A stretch of 64,000 nucleotides of DNA, taken from Marsupella aquatica. Its lineage: Eukaryota > Plantae > Marchantiophyta. The position numbers were made by a program, and so were the translations under genes. The DNA lies in the NCBI GenBank assembly GCA_973895155.1, contig OZ316893.1:5408171-5472170 (forward strand), written 5' to 3'. Under the pieces are notes generated by a model. The model had not been told where the DNA came from. It searched no databases and saw only the letters and a program-made list of their open reading frames with translations. The first letter of the stretch is position 1, and each line of letters starts with the position of its first letter. This document shows, piece after piece, positions 1-64,000 of this stretch.

Positions 1-1508
1 GGCAGGCTGCATTTGATCGACAATGCCAGGGTTAGTTCTCCAGATTGCAGATACGATATGTTTGGTTTATGTGTATGAGGGGGACTGGATGGTTACATGG
101 AGGATGGACCTTTCACATTCTTTTTCCTTTTGCAAATCTTTCCGATTCTTTTTCCTCGAAGCTTTACATAATGAGCAGATTGCAGCGCGATTCCGGAGCA
201 GCTGTCATTCTCCATTCAAACCACGGAAAGAAGGGTGGTTGAAGCAGCGAAGCATGAGGCTCTGAGTCGACATTCCCGGGAAGCAAAAGTAATCTGATTT
301 CATTGTCTGAAAAGGACTTATACTCTGCACATTCTTGGATGACCAAATTAGGTACATATTTACTTTGCTCGCTGGCCCCAATTCTTACATCTGAATTGCT
401 ACAAGGTGAACGACGTCACGATGTTCCTATATTAGAGGACACGGCTGGGCTGTGAATATCCAAATTGGTATGGACTGAAAAATCTCGCGGTGATGTTAGT
501 AACCGGAAATTGAAAAGATTTGATAAACAGTATACAATACTTCCGAGTGCAGAGTTGGGAATCCGCCATGGGCAGTGTTAATAATCTCCGGTCCTCTAAA
601 GCTTGGTTAAAAGCCTCAAGTCGGAAAAGCTAAACCACAGAAAGCATTCTGTTGAGGACGATCTTGGAACTTGTTGGATAACTTGTTGGATAACTTGTTG
701 GATCTTCAAGATATCTGTTCTACCTGCCACCAATATATTAAGCAGTATTAGAAAGCAGTGGCCTGGTGGTCTCGAATAATTTTCATTACTGTCCTGATGT
801 ATTTACTTCGTCTGATTACATCACTCCACCTCTCTTTACACGTCCAACTTAACATGAACATATTAGTCTGGCCTGCTGCAGCTGAATGATTTGAGTCGTA
901 CTGGGGCAGCATGCTGTGAACAATCTGACTAGGGTCATTTGTTTCCGCTCGTGGCTTACCTGCAGAAGTACTTTACAAGAGATCCCCAGAGTCTAGATGC
1001 CGTACATGACGAAATTGCTCAAATAAGTCTACGAATGTTTCGACACTTTCGTGGGATGCATGATCTTGGTTGCTGATGTCGATGTTGATGTTTGTCTTTG
1101 AGCTGCTTCGTGTGTAGTCCTCGATCTTCGATGCACCCTGCATACTCCACCCGTTCCAAAAAGAGTGAAAGTGAGTCATCAGGACCAAACTGTACGAAGT
1201 AAACTCCTCCCAACCATCCATGGTTCATTCTTGATGATCGAAGGGACCTCAGAAACTTCTCTAATCGCTCAGCAAAGGAAGATCAGTAAAGCGAAGTCCT
1301 CCTCACATAGTGCAAAAACTTGTTAACATAACGAAATGTTCATCATCAACATATTCAAACAGTAACGTAGCAGATTTGATAATTACAGCGATATCACTGC
1401 ACTGCAGCATGAGTATATCGCTCGCACAATTTTGGTGTAGTTGACTCTTCAATCGACTCGTAGTATTATTCGACGATTCTCTCAATTTGAGTTGGGGAAG
1501 AAGGGACA

Positions 1509-3941
1509 TTATTTACCATGTTGCAGGCCTGGAGGGTAGTGAGTGTCTGGCAGTTTACGTACCATGCCGATGTCATTCTGTAGGTGCATCCTCGGTCCGT
1601 CATCTGCATCCGGACTGAGCCTCGTATCGGATATGACCGATGGATTGCTTCGGCCATCGTACCGGCAAGTTTCTTCCAACAACCGAGCCATCACAGCATG
1701 GCTTGAGAGCAGGCTGTTTGCTGTTACAGGGAATTCTTGATTATTGTGTGATGGTGCGGAAGAGCAAACTGCAGCAGCAGCAGGAGCAGATATAGTTGAC
1801 CCAGGTTGCCAAATCTGTGCTGGGAAATCTAAACGCTGTTGTTGGCTGGAGCTGCTGATGCTTTTCTGGGCACTAGCCGGCAAACTGTGCTCGACAGTTG
1901 AAACCAGAGGCTCATCTCTCGAGCTGGAGCGGGCGAAGTCGTCTGTAACTGCTGATTCCAGGTACGCTCCTACACTTGATAAAGAACTGGACTTTCTGTA
2001 GATCCGGCAAAGTGCCACATCGTTCTGTGACCGTGTACATGTAACTTAGTACGATGGCGTTTAATTAAATCAAACACAAGCTACAAATCGCCAAACATCA
2101 GGTTAAAAATTGTCGTTCGTTCCTTGTGTAATATAATTATGCTTCAAAAACTGCCTCCCAAGCTACCTGGTTTGTTAACGGTTGAATTTTAGTGCATACC
2201 CCAACATCCTCTTTTTTTGGGCACTCACAGATTTGGCACACTATGCGTCCATCTCGATATCAGTCCATCAACCCGGCCGATCACTGACATGTAGACAAAA
2301 GAAAAGCGATGCCCAACAGTTACAAAAAGCCCGAAGGCCAGCCTCGACAGCCAATGAGCTTAACCACGTTTTCTAATTAGAGTATCAAAATGGCTCTGAT
2401 GGCCCTACTCACAATGAATTCAATGCCTACTGGCGTATGCGAAATTCTTCCAAAAGCCCCTCGAATCTCTTTGAATCTTCATCTAAAGTCCTAACATCAA
2501 TTAGAGCCAGTCCCCTTGAATTGCACCATGCTTTCAGAAGATCGTTGCTTTGGGTCCCGACTGCTAGTTACTGTTAATTCGGACGTATAGCTCAGACGTC
2601 CTTGAATCTTAGATATGGCTATTTACAAGTGAGCCTGAACATATTCTACCCTTCTGAAAATTGACTCAAATTTTCTATTGAACTCTGTTGGGCTGCGCTC
2701 ATTCGCCAGTTACTTAAACTCATATGTTAGATATGTCGATAGCTATTGCCTCACAATATTGTCAGTGTAAGCGATAATTTAGTTTAGCATGAGCTGCCTT
2801 TCCGAGTACTTGATAATTCACGGTACTATCGACTTTTACCCAAACTGCCGCATTGACTTGACATTCCAAGCAGTTCCCTTCCTCGTTCCCTTCTTTGTTC
2901 CTCAACGTCAAAAAGAAAAAAGTGTGTATCTGAGAGGTTTCCCTTTCCAGTATGTACGGTTTGAGAGTCATGGAGTCCTTACATTTGACGTGAATTTCCC
3001 ACAACCCGATTGGGTGATGGGGATGTTGCAGCCTGCGACGAACATTGAAGCAGACGTTCCCTGAGAAGGGAGAGGAGTAGATTCGTCGAGGGGATTCGGC
3101 ATGCGGTACTCGTTCATGATCCAATCTGTTTTGTTGCCTCGAGGTGCGCGACCAGTATAGAACACGAGTGTCTTCTTCAGACCAATGCACCGGTTATCTG
3201 TGGTGCACTTCACGGCCCGATCGGTGCCTGTAGCTTTCCAATAACCTGATGTCGTGACTCGGTTGGGCCGAGCTCCGTTGGGATATTTCTTGTCCCTTGG
3301 ACAGAAGAAGAACCACTCCTTCTCGCCCATAAACGCCATGGCTGCAAAGTCAAGAACGGTCCAGATAACAAACAGTCATGGATTGGGGCTTTCACCCATC
3401 TAGAAATTTGTTTTAACATTCGACTTTGCATGCACATTAGCTCTAAAAGTTAGCGCGCCGTGAAGAGCTCATTCATGCAGCTAGACCTCAAAAACTATGA
3501 CGTTTAGTTGTAGCTGTAGTGACCATGCATTTGCTGCTTCTTTCAAGACAAACGCAACTCCTTATTTGCATCTTCAAATTGCATTCAGAGTAATATGCAG
3601 GTCAAGTTCAGTGATTCGTTCTCAACGCGAACCACTAGCATAGCAGCAATTTCAAACATTGTATGGCTCTGGATTCACCCTGAGATGAGAAACATACCAG
3701 GGAGCTCCCAGGGATCATACCGGTACAAATCTAAGGAAGCTATGAGCTCCAAACTATTTTGTTTACCCTGGACCATACGCCTCAGGTAATAATCGACTAA
3801 CTCTTCCTCAGTAGGATGGAAGCGAAATCCTGGGAGAGCTATGTCATGGATGACTGTTCGTCGTTGCTGCAGCTGCTGGGGCTGCTCCTCTGGTATAGGG
3901 AGCACAGTTCCGAAGCCCTTCATCCCAACTTTCTCGGCCAT
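1509..3941 (-). CDS. NAC: NAC-domain transcription factor (closest to ANAC035/LOV1-like group); 3 coding exons
   Basis: Exon 1 is 3941(or 3959)-3698 ([18 protein letters not shown]...[11 protein letters not shown], donor G|GTATG). Exon 2 is 3341-2983 (acceptor TTGCAG|, [42 protein letters not shown]...GLKKTLVFY...DWIMNEYR, donor AAT|GTAAGG). Exon 3 is 2024-1509 (CACAG|, [11 protein letters not shown] followed by an S/Q-rich activation region). Splice phases are consistent. A further 3' exon is possible. Confidence 0.93.
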
Positions 3942-6900
3942 GATGCCAACGAAATACATACGTGTTCAGGTCTGTCTGTCACAGGCTTGATCTAGAACTG
4001 CTTGAACGTGACATGACCTGTATCTAGAGGATGGAAGTTCTGCGTCCCCTCAGACAGATTGAATTTCCTTGACATATGAAGCCTCAACCAACGACAGGAT
4101 GGAAACAAACCCTTAGAATGCTCCCAGACTATTGTCCATGGAATTAAATGGATTCTGTGCAACCCACTTCAAGGACTTCGATCTTGGTGCAGTTCGACCT
4201 TGATCTGGGCCAGGGTTCTAGGCAATGTTCGCTTGTCCGGACCAGTACTGTAGATGTATTCTTGATATGAAAATGTTCAGACTATCTTGGCAGACACAGA
4301 TCGAATCTCAGTTTAGTATTAAGGCAGGGTGTCCTTTTGTACATGTAGCAGTATTTATCAAATCAGGACTTAATGTCAGCTGGATCTGAGGATTATACGT
4401 ACCAACAGTAAGCTTAAATAGTTTGCTTAAGGAAATTCCGTTTCTAGACGAAAACCATATAATGCATTACAATTTAAGTCTAGAAAACCGAAGGAATGCA
4501 AAACGTTGGACCACTGACACCAGGAGGGTCAGCCTGAGAGAGCTGCCAGATTTATATAAAGTCCTCTAGGAATAAAAGATGGACATTAAACTTTATGTTT
4601 GTTTGTCTCGAACGGTAAAAAAAATTCTGCTTCAATGACTGAACCAAGATTTGACTGAACCAAGATTCAGCAGAACTAGACTGATGAGTCACAATTGTCA
4701 GACCCATTAATCTGCCAACTGGTTCCTGAAAGTAGCACTGGCAATGATGGGATACATACGAGCTGTGTAAATAATTACAGAGTCTCAAGGCTCGCAGGTC
4801 CTTGGAAGCAGAGAAACGTAGGCCTGCACGGCTCAAAGATTTAAGACAAACTTGGGCTAGGCTTGCTCGACATATGATGCTATCTAATCTATCAATCTAT
4901 TTTCTGGATAATTGTGTAACACCAAACATGTTGCGCCTGTCAATCGAGAGCCTCCAAAGCCAGATCTACTTGAGGATCCATGAGGTTTTCAAAAGATGCA
5001 CAGATAGAGACCTAGTATAAGCTTTGTATGCAGAACCTAGCCCGATGCCCATGTGTTGCATAGTTGTTGTTGCTGTTTGTCGGTTGTTGCAGTAGTGTTG
5101 TTGCGGTTGGTAGGGTGGTGATAAGCTTTTGGCTCAGAACTAGATTTTGAAGCACTTTCACTACATATTGAGCTTAGTTAAATGCTTTTTCTTTCCTAGA
5201 CAGACAGCAGTGCTTTGCTTAGACCAAATTGAGAGGGCCATTTTCAGCCTAACATTAGGCTTCCTGATCCGAGGCAAACGGAAGCATACAAAAGTTTAGA
5301 CCACCTGCACTCGAAGAGACCCAGCATACAAAAGTGTAGACCACCTTGTGAGGTGGTCCAAACTTTGCCCGCCAAAATAGTTTAAGGATTCAGCCTTACT
5401 CATCTGGACCCACCAAATGCCATGGAGGCTTGTTGAGCAAACTAGCAGGGCCAGAAACCCTATACATTCAGGAACATTCCATTCACGCTAAACAAATTGC
5501 TGAGATAAAATCTGAGCCTAGAAAGAGAAGAAGGTTTGTTTTTGTAAAGTCCTAACTAGAGCTCTTCATTAGTATTGGTTTCGACTTCGAGAACAAACGT
5601 GAACTTCCCACGCACTGGCAGGTGTACTTTGAAAAATGTCCCCGCTGCAATGACAAGAACATGGAGGTGTAAGTTTCTGACGCTAAGCACGGAGTTTGAA
5701 GCGGGGTTTGAAGACCCTGCCGCAGACCGTAGAAGCAAGTCACTGGTTTGGAGGCATGTGATCGATCGCTTGCGTTGCTCAATTGCATACCTCACGTCAG
5801 CAGATCTCTGGGTCGCTGAACTGCAAAGTACAGTACAGTATACGCGGTGCTGTGAGGCGAATTGCTAAGACTCAAACAATGGGATTCGTCAATGATTGTC
5901 AATTCAAAGCAGCTTGCTGACGATAAACTCGATCCTGCGAGGAAGCTTCATGAGTTATAGTGACTACTTACCCAGCTTTCTACTGGACTGCACCGTTGTG
6001 ACGGTGGCACACCAGGCCGGACAGAAGTGAGAAGCAGGTACAGTGCTTCGCGTCAGTCTTCCGGCAAGATAAACAATCTCACAGTGCTTAGTTCTCATTT
6101 GAGAAGATCTGCTGAGAAATTGAAACCAGATCCTCCACCAACAGGGCGTACTTCCGACATCCCCAGCTGCAGATTCTGCACCTCCCCGTAGAACTCTGAC
6201 CTCAAATAGTTCATCCTTCGAGATCACCTGATAATATACGTACTGGCTCCACGCGGACAAGTGCAGGTGGATCATGCACGAATTGAAGAAAGCCAGTAAC
6301 CAAATTCGTAGTTGCAGACGATTAGACCCAAATTCAGAGGACCCTACCTTGATCCACCCAAGATAATCTGAATAGAATACTCATAGCAAAAAAACTGTCA
6401 GATTCGCCAATGTGGGTCCAAAGCCCAAGAGATTTGCAAACACCTGACCCATGGCCAATTGACGCTCGAATCCTAGGAGCTGGTGAGCGATCCAGCTATT
6501 GAGAATCGACTACGAAATAATCCCAAAATTTTGACGCCGTCCATCTTGGGCTGATAATTTATACATTTGTACACTGCGAAAAAAAGCGTTGAATGAAAGA
6601 GCCACGGTACGTATTACCGACACAGGAACTGTACCCTCCTCATCAATATGCGAAACGCCCGCTCCGTGGTGTGTTGACTCTCTGAGCGATTTGTCTCGCC
6701 TCGCAGCGCTCCATTCAAGCTAATTAATCGAAGGTGTATGACGTGCACACAATCATCTAAAGTAAGCATGATCTATGATGGGAGCTGAAAGATCCATACG
6801 TCTGCATAATTATGTCTGCAATGGTGCGATTCTGCATCCCATATCCATACGTCTGCATGATTGTGTCTGCAACGGTGCAATTCATCAATTCTGCATCCAA

Positions 6901-8434
6901 GCAGCCTAAATGCCTGATCGTAACAGTTTGGAACAAATGAGATACCTCTGTGCTCGACTTAATCATCCTCAGTCGATCGTCCCTAGCCTTCTCGATCGTG
7001 CTGCTGGCTTGGCTGAGTAACTCTGATGAAGAATCTCTCTTTGTATCCACTGGCCTGAGCGCCGTTAAAAGAACGAGTCTCACCCTGCCCCATTTTCCAT
7101 TCAATCAATATTTGTTAGCTCTACGAATGATAAGCCTAGATTTATTGTTTTTTGAAACAGAAAATAACCCAATGCACAAGTCAATCTGAACAGTGTGTTG
7201 AAGAATGACTAATAGTCAAGGAAGTCATTGTTGAACAAGCTGCTCTGCCTGGTGCTGTTTTAATTTCATGATTTTCAAAGCAATAACCGTAGAGCCTACT
7301 GGAGCTATTTAAGAGCTATTGAAGAGAGGGAGTGCTGATGGTAAAATTGCTTGTCTCAAAACATTCTTATGGGATAGGGGAAAGAGTGACAAGTCTACAA
7401 AATATATTTTAAACTGCCAAAAAAAACAAGGAGCGCCCAATCAGGAGACAAAATTCCTCAGGCAAGAAACCCAATCAAGGGAGAAAAAGCAAAGGGCCAA
7501 AAAGCCAAAAGGGCCTAGCTTAAGATTCAGTGAATGGCAATGATCAAGGATGGATCTGAATACTGAGGCGCTCTTTTTACCAAAACACTCTTCCTGTTGC
7601 TCCTTTTTAAGATTCTGATCAAATGTATGTGGGATTGTTAGCTGATTTAGGTGATTTGTTTGAAGAAAGTACTAGAGGCATCTTTTCTTGTAATTTGGGG
7701 AGCTTTTAGAAGTCGGTGAACGAAATTTCTTTGCCGTCAAGGGAGAGCAAATTGATCATCTCCAATCAACCCTTAATGGCCTTTCTCAAGAAAAAGCAAA
7801 ATGCTGTGTTGAATCCCTTCTTCCTTTAGGCTGTGATTGAAGTGCGGTGAGGTTTGTCCTGATGAATGGTTGTAGTACTTCTTTATGACACTTGTATTTT
7901 TTGTACCTCACCCTTTCTGAGTATACTTGCAGCCATTCTGAGTTTTGTGTTGTTTGATAGACAACTACAGTAACTGGGAGGTACAATATACAAGAGTCCT
8001 AGGACATTACTGCAAGCATTTAATACACGTACAAGCATTTAGTATCAGAACCTGAGTACACGTACTTCTGCTCGGGGAATTTAAAGGAGTACAGTGTAAC
8101 TTTGTGGGTTTTGAAACTTGTGACTTCTCTTGTATATCTCCATATCTGATGCATGGTGGTCGAGGCTGGTTTCTATGCTTTAGCTGAACAAGATTGGGTA
8201 AGATGCTTAGTATTGAGCCACTGGCTCATTGCCAAGGAGATTGACCTCCTAAGCTTGTCAACCTCTCATTCTATATTCCATTTGGATAGTTGCCAACTCC
8301 AACACTAGGGATAGTGACACATACTGCATCCACAATTATATTAGCTTAGAATTGCAAAACTATGCAGTTTGTGAGCATGACAGTGAAGTTCCAAACATCC
8401 TGCTCACAAGAATGGATCATAAACTCATTGAATA

Positions 8435-8990
8435 TAGCATGCTCATCCTGGAACATGCTTTATTTTTTGTCTTCTAGTGATTTGAAAGTAAATAAAATAT
8501 GAGAGCATAGAAGTGCTGTTATATAAGTAAAGTGTCTGCCAAGAAAAGCACACTGACCAAGAAAAGGTACAGTCAAATGATGCTACTATGATGTGTGCGC
8601 TTAACTCAGGGTGCCTTATGAATGACACTCCTTTCAATAAAAACTATAAACCTAGGAAAGAAAAACATGAGAAGAACTTAAGAGGCTATGCATTCATGTT
8701 CTTCAACATCATTTCTCTCACTCGTGGTGGTGGAGCCTTTGGTTTCAGCTCTAAGCAAACACATACTGTGAAAGGGGGCTGCCAAAACAAGTTCAAAACA
8801 CTCTAGAATACCTAAAACTATAGGGGTCTAAAAATTAATTTAAAATGTGTAGAATACAAAGGCTGCCCTTGATAAGGCAGATTGAAATGAAAATACATGA
8901 CACACAAATCTGAATACTGCCCCTTGATAAGGCAGATTGAAATGAAAATACATGACACAAAAATCTTAATAAGACAAAATCTGAAATGTG
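8435..8990. repeat. Dispersed repeat family B, copy 1 (probable non-autonomous TE)
   Basis: Blocks TAGCATGCT..TCCTGGAACATGCTT..TTTTTTGTCTT..TAAAATATGAGAG, GGGCTGCCAAAA.AAGTTCAAAA and CATGAC..AAAAATCT.AATAAGAC..AATCTGAAA recur in the same order at 40652-40872. Confidence 0.6.
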
Positions 8991-9756
8991 CATTCACCAT
9001 TGAATATTGTTGTATTATTTCTGTCCATTTATTCTCCTCAACATCTGAAAGTAATATTTATTTTTTTTCCTTTTCTTTTTTCCCTCAACATCTGAAAGTA
9101 ATCTTGTCCTAAGACCATCCTAGCTTATTTATTATTCAGCTGATCATATTCTATCCATACGGATTGCCTAACTCAACACAACAGAGCAAAAATAAAATCA
9201 CCTGCAGATGAGTTAATTTAATCGAAAAATTTAAAATTGACAAAATCATATTAAGCCATAAGATTTTATGACTATAAAAGATGAAGCAAAAAAAGGGCAT
9301 TCAAGATTTGTTTGCCAATTAAAGAGCTTCACCCAAATTTGGTTTTATCTAGCCTTCTCCATCATCTACTGATCCATTAGTGAGCTCTCACAGGGTTAAG
9401 TAAGTGTACCAGTCTAAGTAATATATATAAATAGTAATTATTTGTCGTGACCTCTTTTAGTTTAGAAAAGGTACGTACACACTAAGAAATATTTTAATCT
9501 AATATATGTGGTCTAGTATCTTCTTTGGCCTCCTACTCTTTTAAAACTTTGCAAATTTCGAGGCAAATTTACTTAACACATACCTTTTTTACTTGCATGT
9601 GATTGTTACATATCTCTCTAATGGACTCCATGATTGAGCTACATATTCAACCTTAATATACCTTGTAACAAAATTACACAAATATTGAGGTCGTTGCCAT
9701 GGTTCTAAAGAGGCTTTGAATTCTTGGAGCAATAGCCCACTATCCTTGATCATAAG

Positions 9757-10062
9757 CTTGGGGGTTTCACTTCCACATAATTGACATATCATGTGCAACA
9801 AATAATAATTTTATTTAATTGGTTCTTAAAGAACACTAGGGTTTTTTAAATCCAAATTTCAGTCTTACAAGAAGATTAGAGTCTTTAAAAAATATTTTTT
9901 ATAATATTTCCAAAATATTTCCATTTTTTTGGAGGTAATTAAAAACAAAAACAATTCTTACATTTTAGGGGGTCTATGGCTTAAAAAAGTTGAAGGTGAT
10001 GGGAAGGGTGGGGGTGGGGGTTGGGGGGGGGGGGGGGGCCTCTATATGGGGAGACCCCCAGG
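9757..10062 (-). mobile_element. MITE family A copy (reverse orientation, diverged, internal poly-G expansion)
   Basis: Ends are CTTGGGGGTTTCAC ... GGGAGACCCCCAGG. The internal sequence is homologous to the copies at 26223 and 27380. No TSD is recognisable. Confidence 0.75.
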
Positions 10063-10718
10063 CAAGAGAAATCTGCACTAAATTACCTGTTCCAATGATT
10101 TTCTTTGAGTCCATGATGAAAGGATGCAACCTAAAATTAGAATCAATCTCCCAAAAAGCTTGCTTGATGTTTCTCTTGTCAGTGTGTGTGCAGCTTGTCA
10201 CGTACCTCACTAAAATCAAGCTTCTACATATACCAGAAACCATGTCACGTACCTCACTAAAATCAAGCTTCTACATATACCAGAAACCAGCAATCATGTA
10301 GAAATGTTTGGATTCTGCTTCAGATCTACATGTCATAGTAAGTATGATTAATCTTTGGTACTCTTGTATGTCCTTTGTTTTTAGACATAATCCACTGTCT
10401 AGGTTAGTGGTCTACATTAGACCACAAGATGAGCTATGAGCACATAGGAGCTAACATGCACACCATCTCTATTATGCACAAGCGAACCATTCTAAGACTT
10501 GGCAAGTTTGATTTGACCGTGCAGCCAAGTGCCTGCCACTTTACGTATACCTCTCCTCAACTCTCAATGAAACATACTCCACTTTTGGAAATCTATGACG
10601 GCATGAGAGCTTTCTTGAATTCCCTTGATTCAAATGATAATTTTTGGGGGGAGAGAGTTGTGTCCAATAGAGAACTATTCCATGTGCGTGACACAAAAGA
10701 TTTCATTGCGTGAAAGGC

Positions 10719-13200
10719 AGTGGTGAAGCTTGCCACCCAACGCCCTCACCAATCCCAATACTCTAGCCTAATACCCTTGGTGCTCAAACGCCTACACAAA
10801 ACTCCTTGAGAAAGCAACTCGATGCCTCCATCATCGCCTATGGCAACTCCCATACGAAGTCACACTTATTTGGACTTAACGCAACTGTATGCTCAACGGT
10901 CCTCACTGTCTGAACGGACAACCAACACATTGGTACGTAACCCATCATGATCAAGGATCCCCAAGATATTGTCTTGACTGAAGATCAATAGTCGTTAGTA
11001 AGTAGGTCATCAAATAGAATCTCCCTGGCCTGCTTGGCTTTGCCATAAGTTGAAGCTAAGGCTTGCACCCACTGTTTATCCAGAACAACCCCTATATTGG
11101 GTGCTGCCCAAGCGTTCCCACTTTCTATATGTCAGTGGCTGATTGCCCTACCTCTAGGACATGTTGATGACCCAAATAACTAGCTTGTCTCACTCAATTA
11201 TGAGTTTAGGGGAAAATGCACTTGGACCTCAATACCCATCTCCACTCTGCATTGTCTCCCCAATGCAAGCTCATGTGACCCCGAACACGGCTTGGTTGCT
11301 ATTTCCGTAGCATTTGGCAAGCGGGTGAGATAGCCCTTGCAAACCTCAAGAACGAATGGCATGCCTAGACCCAGATGAACTCCAATGCATCCAAGAAGTA
11401 CTCCAATAGATTTCTTGTTGAGAATTTATCGTTATTTCCATTTGGCAGGGTTAAAATGTTCAAGTTGACATGCATAGTTACCCATTCACTCAATCCAAGA
11501 GTGGACAACATCGGGGACAACATGTGACAACCAAGGAATGTTCACTCCTTTTAAAATTTTGTAATTGGACACCCTAAGGGACTTGCGGGATCCCCTCTAA
11601 TAGTGGTTGATATTTCCCCTCTAGAACCAACTTGAATCAATTCAAAGAAAAACAAGAGAAATAAAGAGACGCTCAAAATCAATTGGGTATGCCATCAATT
11701 TTTCATTTGAAGTGGACAAGAAGGGTCTTAGGCATGAGTGAGTTGAGTCATAGTGGTGGACCTTGCCACCCAGCGCCCTCACCAATCCCAACACCCACGC
11801 CTAATTTCCCTTGGTGCCCGAACGCCTCCACGGAATACCTCGAGCAAGAAACCTAGTGCCCCTTGCACGTACCACTAGCGGCCCCTCCCATATGAAGCCG
11901 CACTTGCTCTCCAACACAACCGCTACTCAACGGTCCTCACACTCTGCACAAGCAACCAAGCGCCTTGCTAAGTAACCCTTTGGGATCTAGAACTCTCCAA
12001 GTCTAGCATCCTAACTCAAGCTCAACAGACATTGGTAAGTAGGTCAGCGATAGGTCCTCCCGATGTCATAAACCAGAACCAGAACCCACGTCCACTGTTT
12101 ATCCAAAACAACTCCTTCCTTGGGCGTGGCCCGGGTTCCCCCTCGTACCTATCCATCACCAACTGACCGCCATGCCCCCAGGACATGCCCATGGCCCAAA
12201 TAGCGTAGCTTGTCCTAAAGCTCGTCCTAAGCTTGTCCCAACACGTTGGGACTAGAATGGCCCCGACTCTAGCAACCAACTCCCGGTTCTCGCCCCACTG
12301 ATGGTCTAGGGGCCAAACACCCTCGGAACTCAACCTCCACGCTTACTTGACCTTGCCTTCCCAACGCAAGCTCCCTTGGGAGACTAAATGCGGCTTGGCT
12401 ACTTTTTCGGTAGGATTTGGTAAGCGGGCGAGATAACACCCGCAAACCTTGAGAACCTATGGCGCCCCCAAACCCAGTTGAGCTCAAGAGGACGTAGCCC
12501 TCCTCGAGAGCTTTCCAACGCACCCCGGACTTGCCGATGGGAAAGATATCACCATTTCCGTTTGACGTTTTCCCTTAGTGTTGCGATTGCCATGGCTCAC
12601 GACTACGGCTCGCCCTTGGCCCCCAGGGAGACACCACTCCCCTCATATATGCTTCTGGAGACCTGCCACCCCTAGACCAACTTTGGTCCTCAACTTTTTG
12701 GTCCACAACCCGGATCCTATCCCCCGTGTCTAGACGCGCCACCAACTGACAATGTCTATAACTTCCTAGTTAGGCGTCCGCAAGCAGAGTGCCTTAGCCC
12801 GTTGTGATCGGGCGGACCCAATGCTCATGCCTAGGCCCTCAGATCTCATTGTCGCTCAGGGCCCCTATCGGCCAAACCCGGATAAGGCCATAACTTGCGC
12901 CCCAAGCATCCGTTGCCCATGGTGTCAACTCCATTGGCCCTGGGCCCAAGAGAAGCTCTCACTCAAGCCCTCAGAACTCAAAGTCCGTCCGGGGGTCCGA
13001 ACAGTCGACCTTGAGCCCAGCCCCTTTCCGCTTGACCTGACTAGCTCTCAGCTAGTCTACGTCCTTAGTGTGTGTCACCAGCTTGGCGCCTTGCCTTCGC
13101 TAGTGCCACATCTCATTGCTTGCATGTCTCCATGCTAAGTCCTCCCCGGATGGCCTATCCAGGTTTGGACCACAAGGGAGCTCGGCGTCGGAGTCAGCGA
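10719..13200. repeat. Two diverged direct copies (~10719-11450 and ~11752-12570) of a degenerate, probably TE-derived sequence
   Basis: Both copies begin AGTGGTG.A.CTTGCCACCCA.CGCCCTCACCAATCCCAA and share collinear blocks (CTCAACGGTCCTCAC, CCACTGTTTATCCA, AAGCGGG.GAGATA, GCAAACCT..AGAAC). All reading frames are interrupted. Confidence 0.6.
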
Positions 13201-14494
13201 CGCTGAAGATAAGTGTTAAGGTAGTCGAGTTCCGCAACTGTCATTCTGATAGTTTGACTTGACCAGGCTGCTGCCACTAAGCCTAAAGTCTCATAAACTC
13301 TTAGTAAAACATCCCCCATTTCACATTCTTGAATGGAAATATGTGGCTTTGCCCTTGAGACTTTGGTAAGTACTTTTTGTTTTACAGCTTAGTCCGAGTT
13401 ATTGCCATGGGGTTTCTGATGGGTTCCCCTCGTATTATATAACTGGTTTCATGTTCAACAGCATTAGTCACTTCTCCTTTAGCTGCCTCGAGCATCTTCC
13501 CACGAGGACTCTCTTGAACTTTGACAAATTCAGAAACTTGCTGGAGCAGAGAAACTCAGAAAAGTGTTAGATTGCCTTCACAATAATATATTTTTGGAGA
13601 GCATCTGCGGGATAAAGATGCTCTCCAAGCATGCCCCACAACACGCCTCACGCCCAACAACATGTCAGAACTTGTTGACCGACTGTGCAGCTTTCTAGAT
13701 CAGTTTGATGACTTGCAGAAGTAGGGAGAAAGACCCTAGCACGCCAATTTTCTTTCTGGGATTATCCATCTGGGAGACAATCGTATGCAGTCGATGACAA
13801 TGTCCACGGATTCGCAATCACTCAGAGGAACGGCTAGAGTGCAGGATTTGAGCAGAGCACGCTTCCATCTTTCTGGTATGACGAAGGATTTGCAAAACTT
13901 CGTCAATATGAAGGTGATTCTTTTGCTTCCAGTCTAAATAGAAGTCTCTGGGTTCGTTCAATGTCTCCTCTGATTTCAGTGTCCTCTGTACTCTCGCAAC
14001 AAGCAATTTCCGTCCGCGCCCCTGCAATCTGTCCTTGAATTTTTTAAAGAAGTACGAAGAAGTGAATGTCTGTAGACTGTTAACCGAATTGCTGAGTATT
14101 CACTGCACTGCTCATTCAATGAAGCCCCTCTCTTTAATGCTTCTCTTGGAGGAAAAATCGCTTTGGGAGCGAAGTATGGATATTTACTATGAAGAACTTG
14201 ATCGAGCAGAGATGGCTTGACTTCTACAGGTGCTTGTGTGACTCCCTTACTGCTTCGTTTGCAGTTATCAAACTACCGTAGCTGTGCTTCTTTGTGCATG
14301 AATCCATCGGTACACTTTAATTTTAGACATTCGGCCCTCTCTTGCAACAGGTTTGCGCCATGTCCATGCAGGGGGCAATTTCGACATGGAAGAGAGACAC
14401 TGCCTTTGAGAAGCTTGTACGTTAGTGTGCAAGTATCGAAGTGTTTGATTGAATTTCGTGGAAAGGGTTCGTCCCAATTTTCTGACGATTAAGC

Positions 14495-16414
14495 ATGGAC
14501 TCCTGGTTGCCATCATCTGTGAGGAATGTACTCTTCCGCTTCAACCGAGCCGATTCCTTCCCTCAAAGCTCCAGGTCCAGCGTCACCATTGACACTGTTT
14601 TCTCCAACCTTCCAAAGGAGGTACGTTAGTTTCTTCTTTGTGCTGCAAACCCTGTTCCTCTCCGGCCAGCATTCGTGGCCAAAACGTTTATCTAATTTGT
14701 TGCCCTAAAGTTTTGGTTGTAGGTCGCTCCTGATTCGGATGTGTATGAGATACACTCGCCAGAAATAGAGCCCGAACTCGAAGTGGTGTTTTTCCATGGA
14801 TTTGAGTTTCGGGATTCCCGAGAAGCGTACTGGAAAGATTGGTTGTCTTCTGATGAATCTCAATGTTGGCCGCAGACCTGGCTCGTGGAGGAGTTTCCTA
14901 AAGCCCGGATTCTGTCAGTTTCTTACGATTCACGCCTTGTGCGAGGATAAGCTGGGTTGATCAAAGGACTTGTTGGCAAACCTCCTAATTGTCCAGTAAT
15001 TTTCGTGGGAGGGCTAGTGATGAAGAGTGTCTGCCTACAATACGCACACTCGGCTGTGCTAGAATTATCAGACGACCTCCAGGGCAACGTACCAAATATG
15101 CTACACAAGCTGAAAGGTTTGTTTTTCTATGCCACTCCCCACCTCGGCTCCCTACTCTTGTCGCAAAACAGGACACGTATTCTGCATGGTGCACCGCTCA
15201 CCCCTCTCGGGGAAGACATGCTGGTTCTCAGCACACCAATGGCCCGTCTCAATGGGCAGTTCAACGACCTGCAGAACCATTTTAGATGGAATGTATATGG
15301 AGTTGGAGAAATGCTGGAGACAGAGCTTGTAAGTGCATCCACTAAACTGCGGTGCTAATAGCTTTTACCTGTGTCTTTGCAGCATATCAGAGCGTGTCCT
15401 ATCTTAGATTGCTTTCGTATGGTTAGCTTTCAACTTCAATCTCATTGTTTCTCTTTCCTACTGGGGTGAATTGACTTTATCTGTTCCAGACTTCGTAGGC
15501 TCCGGATCTGTACTTTCCCTGGAGATGTAGACTTTAATAGCTTTGACTGATTGGCGAACTCAAATTAGTATCCCCCAGTTTTCTTGGAGCTCGAGTAAGT
15601 ACAGTCTTAAAATGGCTCCTTCAAATTTGCTCAAAGCTACTGCTAGCGCAAGTAAAGGTACTAACTTACCCTGAATCTCAACCAATTTTTCAGGGACACG
15701 GAATTCGAGGGATTTTTGTGCCGAGTCAATCAGCAGGGCATGGAATGGGGGAATGCTTCTCAGCTATTCCAGCCGATCACTACAAAATATGTAAACCAGA
15801 CGATAAGAATGCTGTGGGTTTTCAACTACTAACAGAATTTATACGTGGCATTCTACAGCAGGTATGGTGTTCATTTGTCTTTTCGAGCTTGAAGTTCTTC
15901 AAAGGGCATCCTATCTGAAATAGAGGCACGTTAAGGGAAATATTTGCATGTAAGATCTTTCAAGTCTGCAAAGCTTGAAATTGAAGTCTAAGAGTCCTGA
16001 AGGAATTTTCAGCAATTGTAACTCTGTTTATTAGCCCAAATCGATGTGACAATTTGTGTGGGACAAATTAGACGACTGCTGTAGTACGCAGCACAGAACC
16101 CGGCTGTACCCTTGCGTGGTAGCACTGGAAAGCAACATATATGGTATGAATCTAGTTTGAAGGCTTTCAAGGCACGCATATGAAGCCAATCTTTTCCTAA
16201 GCTAGTAAGACGACTTGTCTGTGTTTCCGGCCAGCAATCTTTCATTTCTGGCCACGAAGCTTTATACTATGTGAAGGCTTTTCATGTCACGTAACTATCT
16301 TCTCACAATGAGGTGAGAGTGCAATCAACACCATTCTTGCATGGCCATCTGATATTTTGTTTCAATGTGCAGGGCAGCATCACAAACACCGATGGAATGT
16401 CTAGTGCAACTTGA
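14495..16414 (+). pseudogene. Alpha/beta-hydrolase (SERAC1/PGAP1-like; type found N-terminally in liverwort hydrolase-NLRs), disrupted
   Basis: Exons 14495-14620, 14723-15328, 15694-15861 and 16373-16414 are GT-AG and in phase. Motifs: EVVFFHG, CWPQTWLVEEFPKARILSVSYDS, LFFYATPHLGS, ADHYKICKP. There is an in-frame TAA at 14948-14950, and the expected GHSxGG elbow is collapsed to PVIFVG-GLVMK. Confidence 0.82.
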
Positions 16415-19400
16415 TCATGTGGGCATTCAACAAGCACCCGCTAGGCATTTTTAATCTGCATTTCAGTCATCGCAGCACGTGACCCATTATTTATGCAATC
16501 AGTGGGGAGTGAAGATGGTACGTTTTTCAAGGTAGTGCTCAAGACATCACTAATGCGGACCTTCGAATGTCGAGATAGAAAAGAACAAGAAAGCCTCTTT
16601 TAATGTAATAGACGAGGTGTTTGTGCCAGTGACAGAAGCACACCTGAATCCGTTCCTATGGTCGATCCAGTGAAGTGATAGGACGGGAAGACTTTTGATC
16701 GTTAGGACTGTTATAGACAAATGTCAGTATTAAGATTACACCCACGGGCACACGTGACTTCCTGCATTTTAATGACATTGAATGAGGAGCCGGTGATTCT
16801 GGAACCCACATCATTACTCAAAGAACTACTCTTCTCCTACATCCAGCTAACTCTCATCCAAAGTGGATTGACTCCATCATGATGCACTCTTGTGTTAGCC
16901 AACCTTCAAACCTTCAACTCAATGTACACGAAAGGGGAAGAAGCGTCAGTCTAATAACTAGCTCGAAAAGGCACCAAACAGAACGAATTAGACTTTTTAT
17001 TCCGACCCAGTTATCTACAGCTACATGTATTTACTTCCACAGCAAGGAAAAGATAATTACATTACAAGACGTCAAGGATACACAAACTCATGGTCCCTCC
17101 CCAATCCAAATCTTGATCAAGATCAAGACTCGTCAAATAACCCCTAGTCTCTGTGTGGCTGCCCCAATCAAGATTATCCTACCGAAGGTCCTATCCAACC
17201 CGTGCCTCCACTAAGTCAGAAGCCTTGAAGTTTCATGAGAACGGAAAGAATGTAGAATAAAGGGAATGATTGTCATTTCTCCAATGGGCACTGGGATGAA
17301 GAATGCACAACAAATCTCAGGACAGGTTATGAAGGCCGACCAGGAGGTCAGGGTACAGGGGACTGATGTGCCCAAACCCCTGAAAAAAATGAACTAAGAA
17401 TGAAGGTTTAGCGCATGGACGATTTGTGACAGAACGCCTTCCAAGCTCGCCACCTGCGACTGTGTCATAAAGGACTTGGCCACAAGCTAAGGATCTAAGC
17501 CAACCCCGAACGCCACTGGCAGTAGTCTACTGCCAGTCTGACTGTTCAGCACGCGCAAGCTCACTTCTCGAACGGTGTCTTTGTTGAGCTGGAAGTGCAG
17601 CAACCTCACGGAAAAATTAATGCCTCCCCCTTCTTGACAACCTCAGCGTTCAGATTGTTGGGAACTGTTAATGATATTTGTGACGGAAACGGTGTACATC
17701 TCTCCCTCCAGGCGAAAGAGATGGAATGGTGTTGATATCTATCTCACTAATGTCGAGCTATACATTAATTTGGACATTCCATTCTAGATCTAAGTAGGAC
17801 TGATGATGTCCAAGTTTCATAGACAGATCGAGGTAGAACATTTATATTAAGTTGTCTATGCCGCAGCTTGCTCTGCAAGTTTCCGGACTATCTTAATTAC
17901 CGTCATCACATCCTGTGCACTCCTCTGAAAGGACTGTTTAATAAGGACGCTCGTAACGAAGACACTCGTCAGTCGTCACGTCTAGGGACTATTTAAGCAC
18001 TCGGCGTCTCTTCTACCTGGACTACGTGGATGAGTACGCGTGGAGTAGAGTGATCGGCATGGCTGACATTGAAATGCGAATGTCCCTGCATTTTCGATCG
18101 ACCTACCTTAGTTGAACCTCGTTACGAATTCTTCATAGGACTGAAATTCCCCAAGTTGGCGTTACACAGAAAGAAACTCCATATATTTTGCCGATTCTCA
18201 GCTCCTGAATATTTTGGCTGTGATAAAGAAATGACGTAGATTTAGTGCGTTCATGGTTGACTGAGGTTGGTGGAGTTCACAGAGCTTCCTCACGATACAT
18301 CATCTTCAATTGTTTGAATCAAAATCGCAAGCGCCAATCATTCTTCAAGATGATCACCAATTGAAGATCATTGCAACAGAATCTTGAAAACGAATCCGAA
18401 ATTAACCTTTCTACCTATAGGCGCCTTCGGAAACACACAGACAACTCCGGGAGACAACTACTGTAATTCTCTTTCAAAATCCCATTGCTGAAGGTTGTCA
18501 GATCTCACTGAGATTAGAGCTGTAGCAGTACACATTACGGTAGAGATTGCGGTCAACACAAAAACTATTCCCCGGACAACCTTGACGCACTGTTAATCCA
18601 TCTTCCATTTTTTGGCGTTGACAGCCTTCAGCTTTTATTGGTCCCTTGCTATGATTGGAAATTGGCTCGGTTCTCTCTACAGCTTCTCATTTCTATCTCA
18701 CTCGTCTCTCTGGATTTTGTGCAGGTACTAGTTATAATGAAGATAGACCGACCTCAATCCACCAATTCCTCTCCTGGCTGTCCTTGCGTATTGACGTGCA
18801 TGGCTCAGTCTCTCCTTTTGTTTCAATTACAAGATGCTTGCCTGACGTTATTAAATTCTTTGAAATATTGCCAATTATAAGACACCAAATCTTCGTTCCT
18901 ATATTTTGTGAGTATGAGCCGAAGAATCAAAGTGAGGTATTCTACCTGAACCAGGCGCTCCCAACTTTATTTATTTCACTGCACTTCTATGTTACTTCAC
19001 GCGTATATCTACGATATCGGGTATCTTCAGTTGGAAGCGTTCAAAAGGTCCAGCATGGCATCGACAAACTTTGCAAACCCTCATGTCTCCTGATAATCAA
19101 GAGCCTTGCTCGTATAGTAGGCCTGGCAATGCACCGAAAGGAGTGATAGCCGCTGATCCAGATCCGCTCCAAGATTTCTGCAATTGCTGGGTACGTACCA
19201 ATGCACGACGTACCCAGCAATTGCCACCACAAGACTTCGCGTTTCTCGGGCTCGCAAACGCCGCTTATATCACTAGCAATCTGCTCCATGGCATGGTCTG
19301 CACAAGGGCCCTGCACCAATTACTCGTTGGCTAGATTGGACGTGAACCCTGGCGGAATCAGCATGCCGCACTCATAATTTGGCGACGGAGATACTCGTCG

Positions 19401-19435
19401 GCTTCGTTACCAACAGCAGCAACCCTCATGGGCCC

Positions 19436-19553
19436 AATAAGCTGTAAGTTAAAGGTGTGAAGAAAGGGGAGGCATTCATATTCCCGAGAGGACAATAAGC
19501 TGTAAGTTAAAAGGTGTGAAGAAAGGGGAGGCATTCATGTTCCCGAGAGGACT
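19436..19553. repeat. 59-bp tandem duplication
   Basis: AATAAGCTGTAAGTTAAA(A)GGTGTGAAGAAAGGGG(G)AGGCATTCAT(A/G)TTCCCGAGAGGAC occurs twice, head to tail. Confidence 0.9.
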
Positions 19554-19728
19554 CCTCCACGTCCAGCTGAGCACGGGCACCGCGTCAGCTTGGACGTGCT
19601 GAATGGACTGTCAGTGAGTGCCGCTACTCAACGGGGAACAGATTTGTTGGTTCTGAATCCCAATTTTTCAATTGGAGACCGTATATTCGTGACTCCAGAT
19701 TTTGAACAAAGATACTGGTCACGTCATT

Positions 19729-19754
19729 TATATATATATATATATATATATATA
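19729..19754. repeat. (TA)n microsatellite
   Basis: Perfect TA dinucleotide run. Confidence 0.95.
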
Positions 19755-20476
19755 GCTATTGATTCTAAGTCTAAGTTTTGTTTCGATTTGTTTCCTTGAA
19801 CTCAAATAATATCGAACGACAGATGAACCTCCTCTAGAGATCTATCTGTCCAGTTCATAAACTCAAGCATTTTGAGATTTAAACCACACTTGGGTTCTAA
19901 CCAAACCAAATTCTACTCTGTTGTTATCTACATAAACAGTATTTCAAGCTGTAAGTTTTCGTGTGCTCAATATCTCTTAGAAAAAAAACCAAGAATAAAA
20001 ATTCTGCTCCTGACGGTGTACCTATACCGGACTTCCGAAGCACTTCAGGCAAACTTCCGAAGCACTTCAGGCAAAGACTCTCGCGAACAAATTAAAAAAT
20101 TGCACAACGCCGACTTTAATGAAGCACTGTCCCGATCGGTATAAAATTTCAATTACGATGACAGACTCTCACCTTCAAAAGTTTGCAATTGTCTGAAAAT
20201 CACGGCATTGAACTTGAATGCCTGGACTATTTGGCACAAAATTTTCTAACAAATAAATCCGACCCAGGGCTCTCCTCGATCATCAATAGCAATCTGTCAA
20301 ATATACCTGAATGTTCAGGATCATTTTGGCAAGCCAAGTCTCGAACAAAGAAAGCTAGTCCTGGCCTATAAAGAAAGACACACTGTAAAACTTAAAAGTT
20401 CCTAGAACGCCCGAACTTCCACGGAACTTCCGGCCTACCTAAACATGTTTGGCCAGGCTATATATGATCGATCTGC

Positions 20477-21787
20477 TCAAAGTCGAAGGGGAACTATGAA
20501 GGGTGTCACTAAGCGGTCAAATGCAGGACCCCCTTCTGTTTTCTCCCACAAAATTTCGGTGTCCTCGACCCCGAAGCCTTTACTTCGAAGAAGGCCTAGA
20601 ACGCCCGACATCTGGAAACGGGGACGTGGTGAGCTCGGTCCTGAGTCCAAGTGACGTATTCCAAATGATTCGGGCTGCAGGACGCTGTATTTAAATACTG
20701 CTAAGAGCTCCCCATCCAAGGGTACAATTGCTAGTGGTCCTACCTTCGGGGTGTCAAACAATCCTTCCATTGAATACGAAGAAGACTGTAGATGTGTCTT
20801 TGATCGGTTCTCAAGATCATAGACATAAATTGCCGACGGAGATATGCTATGCAATTTGCCTTCAGATGTGAAAAATGTTTGGTAAGCCGTCTCTTCCCAA
20901 GGACCTAATACGACTCTCCATGTATCCTGTACAGGGTTATAAATCTCCAAATAATTTGCTCTGCTTATGTCACTCCATCCCAATGGAATATTGTCAGCTG
21001 CAGCCCGCCGATTAGGTTTGCGAGAGTTCCCGCCGTGGACCAACAGGTGGTCTCCCAGTGTTCCAACTTGATGACCGAACCGCCAGCTTGTCATGGACTT
21101 GATCGCAGTCCAAGCATCGACTTCGGGATCATACACCTCTGCTGTAGCAACAGGTGTGTAACGGCCCAGGTGGTGAGTAATACCACCAAAAGCGTAAATC
21201 TTGCCATTGATAACCCCACATCCAAATTGATGTCTTGCTACTAGCATACTTGCACACCTTTTCCATGGCCTCAGCCCAGCCTGATCCAGCACATACACTT
21301 CATTACTGCTGACAAAGCTCGAGGTGGACCTTACATAAAACAATCCTCCCACAAGATAGAGTTTTCCATCCATCGTTACGCATCCGCATGCCTGTGGGAA
21401 CTCACTTCCAACAGTTGTGAAGCGAGGAAGCTGACAGCAAGCTTTGTCTTTTACAGAATAGAGAACAATGCCGTTGGGATTTCCAGGAGAATACCCATAG
21501 CTATCATATTTGATGACAGCAAGCGCCTCTGTTGAGTGAGAGCGAACTCTTGCGTTATACATTTCGCGACTTTCAGCTGCTTCTCTCCAAGGACGGCTTA
21601 CTGATGTTAGATTTTGAAGTGTTGTCCATCGCAAGAGTGTACTAATCTTGTGCAAGGCGATATTGTTAGAAATCCCTGGAAGCAATTCCGAGCTGGAGAC
21701 TTTCTCCTCGTCTTCCGTTTGATTTCTCTGTGGCAGTTGCTGCCTTACCGTAGCCGTGGCTTCCTCCTCGCCTGCTACACTGGCCAT
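20477..21787 (-). CDS. F-box/Kelch-repeat protein (436 aa, intronless)
   Basis: F-box-like LLPGISNNIALHKISTLL...VSRPWREA is followed by Kelch repeats: CVTMDGKLYLVGG, WKRCASMLVARHQFGCGVINGKIYAFGG, AEVYDPEVDAWTAIKSM, LEIYNPVQDTW. Confidence 0.92.
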   Translation of the reverse strand: MASVAGEEEATATVRQQLPQRNQTEDEEKVSSSELLPGISNNIALHKISTLLRWTTLQNLTSVSRPWREAAESREMYNARVRSHSTEALAVIKYDSYGYSPGNPNGIVLYSVKDKACCQLPRFTTVGSEFPQACGCVTMDGKLYLVGGLFYVRSTSSFVSSNEVYVLDQAGLRPWKRCASMLVARHQFGCGVINGKIYAFGGITHHLGRYTPVATAEVYDPEVDAWTAIKSMTSWRFGHQVGTLGDHLLVHGGNSRKPNRRAAADNIPLGWSDISRANYLEIYNPVQDTWRVVLGPWEETAYQTFFTSEGKLHSISPSAIYVYDLENRSKTHLQSSSYSMEGLFDTPKVGPLAIVPLDGELLAVFKYSVLQPESFGIRHLDSGPSSPRPRFQMSGVLGLLRSKGFGVEDTEILWEKTEGGPAFDRLVTPFIVPLRL

Positions 21788-24074
21788 CGCTTATGAATCC
21801 TCGTTACTATGCAACAACCTGTGGATGACTTCAATTGCCTTATGAATCCTCGTTACAACGTAACTAGGCTACCTGTAGATGTCTTCAATTGCCTTGACGA
21901 AATGGATTTTGCAGAACTATCTCTCTAGATACACAACGTACGTAACAATCTGTAGCTGCCTTCAATTGCCTTGACGGAATGGATATTGCAGAACTATCGC
22001 TTCAGATACACACGATTCAAGTCCCTCATCGAGACATGATCCCGTTCGACCTGCTGGACAGCAAAAACGAAATGCCGAACGAGGCAATGAATCGAACAGC
22101 AAGACCAGAATCTTGGCAAAACTGTCAGAATATCTGTGCCCCCCTTTGTTCAAAACCGACTTAACGTACTGGGAGGAAACCAAATTACTCATTTGGGATT
22201 CGATCTGACATGATGGAGATACAATACCCGGTATGCTGTTCTGAATCCTGAAGCTTGGCAAGTAATTCCAGGTTGAATAATCCGAAACGTAACGAGATGT
22301 TGTCTGTGACATAAGAAGCTAATCAAAGGCAGGTCCATTGAAACAAGAACGAGAAGAACGCTAAATCTGTACTCTAGCTAAGAGTTCCGCAAACTATTTC
22401 TATACAAATCAGAAGCGTAAAAACTGCAAGCCTACAGTTATATCGGGATCACTCAGTAGTTGACCCTTAATGTCTACATCAACGTACTTCAACACTGAAC
22501 AAGATTTTGGACCCGAGATAATACTGAGCCCAATATTGAAAGGAAAATCAAGCCATTCGCTTCATCAAGCCAAATAACGGTAACAAGAATTTGGGCCCGA
22601 GATAATACTGATGCCCAAAACGGAAGGGAAAGCCATTCGCTTCATCAATCCAAATAATTGCAACGAAGGTACCTTCTCGAATTGCCATCATCGAAGAAAC
22701 GGGTGTATCGAAATTTTTAATACGTACCGTCAGTGAAAGAGCCAAGTTTGTAGAAAGAGCCAAGTTTGTAGACACGACGTTCGTCCAGAAACACCGAAAT
22801 CTTTGAAGTTAGACCTGAGGAAAAGTCTGAAAGAGACAGAAACTGGTCGTCCGCAGGGACGAGCCTGAGAGCGAGAGAGAAACTGGTAGTCCGCACGGGA
22901 GAGCCTGAGGCTCTGAGAGCGAGCGAGAGGAAACGTAGCGTGAGAGGGAGGAGGCTCCTTAAATGGAGTTAAGGTCCACATCTCGTGTCTTTTCAGTATC
23001 AAGGTCGCGGTGTACGTACCCGGATAGATCGAGTAGGGCCGTTGGTGACCTGGAAAGGTTGGCTGCATGGATTTTGAAAGGAAAACCTGATGAGCTGTAG
23101 TCTGACCAGTAGTCTTTCACAATGACGAGTTCGCCGAGTAAACCCGATTGGGCAGTGTCTAGTGACTTGGAAAGGTGGGATGTGCGGATTATCAAGGAAG
23201 AAAACTGATGATTGTATGGTGACAGATTGGTCTGGTGGCTTGCAGTCATGAACGAGCGCGCCTGTACGTACTTGGCGCATTTACAGGATCGTTAACATGG
23301 GTTGTGGTGGGGTCGAGTCGGAACTACTTGGACGATAGCTAAGCGTGTCTTCTATTGTCGGCCCCCTACTTACCTCCAATCCGAATACCAGTGGCCGTCC
23401 CGACTGGAATTTGATGTATGCTCACCCTCGGCGCGTCATCAACACAGGCTAAGGAGAGTCTAAGCACTGACCATTGCTTCAATTAACACTTGTGCAACAC
23501 ACCACCAGTGCTTATTGATAGAGTATGGGGCCAATCATCGCTGTTATTCACCCTCCATCCGAATTTCTTCACGGAGACGTCTCTCTCGATTCGAGATTGA
23601 GAGAGACTAATCACTGAAAGTGCATTGATTTACTATCATTTATTGCATTTGTACTCTATCCTGCCGTCTGCCCCAGGCCCAAACTGAAGTACGCCATAAT
23701 TTTTTTCATTCAATCATTGAGGGAGAAGAATACCTGGAAATGGATGCACTAGACTTTTTTTTTTCATTCAATCATTGAGGGAGCATTGAGGGAGAAGAAT
23801 AACTGGAAGTGGATGCCCTCGAGTATATGCTTGATGAGAACATGCTAAAAGAATTTTCATGATAGACACTTATATGAAAATTTTGTTACAATTAGGCCCC
23901 TTGTCACACTTTTGTAATGTTCATTTAAAGTTCCTATAAGAGTGTTAGTTTGATATTTCAGTCCAACCATGTGGAATGACAAACTACACCACTGACATAA
24001 GGCCCAAAGACATAGCAAAGATCATGGCACGAAGGTTGATGACAAGGTATCGGGCAAGGGGCACACTTATGTTT

Positions 24075-24607
24075 CAAAACATCTTTTTACCTCACGGTAT
24101 CTTTCACATAACAACCCTTTTGGCACCACGACATCATTTTACTTGATGACGTCTTTCACATAACGACATCTTTGACGAAATAACTTCTATTTGTTAACAA
24201 CATCATTGTACTTGATGACATCATTTTACTTGATGACATCTTTCACATAACCACATATTTGACAAAACAACTTCTTTTTCTTAACTACATCTTTTGATTT
24301 GACATCATTCATCTTTTTACTTGACAGTGTATCTCACATAATGACATCTTTGACGAAACAACTTCTTCTTTTTTAACGACAACTTTTTTTACTTGACAAC
24401 ATTTTTCACATAATGACATCTTTGGCAAAATGTCTTTTTGTCCTTAACAACACCTTTTCATTTCACAAGATGGTTCACATGACGACATCTTTGGCTTCAC
24501 AACTCCTTTTTTCATAACAAAATCTTTTTAATTCATGACATTTTCACATAAGTTCTACATCTTGGGCGTCACGACATCTTTTGTAGAACGCATGGGTATT
24601 GAGCTAG
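24075..24607 (+). mobile_element. Degenerate ~70-bp minisatellite array ending in a Helitron-like 3' terminus
   Basis: About 7 diverged units (CATC.TTTTACTTGA.GACATCTTTCACATAA.GACATCTTTG.C.AAA...) are followed by AACGCATGGGTATTGAGCTAG|T, which resembles plant Helitron ends (...AACGCACGGG....CTAG|T). The 5' end was not located. Confidence 0.5.
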
Positions 24608-25784
24608 TATAGCATAATTATGTGATAGTGTAGAAGCTTTGGATGTTTGTGAGGTTCACAAAAGAGCTACACGCTTAGGTCTTGCTACAGTATGTACAAA
24701 AATTTGATAAAGCATAATGTTTGGATGTGAGGGTAAGCATAAAGTAACATCAATCTAATTCTATGGTATTGATAACCTGAGCTATGTGGATTACAGTTGA
24801 GATTACAGTATATGGGATAAACAGCCATGAGACCCAATAGGCACATAGTGATCGACCCAATGGATGATCAGCGTCCTTCAAACCCAAAAACCCTATGGCG
24901 CACATTTGCAGAAATAAGTTACCTGTATGGAGGAAGCTATTTTAATTATGATGAAGTTGTGTTCTGGCATGTCAGGGCCTGTCCCAACAAAGCCAGCCTC
25001 GGTCTCCTGCTCATAATATTTTCCTCCCAAATAGCATCTCATGTAATGATGTGTTTGTGCCGATGCTGTTGTGTATAATATTCATGTGGTTGGTACAAGA
25101 TAATTTACTTAATCTCATATAGAGATTACTCTCGAGGATTACTCAGAAGGATTACCTTCTTTGATTAATATCATCCCTCAGTCCCCAAGGATGAAGAATT
25201 AATTTTTCCCCGGGTCTAAGACGCACAACTAAAGGGCATAGGACTCCCCCCTATGGGGCTATAATGTTAGACCAGACTGGTGCGGGTAGCTTGACTGCAC
25301 TACCTGTGATTGAAACACAAGCTGGAGATGTATTTGCTTATATTCCTACCAATGTGATTTCCATCATGGATGGACAAATTGTTTTTGAAACAGAAGTCTT
25401 CTTTTGTGGAAGTCGACCTGCTATTAATTAACATGGGATTATCTGTGAGTACTTTGCGTGGGTTCTGTGGCTCAATTGAAAGCCATGAAACTGCAGATGA
25501 GGGCCCCCTTTTCACCCAACTTTGTCAGGGTTTCAATATCAGCACATTTTGAGCCAAATGTATATACATTTTCCCAGTACCTTTGAGTAAATCCTCAAAC
25601 TTGAGGTTCATCTGGGGGTTTATCCAGACAATAATGCACCCATGGAATTCTGCAGAGTTGGGTTGAGGTTGGAATGTAAGGGCTTGCTGTTGGTGACACA
25701 AGCACCCTATCATGGAATTCTTAACATTGGGGTTAGGGTGCCCCCCTCCACCCTCTTTGGCCAGCAATATCCAATTAGCCCATG

Positions 25785-26083
25785 CTTGGGGGTCTCACTA
25801 TGAGGAGGCCTCCACATCAGCTGCAGCGTTTTAGGCCTTGGACCCCCTGAAATGTAAGATTTAAAAACATTTAACACCTACAAGGTTGGAATATTCTTGG
25901 TATCTTCCAAAATTTGGATTAAAAAGACCCTAATGTTCTCATAAGACAGTCTCAAAATTGGATTGAAAATACCCAAATTATGTTATTCTCAAAAACTTCT
26001 TAAGTATTCCCTTAGAATCAATAAAATGCCATGATCTTTCATTGCACGTAATGTGCCATTTTTGTGGTGGTGAAAGCCCCAAG
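25785..26083 (+). mobile_element. MITE family A copy
   Basis: TIRs are CTTGGGGGTCTCAC ... GTGAAAGCCCCAAG. The left flank AGCCCATG reappears 12 bp beyond the right end. Confidence 0.82.
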
Positions 26084-26222
26084 AGCCAGTCCAAGAGCCC
26101 ATGATGGAATTTATTCCTACTTATCCATCTTCCTTAGTTACCTTATAGAGTTAAACCTGAGTGGCAAATATAGTCTGTTTTGAGACTTTTGTTCAAAAGT
26201 GTCATATCGATCTACCCTTACC

Positions 26223-26504
26223 CTCGGGGGTCTCACTATATGGGGACCTCCCCATCACCTGCGACGTTTTTAGGCCTCGCACCCCCTGAACTGTAAAGGA
26301 AATATTTTTTTAACCCCTATAAAGTCAAGAATATTCCAAAAAATGGATTAAAAAGACCCTGATGTTCTTATTAGTCTCAAAATTGAATTTAAAAGATCCT
26401 ATTGTTCTTCTACAAAAATTCTTAAGTCTTCCCTTAGAACCAATAAAATGACTTATCCTTCGTCGCACGTGATATGCCATTTTTGTGGAAGTAAAACCCC
26501 CGAG
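26223..26504 (+). mobile_element. MITE family A copy with 8-bp TSD CCCTTACC
   Basis: TIRs are CTCGGGGGTCTCAC ... GTAAAACCCCCGAG. CCCTTACC lies at 26215-26222 and 26505-26512. Confidence 0.9.
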
Positions 26505-27379
26505 CCCTTACCTCGGACTGGTTTATTATTAAATACTTTTTAAGATTGTCAGGATTCTCCCCATGGGATCCCTACAGGTCTATCTGGAAGGGGAGAAATG
26601 AGACACTTACAAAGCCATGTTTCTGGCTTCATTCCTAGCTAATACATAGGAAGTTACAACTACTCAAAGTTTGGCAATGAAGTTTGAAGATAAAATGAAT
26701 TAAATTTGGAGATTCTACGAAAAACTTGCCTCTAACTCCAAAATGTTTACATTGCCACATTTTTAAATTTACTTCCATGAGGCAAACATTGAAGAAGATA
26801 ATTATGGTAGTTGGAAGTAACCTGTAATTTTGGAAAACAACATTTAAGCACTTTGCCACTAAAGACGATCGAATTGACAGTACTTTTGCTGACACTTTTT
26901 CTTCACTTACATATATGCCACAATTTTGTATATGGACTACAAGTTCACCAGCATAACTAGGGAAATTATATACTAAAAGTGTGGCATATTTGTAAATACA
27001 GTAAAACAGTGGGAGAGTTGTAGATTTGAACATTTTTATAGCAATGCACTCAAAAGCTGTTTTGGAAAACAATATGAAAAATCAAATAAAGTTAGAAAAA
27101 TGTTTGTAGATCATGACCTGTAATCTAGTTGGGAGAGACACTTTCTAATCATTTAGGTGTTTTGGGCCAAATGGAATGCTCGTGGTCATTCTGACACCAA
27201 TTATTTTAATAGTCTATTATCCTATTCTAGTAGTGGCAGGAGTGGGTCAAGTGCAAGCAATCATCAAAAGTGTTGCAGTCTTTCAGCTTAGGACTTACTT
27301 GCATTTGAGGGGGCATGTCCATCTCATAATAAATAATTTGGGTTTTAATTTGTGTGCTACTCCAAGAGCTCCTTGAGGG

Positions 27380-27661
27380 CTCGGGGGTCTCACTACATAA
27401 AGGACCCCATCACCTGCGACATTTTTAAGCATTGCATCCCCTAAAATGTAAGAATTTTTTTATACCCTATAAAGTTGGAATATTCTAAAAATTTGATTAA
27501 AAGCGCCCTAATGTTCTTACAAGACTCGGACAATTAAATTGGATTTAAAAAACACTAAATTTCTTACACAAAAATTTCTAAGTCGTCCCTTAAAACCAAA
27601 AAAACTACCCTACTCATTGTCGCACGTGATGTGCCAGTTCTATGGAAGTGAAATCCCCGAG
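27380..27661 (+). mobile_element. MITE family A copy with 8-bp TSD CTTGAGGG
   Basis: TIRs are CTCGGGGGTCTCAC ... GTGAAATCCCCGAG. CTTGAGGG lies at 27372-27379 and 27662-27669. Confidence 0.9.
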
Positions 27662-29532
27662 CTTGAGGGTTTTGCTTTTATCAAACTCAGGAAATTTGGT
27701 GATCAATAGTGTAGACTGTTTTTTGCTGTTCAAAACCGGGGGTTGGGGGGGGGGGGGCGAGTTCACTTAATTCCACACAAGTGGCACGTCATGTGCAAGA
27801 AGTATAGGGTCATTTAAATCATCTGGAGAAAGACTTATTAGATTGTTAGTGGAAATATATGATTTTTTAATTACAAAATGCATACAAGGCATCATATATG
27901 TGATTGATGTCACACAATTGTTTTTCAAAGCGATTAAAGGGGGTCGTAAATAACCCAAACAGCCGCATGTGATGTATGGCCCTCCACATAGTGGTCTCCT
28001 TGAGTTCAAAATAGTATGAGGAAAGTGACATTTGAGGCAAGACAATATTTTATGGGTCCCATGTGGGGTCCCATGTGTCTGGATTTTGCAAGATGGTCTG
28101 ATTGATACTTGTGCATGACCTAAGTTGGCAGTAGTGGGCCTACCTTGGGCCACTACATAGCGGGCAATATAGTGAGTTGGAGAACTTGGATAACTAAGGC
28201 TGAACTAGTTAAACCACTACTTCGGGTATAAAAGGCACTCTCATACACTCTCAACTCTTGCACACAGGGAAAACAAAAGGTAATGGGCGAACATTGGGCA
28301 GACCAAAAATTCCCGAGAGCAGCGAGGGCTGTCCATTCCAAAAATCACTCTTGGTCAATCAAATCACTTTTATTCTTTTTGTGATTGGTTAGATGAAAAG
28401 GCTTATTCAAGAGACATGACTGTTCATTAAATTTATAAATAAATAACACATTTATGATTTAATTCAATTGTTATGTGTATTTCACTTCAATCTATAAATC
28501 AATTATTTACTATAAATAGTCCACAACAAGGGCCTTTTTCTTCACAGCCACTACTAAAATGAATTTAATTCAATTTTTATTTAAAAAAATATTTATTCCT
28601 TTTTTAAACGGAAAAAACCCAGCCATAGATCTCATTGAGCCCTTTCGTTTGAGCCCTACATCGTCTTCTGCAATGTACAGATGAGATAGCTAGAGGCAAA
28701 AAAAACATTGGATGGCCAGGATAGAAGGAATTCAAATTTTAATAATTAGACAGCCCAGATCTCAGGAATTTGAAATCCACCAATAACGTTGAATATATTT
28801 GTTTTCCTTTTTTCTCCTTGAGTACTTTATGTTTTTGGCTGGAATTTGTACCATCCGTAGATCTCGGTGAGCTCTTTTGCTTGAGCCTTGATCGCATCGA
28901 ATGGTTGAGAATAGATGCAGGGGCGAACGCAAATCCGACGGCTGCTAAGAGGCGCACCTCGCATTTTTGAAGGAGGAATCAGTTCAGTTCAGAATGAGCA
29001 ATCCACATAACGCGGAGTCTCTTGTACAAGGACTTGTGGTTTAAGCACTATCTGGTCAGTTCGTAACTTGTATAACTAAGGCTGAACTAGTTAAGCACTA
29101 TCTGGTCAGTTGGTTTACCAGTTGGCCTGGGCAGACAATGTATTCTTGTATAGTAGGTACAGGTCACTCTACATTTTTATAGTTACATTTAACAGGTTGT
29201 CTCTAATACAGAACAAAATTTTAAAAACTCATGGGTTTCCATTTATAATGTTCTTGAGTATTCCCGTGAGAACTAGTCTATAAAGTTTGGATCGGACCGG
29301 GGATTGGACAAGAGTCCAGGCACAAAGCTCTTCTTGGAGAAGGCTGAACAAGAGTCCAGGCATTCAGCTCATGCCAATGGTGTTGCTTGAGGTTGGGATT
29401 GATCCCGAGCTTGTTGCCAAAGCATTATTGACGGACCATATATCAGTGTGTAACAATGAAAAACGTCGTTACTTTTAGTTAGTTTTTTGTCACAATGTCG
29501 CTGTGTAACCGCCAAGATAGTCACCAACCTGT

Positions 29533-30198
29533 CATCCCAATGCTCTTGTTTTGTCGATGGAGGGTCAGTTCAATCTTTAGCATCCTTCCTATCTTGTTAG
29601 CAAGCGGGTTAGCAAGTTCCTGCAACAAAGGAGATTCAAGCTATCATAGCTTAGCGCTCAGCTAAGGTCAGAACAAGAATGAATTTTGATCTGAGGTCAG
29701 AGGATTCAACTTTGATGCAAGAGAAATTCCTCAAAAAGGATTCGAAAGGATTCGACTCACACTTTGAGGTCAGTGACATCGCATGCAGCCGGGCCTGCAG
29801 CAAAGAAGTTCTTATACCCGGAGACTTGAGTTGTGGACTTTAGATTTAAAAGCCCATCCACAATCACTTGCTTCTTAAGAAACGGCGACTCTTCAATGCA
29901 TTTAATGACCACCTTCTTTCCAACTGCTACAAAATGTATGTCTGCTTTGATTCCAATGTGTTTTGCAGTTTCATAATTGGGAGCAGATAAGTTGTCAAGG
30001 TTTCCAACTCTGTCCTTCAAAATTACATTTACTCTTTTTACTTTGAGTCACTTCTCCATCTTCTTAGAAACTCTGGGGCCTAGAAACTCGAGCACCAAAT
30101 CTCCACAGTGCACTAGAGTGACGGCCTTCTGCAAGAAGTCGGTAACAATTTCTCCACCCACCCAGACCACCTCATGTTTTGAAGGACTGTTCATGAAC
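29533..30198 (-). pseudogene. AIFM2/FSP1-like FAD/NAD(P)H oxidoreductase pseudogene
   Basis: Translation reads GGEIVTDFLQKAVTLVHCGDLVLEFLGPRVSKKMEK*LKVKRVNVILKDRV...IKADIHFVAVG...QVSGYKNFFAAG...DVTDLK. It has a TGA at 30050-30048 where Trp is expected, an eroded GGGxxG motif, and a DLK|E splice junction to an exon remnant at 29619 containing a frameshifted IDKTRALG C-terminal motif. Confidence 0.75.
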
Positions 30199-32893
30199 TA
30201 ACAATATAGAATCGCCGATACATATTGAGGACATACATCTAGAAGGTGCGTGAGAACTGAGATCACTACTGGAAATTGAAGTGCTCTCTCTTCAACATGC
30301 AATGGTCATTGCAAGCATCCTGCTAATGCATAAACTTCTTCGCAGGCTTTGAACTCTCCACAATTTTGGAGATGACAATGAGGCCAAATGCTTGAGTTTG
30401 CTTGAAGTGACTCATGGTAACAAGTTAATAATTCCTGAAATGGCTGTATAGTACTGTGCGAGAAAGTGACTCCTGAATTACAACTGATGCTTCTACAATC
30501 GGACCAGCTCTATCGCGCTGTCAGTAGTGTCCAACTGAGCTCCGTGCTGACTAAAATAGACGAGATGTAGTAAGGACGCTCCTGAACACCTTAGCTAAGA
30601 CAATTTTCTTGATGAAGAAACGGCAGCATACAAAATGAGCACGGAAATGCTTGAATCACTTTGTTTACTACTTGGTCAAATTTACTTTAATTTGATTGTA
30701 GATACAACTAATGTCGAGGAAAAGGCTTGACACTGGGTTAGATTCACCTAGATCCCAAGACCCAGTTAGTAATCATTAAGGAAATTCGCGCCTCTTCTAC
30801 AGGATCCGGATTCCAATCGAGATCCGGCTAAGTATCTATTCGGCTACATTGCCCTGAAGCTCAAGGTCGTGGCTAGTACTTCGGCAGGAATTGTCACCTA
30901 CAAGTATGCAAGTTGTTGGACGTTTCAAATGAACGAATGGGTTCCATTTCATTCGATAAACCCAAAGCAGGTGCTAGACCTGTCGACCAGGTTCTTCTCT
31001 GCAATGGTTTCCTGCTCTTGGATTAGAAGACACTCATGATTGTTTTATGCACTGTCCAATTCAGCTTTCTTCTACCTGGAAAAGGTATTGTTTCAGAGCT
31101 GGACGAATGTCTAAGGGCTGGGATATGGAACAAAGAATAACCCTCTACTTCGATCCCGCTGCTCAATTCCACAACTACGGCATAGTATGGAACAAAGAGT
31201 GCCTCACTTTGTAAGTCACCTTCAATTATTTCAATCTTCGTCCCAGTAGAATGTCACTCGTCACTTATGACTCCTGATGATGGATTTGGAGCTATATATT
31301 TCATTGGCATATATTTTGATGGGTTTTAATATTGCTCGTGTTGAATCGCCCCATTCCCTTCTGCTTACATTCGTTTTTCTGAGTGCACTCAATGCGTTGC
31401 AGTCTGTCTGTCTCTTCCATCAGTGCCACTAGTGTCAACTGTTCAGGAACTAAGACGGAATAATAAATATGTTAGGTCCAAAAAGACCTCATCCGACCCT
31501 TGGACCAACAGGAATGTCCCAGAGCCGAAATATGGGCAGCGACTTCAGGAGATAAACAAAAGGGCAGATCCGGATCCCCGTTCTCAACTACAACTCATTG
31601 ACATAAATAACCCTTTTCTGGCCGGCGCAACAGTGTTAGAAATTGAAAAGCTGATTGGCCAACTTAAATTTTTATAATCTCAGGGAATATAGCATACACG
31701 AAGATTTGAGATTTGCAAAGAGGCTAATGATGACTGGCTTCGTTGCGGAAGCTTTTCGACTGCTGACCTTTGCAACTATCAAAGAGGTGCGTGAGGGCGT
31801 ATGGTTGCACACAGTAGCTATTGTAACTAATTGAGGCGGGGCTCTACAATTATTTTTCTAGGTCTCTCTTTTCTAGATCTCTCGTTTCTAGGTCTCTCTC
31901 TGGGAGAGACCGTCTACAGCTTTAGGCATAATTACCATGGTCACATCCTTACAGTTACAACAAGCTTATGATGTGTGATTATCCTATGCTAAGATAGCAA
32001 TCCTTAATCCGGGCACCGGACCTGAATTCAAATTCTACCAGGGTCATGGGTAGAATTACCTACACCAGGTTATCAACTTTTGCGAAGAAGAAGACCTCGA
32101 TCAAACAGCTGTGTTCCATCCCTTTTGATGAGAAAACCTGCACAAGCCAGAAAACCATTAGCTCGTGGTTAGATATTGGATTTGCTATTGCTATTATAAT
32201 TATTGCTGTTATTTCCAAAAGCCGGCCTCATAACTTCGGGCGTACGTGACAATACGTGATCAACCACTATTCTCAACAACACTTTGACTGCCCAGTTTCA
32301 TCAGAGCAAGCAAGGTCTCTGACAATCCGGGGACTCTGCCTTGCTGGAATTTTACTTCTTACAACTTCATGTCGAATTGATTCTGTGCAACAGCTTAGAG
32401 AAGAGGTGCTGCTCTTAATGCATCGAATGATATAGACCTCCTCTTTGAAAAAAACTCACATATGATAGCATGAATAAGGATATTCGTCCTATCACTGGAA
32501 CACTGAAATTGCCAGGCATAATCCTATTGTGTAAGCTTGCGGATGATTCATGGCTAGTTTATTGACACGAAAATAATGTAGAATTGATCTGTATCGATTC
32601 TTCAATTTCTAGTCTTCATTGACGCAAAACAATGAGATTCTGGAGCGAAAGAGGTTGTTTCAATAGACTCTCATGTGTGCCACACAACGTATTCAAATGT
32701 GGTTAACAGTCATGATAATATGCAATCTAAGATATTCCTGACAACATGTCATACGTGTGATGAAAAATGGAAACGTCGGAGGTTCAGTTGGCCTTGTGAT
32801 TAAAGAGCGCGGAAGCTACCTTTAAAAGTATTGTAACTTACCAAACGGCTCTCTCCAAGTTGTTCTCCTTCTTGTTTCTCTGTTTCTTTCCCA

Positions 32894-34354
32894 TTATTCA
32901 TCCACAAAGTACCGATAACAACTTTTGATCTTTCTCCCAGATGCTGTTCGAGAAACCAGAAACTGCTGCGTTTTCACCATTGTCTCTAGCTCCTTATCCA
33001 CCTGGGCATTAGTCCCACCCTTGCTGATCCTCAATTGCTCCTGGTCGTCTGGGAGAAGTAGAGCTTGGAGGGCAGATACCGCCGGGGAACCAAAGGAAGC
33101 AATTTCGGAAAGAAGTGGTGGATTGAGCATCCACAGACTCGATGGAGTTCTATCGAACAGTGAAGAGCTGTTGGTAGCTGTCTGTGGGACATTCCAAAGA
33201 GCATTAGCTATCACTTCCCCAAGATCAGCCATGACTTTGTCTGCAACATCGTCGTACTCGTACACGTCATCATTCACAATTTCATTCCTATTTGTGTAGA
33301 TGACTGCAGTTAAGAAGAAGCTCTGACCTGTCTCTATGTCCAATACGTAGGCATTGTCTATTGTGAACCCATAGGCACGTCCAATCTTATTGTAGATGCG
33401 GATCGCCCCCTTACTTCTCACTCGCGCAACCCCAGGCAAGAAAAATTTGCCGTAGTCATCCGGATATTCAGCTCTGTCATAGCAAGGATTGGACGATGAT
33501 GCTGGATACTGGCTCATGGCTTCCAATAACATCATTCGGACGTCTCCACCAGTTTTGAAACCATGAGTCCCTGCTGGTTTCAGCACCTCAACGTCAGGCC
33601 GCACCAACTGCACAAGTAGATTTTGCAGGTCCATTAAACTGATGTGATTTTTCAATGAGAAATCCATTGGCTCCCCGATCAGCTCTCCATGTTCGGTCAA
33701 ATGGGCGTTACCCACTAAGACCCCCGGTATGGATCCATTATCTGGCACCTGAAGTTCACTTCTCTTTGGAGCCAGAACGTATGGAATACCATTCACATTC
33801 ACTTCAACTGGTTCACAGCAATGGTTCACAGAAAGTGGCAGATCAATTGAAAGGCGATGATGCAACCTTACGTTTTTAAAGCCCTTGTCCCACATGATCT
33901 GATTGAGAGACCGGTGGCCCACAACAGCATAGAGGCGGTTGAAAGCCTCATTGTCTGAAACCAAGAACAATTTCCGAATCTCGTGCGCAAGAGTAATCTT
34001 ATGCTCGTTCAAGTTTGTTGGATCATACTTCTTTTCTTCATCGTCCTCAAGAAGCGGGTAAAAACATATCGGAGTGGCCAAATGAAACTCTCGATATTCA
34101 GGCAAACCATACCGTTCTTCAAGCTTTTCAGCGGCGGCCACAACTGCAGCCAGCTTGATTGCGCTCGCTGGATAGAAGTACACTGCATCCACACGGTACC
34201 CATGGCGCACGAGCTTCCTCTGGCCGAATGGGTGGCGCTCCACTTGAGAAAGCAGCACCTGGAAGCGAAACTGTGCAGCATTTTGAAGGACATGCCCAAA
34301 TTTATCCGGGTGAGCAACCAATATCCTTTCAAGCAGGCCCCCTCCTTCCTCCAT
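32894..34354 (-). CDS. Serine hydrolase of the class A beta-lactamase/penicillin-binding protein fold (Beta-lactamase2-like), 486 aa, intronless ORF
   Basis: The three active-site motifs appear in canonical order: YFYPAS64AIK67 (SxxK), LVS133DN135EAFNRLY (SDN) and IYNK323IG325RAYG (KTG-like). They are followed by FTIDNAYVLD...FFLTAVIYTN.NEIVNDDVYEY and a ~100-aa S/P-rich C-terminal tail. Confidence 0.85.
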   Translation of the reverse strand: MEEGGGLLERILVAHPDKFGHVLQNAAQFRFQVLLSQVERHPFGQRKLVRHGYRVDAVYFYPASAIKLAAVVAAAEKLEERYGLPEYREFHLATPICFYPLLEDDEEKKYDPTNLNEHKITLAHEIRKLFLVSDNEAFNRLYAVVGHRSLNQIMWDKGFKNVRLHHRLSIDLPLSVNHCCEPVEVNVNGIPYVLAPKRSELQVPDNGSIPGVLVGNAHLTEHGELIGEPMDFSLKNHISLMDLQNLLVQLVRPDVEVLKPAGTHGFKTGGDVRMMLLEAMSQYPASSSNPCYDRAEYPDDYGKFFLPGVARVRSKGAIRIYNKIGRAYGFTIDNAYVLDIETGQSFFLTAVIYTNRNEIVNDDVYEYDDVADKVMADLGEVIANALWNVPQTATNSSSLFDRTPSSLWMLNPPLLSEIASFGSPAVSALQALLLPDDQEQLRISKGGTNAQVDKELETMVKTQQFLVSRTASGRKIKSCYRYFVDE

Positions 34355-37300
34355 GGTATACTACATTAGGGCTGCCTGATCATGTACACCTAAGGCTGTG
34401 AATAATCCCCCCTGTTATTGTAAACCTGTGATCATGAGCTTACCGATTGGATTTTTTTTCTGGTTGAGGAAGAGGCCGTGGATTTTGACGAGCTTAATCT
34501 TTCTCAAACACAACGGATGGTCATGCATTCAGAACATCCATTGCTCAATTCAGACCCAAAATTCAATTCTAGCCACGCCAGTTCGGCTATAAGTGCAACA
34601 CCGTCGAATCTTGTTCATCCTAACACAACCTAGGATATTTGGACCGGGATATCCACTTGGGATAGGGGAGTGCTTCTGAGAACAAAATGGAATCCAACCC
34701 GCAGCTCTTTTGTCACCGAAAGTTCACTCTGCAATCTTGCCCCTGCGCTCGGACTAGAAATAGGTGCAACAGACTGTTTGACCTAATCGGAGCTCAAGTA
34801 AGATCAAACAGTGCCAGAGACAGACCGATGGAGTCTGACAGCAATTCAGCCGGCAAAAGCATGAGTTCTACTGGCCATCAAGTTTAGTTACAAAGGCAGG
34901 GCTCACCATCGATAGCAAGCAGCTGCAGCTATCTACGACAGAGATCGCCGCTGACACTCAAATTGCTGACCGTAGTTCGACTGCTAACAAATTTGGCTGT
35001 CATTCAGCGGCTTTCTCTGCAAATTCTAATAAATTTCACAATGGAGTGGAACTTCATGGCTCGTTTGGTCGAGAGCTGAAACTCACCGTCAGAGTTTTCC
35101 TGCCCGAGGAGCTCGATGCGAGCAGGTAGGCGAACTTGTGGGATTCTGCAAAGCCGGCACTCAGTGGGTCAAGTCCACTCTTCAGTGGAGTTGTAATTGG
35201 AGAATTGATTCCTGTGGACAGTTCCTGAAGCCCAGCGCGCGTTCCATTTAGGTGACAGAAGAGTGACATACCTCCACATTTTGTGAGTGTCAAGTATATG
35301 ATTTATGTATACAGCAAAGTACTGATTACAAGGCATTGTGGTATATAATGCCCTGCAAAACGAGAACTTCTACTCGAGTTTTGAGAAGCTATTGTATAAG
35401 GTTCTACTCGAGTTTTGAGGCGCTATTATATAAGGCTCTGGTAACATGAACTCCATCCGTGGCTAGCCATGACAACACCTGGGTACATCAGGTTTCACCA
35501 TTAAAAGTGCCTTTTATCCTGAAATGGTGGAGCAAACTGGCACAATAGAGGAAAGAGTAAAGGAGAATCAGAGTGATAATCCGACTTATTTATGGTGAGT
35601 GGTGAATTAATACACTTAAAGACTCAGGAGATTTTTCTTTTCAGTAATTTTGTCAAAAGGATAACAGAAGGATTGTCAAGGGGTGTGTATTCTTACAATC
35701 TCCAAAGTACTTGTTTCAGACTTCCAACACTCTCTAAAGAAACTGACCAAATAGACTAAATATGCATTTGGCAGGGCCAAAAGAAATAAACAAAAGCTCG
35801 GATGGACTCAGACATTGTCCTTGCCTGTCTCCATGGACTGTGTAAAGCATTTGTTGTTTCACACCAAAAAGAAAACAAAACCGGTCGTAGATTGTAGTTG
35901 ACAACTTTGTCTACCTTGGGGAGAAGGTAGTCAAGTCATCATGGAGATCCTGAATGATGGCGTCTTGACATCTTTCAGGTTCAAGGTCCTCAAGTCATTA
36001 AGTTACCAAGTAAACCAGGTTGGTGATGTAGTTGAAACTGGCTACAAAGGGTAAGAAGACTGTTTAGAGGTCACATTTCACTCCAAAGTGTAAACAGTGT
36101 TATTTGAGTCAATTTAAATGTACATCTGGGCTTCATAGTCAAAGCGGAGGTACATCTAGCTTTATTGGCTGAAGTATGTTTAGCTATGTGATGGGGTCCC
36201 AAAAAAAGCACCCAAGATATTGTTATCAAAAATACATACGACTGCAATCTTGGATTGAATTAATGGACTTCTATACAATTTCCCTTGTTCTAAGGAGACC
36301 AAAAAAATACAATGTATTGTACACAATATTTGTATTCAGTCAAGATCATGATGGCTTGAGAGGAAAGAGATGAGGGGAACATGTAATGATTTGTTTTAAT
36401 AATTTGTTTTTTCTTTTTCACTTTGTTCAGCCTAATGTGCCCAAACCCCTTTGGTCACGGGCCTGGTAAACATTGGAATAAATTGAATAACTAACCTACA
36501 AAAGATTTTTAAAAATCTGAAGTGTAGTTCCCTCCAGTGAATAGTAAAGAATTCCGATTCATGTGTGCATCCAAAATAGCGTAAGCTGAGCTCAAATGAA
36601 CGCTTCTCGGTTGGTGAGCTTTTCATTGGGCTAAGGGTGTCTCCCAAATTCTCCAGAGCTCCATGAATCTCGATATATTGTCTTAAAGATACAATCGCGA
36701 CAGGAGAATGATGTCTCGAACGGCGTTGCAGATCTCAACGACGTGTCTTTGGATGACGACTAGAACGTTCTGTCCTCTCATGACGAGTCACGCATAAATT
36801 ATGTTTGTGTTCTCATAGGGTTCTCAGTTTTTTTCGAGTAAACCAATCTACTGAAATGGGAGCTGTGCAGCCATAGCAGTCAGTGACCAGCTCGACTACT
36901 GTAAAAGCTCATCAGCCTCCTCGCATGCCTTTATCCCAGACACCATTGTAATCCGTAAAATACTGAATCCGTGCGAGCACTTGTAATAGTTGTACTCTAG
37001 GATTGTTACTCTCGCAAGTTAACCTTGGCGAAGATCGTCGACGCCCAGTCACGTGCTTTGCATACATGCTTGTTTCTTTTCCTCACCAACCGACTGTCTA
37101 TTCGATTTTCTATCGAGCTGGAGTGAACATATTTAGAACAGTTTTCTTTATCTTGCTAGTTAATGGCTTGCAGATTTTTATCAAGAATTTCAGACGATTT
37201 GGTCAATTGGCTAGCTTTCTAAAGTGGCCCACGAAAACTCATGAGACGAACTTGGCGATACTTTCAAATGGAGAAGCCATAATTTCTCATAATCAACACA

Positions 37301-38585
37301 AATCTGGATCACTACAGAATAGAAGTATCACCGTACTACTGGAGTGTGACCACTACAGACGAAATTTCAGATGAATTATCCAACGCCTAGTTATGCTGAA
37401 CGACTTGATTTCTCCAATTTGTTTGTTTAGTGCGAATTGGGTGTGCTCGTTACTCTCATGGACATCGTCCTAACCATACAGTAGCTGTTAAATGGGTGCA
37501 CATTAAAGTTACACATACAGATGTGCGATTTGTGTGTGTTCGTTGCTCTCATAGATTCTGGCCTGTCCTCGGTAGTTTACGTCAGAGGTACCAACAACCA
37601 GCATTTCACAGTTCTTCATTTATTTGACTCTTTTTCAATACTTCGGCTGCAAGGTCATCCACAGTATTAGAATTTCATGGGCCGCATTCATACGTTCTCT
37701 ACACAGGGAAGATTTGGTTTGGGCATACAAAGAAGTAGCATATGAGTCCCTTTGGATTCAAAGCCATAAATTAGACGTTGACAAAAATAGCTAGTCATGT
37801 TTTCACTCGACTGTCCCCGCTTAAGATGATCTGTCTCGAACTGATTCAGAATCGCAAGTGACTACTGACCTAACAAATAGTCAGGGTTCAAATCGATAAA
37901 TCAGTGAATAATTATCCATCATTGTGTTATATAGGATCGATAGCCGCCTTAAAACTTCTCAACCAATTCTGAAACTCATCGACGCTGTTAATAATGAGTT
38001 CACTCCGATAAGGAGAGTTCCCTCCGATAGCTAGGTTGATCGATTGAAAGATGTTTGAAATTAAGTTAGTGGGGTACACAGAAATTCGAACCTCAATAAC
38101 GATGAGTCACTCGGCACATTCAATCTGTCGAAAAATCATAAGTGGAAATACATGTCCAAAATGGAGCCCGGCGGTACATTACTGCAAAGTGCAATTTCAC
38201 AGATCTCGAGCTGTAGGACAAAAATAGCAACCGCAACGCTGATAATGTCTTTATTCAAAAATTTTCATCAGTTTCCATGCCCATCAGTGTTGCGCGACAA
38301 AGTCGTGACACGGTCATTCCTACTTGAATTGAAGGACTCAAAACAACAATCGTGCGAGCATACAATGTGGCGCCTCTGCGAAACAAGCTTAAGACTTCTT
38401 CTGTGATATTCAAAGATCCAAAAATCGTACAAACCCGCCAATGGCGGACATTTTGGCCATACCAAAAACTACGAAGCACATGCGACGAACCGCATGATGT
38501 GATCAGTGCATCGACCGACTGTGAAACCGTAGCTATGGAACTATCTAACCAGACACCTATTGTGAACTGATCGTCGGCAGATCGA

Positions 38586-39167
38586 TCAGCCCAAGTTGTT
38601 CTGGGAGATGTTGAAGTACTTCATGTTTGGGAAAGTCGTGGTCGGAGTCGAATAGCAGCCGGGCAAAGCGCCGCTCAACTGGTTGTCAAAAAAGTCGAAA
38701 GTAAGGAGCTGACCTAGCTGGCAGAGTTCTTTCGGGAGACCACCAACAATGTTACATGACTCGAGGCTAAGGACTGACATAGTGGTCATGGTCGCCCAAG
38801 ATGGAGGGATTTCCCCGTTGAAGGCCACATTCTTCATGGTCAAATTCTGCAAATAATTCAAACCAGTGAGGGCGGTTCCCATGTAGTAGGGGCTATTGTT
38901 CGGAGGGTAAGGCGGGTTCTGATCGATATTCTGGATATTCAGATCAGTCACATGACCATTGCCGTCGCACGTCACTCCATTCCAGGTGCAACAGTCCGTA
39001 CCATCAATCCACGTATCGAACTCCTTTCTAGCGTAGACGAACTCACGGCAGAAGTAGAGCAGCGCAGAGTTATCAGTAGAGTCGCACGTTGCCGCTGTGG
39101 CAACCTCGACGCTAACTGAAAGAAGTATGCAGAGCACGACAACTTTCCCAGGGCTACCCATGGTCAT
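38586..39167 (-). CDS. Secreted leucine-rich-repeat protein (signal peptide + LRRNT_2 + ~3-4 LRRs; PGIP/RLP-like, possibly truncated)
   Basis: Hydrophobic leader VVVLCILLSVSVEVATA; CDSTDNSALLYF...WIDGTDCCTWNGVTCDGNGHVTDL cap; plant LRRs (LQNLTMKNVAFNGEIPPSW, LSLESCNIVGGLPKELCQL, FDFFDNQLSGALP, FNISQNNLG*). Confidence 0.85.
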   Translation of the reverse strand: MTMGSPGKVVVLCILLSVSVEVATAATCDSTDNSALLYFCREFVYARKEFDTWIDGTDCCTWNGVTCDGNGHVTDLNIQNIDQNPPYPPNNSPYYMGTALTGLNYLQNLTMKNVAFNGEIPPSWATMTTMSVLSLESCNIVGGLPKELCQLGQLLTFDFFDNQLSGALPGCYSTPTTTFPNMKYFNISQNNLG

Positions 39168-40439
39168 TCTCACGATGAGGCTACGAAACTGTCAGCAAGA
39201 ATAATCAAAAAATTAGATGCAAATTTTCGTCAGTTTCCATAGCTCGTACCTGCATTACAACCCATCCACCTGAAACATTGCGTCAATCAGAAACCAACTC
39301 TATTTCGATGAATACAACACTGATAGTCAGCGGACACAAAAACACTACTCAGCCATGACATGTCGCCTTCCAAAATCGTATCAGCATGATGAAGGAGACC
39401 CACCTACAATCTAGCACAACGCATCGAAACTCGACATCAAGTTCATCTAACCTGGATCCAGTTTTCACTGTGCAATGGTGCTTCTCCTACGAGCTCAGGT
39501 GAAGCATTCGGTGAGTGGGATCGATGGATCGTCCGCTAGACAACTATCCTAGTCCTGGCCGGACCGCTACGAGCAAACTGGTTTCTGAAACAGGAGTGGC
39601 TGAATATCAGAGGCACTGAAGTTATATATTTCTGTCGGTCTCTCAATTGGAAATCGAAGGAGCAGCTGGAGAGTCGTTCGTGATCTCTTGCGCGCCGCAG
39701 TCCTCCCACATCCGCACGCTGTACTCTTCTACTCCGTTTGGATCTCCCCGAAAAAGTCAAAGTGGGCAGTAGCATCTCGGCCCAGCCTAGAGAATCCTTT
39801 CTTGGGTGGCTCGGCAACCACCGAACCGCCTAGCATAGCAGAAGGGGGCTACTACGGAAATTAGCGTGGACTCCGGGCAACATCCGCCCATGGCACGGGG
39901 CTAATTACTGCCCAGCTGACTGGGAAGCGCCGGTTCCACCAATCTTTCCAATCTTCGTGCGTGACAGCAGGATGCTACTGCTAGTCGTACGCCTGTACTC
40001 AGCGTGATGTTTGGTTCGCCGTTGGTTCGCTATCAATAGCACCAAGACAGTAGCCTGAGCTGATACGATCAATTACGATCAGGTCCAAAAAGTCGCACCC
40101 CCCAATTTGCATTGGGAGTACATTATTACTGTCAGTGTCGTAGAAATGAATGCCTGACTATTTTATCAACAATGGCAGCTGGAACGCTGGATGGATCCAT
40201 TCGGGAAGGTCTCACTTGGGGAGCGTGAGGTCCAGAAACTACGCTGACTTGCATGTCTTCAATACGCAAGATTTGCAATTTGCAAAGTCGACTCCACTAG
40301 TGCACAGTTGTGGCAGGCCTCCGACACGCTGCTACGATTTGCAAGTCTACTCCATGAGTTATGTGCACATATCAATTTGGAGAAATAACCAACTCTCCAA
40401 GTGGCAACTTTTTACCATCTACCTACAGTATGTATGTAT

Positions 40440-40472
40440 GAATCGAATCGAATCGAATCGAATCGAATCGAA
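40440..40472. repeat. (GAATC)n microsatellite
   Basis: Perfect pentanucleotide run. Confidence 0.95.
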
Positions 40473-40651
40473 AAATAATAATATGGAATTTAACTCTTTG
40501 CCCATGGTTTCTTTCCCAAAATATGAAAATAATGTCATTCGAGCCAGAAGGGCCTCCATGGGTGAGTCATTATGGCAACATTTTTTCTAACCATGAGTTG
40601 AACCTTAAGGTGCCATTGTGTAATTTTTTTGTGCCCACCCTGTCACTCATG

Positions 40652-40872
40652 TAGCATGCTGGTCCTGGAACATGCTTGATTTTTTTTGTCTTGTAATGAT
40701 AGGTAATGGATAAAATATGAGAGTGGAACTAGAAATTAAAGCCATTGGTTTCACACACTTGAATTCCAAGAGATAACAAAGATTAAAAATTAAGAGGGCT
40801 GCCAAAATAAGTTCAAAATTCTATATGATCAAACCCATGACCAAAAAAATCTGAATAAGACACAATCTGAAA
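40652..40872. repeat. Dispersed repeat family B, copy 2 (internally shorter)
   Basis: Shares collinear blocks with 8435-8990. Confidence 0.6.
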
Positions 40873-43407
40873 GGAAGATTCTCCATATAGCAGCTTCAAA
40901 AACTTTATGTGCCCAACCTTATCACTCACTGTCCCCACAGCTTGCACACTCCTTGAAATGTAGTTGTCATGCTGACTTCTGACTTGCCTGTACTGTCCAA
41001 GTTGCCATCCTCACTGGTGCTGGAAAACCCTTCTGTTTAACATCACTTAGTGTCAACAATATTATGCAATATCAATTAGTCTAATTAGTCCTGATTGTTT
41101 AATCTCTAACCCTTTCATATCATGAAAATATAAGGTTCTGTCAGGGAGTAAAGTTATATTGTGGTACTTTAAAGTTCTTGTGTCCATCTGAGTATTAGTG
41201 ATAGCCATTTGTGTCATCTGAGTATTTATGTTAGCCATTTGTGTCCATCCCAGCTTCCCCTTTTGGAGCATTCAGAACACTAGTATGTTCAATTCAAAGA
41301 TATATTGAGAAATCAAGGGGCAGGGATGGCAAACCACGTACACAGCATGAGGGATGGTGAAGGACTTTGCACAACAATTGAGGAGGAGGAGAAAGATTAT
41401 TGTAGTCCTTTTGTGACCAATCAATTAAAGCCCACTTTAGTCAGATCGAGGCCAGTAAGTATATTCCACACTAGTAGAGAAATAATGCAATCTTCATACT
41501 TGAAATTGCAGCATCACTAGAACACTGAAGCAGAAATCCCCCTTACACAAGAGCCATCGGCCAGGAAACTCGTGGCCTCACTTCACCCATGATATCTATG
41601 GGATGGGCAACAATTAATCTGGCATTGCACTATGTTACTTCAGTCATTGGCCTTTCTGATTGCCCCGCTAATGTTTTTCAATTACTAACACTTACAACTG
41701 ACAGGGAAAAAAAGGTGTAATTTGGATGACATTTGGTTCTAAGCACGTTTTTGGCATTTTCACCAGAGTAGAGCCAGAAACTATCACTTCTTGCTAATGC
41801 ACACTTTACACTGCTATGTGGCTCAATAAATTTGTGTGAGTTTCTTTTGTGCGAAAAGAATAAAGAAACTAAAGACCAGGGGAATTTTGTTGTGGCTTTT
41901 AAGGACAAAAGGAGAATGAAGCGTTTTAGATTTTGGAAGACATTCTCGGAATAAAACTCGAGCTTCAGAAAGTTTCTATGTTCCCTGGAAAAGAAGCAAG
42001 AACCATAATTCATACAAAGGAGGAAATAAAGTACAATGAGGTAAAGCAAAAGAGGTCCAAACAAAGAAAACTTTGGAGGAGAGAATGTGGCTTTAATGTA
42101 AAGAGTCAAATATTTCTTTTATTGTGGAAAGGGGGAACAGTGCCCTAACATCAATAAAACAGAGGTGATGCCAACGAAGGCCAAATCGCTTGCAAGTAAG
42201 CTCGGGGGCCTCACTCCAAGGGGGTCCAATATATATCAAGTGCAAAGTTTTCAAGTAATAAATACCCTAAAATTAACCTAAGAAAATAAAGTAGATTTTG
42301 TAGTATTTTTCAACCCCTAACTTATGGAATATTCTAGAAATATACATTTGGTACTTAAAAACCCCTATAGTTCTTATACGCCTTAAAATTGGATTAAACC
42401 ATGCACCCCTATATTTCTTCAACAAAACTTTTAAAGTCTTCCATGCAATAGAATTTAAAAAGACCCCTACCTTGTTCGCGCCCAATGGGTCGAAAGAAAA
42501 GAAGTGAGTACCCTAGGCAAGCAAGCCAAGGCCCAAGTGGTAAAGTTGGGAGACTCTGCCGAAGCAGAGATAAATGAGCAAGCAAAACTAAGGGGTACTG
42601 GCAGTGAGCCCAGACCAAGGGCCCAAAGTTTGTAAGTAATAACTAGTTCGTGGACCCCCACCTGTTTTGATTGAAATTGAAAAGTAGATAGTTATAGGTT
42701 AGTTTCTCATCTGCTGCATCTTGCTTCGCCGGGGTTGCGAATTCGACCACATCTGCTGTCTAATTGAGGTGTTTGTCCTTCTTGCTTTCCTGTGGATAAC
42801 ACTTCGCCATTCCCTGTACCAATTTGAGGGGTATCACTTTCTTGCTGTACCAAAATTGAGTCTGCTAGTTTCTTGGTGACAGTTTGTGGGAGAGCATCCC
42901 CTTTTGCCAAAGCTAAAGTAGGCACTTCACTTTCCCCGGACCCAATTTGTGGAGTATCCTCAGCTTTCTTTACCGCTGAGCCTTTTCTCAATATTGTCTT
43001 CAACGCTGCGTCCTTGTCGTCTGTTGCCTGCACCTCAGTGCCCTTATCCTTGATTTTCTTCACCTCTACAGGGAACGGTTCCTCTGATCTCTTCTGGCAA
43101 TTTCGATCGTGTACTGTCCTTATGAATTGTTCGCAATTCTTCCTTGGTTGAGTGATTGGTTTCTCCTTCAAACTAATTCCTGAATTTCTCCTTCTTTTTG
43201 CTTGATCAGCATACAGTCTCTTCGATTCCTTTCAGTGATTTTCGTTGTTCCCTTTCGCCTCGGTTCTTACTGGCTTGCTCTTTGGAGTCTCCGGGAGTTG
43301 GACCTTTGTTTATAGCTTGTATCTTTGTAAGTGGAACGTAGTCACGTAGACGAGGCCCTTATTGGACCCTGCTAAGCTTGCTTCTCTTTCGTTCGCTCGT
43401 GCCTCAT

Positions 43408-43518
43408 GCGTTGGACAATCTAATAGTAGCGAGAGGCATCACCAAGTTAGGAACTGCAATGAGCGTTGGACAATCTAACAGTAGCGAGAGGCATCACCGA
43501 GTTAGGAACTGCAATGAT
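43408..43518. repeat. 55-bp tandem duplication
   Basis: GCGTTGGACAATCTAA(T/C)AGTAGCGAGAGGCATCACC(A/G)AGTTAGGAACTGCAATGA occurs twice. Confidence 0.9.
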
Positions 43519-45155
43519 GACGCCATGGAAAGGAGCGCTGAGTGATCCAACATAGAATCATATCCACTTCTTCCTTCGTGGCAGCAGAAGGTCGAGAAAA
43601 TTGTCATGATTAGTTTGTTATCAGATCAACTTGCCGAGAGAGATTTAGTTATTATTCAATTGAAACACAATTCAGAATGCAGGTGGGCAGCGGTTACTCA
43701 GGGTAAAAAAAACGGAAGGTGGGCCTTCTACTAATTGAACAGTCTCTTAACTAGGGTAAATAAAACGGTTATTTTTCAAACATTTTTACATCAAGGTTTA
43801 CAGCATGGCGTCCCTCAATTTTACCAAAATCATGCCACAGACACGAATGTTGAAGTAATTTTATTTTGTAAACTAGTCCATACCTGTTTGCAGCGCATCT
43901 TGATGATGTGGCGCGCTGTGGAGTCTCGAATTTTGGAAGAGACCTCTAGTGGGGTCCGTAATAATATGTAAAGTCAAATATTAACCTCAATAAAAACAAC
44001 CAAAACAAAAACTCAAATCCCATCCATCTATATATCTACGTTGACAAAAAGTGGAAGATGGGAAGACAAGATCTCAAAGACAGCCAGGATACTTTAGAAA
44101 AACCCCATGAACACCAAAGAACAGAATAAGCATGAAAGTCTCGTCAAATCCAATAAAGTGCAATTATCCCCACAAATGCTCTATTGTACAGTGTCAATTT
44201 TCAGTGGCATGATAAAATATAGGCTTTGAATGTGTCTTCAGTACCATACCAATTGCAAAAACTCAAAATAAGTGGATGGGTTAGATTGCATAGTTTCCTG
44301 GCACTACTTAGACTCTCCATTTCAGCAGTTTTTCTTGAACAAATATATTGGTACAATGCCGCTAAAGATGTGCGTAATTATAATACTGCCGCGGTTTTGC
44401 AACATGGATAACCAAATTAACCATGGGTCAGACTCTGATCTGTATCACACATGTGTCAGCCATGATCTCTTCCTTTAGCACTGTCCATTACCAGGCTTCT
44501 CTAGCTAGGAAACCTCAATAATAGCAAGGGGCTGGGAATCTGTCTGGATTGAAATTTCAAACTATCTCGATTGAAATTTCATGCAGTCAGCACGCTACTG
44601 GGCAGGTGACATGTGTACTTAGTTTAGTTAACCCAAGTACCATAGATGAAAACTATGACAGTGTCACAATTACAATAAAATCCATGCATGCATTACACAC
44701 ATATTTAATTAGTGCCATTGTAGTGAAATGGTGTTTTCTTCAATAGTTGTTGACGGAAAGCACTTCAGGCATTGGCTGTCATTACCTACACAGAGTTAGA
44801 TAGCAATTTGTAGGAAGTTGCTCTCTGAAAATCTTGGCATCCCCTTGTTATCATGTCAACATGGGTACATGCAACTCTTACATAACAGGCAGGGGTGTCA
44901 ATTTTTATATGGACGAAAAGGTTGGCTGTACTAAAATAGAGATTTGAAAAGAGTTAGCCTGTATACTAATTTTAAAAGTTTATGAGTCATGCATAAAGGT
45001 TGGTTGTCATCTTTTCCACATAAGCTTAAAAAGATCCTAAACTTGCTGTGAATTTTATTTAAAGATTGTAATAAAAAACCTAAAATGCAGGCTAGCTTGG
45101 CTGTAGACTGGATAAAGTACAGTTGGAAGAATCAACAATGGTTAGGTGCTATTAG

Positions 45156-45511
45156 TGTAACATGGTTAGCTGGGATATATCCGCCCCCTAACGTAATAAG
45201 CTCAGATGTATCCACTTTCTAACATGGTAAGCCAGCATTTATCCTCTCCCTATGATTGGAGGAGCACTCGTGAGGGCACATAACAAGATGTGAGTAGAGG
45301 AAGTCCCACTAAGTGGGACCCTTCTATTAGACACATGTAGCTTACATTGTGGAGACTTGGTATGGCCGACGGGTTTAGAGTTCAGTAAAGCTCTCTTGTG
45401 TGTTCCCGTGGACGTAGCCTCGAGGAGGTGAACCACGTATCTCTTTTGTCAACTACTTGATCGTTGGGTGTGTCATGTGCTTACCGTTGCGATTGTCGTC
45501 TATGCTCAACA
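45156..45511 (+). mobile_element. Copia-like LTR remnant (probable solo LTR; 5' boundary uncertain)
   Basis: Contains CCCGTGGACGTAG...GGTGAACCACGTA, a motif typical of the U5 region of plant Copia LTRs, preceded by AGTAAAG. It ends in ...CTCAACA. No PBS or internal domain is adjacent, and no TSD was confirmed. Confidence 0.55.
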
Positions 45512-46567
45512 TTAACTACAATTAGACTACCTATAGTACTTACACAATAATTCTAGACACAAGCGTAAATGTATAATATAAAATGGTCACCTAGACTGCG
45601 TAATCTACTGAGGTAATCTATGGGCATGCAAGGGATGTCAATGGCAACTGAGGTACTATCCCTTTACATCACACTCTTTCAACCCTGGGTATGAACTCCC
45701 CTTTTACAAAGCAGATTTTAATTCCCTGTTATTGCCTTATTTCATATAGTCTACTGAACTCCCGACTGAACTTTTGTACCTCTCAACTCAAGGAATCCAA
45801 AAATGCAAAAACAAATTAAAGGAATTTTATTAAAATTCAAAAAACCTCTAACTTAATAAAAAATCACTGCAAGTTTAGGATAAAGAGAAAAACCTAATTT
45901 GTATATACAAATAAAGTTAAAAGTGGAGACCCAGATTTTTTTTCAGAATTTCTTTTACTATATTCAGTCATTTTTGTATATAGATACACCCTTGCCTATT
46001 TTACAAGAGTTGTGTACCTGAGCATTGAACCACCCTCAAATCCCTGTCCCTGCCCGTCCCTGTCCCCCGCCCTGTCCCGTGCAATTGTTTTGCCTACCAT
46101 GGGTCATACCTTCAAATTTGACTCTCCTCCGCATCCTTGCTATTTTATAACTCCTCCTTACCTATTGTGCACCATTGCGTTCACAAAGGGAACAAATTTA
46201 CATGTACCATTATTTAGTAGTCTCCAGCTTTGCAATGGATCCGCTAGCCACGCCACTAGCTTTGAGCTACACTACTCTCATCATACTAGGTCAGAACACT
46301 GAGTTAACTAGTGCAGGTCTTGACCCCAAGTATTTGAGAGAAATTTGTCCCCTGGAGATGCTTGTCAGGCCCCAAGTGCCTGATGCCAAGTTTTTTAGAG
46401 AGTGTTTGTGACCCAAATTAACCCAGGAGCAGGCCTGGCCCTGTCCAGGCGTTGTCCATGCCGAAAGTTGGTGTGGTGGTTGAGGCGCTGTTTTGGCCTT
46501 CATTGTCTCCAAGTGCTGATTGTGCTGCTTTGCTTGGCTTGATGCAAGTTGAGGCACGAGTTGGGCC

Positions 46568-46851
46568 CTTGGGGGTTTTACTTCCACAAAAATGATATCA
46601 CGTGCAACTAAGGATATGGTCATTTTATTGGTTCTAAGCAAAGGCTTCAGAAGTTTTTGGGAAGAGCATTAGAGTCTTTTCAATTGAATTTTGAGAATTA
46701 TCAGAGCATTAGGGTATTTGTAATCAATTTGTTGGAATATTCCAACTTTATAGGGGTAATGACATTATTATTTTTTGCATGTTAGTGGGTCAGAGGCTTA
46801 AAAACAATGCAGTTGATGCCCGGGATACCTCCATATAGTGAGACCGCTGAG
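46568..46851 (-). mobile_element. MITE family A copy (reverse) with 8-bp TSD GTTGGGCC
   Basis: Ends are CTTGGGGGTTTTAC ... GTGAGACCGCTGAG. GTTGGGCC lies at 46560-46567 and 46852-46859. Confidence 0.88.
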
Positions 46852-47363
46852 GTTGGGCCCAAGTATCAATCAAGACACAGTCTAGGTGCAGAGTGTGACC
46901 AATTCCCCCACTAGTCCATGCATGTTGTAGTAAGTATCCCTAACTTCAAAATGTTATAACATGAGATCCCATTGCAGGCGTGCCGTATAACATTAAGATT
47001 GGTTTTGTTTGATTTTCATTTCTAGGATACATGGGGCCTGCTATTAGACCAACTCTCACAAGTAACTTCACATCCCTTGCTTCCTTGGGTATAGAAAGCT
47101 AGTCCCACAAGTAGTTGCCAAATGGGTCTGCAACGGACCCACAACTTGTGCCATCCTTTTCCAATATCATTTGCCATGTATAATCTTCACTTTGACCAGC
47201 TTATGTATCAGCAACATGGGCAGAACAATATAAAACATATTTGTATCGTCAACAGTAGATACAAACCAACAAACCAACATTGAACTGATTGTTTTACTTT
47301 TAGTAAGTAACTTTATTTAATAAGGGTGTAAGTTTTTTGCACTGTCGGGCCAGGTTTTGCAGA

Positions 47364-47661
47364 CTCGGGGGTTTCACTTCAACAAAAATGACATATCACG
47401 TGTAACAAAAGATAGGGTCATTTTATTGGTTCTAAAGAAAGACTTAAGAATTTTTACAACAAAACAATAAAATATTTTAAATTCAATTTTGAGACTTATA
47501 ATAATATTAGGGCCTTTTTAATACAATTTTTGAAATGTTCCAAGAATATTCTAACTTTATAGTGAATAAATTTAAATAATTTTTTTCTTACATTTTAAGG
47601 GGTCTGAGGCCTAAAAACGTTGCAGGTGATGCGGAGGTCCCCATATAGTGAGACCCCCAAG
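47364..47661 (-). mobile_element. MITE family A copy (reverse)
   Basis: Ends are CTCGGGGGTTTCAC ... GTGAGACCCCCAAG, with internal homology to the other copies. The flanks do not match, so there is no TSD. Confidence 0.85.
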
Positions 47662-47874
47662 TAGCACCCGGCTGCATATGAGGGAAATAGCTGGGTAGGG
47701 AAGTAGCCAGTGAACAACTATTGGGCTTTTGTTTGCCCCTTTGGTTTCAGCTTGCAAATTGAAAGGCCCATAAACATTGAGACAAGAGAAAATCCCCAAC
47801 TCCCTGATCATGGATAGAAGAGCACGTAAGCTTGTGTGAAACTCGAACTGACAAACAATGACTTCAGCTGGGAC

Positions 47875-47961
47875 TTTAGCACATGGAGCTAGCTTGGAGG
47901 CGGATGGCAAACCAAGCTTTAGCACATGGAGCTAACTTGGAGGCGGATGGCAAACCAAGCT
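47875..47961. repeat. 43-bp tandem duplication
   Basis: TTTAGCACATGGAGCTA(G/A)CTTGGAGGCGGATGGCAAACCAAGC occurs twice. Confidence 0.9.
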
Positions 47962-50900
47962 AACCAGTTTCCCAAATTGACTGATACAAGAAAAGAGAGA
48001 GCAAAGAGCATTGCAGTTTTGAACTGGAGCTTCGGACCTCTTTTTTAATTTATTTTGCCTAATTAATTGTATTTTGTTTGGCTCTTTGTCCAAATAAACT
48101 TAAGAGTGTTTAGTTTCAAGTTTTATGTAGTTGTGTTTCACCTTGGCCCACTATTCATTCTGCGACAAGGGGTCCACTTATCCTGACGGTGTGCTTGAAA
48201 TTAAATGCTGGCTGCCGTGTGTGACCTCGGTCGAGCTGTGGATCAGAGTTGAATCATTCTCATGTCTCAACCATGAAGCACCTATAAAATGTACAGTTAT
48301 TATGGTTCCTTGACCCTAGTCTGTCAGCTATATCCCCGTCACATCATTGTATCATTCTGTCAATTCATATCCATCCGGATATCTATCCTAATCAATCGCT
48401 CCAGCAATGCTTGCGGTCCTTCATTTAATTCTGAACTGTAGCCAACGCGTTATGTACAGCTCAGTAGCTAGTAGCTGATTTCAAACATTCCGGGTTATTC
48501 ACAACTGACTGCTTTTCAAATTTCAATGTCTTTGGCCCCCCAAAGATTTCAAAAGGGTGGGTCCAGCAGCGATAAAGATGGATATTGGTTGACTAATTCA
48601 ATGACTGACTAAAACATCAATCATTCAGTATTATTCAGAACTTCTTTCGTGAGGAATTCGTTGTCGCCAGACAACAAAAATTTATCGGTGCATGTTTAGA
48701 AGTATTGGAATCTCGATCAGCCGTCGATTAGACAAGATCGAGTACCAGGCAGTCCCTTCCTGTCTGGCTTTTGAACTAGGATTTTTCATCGGCTTCTCAA
48801 ACTACAAATTATATCTCATATCAGATAAGCTTTCAGATACTGGGCCTTGATGAATAATATGCACTGCGGAGCTCAAGCTGCTGCCAGTCTAACCTTGGGA
48901 GATTCATAGGGTCGCGCAAAATAAATTGAATAAAATATGTTTGGAGCCCAGCACAAACATGGGACATTCCAGAAAGGGTCGTGTGGCAAATTATGTGGGC
49001 ACTTTCGGGAAACCGGGAGAAAACTAATTCCAGACAACTCAAAAACCAAAAAAGCTTTATATGAGGCGCAATGCCGTGTATTGAAATTTGGCGACGAACT
49101 CATGTTTTGGCTAGGTATAATCAGCAATATACTCGAAAAACTGCTGTAGAGTTCGTCGAGTTCCTGACATGTCAAGCCACACGTTTGCCATGCTTTTGAA
49201 ACAAAGATTGCTTGACTTTTGAGCGCTGTCGGGCATTCTAGCTCTACCCGGTAAGGAGTTGACAGCCTGGGACAGTTGGTTGCACATAGAAATGTGTTGA
49301 CTTTGGTGATCGCCTTACGCCCTTACGGCCCAGCCCAACTGAGACGAATTGCATTATTGCGTAATGAACTACAGCTAGCAAATTCTCACTAACCACCTGA
49401 GCAGTTTGACATTGATTCGGATATATTACTTTACTCAAGCAACTAAAGCAAGTCTAAATTCAAGGTTGTCTCATGCACGTAAGATTGGCAAGTACAGGCC
49501 GGCGTGTTATGAGGAATCCTCCTGTCCCTCAGGGCCGCCGTGTCTTCCATCAGGTGGAGGAGATGCGACTCTGGTGGTGGCAGGATGCTCGCAAACACAG
49601 CTTCTCGAACGCGTTGTTGGACAAGGTACCCTGGCAACATCGATCTCGTATAAATGCGAAGAACTTTCTGCCTCTTCCCCCGATAATTGTTACTGGAAGA
49701 TGGGGTCATAGCCAGTTGTACAACCTAGGATTGTCAAGGCATTTATTGTTTGTCAGCAGAGATGACCCCTCAACCCAAACTGCAGGCAGCAGGTGCGACC
49801 TAGTCAACGGAGGAGGCATTAAAAAATGATGGCCCATCATGGCATCCTGGCAGCGAACATGATTGTAAGACCAAACTAAGTCGAACCTTTTTACCAGCAC
49901 AGCGGCACAGCCTGAACAAAAGCATAAGGTGGCCGCCGTCATATTCGTCAGGCTTACAGCGAATTTTTCTCCGAGGCCAATAGTCCCGGCAGTACTGGGA
50001 GAAGATCGATGGCAATTATGGTGCGCTCAGATCAGAGTTCAATTAATTTTGAGCGTGGATCGATCACCTCAACGCGTACATCTCCCCATATTAGGGGAGT
50101 GACGAAGAAGAAACGCAGCAGTTAATTAGCAGGAAAACGTTCACACAATTAGCCAGAACGACGTTCACACCCATTATTTGGTTTGGGGCTAGGGATCGTC
50201 GAAAATCATTTTGCCTCCTTAAATGTCTACTATAACCTTCGCCATTACTTGATTTGGGGCGACGGGTAACGCACTGCTGCTCAGGGCGCCCGCTGCCCAG
50301 TTCGCAAATGATATCAACATATATACCCAAAATGCGACCCCTGTATTATCCAGCAAGCTGTGAGTGTTGTGGTGGACTCAGACGTGCAGGGTTCGACCCC
50401 CCTTAGAAGCCGATGATTTTCACACAAACCCAATCCTAAATTGGAGTTTAGATGAAGCTCGTCACACATAAACAAAAACTTTAGCCGTTTACGTTACCAT
50501 GATAGCAAAGCCAGCAGACAGTCCAATGCCATAAATGATTTGCCAGTCAGTCAGCGAGGTTGCCAATTTTAGCCAAAGCTCCGAGTTCACAGTAATTATG
50601 GACTCGCTCATTTGCTAAGGCTATGCTATCAATGGACCATGCAGTTTGTCTGGAGTTGCCAAAACTAATGTTCGACCTTGTTCAAAGCTTCGAGCATCAA
50701 TGTTCGACCCAAAAGCCCGGGATGCTTTTTCTTGTATGTAGCAGCAGTGAGAAACGACGGTCCTGGTAATAACTGTCGATCAGCGCCAGTCTGCAACGCA
50801 ATTGAATATTTTTATATTTGAATGACACAATTGACAATTCTGCCATTGCCTTTGTCATTCCGGGCCATAGTATGCGTAATAGTCCTGTATTGGTGCTGAT

Positions 50901-53900
50901 AAAGTGACATTTGTTTTGGCGTCAGTGCCAACTGCCAACTTATATAACCCACTCGGCCACTCGTTACCATTCTGACAAGTTATTGCCGGAGCGCGGGCCG
51001 GAGCCTTCTGTATACATAATGATGCCCCAAATCAAAAGATTACACAAACATGCCACTCCCACAATAATTGAGGTATTGTATAATGCAAGTAAACAGGAAG
51101 TTTGTTAGCGAACAGAGTGTGTTAGCGAGACACTAATGGTTTATTTAAAAAAAACTTTTTGCTGCCTTTTATACATTTTGTGTTTTTTTTATGATTCCGG
51201 TAGCGAGGTTGCTAGCAAAAAGAGGAGTCCCAAAAATGTATGTTATAACAAGGTTGTTAGAGAGGCAATTGGATATAGAATAATTAGGGGTCATGTTAGG
51301 AAAACCCTAGCTCGTTCCTGCACGCTACAATGACCCAGAAGAATAATTTCACTATTGGGGTGGGATAGACTACTACAGATAGTGTTCTTCCCTCATTTCT
51401 CTTGAAAATTTCAGTTCAATTCCAAACAATCACGTACTTTAGCCGACCACCCAATGGAGGTCGTTCTCCAGCCCAACTGAGTAATGCCCTCGAAAGACTC
51501 GACGAGTCCGGGGAGGCCAGCACTGAGGGAGAATGGGTTTTCTGGAATCAGCAATCCACCGGCATCCACACAATCCAAAATACCTTATTGTATGTCGGAA
51601 CTCGAAACCTGCCTCGAGAAAGTCACTTGTAGGATTGGATGTGTAAGGATCTCAGTGTCAGTTATCAACAGAACTCGTTACCATTCTTTAGACGGGAACA
51701 GGAGCGATTCAAGAAAGTAAGGAATGTTCTCCGCGTAAGCTAAGATAAGCTTTGTTGATTGCAATGGACAGGAACAATGGTGAATTGCCCGCGGTTAAAA
51801 TCGAAGGTTGGGATGCATGAAGGACTCATGAATCCTGAAGCAGAATGGCAGACAAGAGTTACTTGGGAAAAAATAAAACTAATGTTTAAGAGGGCACGAT
51901 AGTAAACAGAATGTCAATCAAGTTATAATTAGATGCGAAGTCCGATTACTTACTATTTACAATAGTGAGCAACGCACCCTTTTCGAAACTTTGGCCGTTA
52001 ATAAAGGGCCCGCTGGATCCCGCATGGATGCTTATTGTCGCACTCAATAACTTGCTTTAGTTGTTTAGGCTTTCAGCCCTTTTGGCCGCCTCCAAAGTCT
52101 CCTGGTGCTAAACCCGGTGTTAAACCTGGCAAAGTTATTACAAGAGTGCTGCAATAATCCAATTATAAAATCTAGAGTGCCGGTACAGTGTACGTTTTAG
52201 CCAGAGTTATTGCTGTACTGTAAGACAGTAAGAGGACTAAGAAATCAAGGAAATGATCAGTAAACGAGTGGCTGCAGCACATCTGTCAGAATTGACACCA
52301 TACTTTTCGATCGATAGATTACCAAGAAAGGCGGCCTTTCCGGTCGCGGTCGGAAATTTTGATTTAGGTGGAGTGAAGCAATTTATTATTGATCATTCGA
52401 GCACGTCGGGGAGAATAGTGAGATTACAGTGGGGTTTACACTTTACAGATTATAGAGAGCGTTCTCAATCATGAATCATGGGCTTTGCCAAGAACACTGT
52501 GTGTGGCTGTTGTCGGTGGAGCTGTAACCGAGGGCGGGGCTGAATAGTCCTGATCGTCATTCGCCACTAGCTCCAGAACTTCAATCGGCATGAAACGCAT
52601 GGGAGTCAATCAGTAGACAAGACAACAGCGCACAACTCAATCTAACGGACGACCAATAGTGAAATGGAAAGAAATCAGTGCGCCGCGTACTGTTTTGGAC
52701 TGAAGATTGCACTAGTCCAATGTCAGTGTAATGCACGAGCGCAGGCAATGGACAAACTTGCTTGCGGGTAAAGTGGTGGCCTGTGTGATGCCTCACATGG
52801 ATAGTTGGAATTACTTGGATCCAGGATACCGCTGAGTTTGCTCGTGCCCCAAATCTCCGGAGTGTCAGTACAATCTTGCGTAATGCCGTCGGTGTAGTGG
52901 ACCAGTTGAGTCGCCTTGCACTCTTCTGTGCGCGGACCTGTAGGTCAACACGTATTAGAATTTCGGAGACCCACCTTAAGGTGAGACCGTTCCTGAATGA
53001 ACCCTCTTCGTTGACAAGTACAGAAATGAATGTACTGGCAGGTAGTTTTTATGTTTTTCCTTTTCGCCCGGGTGAACACTTATGTTAGTGTAGTTATCTA
53101 ACTGTCTTGGATTCATTCTTGACCCTTAGATGTCAGCAGATTTAAGGATAAAGGTCGCTAATAGGGTGTTAGGCTTGACGTGGCGTGAAGTTGGAAAGAA
53201 AAAAAACCACTAACTAATTTTAGCCAAAAGTGGCTAATACTATTCAGTCTCTAGCGAGTTTGAGCCACTAAAACAACGCTGCTGGCAATGTAATGACTTT
53301 GAGATTAGCGTCAAGTAAGAAGAAACTGGCGAGAGTGCCCGTTAATCTGGAACCGGCTTTTCCAGTAAGCGAGCCCAGTTGTTATGCCAGCTCGATCAAA
53401 ATTATCTGCGGAGTCCACGCTACCGTAGCCCTCTCCGGCTGTTCTAGGCGGTTCGGTGGAGCTCAGGCTCGCCCGAGCCTCCAACGAAAAGATCCATTCC
53501 CCTAGGGACGGAAAATGCGAAAACTGAAGCACTTGGTAGCATGGCTTTGACTTTTTCCGGAGATCCAAACCGAGAATGCGGATGTGGGAGGACTTTTGGA
53601 AATCTGCTGAGCTGCGTGCGCGCAAACTGAGCGAGATGACGAGAGAATAGTATCGACAGCCAGCTCTGCTGCTAACAGACTTGCGTTCGAATTCTTGTTG
53701 GGTGTCTGCGAAGTAATATATAAGATCAGTGCCTAACAAGTTGAAACCACTCACTCCTGATTCTGAGACCAGCTTCAGAGTGGTGCAGCCTGGACTAGGA
53801 AATGTGTTCAGCAGATTTCCACAATATACTGTAGATCACCTTGACCTCGGAGGAAGGCTCAGGGCCTGCCACCACTAACGTACCGAGAACTCAATATCGG

Positions 53901-54352
53901 ATCTGAAGGTGAGATGTACTTGATGCTGAGAGATTCATGGCAGCGATAATGAAACTTACTTCGACTAGCAGTGTCTGCGTGAGCACAATCTCGTTATGCC
54001 GGAGAAGTGTAGTGTGTCCTCTGAGTAAAGAGTAATGTACTTCTTGTAGTGAAGCTGGGTTCTAAGTGACGAAGCCTAGTACAAGTGCAAGGAACGATCA
54101 CATTTCCATAGTCGGTTCCCACTTTGTCGGGTTTACCACGCCTTTTTGCTTCGTAAAGGATGCAATCCTCGTGAGTAGGGAATGTTATTGCCGCTGTTGT
54201 AATTATATCGAATGCTATATATTGGTTCTACGCTGACTGCTGAACGATACAGCAGTTGTACCTTGACCTTACTGCTATCTCTATGGTATTGACAAACGTG
54301 TGTGTGTCGAGCAGGATCTAGATCGACAACTTGTCGTCAGTTTTGGAACACC

Positions 54353-55744
54353 ATGGCGAATAGTCAAGGGAAAGCTTTGGCTATATTCCTCCTCATTGGA
54401 TTTGTTGCTGTTTCAGTAGACGCGAAATATAAGAAACCTTATCATCCCCCGAAACCTCCGTCCGCTGGTGGAATTACCCTCCCCGATGTCTGGTCCCGCT
54501 ACGGTCTGAAGGCGAACTACTACAATAAGACGTGCCCCGCTGCTGAAAGTCTCGTTACTGCAGCTGTTAAGGCAGCATTTGCAAATGATCCTTCCATCAT
54601 TGCTGGGTTGATCCGATTGTTCTTCCACGATTGCTTTGTGAGGGTAGGCTCTCGGTTATTCTCCTCTGACATTTGTGGTTGCCTAGATTGACCCCGAATC
54701 TGAATCCCTCTTGATAAGGTAATAGTCAAAGCCTAGCAGCCTGTGTTGCATTTTGGCTGATTTTGATTTCCATCATTCTTAGAGATTTTGAACATTGTTC
54801 GATTCTCCAGGGATGTGACGCCTCGGTGCTTCTCGACGGGTTAGATACTGAAAAGCAAGGTGCCCCCAATTTGAACTCGCTCCGAGGATTTGAAGTGATT
54901 GATGCTGCCAAGGCTGCTGTGGAGAAAGTCTGTCCTGGAGTCGTATCATGTGCCGACATCGTCAGTTTTGCCGGTCGCGACAGCATTGTCTTGGGCGGAG
55001 GCTTCAATCCATATGGATGGCCAGGAGGAAGAAAGGATGGAAGCACATCGCTCTCTGCCGAAACTCTCACAAGCCTTCCCCCACCTTTTGACAACTATAC
55101 TCAACTTGTGACCGCCTTTGCAAATAAGGGCCTCAATCAATATGAGATGATTACCCTCTCAAGTATGTATTGTCAAGTAATCTTGCTTTCGCTGTTGTGA
55201 GATCCCCACTGATTTTCTCTTAACGTGTGGACTGAACTGTCTCAAGAGTCGCGGTAGCCGCTAGAATGGTTGTCTTGCCTGTATGAGGATTTGCATGTCG
55301 ATCAGGCTACATATCATATCTCTAACATTCTGTTCGTCCACTCCAGCTGCACACACTGTGGGGAGGGCTCATTGCGCTATTATTCTAGCTCGACTTTATA
55401 ACTTCAAGGGAACTGGATTGCCAGACCCAGCAATCGACAGCAACTACTTGAAGGTACTGCAGGGAAAATGTCCCCAAAGTGCCCCTGGTAACCTCGTCAA
55501 TATGGATATGACGACACCCACCCGGCTCGACACTAATTACATAAAGGATGTATTGGCACATAAGGGTCTCTTTGAGTCAGACAACGCCCTGCAGACGGTT
55601 GCGCAAGGACAGTTTACCCTGAGAATCTTGGAACGCCCGAATGTCTTCCCCTACGCATTCACCGGGGCCATGCTGAAAATGAGTACCATTCAAGTGCTGA
55701 CGGGACCTCAGGGTAAGATTAGAACAAATTGCCGAGTAGCATGA
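54353..55744 (+). CDS. PRX: Class III secretory (haem) peroxidase, 3 exons
   Basis: Exon 1 is 54353-54643 (signal peptide, YYNKTCPAAE, LIRLFFHDCFVR|GT). Exon 2 is 54811-55162 (GCDASVLLD, SLRGFEVIDAAK, CPGVVSCADI, GRKDG). Exon 3 is 55347-55744 (AHTVGRAHC, DPAID, KGLFESD, AMLKMSTIQVLTG.QGKIRTNCR). Confidence 0.96.
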
Positions 55745-58700
55745 ATTTAGTGTGGAGATTCCATTTCATTTATGGGCGATTAGGTCTGCTGAGTCGGCAG
55801 CACCTCAGATGTGTAACGCTGATCGCGCTGGCCCCTTGCTGCGATTTCTGATTTTCAAACTTGTAGCAGACTTGTTCTAAGGTCCTTCCAGAACAATATA
55901 CATTTTGCCACGTTAATTTCGCTTGAGTTTAGTGATAGGTTTGTGTGCATGTGCCATGAGAGTATGGGCCATAAATGCCTCCAAAGTATACTACACTTGT
56001 TACAGGTACAGAGGTCCGTGACCGTAGCCGAATGCAAAAAGAAATTCAAATATGTTGGAGTTTGTGCAGATGATGAAAACCTACAATGAATGAATGAATT
56101 GGGAACTATGTATGTGATGAATGGATTGGAGTTGACTTACTAGGTACGTCAACGAGAACTCTGGACTATGATGGACCCGGCAAAAGTAAGTGTCAGCAAT
56201 GGCAACGATACTTTTTGTTATCTTAGGATGATCTAGAGAAGTAAGAATGTCGAGGGCATGTGTTCACCTCATTGACAATTGAGCAGTTGTACGGAATCAC
56301 GGAAAGCACCGCACGTACATTTCCAGAAGATGATGCGATAACGGCTGGGCGGCACTGACTTTCACGCTCGGTGTCCCTGATGTTCAATAAAAAAAACATT
56401 GTTTGTCGACCAAATGAACAGGAGCTAGTGAAAGACTACATCAATCGAGATTTCTTGATGTCATTACAATAAAATCGAAGGATGAAGATGATGACCTCAA
56501 AAATCTCCTTGGTACCATACCCAAAATTGTTACGAGCAACGCTACTACGGTATATAACTCATGATAAATGAAAAACGTTAACGATTGTGACTATACTCTA
56601 TGAACATTGTGTGGCTGATTAATTCGCAGTAAATAACGAACGAGAGTTCTCACTCAATTCGGCTTTCATGATTTGACAACCTTGTCCGAGAGTCTTCATC
56701 CGTTAAGGTTAGGTTCTCATCTGTCAAGTTACGTCACTGACAACTGTAATATATAGTACTCTCGGATCTCGCAGATGGTACATCCAACAAAACAACTAAC
56801 TGGAGACAGAGCATGAAGTGACAAATAAACAGGCCAATAAACTGTACCAAAAGAAAAGTTACAGTCACTTGAAGCGACTAAATACGTCAAAAGTAGGGGA
56901 AGGCGTGAATAGAAAATTTTCAAACATGAAACCTGGATCCGGGACTTACTACTTGCTCCTCTTTGAGAAGTGCGAGACTGAAAACACCCACTATTTGGGA
57001 AGCTTTTAGATGGACCGAAGGAACTCACCGAAGATCATATATATCCACCTACAGTAGACGTCTGCGCTTGTGAGAAAGTCCGAGTTACTTAATATAAAAC
57101 CTTGGAATATCTACAGAGATATTCCCCCATCTTCCATCTAGCTAGATTTAGAGAGGTGTTCTCCATTCATAGGCGATTCTCCTCTTAAACCACAAGCAGG
57201 GCAACGATCGTTCCCGCGATCGTTATTGTCAATAAACCAAGTTAGTGCTTCACCCCTCACAGATTCACCAATGTCATAGTCAAAACACAGTTTAATGAAT
57301 GCCTGGAAGCAAAGATTTGATACCCTGGAGCACAAATTTTGTAAGCTGCATTCTTCGTTTCGTTGAGTTTGAAGCAACTCCATTTTGATTCTAGATAGGA
57401 GAGAGACTTAAGTTTGGCCAGACGTCTGCACACGTTGATCAACTACATCAATCCCCAAATTCATGTCTTGGTGCTTGTTAATTTGTAAATCTTTGAGGAA
57501 ACCTTTACTTGATTCGGTTGCAAAAATGTTTTCATGAAATGTTTTGATGCAAATTTTTCCTTCCTCGCTGCTTTTGTCATTCAGTGCCCCTTTTTGTGAA
57601 CTAAACCCGAAACTAAAATGAGTGATCTAATATGGAAATCAACAAAAAGAGTGCCAAGATACTAGAACCAGATGTCGAACCCCTGATACAACTTGATGGC
57701 AAAATCAAGACCCCTGAGAATTCAACCTTGGACGGATGCAGACAGCAATACAGGGATCTATGAGCACAAAAACATTTACTGAGCAAATCTACCACACCTT
57801 TCACCATAGTTTAACATTAACCCGGTTTAAGGTAACTTTAAACCTTGGTTAACGCCAGAGACTATTTGCATGAGTGTACGCTCCCCCCCCCAAAAAATAA
57901 AAATGGAATTTTGCAAACGCTTTCTGGAAGATACCTAGACACACATTCCCCAGAAGGTAACAATCATGTAATTTGGTTGATGATTTGTAATTGTAGTAGA
58001 GCTAAACTAACTATGTACATACTAACTATGTACATACTAACTATATCCATAGTTAGCTACGTAGTTAGTATTCCATAGTTTTAAACTATGTGCGGGACTT
58101 ATGTGCATAGGAACCCTGGTAAAACCTACACACAAGAACATCACAAATATTGAACAATACCATCAAAGGCCACTCCAAGTTTTTCAGAAATTGGGAGACT
58201 CATCACCAACACAAGTTGGGGTCCAAAGACTCCACCAAGCCCAGTTCTTGGCCAGTGTCACTCCATACAAATCTTTTACTGGTACTTAATGATGCATGGG
58301 TGATGAAATGTAATTAAACACAGGGGCATGTCACTCATAAGTTGGGACTGGGCCAGTCCAATCAAAGGGCACTGAACATGGTGACTGACTATTCAAATTG
58401 TTAGGGTTACACTCTTTGGACAGTCAAATCGTGACTTCATGTACTTTAATGAAACCAAGGATGCCATTTTTACTTAATTTGATGGGAAGATTCCATCTTA
58501 GTTTCCCGATTCATCCCTTCTAGGATCAGAGTGTAAACTTGGAATCAGAGTGTAAATTTCATTACATTTTGTCAGACTTTTCATAAGCCAAGGAAACAAG
58601 TAGAAAGAACATGTGTCACTGATCTGAAGTCATTCACATTCATTGATAGAATCTCACGTTCTTTCATTTCTGTAGGTTGATTGATTCGAGGAGATGACAT

Positions 58701-61700
58701 ACAATTAAAGTGAAGATCCATCATTGTCAATGGTATAAGGTGTGTTGTCATCAACTAACATTGGTTGATTCCAAAAATTCTTTATATATTGATGTATTCG
58801 TTTCTCCATCTATGTATGAGTGATCCTCTCTACCTCCCTTGTACGTTGGCTGGATGGCATATTGAAGCAGGGGGCTCTTTTAACCAGCAAAATAAAATCT
58901 CCAAGTTTCTTTGGTTATCTCAAAAGAGCCATGATATATTGTTGATTGTAGTACTAGACATTTCCTACTCGGAATGCATTAATGGCATGTTCTTCATTCA
59001 ATGACTATTTTCGCTCAAAATGCCAGTTTTATTATTTGCCCAGATTTCATCATTGCCACATTCTTACATTGAAGCAATTAGCATAGAAAAGAGACTGAAT
59101 TACTTATCTGCAATTTCATATCTGCTAGGGACGCTATTGGAATCAGACAACGATTTCTCAACATGACGTTAGATGTCAGTGTACAAGAACAAACAATGTC
59201 ACAATCATAACAAGATTGTTGATTAAGGTTATGCTCAATATTTGCAGCTCAAACATTTGAAAGACAAGTTCTATCCCGAAGAAGACCATTATCGAAGATT
59301 TAAAGGGAAGGCTTGAAATTGATCAGCATGACTTCATTTGATCCAAACCATTGGCAATGCTGTCCTGAGTACTCTCCTCCAGTCCACCCCCCTGGCAGAA
59401 ATCCAAAAAACAAATACGAAGGCAGAACCAACACATCAGTGAAAACTGTAAAAGTTGCCCAAGATTTTTACGGGGTACGTATGGAACTTTAATTGATGCT
59501 TTCATCTTCTGAAAGCTTCTGAAAATCACAAATGTGTAACTTTAGTCTGTTTCTGATTTTCATTAACCTTCAAACAAGGCCAAGGTCATCCACTTCTTAT
59601 TCTTGGGCCTTCTCAAACCCTCATTGACGAAGTACGTCGTCCAAACGAAATTCAGATGATGACCAGAAGCTAGTAAAATTGTCCTCTTCAGTTGATTGGA
59701 TAAGTAGAATAATTAGGATGTTGGGGTAACGTGCATTTTGATATGTTCTGTCGTTGGAACGTAGAACATATAGTCAAATAGCATTATTGGAAACCACAAC
59801 ATCATCATCTCTATCTTATCTGTTGCGATGGCTGTACTGCTTCTCGATCCAGATTTTGCATCCACATGTTGCCACAGGATACAAAATGATTGGTGCCTCT
59901 GGTTCCAAGCCTATCTTTGATGATTTGACGTAAGTGATCATCATTCCCAGTTTTAGACGGCCAACATACGCAAAGAGTAAAGAGTAAAGAGTGACTGGCA
60001 ATTGTCCATTAGGGCTTGGCTTGTTTGCATTGAATTGCATGCTTGTGATTTTCTTGTATCTTGTCCAACATGTATACAAAGGTGTGTGCTACCTTTCTAG
60101 CTACTTCATCTAAATGAGCAAGCTCACATTTGCTTCCTATGCTCAGGACCAATCAGTTTTTTCAAAATCAAACCCGAAAGGTTGGTGAAGAAACTGGTCA
60201 CTTGGATAAAAAGCTGTGTCGTTATAAACCAGATGCCACACGCAACAGGCCAAGGAGTGACTGGCAAACGGACGTTGGGCTTCAAAATTTTGATAGACGC
60301 AATGCCAGCTACCTTAGGTAATCTTCATTCTTTTAGCCTTCAATGAACAGGTCTAGTAAGTCTTAGACATTGTTGAGGAGCTTTTTCAGCACATTTATTG
60401 TAGTGTAGAAAATAGTCTCCACCAAATTCTGGTATTATTAGAGATGTTACAAAGGCACTTTACACATAGATCTGAATAAAATCATCCACTCAACCTACAA
60501 TCATGAGAATGTTTGGACCATCTGGATTGCAGAGAGACCTGTTTATGTTGCTCTCTGTGCAGGATCAGCATCCTCTGTTAGCATAATAATTAGATGGTTT
60601 ACTCACTTTTATTTGAGGGATATCTTCCTTGTCTTATACCATGATGACACAAATGCCATTCACTAAGGCATGTTAGACGTGATGAAATACCAAATATATT
60701 AATGTCATGAATTATAAGTACTCTTCAGAAGACAACCAAGAGTACAAACTAACTTGATCTGGGCCAAAGGTTGGAGGATGGAGCTCTTGGGAGCCAGTTC
60801 ACTCCTAAAACAACAAGTCAATCATTCTTCACTCCTCCACCTAAAGGAGATCCTCCAGGGTCATGGCACCAAGGCATATGCCGAGGTACTTCAACTTTAA
60901 CATGAATCATGAGAGAATTTAAGCACTTGTCATTTTGGGGTTGTTGTAACTTGGCCGGTAGACTAAAGACACACATAGATAAATAAGATGACGAATCCAT
61001 AAAGTGTGCAGAATACACTAGAGTGAAAACTAAGGAGTAACCAGTTCAGTCTTATTGTTGTTTCTTGCCCAACGTAAGGCGGTTTTTGGCTGAACATACT
61101 TCATACAGTCCTTATCACACATTTCACTTTACAATTGGCGAGTCTATATAGTTACTATAAAAATTCAAAATTTGGCCTTTTTATAAAGTCAGCAAGATTG
61201 AGAAAGAAGCCTCCGCAGCATATCTCATCGTTCAAAGTGGCTAGATGAACTTTTGCAACGCTGATAGAATATTAGAAAATGTCAGCTAATGTTCAAATGC
61301 TTTTAAATAGTTACTTTTTAGCAAAGATCAGAATGATGATGAACAAAGAAAAATTTCCATCCTACCGAAATGAATAATATGATGCTTGATAATTAAAGTA
61401 GAAAATTGCAATGAGTTTCTTTCCTGGCATGGAATTTGGACTAATTGGGCGTCTGACTCTGTACATAAATTTGCCTTAGATCGGGCCGTCTACTTGCATC
61501 GGAAGCAAATGGAGGGATGGTGAGCAATTAGTTTTTGACCTTCTTACGGTGGAAATCTTAGGCCTGAGCAGGCTGTGGAAAACAGGGCCCTCATTTGGAA
61601 ACTTTGACACCAGTGCATTTTGGAATCGTCTACACGATATTTATAATTCAAACTCAGAACTAACTCCACCATTTTCAAATTTGAAGTGAGATAAAATGCA

Positions 61701-62646
61701 TGCAATGGATGTTTTTGCAAATATGGGGAATCTGAGTTACCATTGATGAACATTGAAATTGTTTAGGCCTCGGTTTACGCTAATTATATGGGAAACCGGA
61801 GGTACCATTAATAGATACATGCATGGATAAACTATGATTTAGTTCAGTGCTTTTTGTCTGCTGATTTCTATTTGGCATAAACATATTAGCATGAACTTTC
61901 AGCTTTTAGGCAGCTTCACCTAGTGTACCATTGGTGACTTCCGAGTAGGACAAGGCAGAAATTTGCAGAATTAATGGTAAACTTTGACCTGTGGAAGTTG
62001 ATAATGTAACGAGAAGAGACTGTCTAGTGGAATCACTTTGCTCACTTCAATTTTGGTATGTTGGCATGGAGCATATAATTGACATGTGGCAGTGACTTGC
62101 TCTACAATTCTTTGACAATTCAGTTGAAACAAGTATACACTTCAAAATGCCAATTGATGCACCCTCAAATTATGAATCCAATCATGGTTGATTTAGCCAA
62201 AGCCTTCGATCTAGCTCATGCAGAGGGAAGATGTCTATTAAGGTGCATTTGGTTTTCAATGCGCGTGGATACTGACAGCTTTGTCCCTGATCTATCTCTT
62301 GCTGATGATATGTTCTCGAGATCAACTTTTCATTACTTCAACTTGATTCTCCATTTGAGTTGCCCGTTCAACCTCTCTATGCCTCGGTCACAGCTCAAAT
62401 ATTTTTCCAGAAAACTTCTGGACGGTGCTAATGAGCAGGGATTGAAAAGTACGAAATACGACTAATTACTAGATCAGAAGAAAAGTAAGGCAGAGAGATT
62501 CATCCAGAAATCAGAAAAGGTATCAAAGATAATTATTTTTCTTACGACGGATGGAGTTTCCGACATGTCCATCGTAGGTCGGAACCAATACTGCAATGTT
62601 CTTTCCATTAATTTCACCAACATTTCCATTACTTTTCACCAACATG

Positions 62647-62720
62647 GCCTGGTTAGGAATTGAACCTAGGATCTCCATCGTACATCATCGTAGTGTTCTA
62701 CCACTGACCTATATGACTGC
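62647..62720 (-). pseudogene. tRNA-derived relic (pseudo-tRNA or SINE head)
   Basis: Has A-box-like TAGGTCAGTGGTAGA and B-box GGTTCAATTCC at tRNA spacing, but the acceptor and anticodon stems do not pair. Confidence 0.5.
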
Positions 62721-64000
62721 ACCATTATCAATTTAACACTGATTCATATACAACACCCTGATAGCATGTTAGACTTTAGAATCGTACTGTAGAGCACAAC
62801 CTCTTAACATTTGGCATCTCCATTTGCAACGAATCGTTGAAGGAAGTTACTCCATTGAGACATGAATCTCTCAAGATTATGAGTGTTCTTTATTCACCCT
62901 ACCAAGATTGATTTCTTCTCAGAAATCGGTTACCTGGTTTGCCTCCGTTTGGTAGATTTATCTTGCAAACTGGAGACAGTCTAGCTGGGGTGGTTTCTTG
63001 GGAAGACAATGCTAATTTCCAGAAAGCTGCAAAGCCCCATCAGCAAGCAGAATGAGTCTGAATTTATTATAATTACTGCTCTGCACAAGGGCGAGATATG
63101 TCAAGGTGGTGTGATGGCTGAGGAAAGGCATGCGATTAATCAATTAAGCAGGAAGGATGGAAGCATCTGACTCAGTTGGATTCGAAAACTCAATCAAAAA
63201 ATCCTCTTGAATGGAACTATCGCTGCATGCTATCCACTCCAAGCCGGAGATGATCTGTTGTGTGACGTCTGAGGGAAGACATGCATGCGATTCATAAGAC
63301 CTCAAATATGACCGCCCAGGAACTAGGTACACTTCATACTATTTATGCCCAATATATTATCAACCTTCCAAAATAATGCGAAAAAGGATAGATTCGGGTG
63401 TCTTCTTCTTGAATAACGCTTTTGACCAGTAACCTGTCGATTGTCAATACTGAAACTTCAACAAGAATCCATTAAATGTCAGTTCATTCATTTTCAAGTC
63501 GAAGTGGCTCAACAACGTAAGACATGTTAACCAGAGACACATCGAACAGTTCAGTTCTTGTTTTCCTGAAGATGTGGGCTGAAAACCTGTCGGACCAGCA
63601 AGTAAGATCAAAGTGAAGCTCTGAGAAGCTGGATCTTTCGATTAGGCCGCTGAGTCTGGTGGAAATGATCTCTCAGAGGCCTTTGTAGTTTTCTTATTAA
63701 CATCAATATTGTCGTTAAGGTGAGCCGTGCAAGGTCTCACATATCAAACACATTTCCAACATAATTGTTTCTTCTGCTCCCGGTACATTGGGGCCTAAAC
63801 GAAGGCGGGCTGAGCTTTTAGAATTAGCTATCTGGTTTTAGTTCTAAGAATGGATCGATTGATTCAGCCCGGCAAAGCTGTACAGTAGTTTCGACAAACT
63901 CATTAATTGTTACACTAACATATGTCAGCCCGGCAAAGCTGAGTGGTTACAATGTCGACAAACTCGACAATTGTCCCATTATGTGTACGTTATGAGTAGT

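What the first reader, a model, noticed from the sequence alone, without database searches (positions are those of the whole stretch)
32894..34354. Intact bacterial-type beta-lactamase/PBP-fold serine hydrolase in a plant nuclear genome (HGT candidate)
Seen: a 486-aa intronless ORF with SxxK (S64/K67), SDN (133-135) and KIG (323-325), flanked by spliceosomal plant genes and MITEs, so simple contamination is unlikely. Established: these three motifs define the penicilloyl-serine transferase superfamily (class A beta-lactamases, DD-peptidases), and mosses retain plastid peptidoglycan. From recall, strings such as YFYPAS..K, LVSDN.A.NRLY, NK.G.AYGF..DNAY and NDD.YEY resemble uncharacterised Bacteroidota-type serine hydrolases. 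Inference: a horizontally acquired enzyme that may act on beta-lactams, bacterial or plastid peptidoglycan fragments, or another amide/ester substrate in plant-microbe interactions.
Basis: partly seen in the sequence, partly recalled or inferred. Interest (0 to 1): 0.8.

Follow-up and report, generated by a model that had tools for sequence, protein, structure and literature searches.

The report
Ancient plant penicillin-binding-fold enzyme, peptidoglycan-linked
This is a real liverwort nuclear gene for a bacterial-type penicillin-binding-fold enzyme, with relatives from glaucophyte algae to ferns; it is probably not an antibiotic-destroying enzyme or a recent transfer, and it likely helps break down fragments of the chloroplast's bacterial-style peptidoglycan wall.

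Summary
The 486-aa ORF (32894-34354, minus strand) and its three motifs are real. It is a host gene. A contig joins it to a plant LRR gene, the Calypogeia orthologue (77%) shares its flanks, and a relative's probable RNA contig skips a 5'-UTR intron. It is not a recent or Bacteroidota-derived transfer. Named orthologues occur in 15 species: Cyanophora, prasinophytes, streptophyte algae, bryophytes, lycophytes and ferns. They form one clade (97/97) within an uncharacterised family from Planctomycetota, Acidobacteriota and Myxococcota-type bacteria. No named angiosperm, red-algal or cyanobacterial hit appeared. The predicted fold is class A beta-lactamase/PBP-A (Z about 22-23). The deacylating Glu166 position holds Leu168, as in the DD-peptidase PBP-A, so beta-lactamase function is unlikely. 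Three lines point to peptidoglycan. Bacterial homologues lie beside lysA, dipeptide epimerase, murQ or amidase in 40 of 156 loci. The Cyanophora orthologue is fused to a DigH-like glycosidase. The range matches lineages that keep plastid peptidoglycan. Best reading (about 0.5): a probably cytosolic muropeptide peptidase for plastid peptidoglycan turnover, acquired once near the root of Archaeplastida. Substrate and location are untested. None of ten literature searches surfaced a paper on it.

The parts
32894..34354 (-). Coding sequence, 486 aa, PF13354 serine hydrolase
   Evidence: dN/dS 0.26 over residues 1-390 against the Calypogeia orthologue
33185..34354 (-). Catalytic domain, residues 1-390: class A beta-lactamase/PBP-A fold with about 130 residues not aligned to class A enzymes; S64/K67, S133-D-N135, K323-I-G325; L168 at the Ambler-166 position
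   Evidence: AF2 pLDDT 84.5; Z 22-23, rmsd about 3, about 250 residues aligned; register
33254..33292 (-). Family-specific acidic/aromatic loop N355..N361-D362-D363-x-Y365-x-Y367 before the last helix; likely part of a substrate- or metal-binding site (inferred)
   Evidence: near-invariant in plants and bacteria
32948..33124 (-). Poorly conserved, predicted disordered linker, about residues 411-469
   Evidence: pLDDT under 50; variable in length among plants
32894..32926 (-). Green-plant C-terminal motif (aromatic-x-Y-F-hydrophobic-D/N-E at the very end); function unknown
   Evidence: 17 of 30 eukaryote rows match, 0 of 272 other rows under a slightly stricter pattern; alignment
34355..35086 (-). 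Probable 5'-UTR intron: donor at 35086, acceptor not fixed (candidate AGs 6-105 nt before the ATG)
   Evidence: a relative's contig in run X7 skips 730 bases with 61 other letters between; donor motif
35087..35209 (-). Probable non-coding first exon (minimum extent)
   Evidence: aligned piece of the X7 contig, with a net one-base indel against the window

Best explanation
The gene encodes a serine hydrolase with a predicted class A beta-lactamase/PBP-A fold, inherited within a clade that spans glaucophyte and green plants, and it likely acts as a peptidase on peptidoglycan stem peptides (mDAP/D-Ala muropeptides) released during plastid peptidoglycan turnover, probably in the cytosol. Shown here: the ORF, the motifs, Leu at the Glu166 position, one eukaryote clade inside a non-cyanobacterial bacterial family, no N-terminal extension in nearly all eukaryote orthologues, the peptidoglycan/mDAP gene neighbours in bacteria, and the GHL10 fusion in Cyanophora. 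From established family chemistry: Ser64, activated by Lys67 with Ser133 and Lys323, attacks a peptide carbonyl to form an acyl-enzyme; without Glu166, beta-lactams would acylate it but leave slowly, as in PBP-A. Inferred: one acquisition near the root of Archaeplastida; loss of the bacterial export signal; retention with plastid peptidoglycan and loss with it; a muropeptide substrate; a cytosolic location.
For: Origin: orthologues in 15 named species. IQ-TREE LG+C20 puts 21 of 21 rows I labelled eukaryote in one clade at 97/97, with Zygnematophyceae plus land plants at 100/93. Without the three unnamed rows the 17 green rows stay one clade (SH-aLRT 95), and the tree holding Cyanophora with them is 60 lnL better, p-AU 0.94. 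Klebsormidium's gene spans 4174 bp for 447 aa in nine tblastn pieces, so it has introns. Chemistry: fold tied between class A enzymes (Z 22.9) and PBP-A (Z 22.2), above other DD-peptidases (Z 15-18). L168 aligns ungapped with PBP-A L158, which PMC7514474 (Table 1 passage) equates with TEM-1 position 166; 0 of 23 eukaryote rows have Glu at 167-169. PBP-A is a DD-carboxy/endopeptidase on muropeptides (PMC11189452, abstract and introduction). Substrate clues: among 156 bacterial loci, lysA in 22, L-Ala-D/L-Glu-epimerase-like in 13, diaminoacid-dehydrogenase-like in 6, murQ in 4, Amidase_3 in 3, M15 dipeptidase in 2, any of these in 40. The label changes 17 times on the tree (36 of 142 rows). In 5 of 5 Thermoanaerobaculia-class genomes checked, the genome's best lysA match is the gene directly upstream. 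The Cyanophora orthologue and two unnamed relatives carry a GHL10 domain, 25% identical to E. coli DigH (E 1e-20), a peptidoglycan glycan hydrolase (PMC12288456 passages). The range fits the lineages that keep plastid peptidoglycan (PMC7455551 passages), whose moss form contains mDAP (PMC9434261 passages).
Against: No activity, localisation or mutant data. 116 of 156 bacterial loci show none of the six neighbour types; many loci are short, kin share neighbourhoods, and no background control was run. The KTG hydroxyl that binds the D-Ala/beta-lactam carboxylate is replaced by I/V/L/C in 23 of 23 eukaryote rows, so a classic D-Ala-D-Ala substrate is not assured. Plastid peptidoglycan lies in the intermembrane space, while the protein shows no transit or signal peptide (judged by length and hydrophobicity only). 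No named hit came from Marchantia, Micromonas pusilla or gymnosperms, which have peptidoglycan genes, and Cymbomonas's peptidoglycan status was not checked. The word-index searches also missed known orthologues such as Physcomitrium, so absences are soft. A quick free tree without the unnamed rows did not join Cyanophora to the green clade; a 437-row FastTree left the eukaryotes unresolved at 6 changes; the bootstrap had not fully settled.
Confidence: 0.5

Rival explanations
1. An old cytosolic amidase or esterase that kept the fold but acts on a substrate unrelated to peptidoglycan, for example a D-amino-acid amide or a small metabolite.
For: KTG hydroxyl lost, about 130 extra residues, invariant H166-R167 and the N-D-D-x-Y-x-Y loop reshape the pocket; no targeting signal; the fold also serves esterases and D-amidases (Z 15-18); most bacterial loci have unrelated neighbours.
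Against: Repeated association with lysA, epimerase, murQ and amidase in several bacterial lineages; GHL10 fusion; no named hit in lineages without peptidoglycan.
Confidence: 0.25
2. A muropeptide hydrolase aimed at bacterial rather than plastid peptidoglycan: scavenging of ingested bacteria or clearing of microbial fragments.
For: Same chemistry clues as the best reading; present in Cymbomonas, a bacterivorous alga (diet recalled, not from a call); no plastid targeting signal.
Against: No secretion signal, so it is unlikely to reach the apoplast or a food vacuole; the range follows plastid-peptidoglycan lineages, and no named hit came from angiosperms, which meet bacteria constantly.
Confidence: 0.15
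3. A working beta-lactamase that protects the plastid penicillin-binding protein from environmental beta-lactams.
For: Best structural matches include class A beta-lactamases; SxxK, SDN and K-x-G are intact.
Against: Leu at Ambler 166 in the query; L/F/V in 23 of 23 eukaryote rows and Glu in 0 of 414 other rows at that column; no hydroxyl at 235; the query has no match to NCBIfam bla_class_A; no export signal; ampicillin blocks moss chloroplast division (PMC8227023 passage).
Confidence: 0.05
4. On origin only: the gene came with the cyanobacterial endosymbiont, from a lineage that had it then, rather than by a separate transfer.
For: Presence in both glaucophytes and green plants dates it to about the time of plastid origin; PMC6704402 (section 3.5) leaves this open for other peptidoglycan genes.
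Against: No cyanobacterium among 56 genome loci or among named hits; cyanobacterial PBP-A is only a remote match (E 0.003). Cyanobacterial genomes could not be searched directly.
Confidence: 0.2
5. A recent liverwort-specific transfer, or bacterial contamination of the assembly.
For: The coding part has no intron and bacterial hits reach 47% identity.
Against: Plant hits outrank all bacteria; conserved flanks in Calypogeia; one 9.8-kb contig at flat depth joins the gene to an LRR gene (that run may be the source sample); GC 0.478 matches host genes; spliced relative; plant clade.
Confidence: 0.02

Closest known systems
PBP-A of Thermosynechococcus elongatus (cyanobacterial class-A-like DD-peptidase; PDB 2j7v)
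   Same: Fold (Z 22.2, rmsd 3.1, 249 aligned); SxxK, SDN, K-x-G; Leu at the Glu166 position; best PDB hit of the family profile (E 0.0027).
   Different: 18% identity; about 130 extra residues; K-I-G instead of K-T-G; no membrane anchor; a different bacterial family, not cyanobacterial. PBP-A's activity is measured, this protein's is not.
Class A serine beta-lactamases (CTX-M, TEM) and the class A precursor LRA-5
   Same: Fold (Z 22-23) and acylation motifs; Pfam PF13354.
   Different: No Glu166, no Ser/Thr235, 13-21% identity, no signal peptide, a C-terminal linker and motif.
Uncharacterised PF13354 'serine hydrolase' family of Planctomycetota, Acidobacteriota, Myxococcota, Verrucomicrobiota and Bacteroidota
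   Same: Direct homologues, 28-47% identical over the catalytic domain, same invariant residues.
   Different: Most bacterial members have a hydrophobic N-terminal leader (102 of 137 by a crude scan, 39 lipobox-like); plant members lack it and add a C-terminal tail.
Known plastid peptidoglycan enzymes (MurA-G, MurJ, MraY, Ddl, class A PBP; DipM, VanX, VanY, DacB/PBP5 listed for Cyanophora)
   Same: Similar range of lineages and mostly non-cyanobacterial origin (PMC7455551, PMC8227023 passages).
   Different: Not named in the lists read (PMC12681378 passages, PMC6704402 section 3.5); no evident transit peptide; predicted breakdown rather than synthesis. Table S7 of PMC6704402 could not be read.

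Membership tests
Penicilloyl-serine transferase (SxxK) superfamily | SxxK, SxN and K-T/S-G motifs on the alpha/beta penicillin-binding fold | tested here: met
   Motifs; fold; the third motif is the variant K-I-G
PF13354 Beta-lactamase2 | Score above the Pfam gathering cut-off | tested here: met
   32.6 bits against 22
Class A beta-lactamase | Glu166 general base in the omega loop | tested here: not met
   L168 by ungapped register with PBP-A L158 and with CTX-M-15 anchored on G156 and F-R-L; S169 if shifted by one; no Glu at 167-169 in 23 of 23 eukaryote rows. The register is from sequence; no residue-level structural alignment was available
Class A beta-lactamase | Ser/Thr at Ambler 235 | tested here: not met
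   I324; I/V/L/C in 23 of 23 eukaryote rows
Class A beta-lactamase | NCBIfam bla_class_A cut-off (200 bits) | tested here: not met
   No match for the query; relative P0195 scores 29.9 bits
Class A beta-lactamase | Fast beta-lactam hydrolysis | not testable with these tools
   Needs an enzyme assay
PBP-A family | Class A fold without Glu166 | tested here: met
PBP-A family | Cyanobacterial family, about 30% identical to class A, with an N-terminal membrane anchor | tested here: not met
   18% identity to PBP-A, closest kin non-cyanobacterial, no anchor. It works like PBP-A at most; it is not a member
PBP-A family | DD-carboxypeptidase/endopeptidase activity on muropeptides | not testable with these tools
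   Needs an assay
Plastid peptidoglycan enzymes | Restricted to lineages with plastid peptidoglycan | tested here: inconclusive
   Of 15 named species, 14 belong to groups that PMC7455551 and PMC8227023 list as keeping the pathway; Cymbomonas unchecked; eukaryote genomes could not be searched whole
Plastid peptidoglycan enzymes | Plastid targeting signal or plastid localisation | tested here: inconclusive
   No N-terminal extension in most orthologues; no targeting predictor was available; the role of the C-terminal motif is unknown

The most novel reading that the evidence does not exclude
This is an unrecognised, founding component of the plastid peptidoglycan system: a PBP-fold muropeptide peptidase gained once from a non-cyanobacterial bacterium by the ancestor of glaucophytes and green plants, moved from the periplasm to the host side of the plastid envelope, and kept only where plastids still build peptidoglycan. 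It would be a host-side salvage step for chloroplast wall fragments; Cyanophora joins it to a DigH-like glycosidase, and green plants may position or regulate it through a conserved C-terminal motif.
Probability: 0.35. Interest if true: 0.75.

Novelty: new variant of a known kind. Interest (0 to 1): 0.5.

Why it matters
The synthesis genes of plastid peptidoglycan are known, but the papers read here say little about how its fragments are removed or recycled. This family gives a specific candidate with a testable gene in a knockout-friendly moss (Physcomitrium LOC112295621) and a two-domain version in Cyanophora. It also adds a likely peptidoglycan-linked gene of non-cyanobacterial origin to the debate on how the plastid was assembled. 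It corrects the database label 'beta-lactamase class A domain' for these plant genes and offers a first functional lead for a large unstudied bacterial family. If the substrate proves unrelated, it remains an ordinary ancient gene of unknown function.

Tried and rejected
No whole genome is held for the window, so copy number and the host's Mur/PBP genes are untested. A single-sequence PDB search found nothing; the profile found only remote class A-like chains. No match in plasmids or viral contigs. No RNA holder was listed for the window's own sequence; this is no evidence on expression. A complex prediction of the catalytic domain with the C-terminal 32 residues gave no verdict. Apparent LysA fusions in L001 and L002 are overlapping-frame artefacts: lysA is a separate upstream gene. 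The Closterium GH5 fusion may be a merged gene model and was not used. One possible splice would give the window an in-frame N-terminal extension; I rejected it as unlikely because the relative's first exon has a net one-base indel and 61 other letters and Calypogeia shows no matching exon, but the host's own transcript was not seen. hhalign against CTX-M-15 covered only residues 50-148, so the omega-loop register rests. The linker dN/dS of 1.9 rests on 60 synonymous sites and a poor alignment and was not interpreted; that script failed on its last segment. Earlier scan notes gave nothing. Rows dropped: L129 and L137 (long branches) from the later trees and residue counts; near-duplicate cluster members. 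Prevalence of the family: 15 of 201 genomes in the phylum of G004 and 8 of 201 in the class of G001.

Full report
Observation. The ORF is present at 32894-34354 on the minus strand, 486 aa, with S64-x-x-K67, S133-D-N135 and K323-I-G325. It passes the Pfam PF13354 cut-off. GC is 0.478, against 0.474-0.517 for six host coding segments in the window. One 9,868-base contig of run X1 covers 30600-40418 at flat depth and so joins the gene to an LRR gene; X1 may be the source sample, but a contig from a second study covers 33121-34649. The Calypogeia fissa gene is 84% identical in DNA and shares non-coding blocks on both sides, so the host is most likely a leafy liverwort (inference). A 2,272-base contig of a relative in run X7, RNA by guess only, covers the coding part and skips 730 bases upstream; a canonical donor lies at 35087/35086. 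The gene is a normal host gene with a probable 5'-UTR intron.

Range. Named orthologues came from Calypogeia (two copies), Ceratodon, Klebsormidium, Cymbomonas, and the JGI sets Chlat1 and Mesvir1, which I read from recall as Chlorokybus and Mesostigma; Closterium; Physcomitrium, Spirogloea, Selaginella, Diphasiastrum, Adiantum nelumboides, Prasinoderma and Cyanophora paradoxa; and Adiantum capillus-veneris. That is 15 species. The Klebsormidium gene has introns. No named hit in the three lists of 120 was an angiosperm, gymnosperm, red alga, core chlorophyte, Marchantia, Micromonas or cyanobacterium. Only about a quarter of hits carry names and these searches missed some true orthologues, so absence is suggestive only. 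PMC7455551 (passages) lists Cyanophora, Prasinoderma, Micromonas pusilla, streptophyte algae, bryophytes and ferns as keeping plastid peptidoglycan, with loss in red algae, core chlorophytes and most seed plants. PMC8227023 (passages) adds Selaginella and says most of these enzymes are non-cyanobacterial.

Origin. A first FastTree of 279 rows gave one clade of 15 plant rows (support 91) among hits named Planctomycetota and Acidobacteriota, apart from Bacteroidota. A 437-row FastTree on a quick alignment left the eukaryotes unresolved, at 6 changes, partly because unnamed rows fell among them. On 65 rows chosen from these (21 labelled eukaryote, three of them unnamed and labelled by me from their placement; 44 bacterial), IQ-TREE with LG+C20 gave one eukaryote clade at 97/97, Zygnematophyceae plus land plants at 100/93, and the Bacteroidota-containing subfamily apart at 100/100; the bootstrap had not fully settled. 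Without the three unnamed rows, a quick search kept the 17 green rows together (95) but not Cyanophora; the tree holding all 18 together was 60 lnL better, p-AU 0.94. The donor cannot be named, because the bacterial backbone is unresolved. I put vertical inheritance in green plants at about 0.9 and a single origin shared with glaucophytes at about 0.7.

Anatomy. AlphaFold2 gives a confident domain (residues about 5-390), a disordered linker and a partly ordered end. The fold matches class A beta-lactamases (Z 22.9, rmsd 3.1, 254 aligned) and PBP-A (Z 22.2, rmsd 3.1, 249 aligned) equally, ahead of other DD-peptidases and esterases at Z 15-18. The family profile aligns its H-R-L without gaps to PBP-A N-P-L158, and L158 corresponds to TEM-1 position 166 (PMC7514474, Table 1 passage). 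Anchoring on CTX-M-15 gives the same residue, L168. That column is never Glu in 437 rows; 31 of 414 non-plant rows have Glu one place on, and 0 of 23 eukaryote rows do. Position 235 lacks the hydroxyl in all 23. PMC11189452 (abstract, introduction, start of results) describes the omega-loop glutamate as the key difference between class A enzymes and PBP-A and shows PBP-A to be a muropeptide DD-peptidase. The catalytic domain is under purifying selection against Calypogeia (dN/dS 0.26). 102 of 137 close bacterial hits have a hydrophobic leader by a crude scan. Eukaryote orthologues start within about 23 residues of the domain, except one Selaginella model and the Closterium fusion. 17 of 30 eukaryote rows end in a conserved aromatic/acidic motif that is absent from 272 other rows.

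Substrate clues. In 156 bacterial loci, tblastn with seeds identified by Pfam and NCBIfam found lysA in 22, a dipeptide-epimerase-like gene in 13, a diaminoacid-dehydrogenase-like gene in 6, murQ in 4, Amidase_3 in 3 and an M15 dipeptidase in 2; 40 loci had at least one, mostly on the same strand and within a few kb. These fall in several lineages (17 changes over 142 rows), but no background control was run and 116 loci show none. In five Thermoanaerobaculia-class genomes chosen for having the linkage, the adjacent lysA is the genome's best lysA match. The Cyanophora protein and two unnamed relatives carry a GHL10 domain; E. coli DigH is GHL10, aligns with it at E 1e-20, and degrades denuded peptidoglycan glycans (PMC12288456 passages). 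GHL10 is a broad family, so this is a lead. Other bacterial members are fused to C39-like or M14 peptidases, an esterase or an amidohydrolase.

Mechanism and odds. Most likely (0.5) the enzyme uses Ser64 to cleave mDAP/D-Ala stem peptides shed from plastid peptidoglycan, on the cytosolic side. The chemistry follows from the family; the substrate and the location are inferred. Rivals are another amide or ester substrate (0.25), bacterial peptidoglycan as target (0.15), a true beta-lactamase (0.05) and recent transfer or contamination (0.02).

Literature. Ten searches, pairing beta-lactamase, PF13354, carboxypeptidase, hydrolase or DipM with plant, algal and plastid terms, listed no paper on this family. 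'Lactamase' did not occur in the main text of PMC12681378, PMC13069868, PMC6704402, PMC9434261, PMC4815162 or PMC11135702. The library lacks most subscription papers, and the supplement of PMC6704402, whose Table S7 lists Cyanophora peptidoglycan genes including a dacB/PBP5, could not be read; it may bear on novelty. Databases already hold the orthologues as uncharacterised 'beta-lactamase class A domain' proteins.

Verdict. A real, ancient, apparently unstudied plant gene; a new variant of the class-A-like SxxK hydrolases, not a member of the class A beta-lactamases or of PBP-A. Less surprising than a fresh transfer, but a directly testable candidate for plastid peptidoglycan turnover. Interest 0.5.

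Noticed in passing
P0183 (Cyanophora paradoxa tig00000849_g4756), P0195, P0284: PF13354 plus GHL10 (DigH-like) two-domain fusion in a glaucophyte and two unnamed relatives; a candidate bifunctional peptidoglycan hydrolase with no N-terminal extension.
   Followed up: partly
L058, L059, L062, L065, L117 (upstream of the match): Recurring same-strand cluster: diaminoacid-dehydrogenase-like gene, BioF-like PLP enzyme, lysA or murQ, then the serine hydrolase; may be an undescribed mDAP catabolic operon.
   Followed up: partly
L016, L020, L021, L028, L033, L038, L109, L170: Amino-acid permease plus DUF7790 (LIC_10091-like) lipoprotein directly upstream of the family gene in Fibrobacterota, Myxococcota and unnamed loci; DUF7790 occurs in 12 of 156 loci.
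   Followed up: no
P0199, P0224, P0240, P0281; P0275; P0251; P0336: Unnamed, presumably bacterial fusions of the domain to C39-like peptidase, M14 carboxypeptidase, CBM20-esterase or amidohydrolase domains.
   Followed up: no
P0169: An unnamed algal orthologue ends in a hydrophobic stretch that looks like a tail anchor instead of the usual C-terminal motif.
   Followed up: no
L057:11513-11852: The 3' end of the Calypogeia gene is repeated twice just downstream of its stop codon.
   Followed up: no
window:26000-28700, 35600-36700, 40400-40900: High-copy repeats by contig depth; a 19-nt inverted pair at 26490-26508 and 27376-27394 may bound an element of about 900 bp.
   Followed up: partly
window:1509-3965, 20477-21790, 38586-39191, 54293-55744: Ordinary plant genes: NAC transcription factor, Kelch-repeat protein, LRR protein, class III-type peroxidase.
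   Followed up: partly
window:14951-15918 and 29757-30047: Short coding-like frames without a Pfam match; possibly exons or gene fragments.
   Followed up: partly
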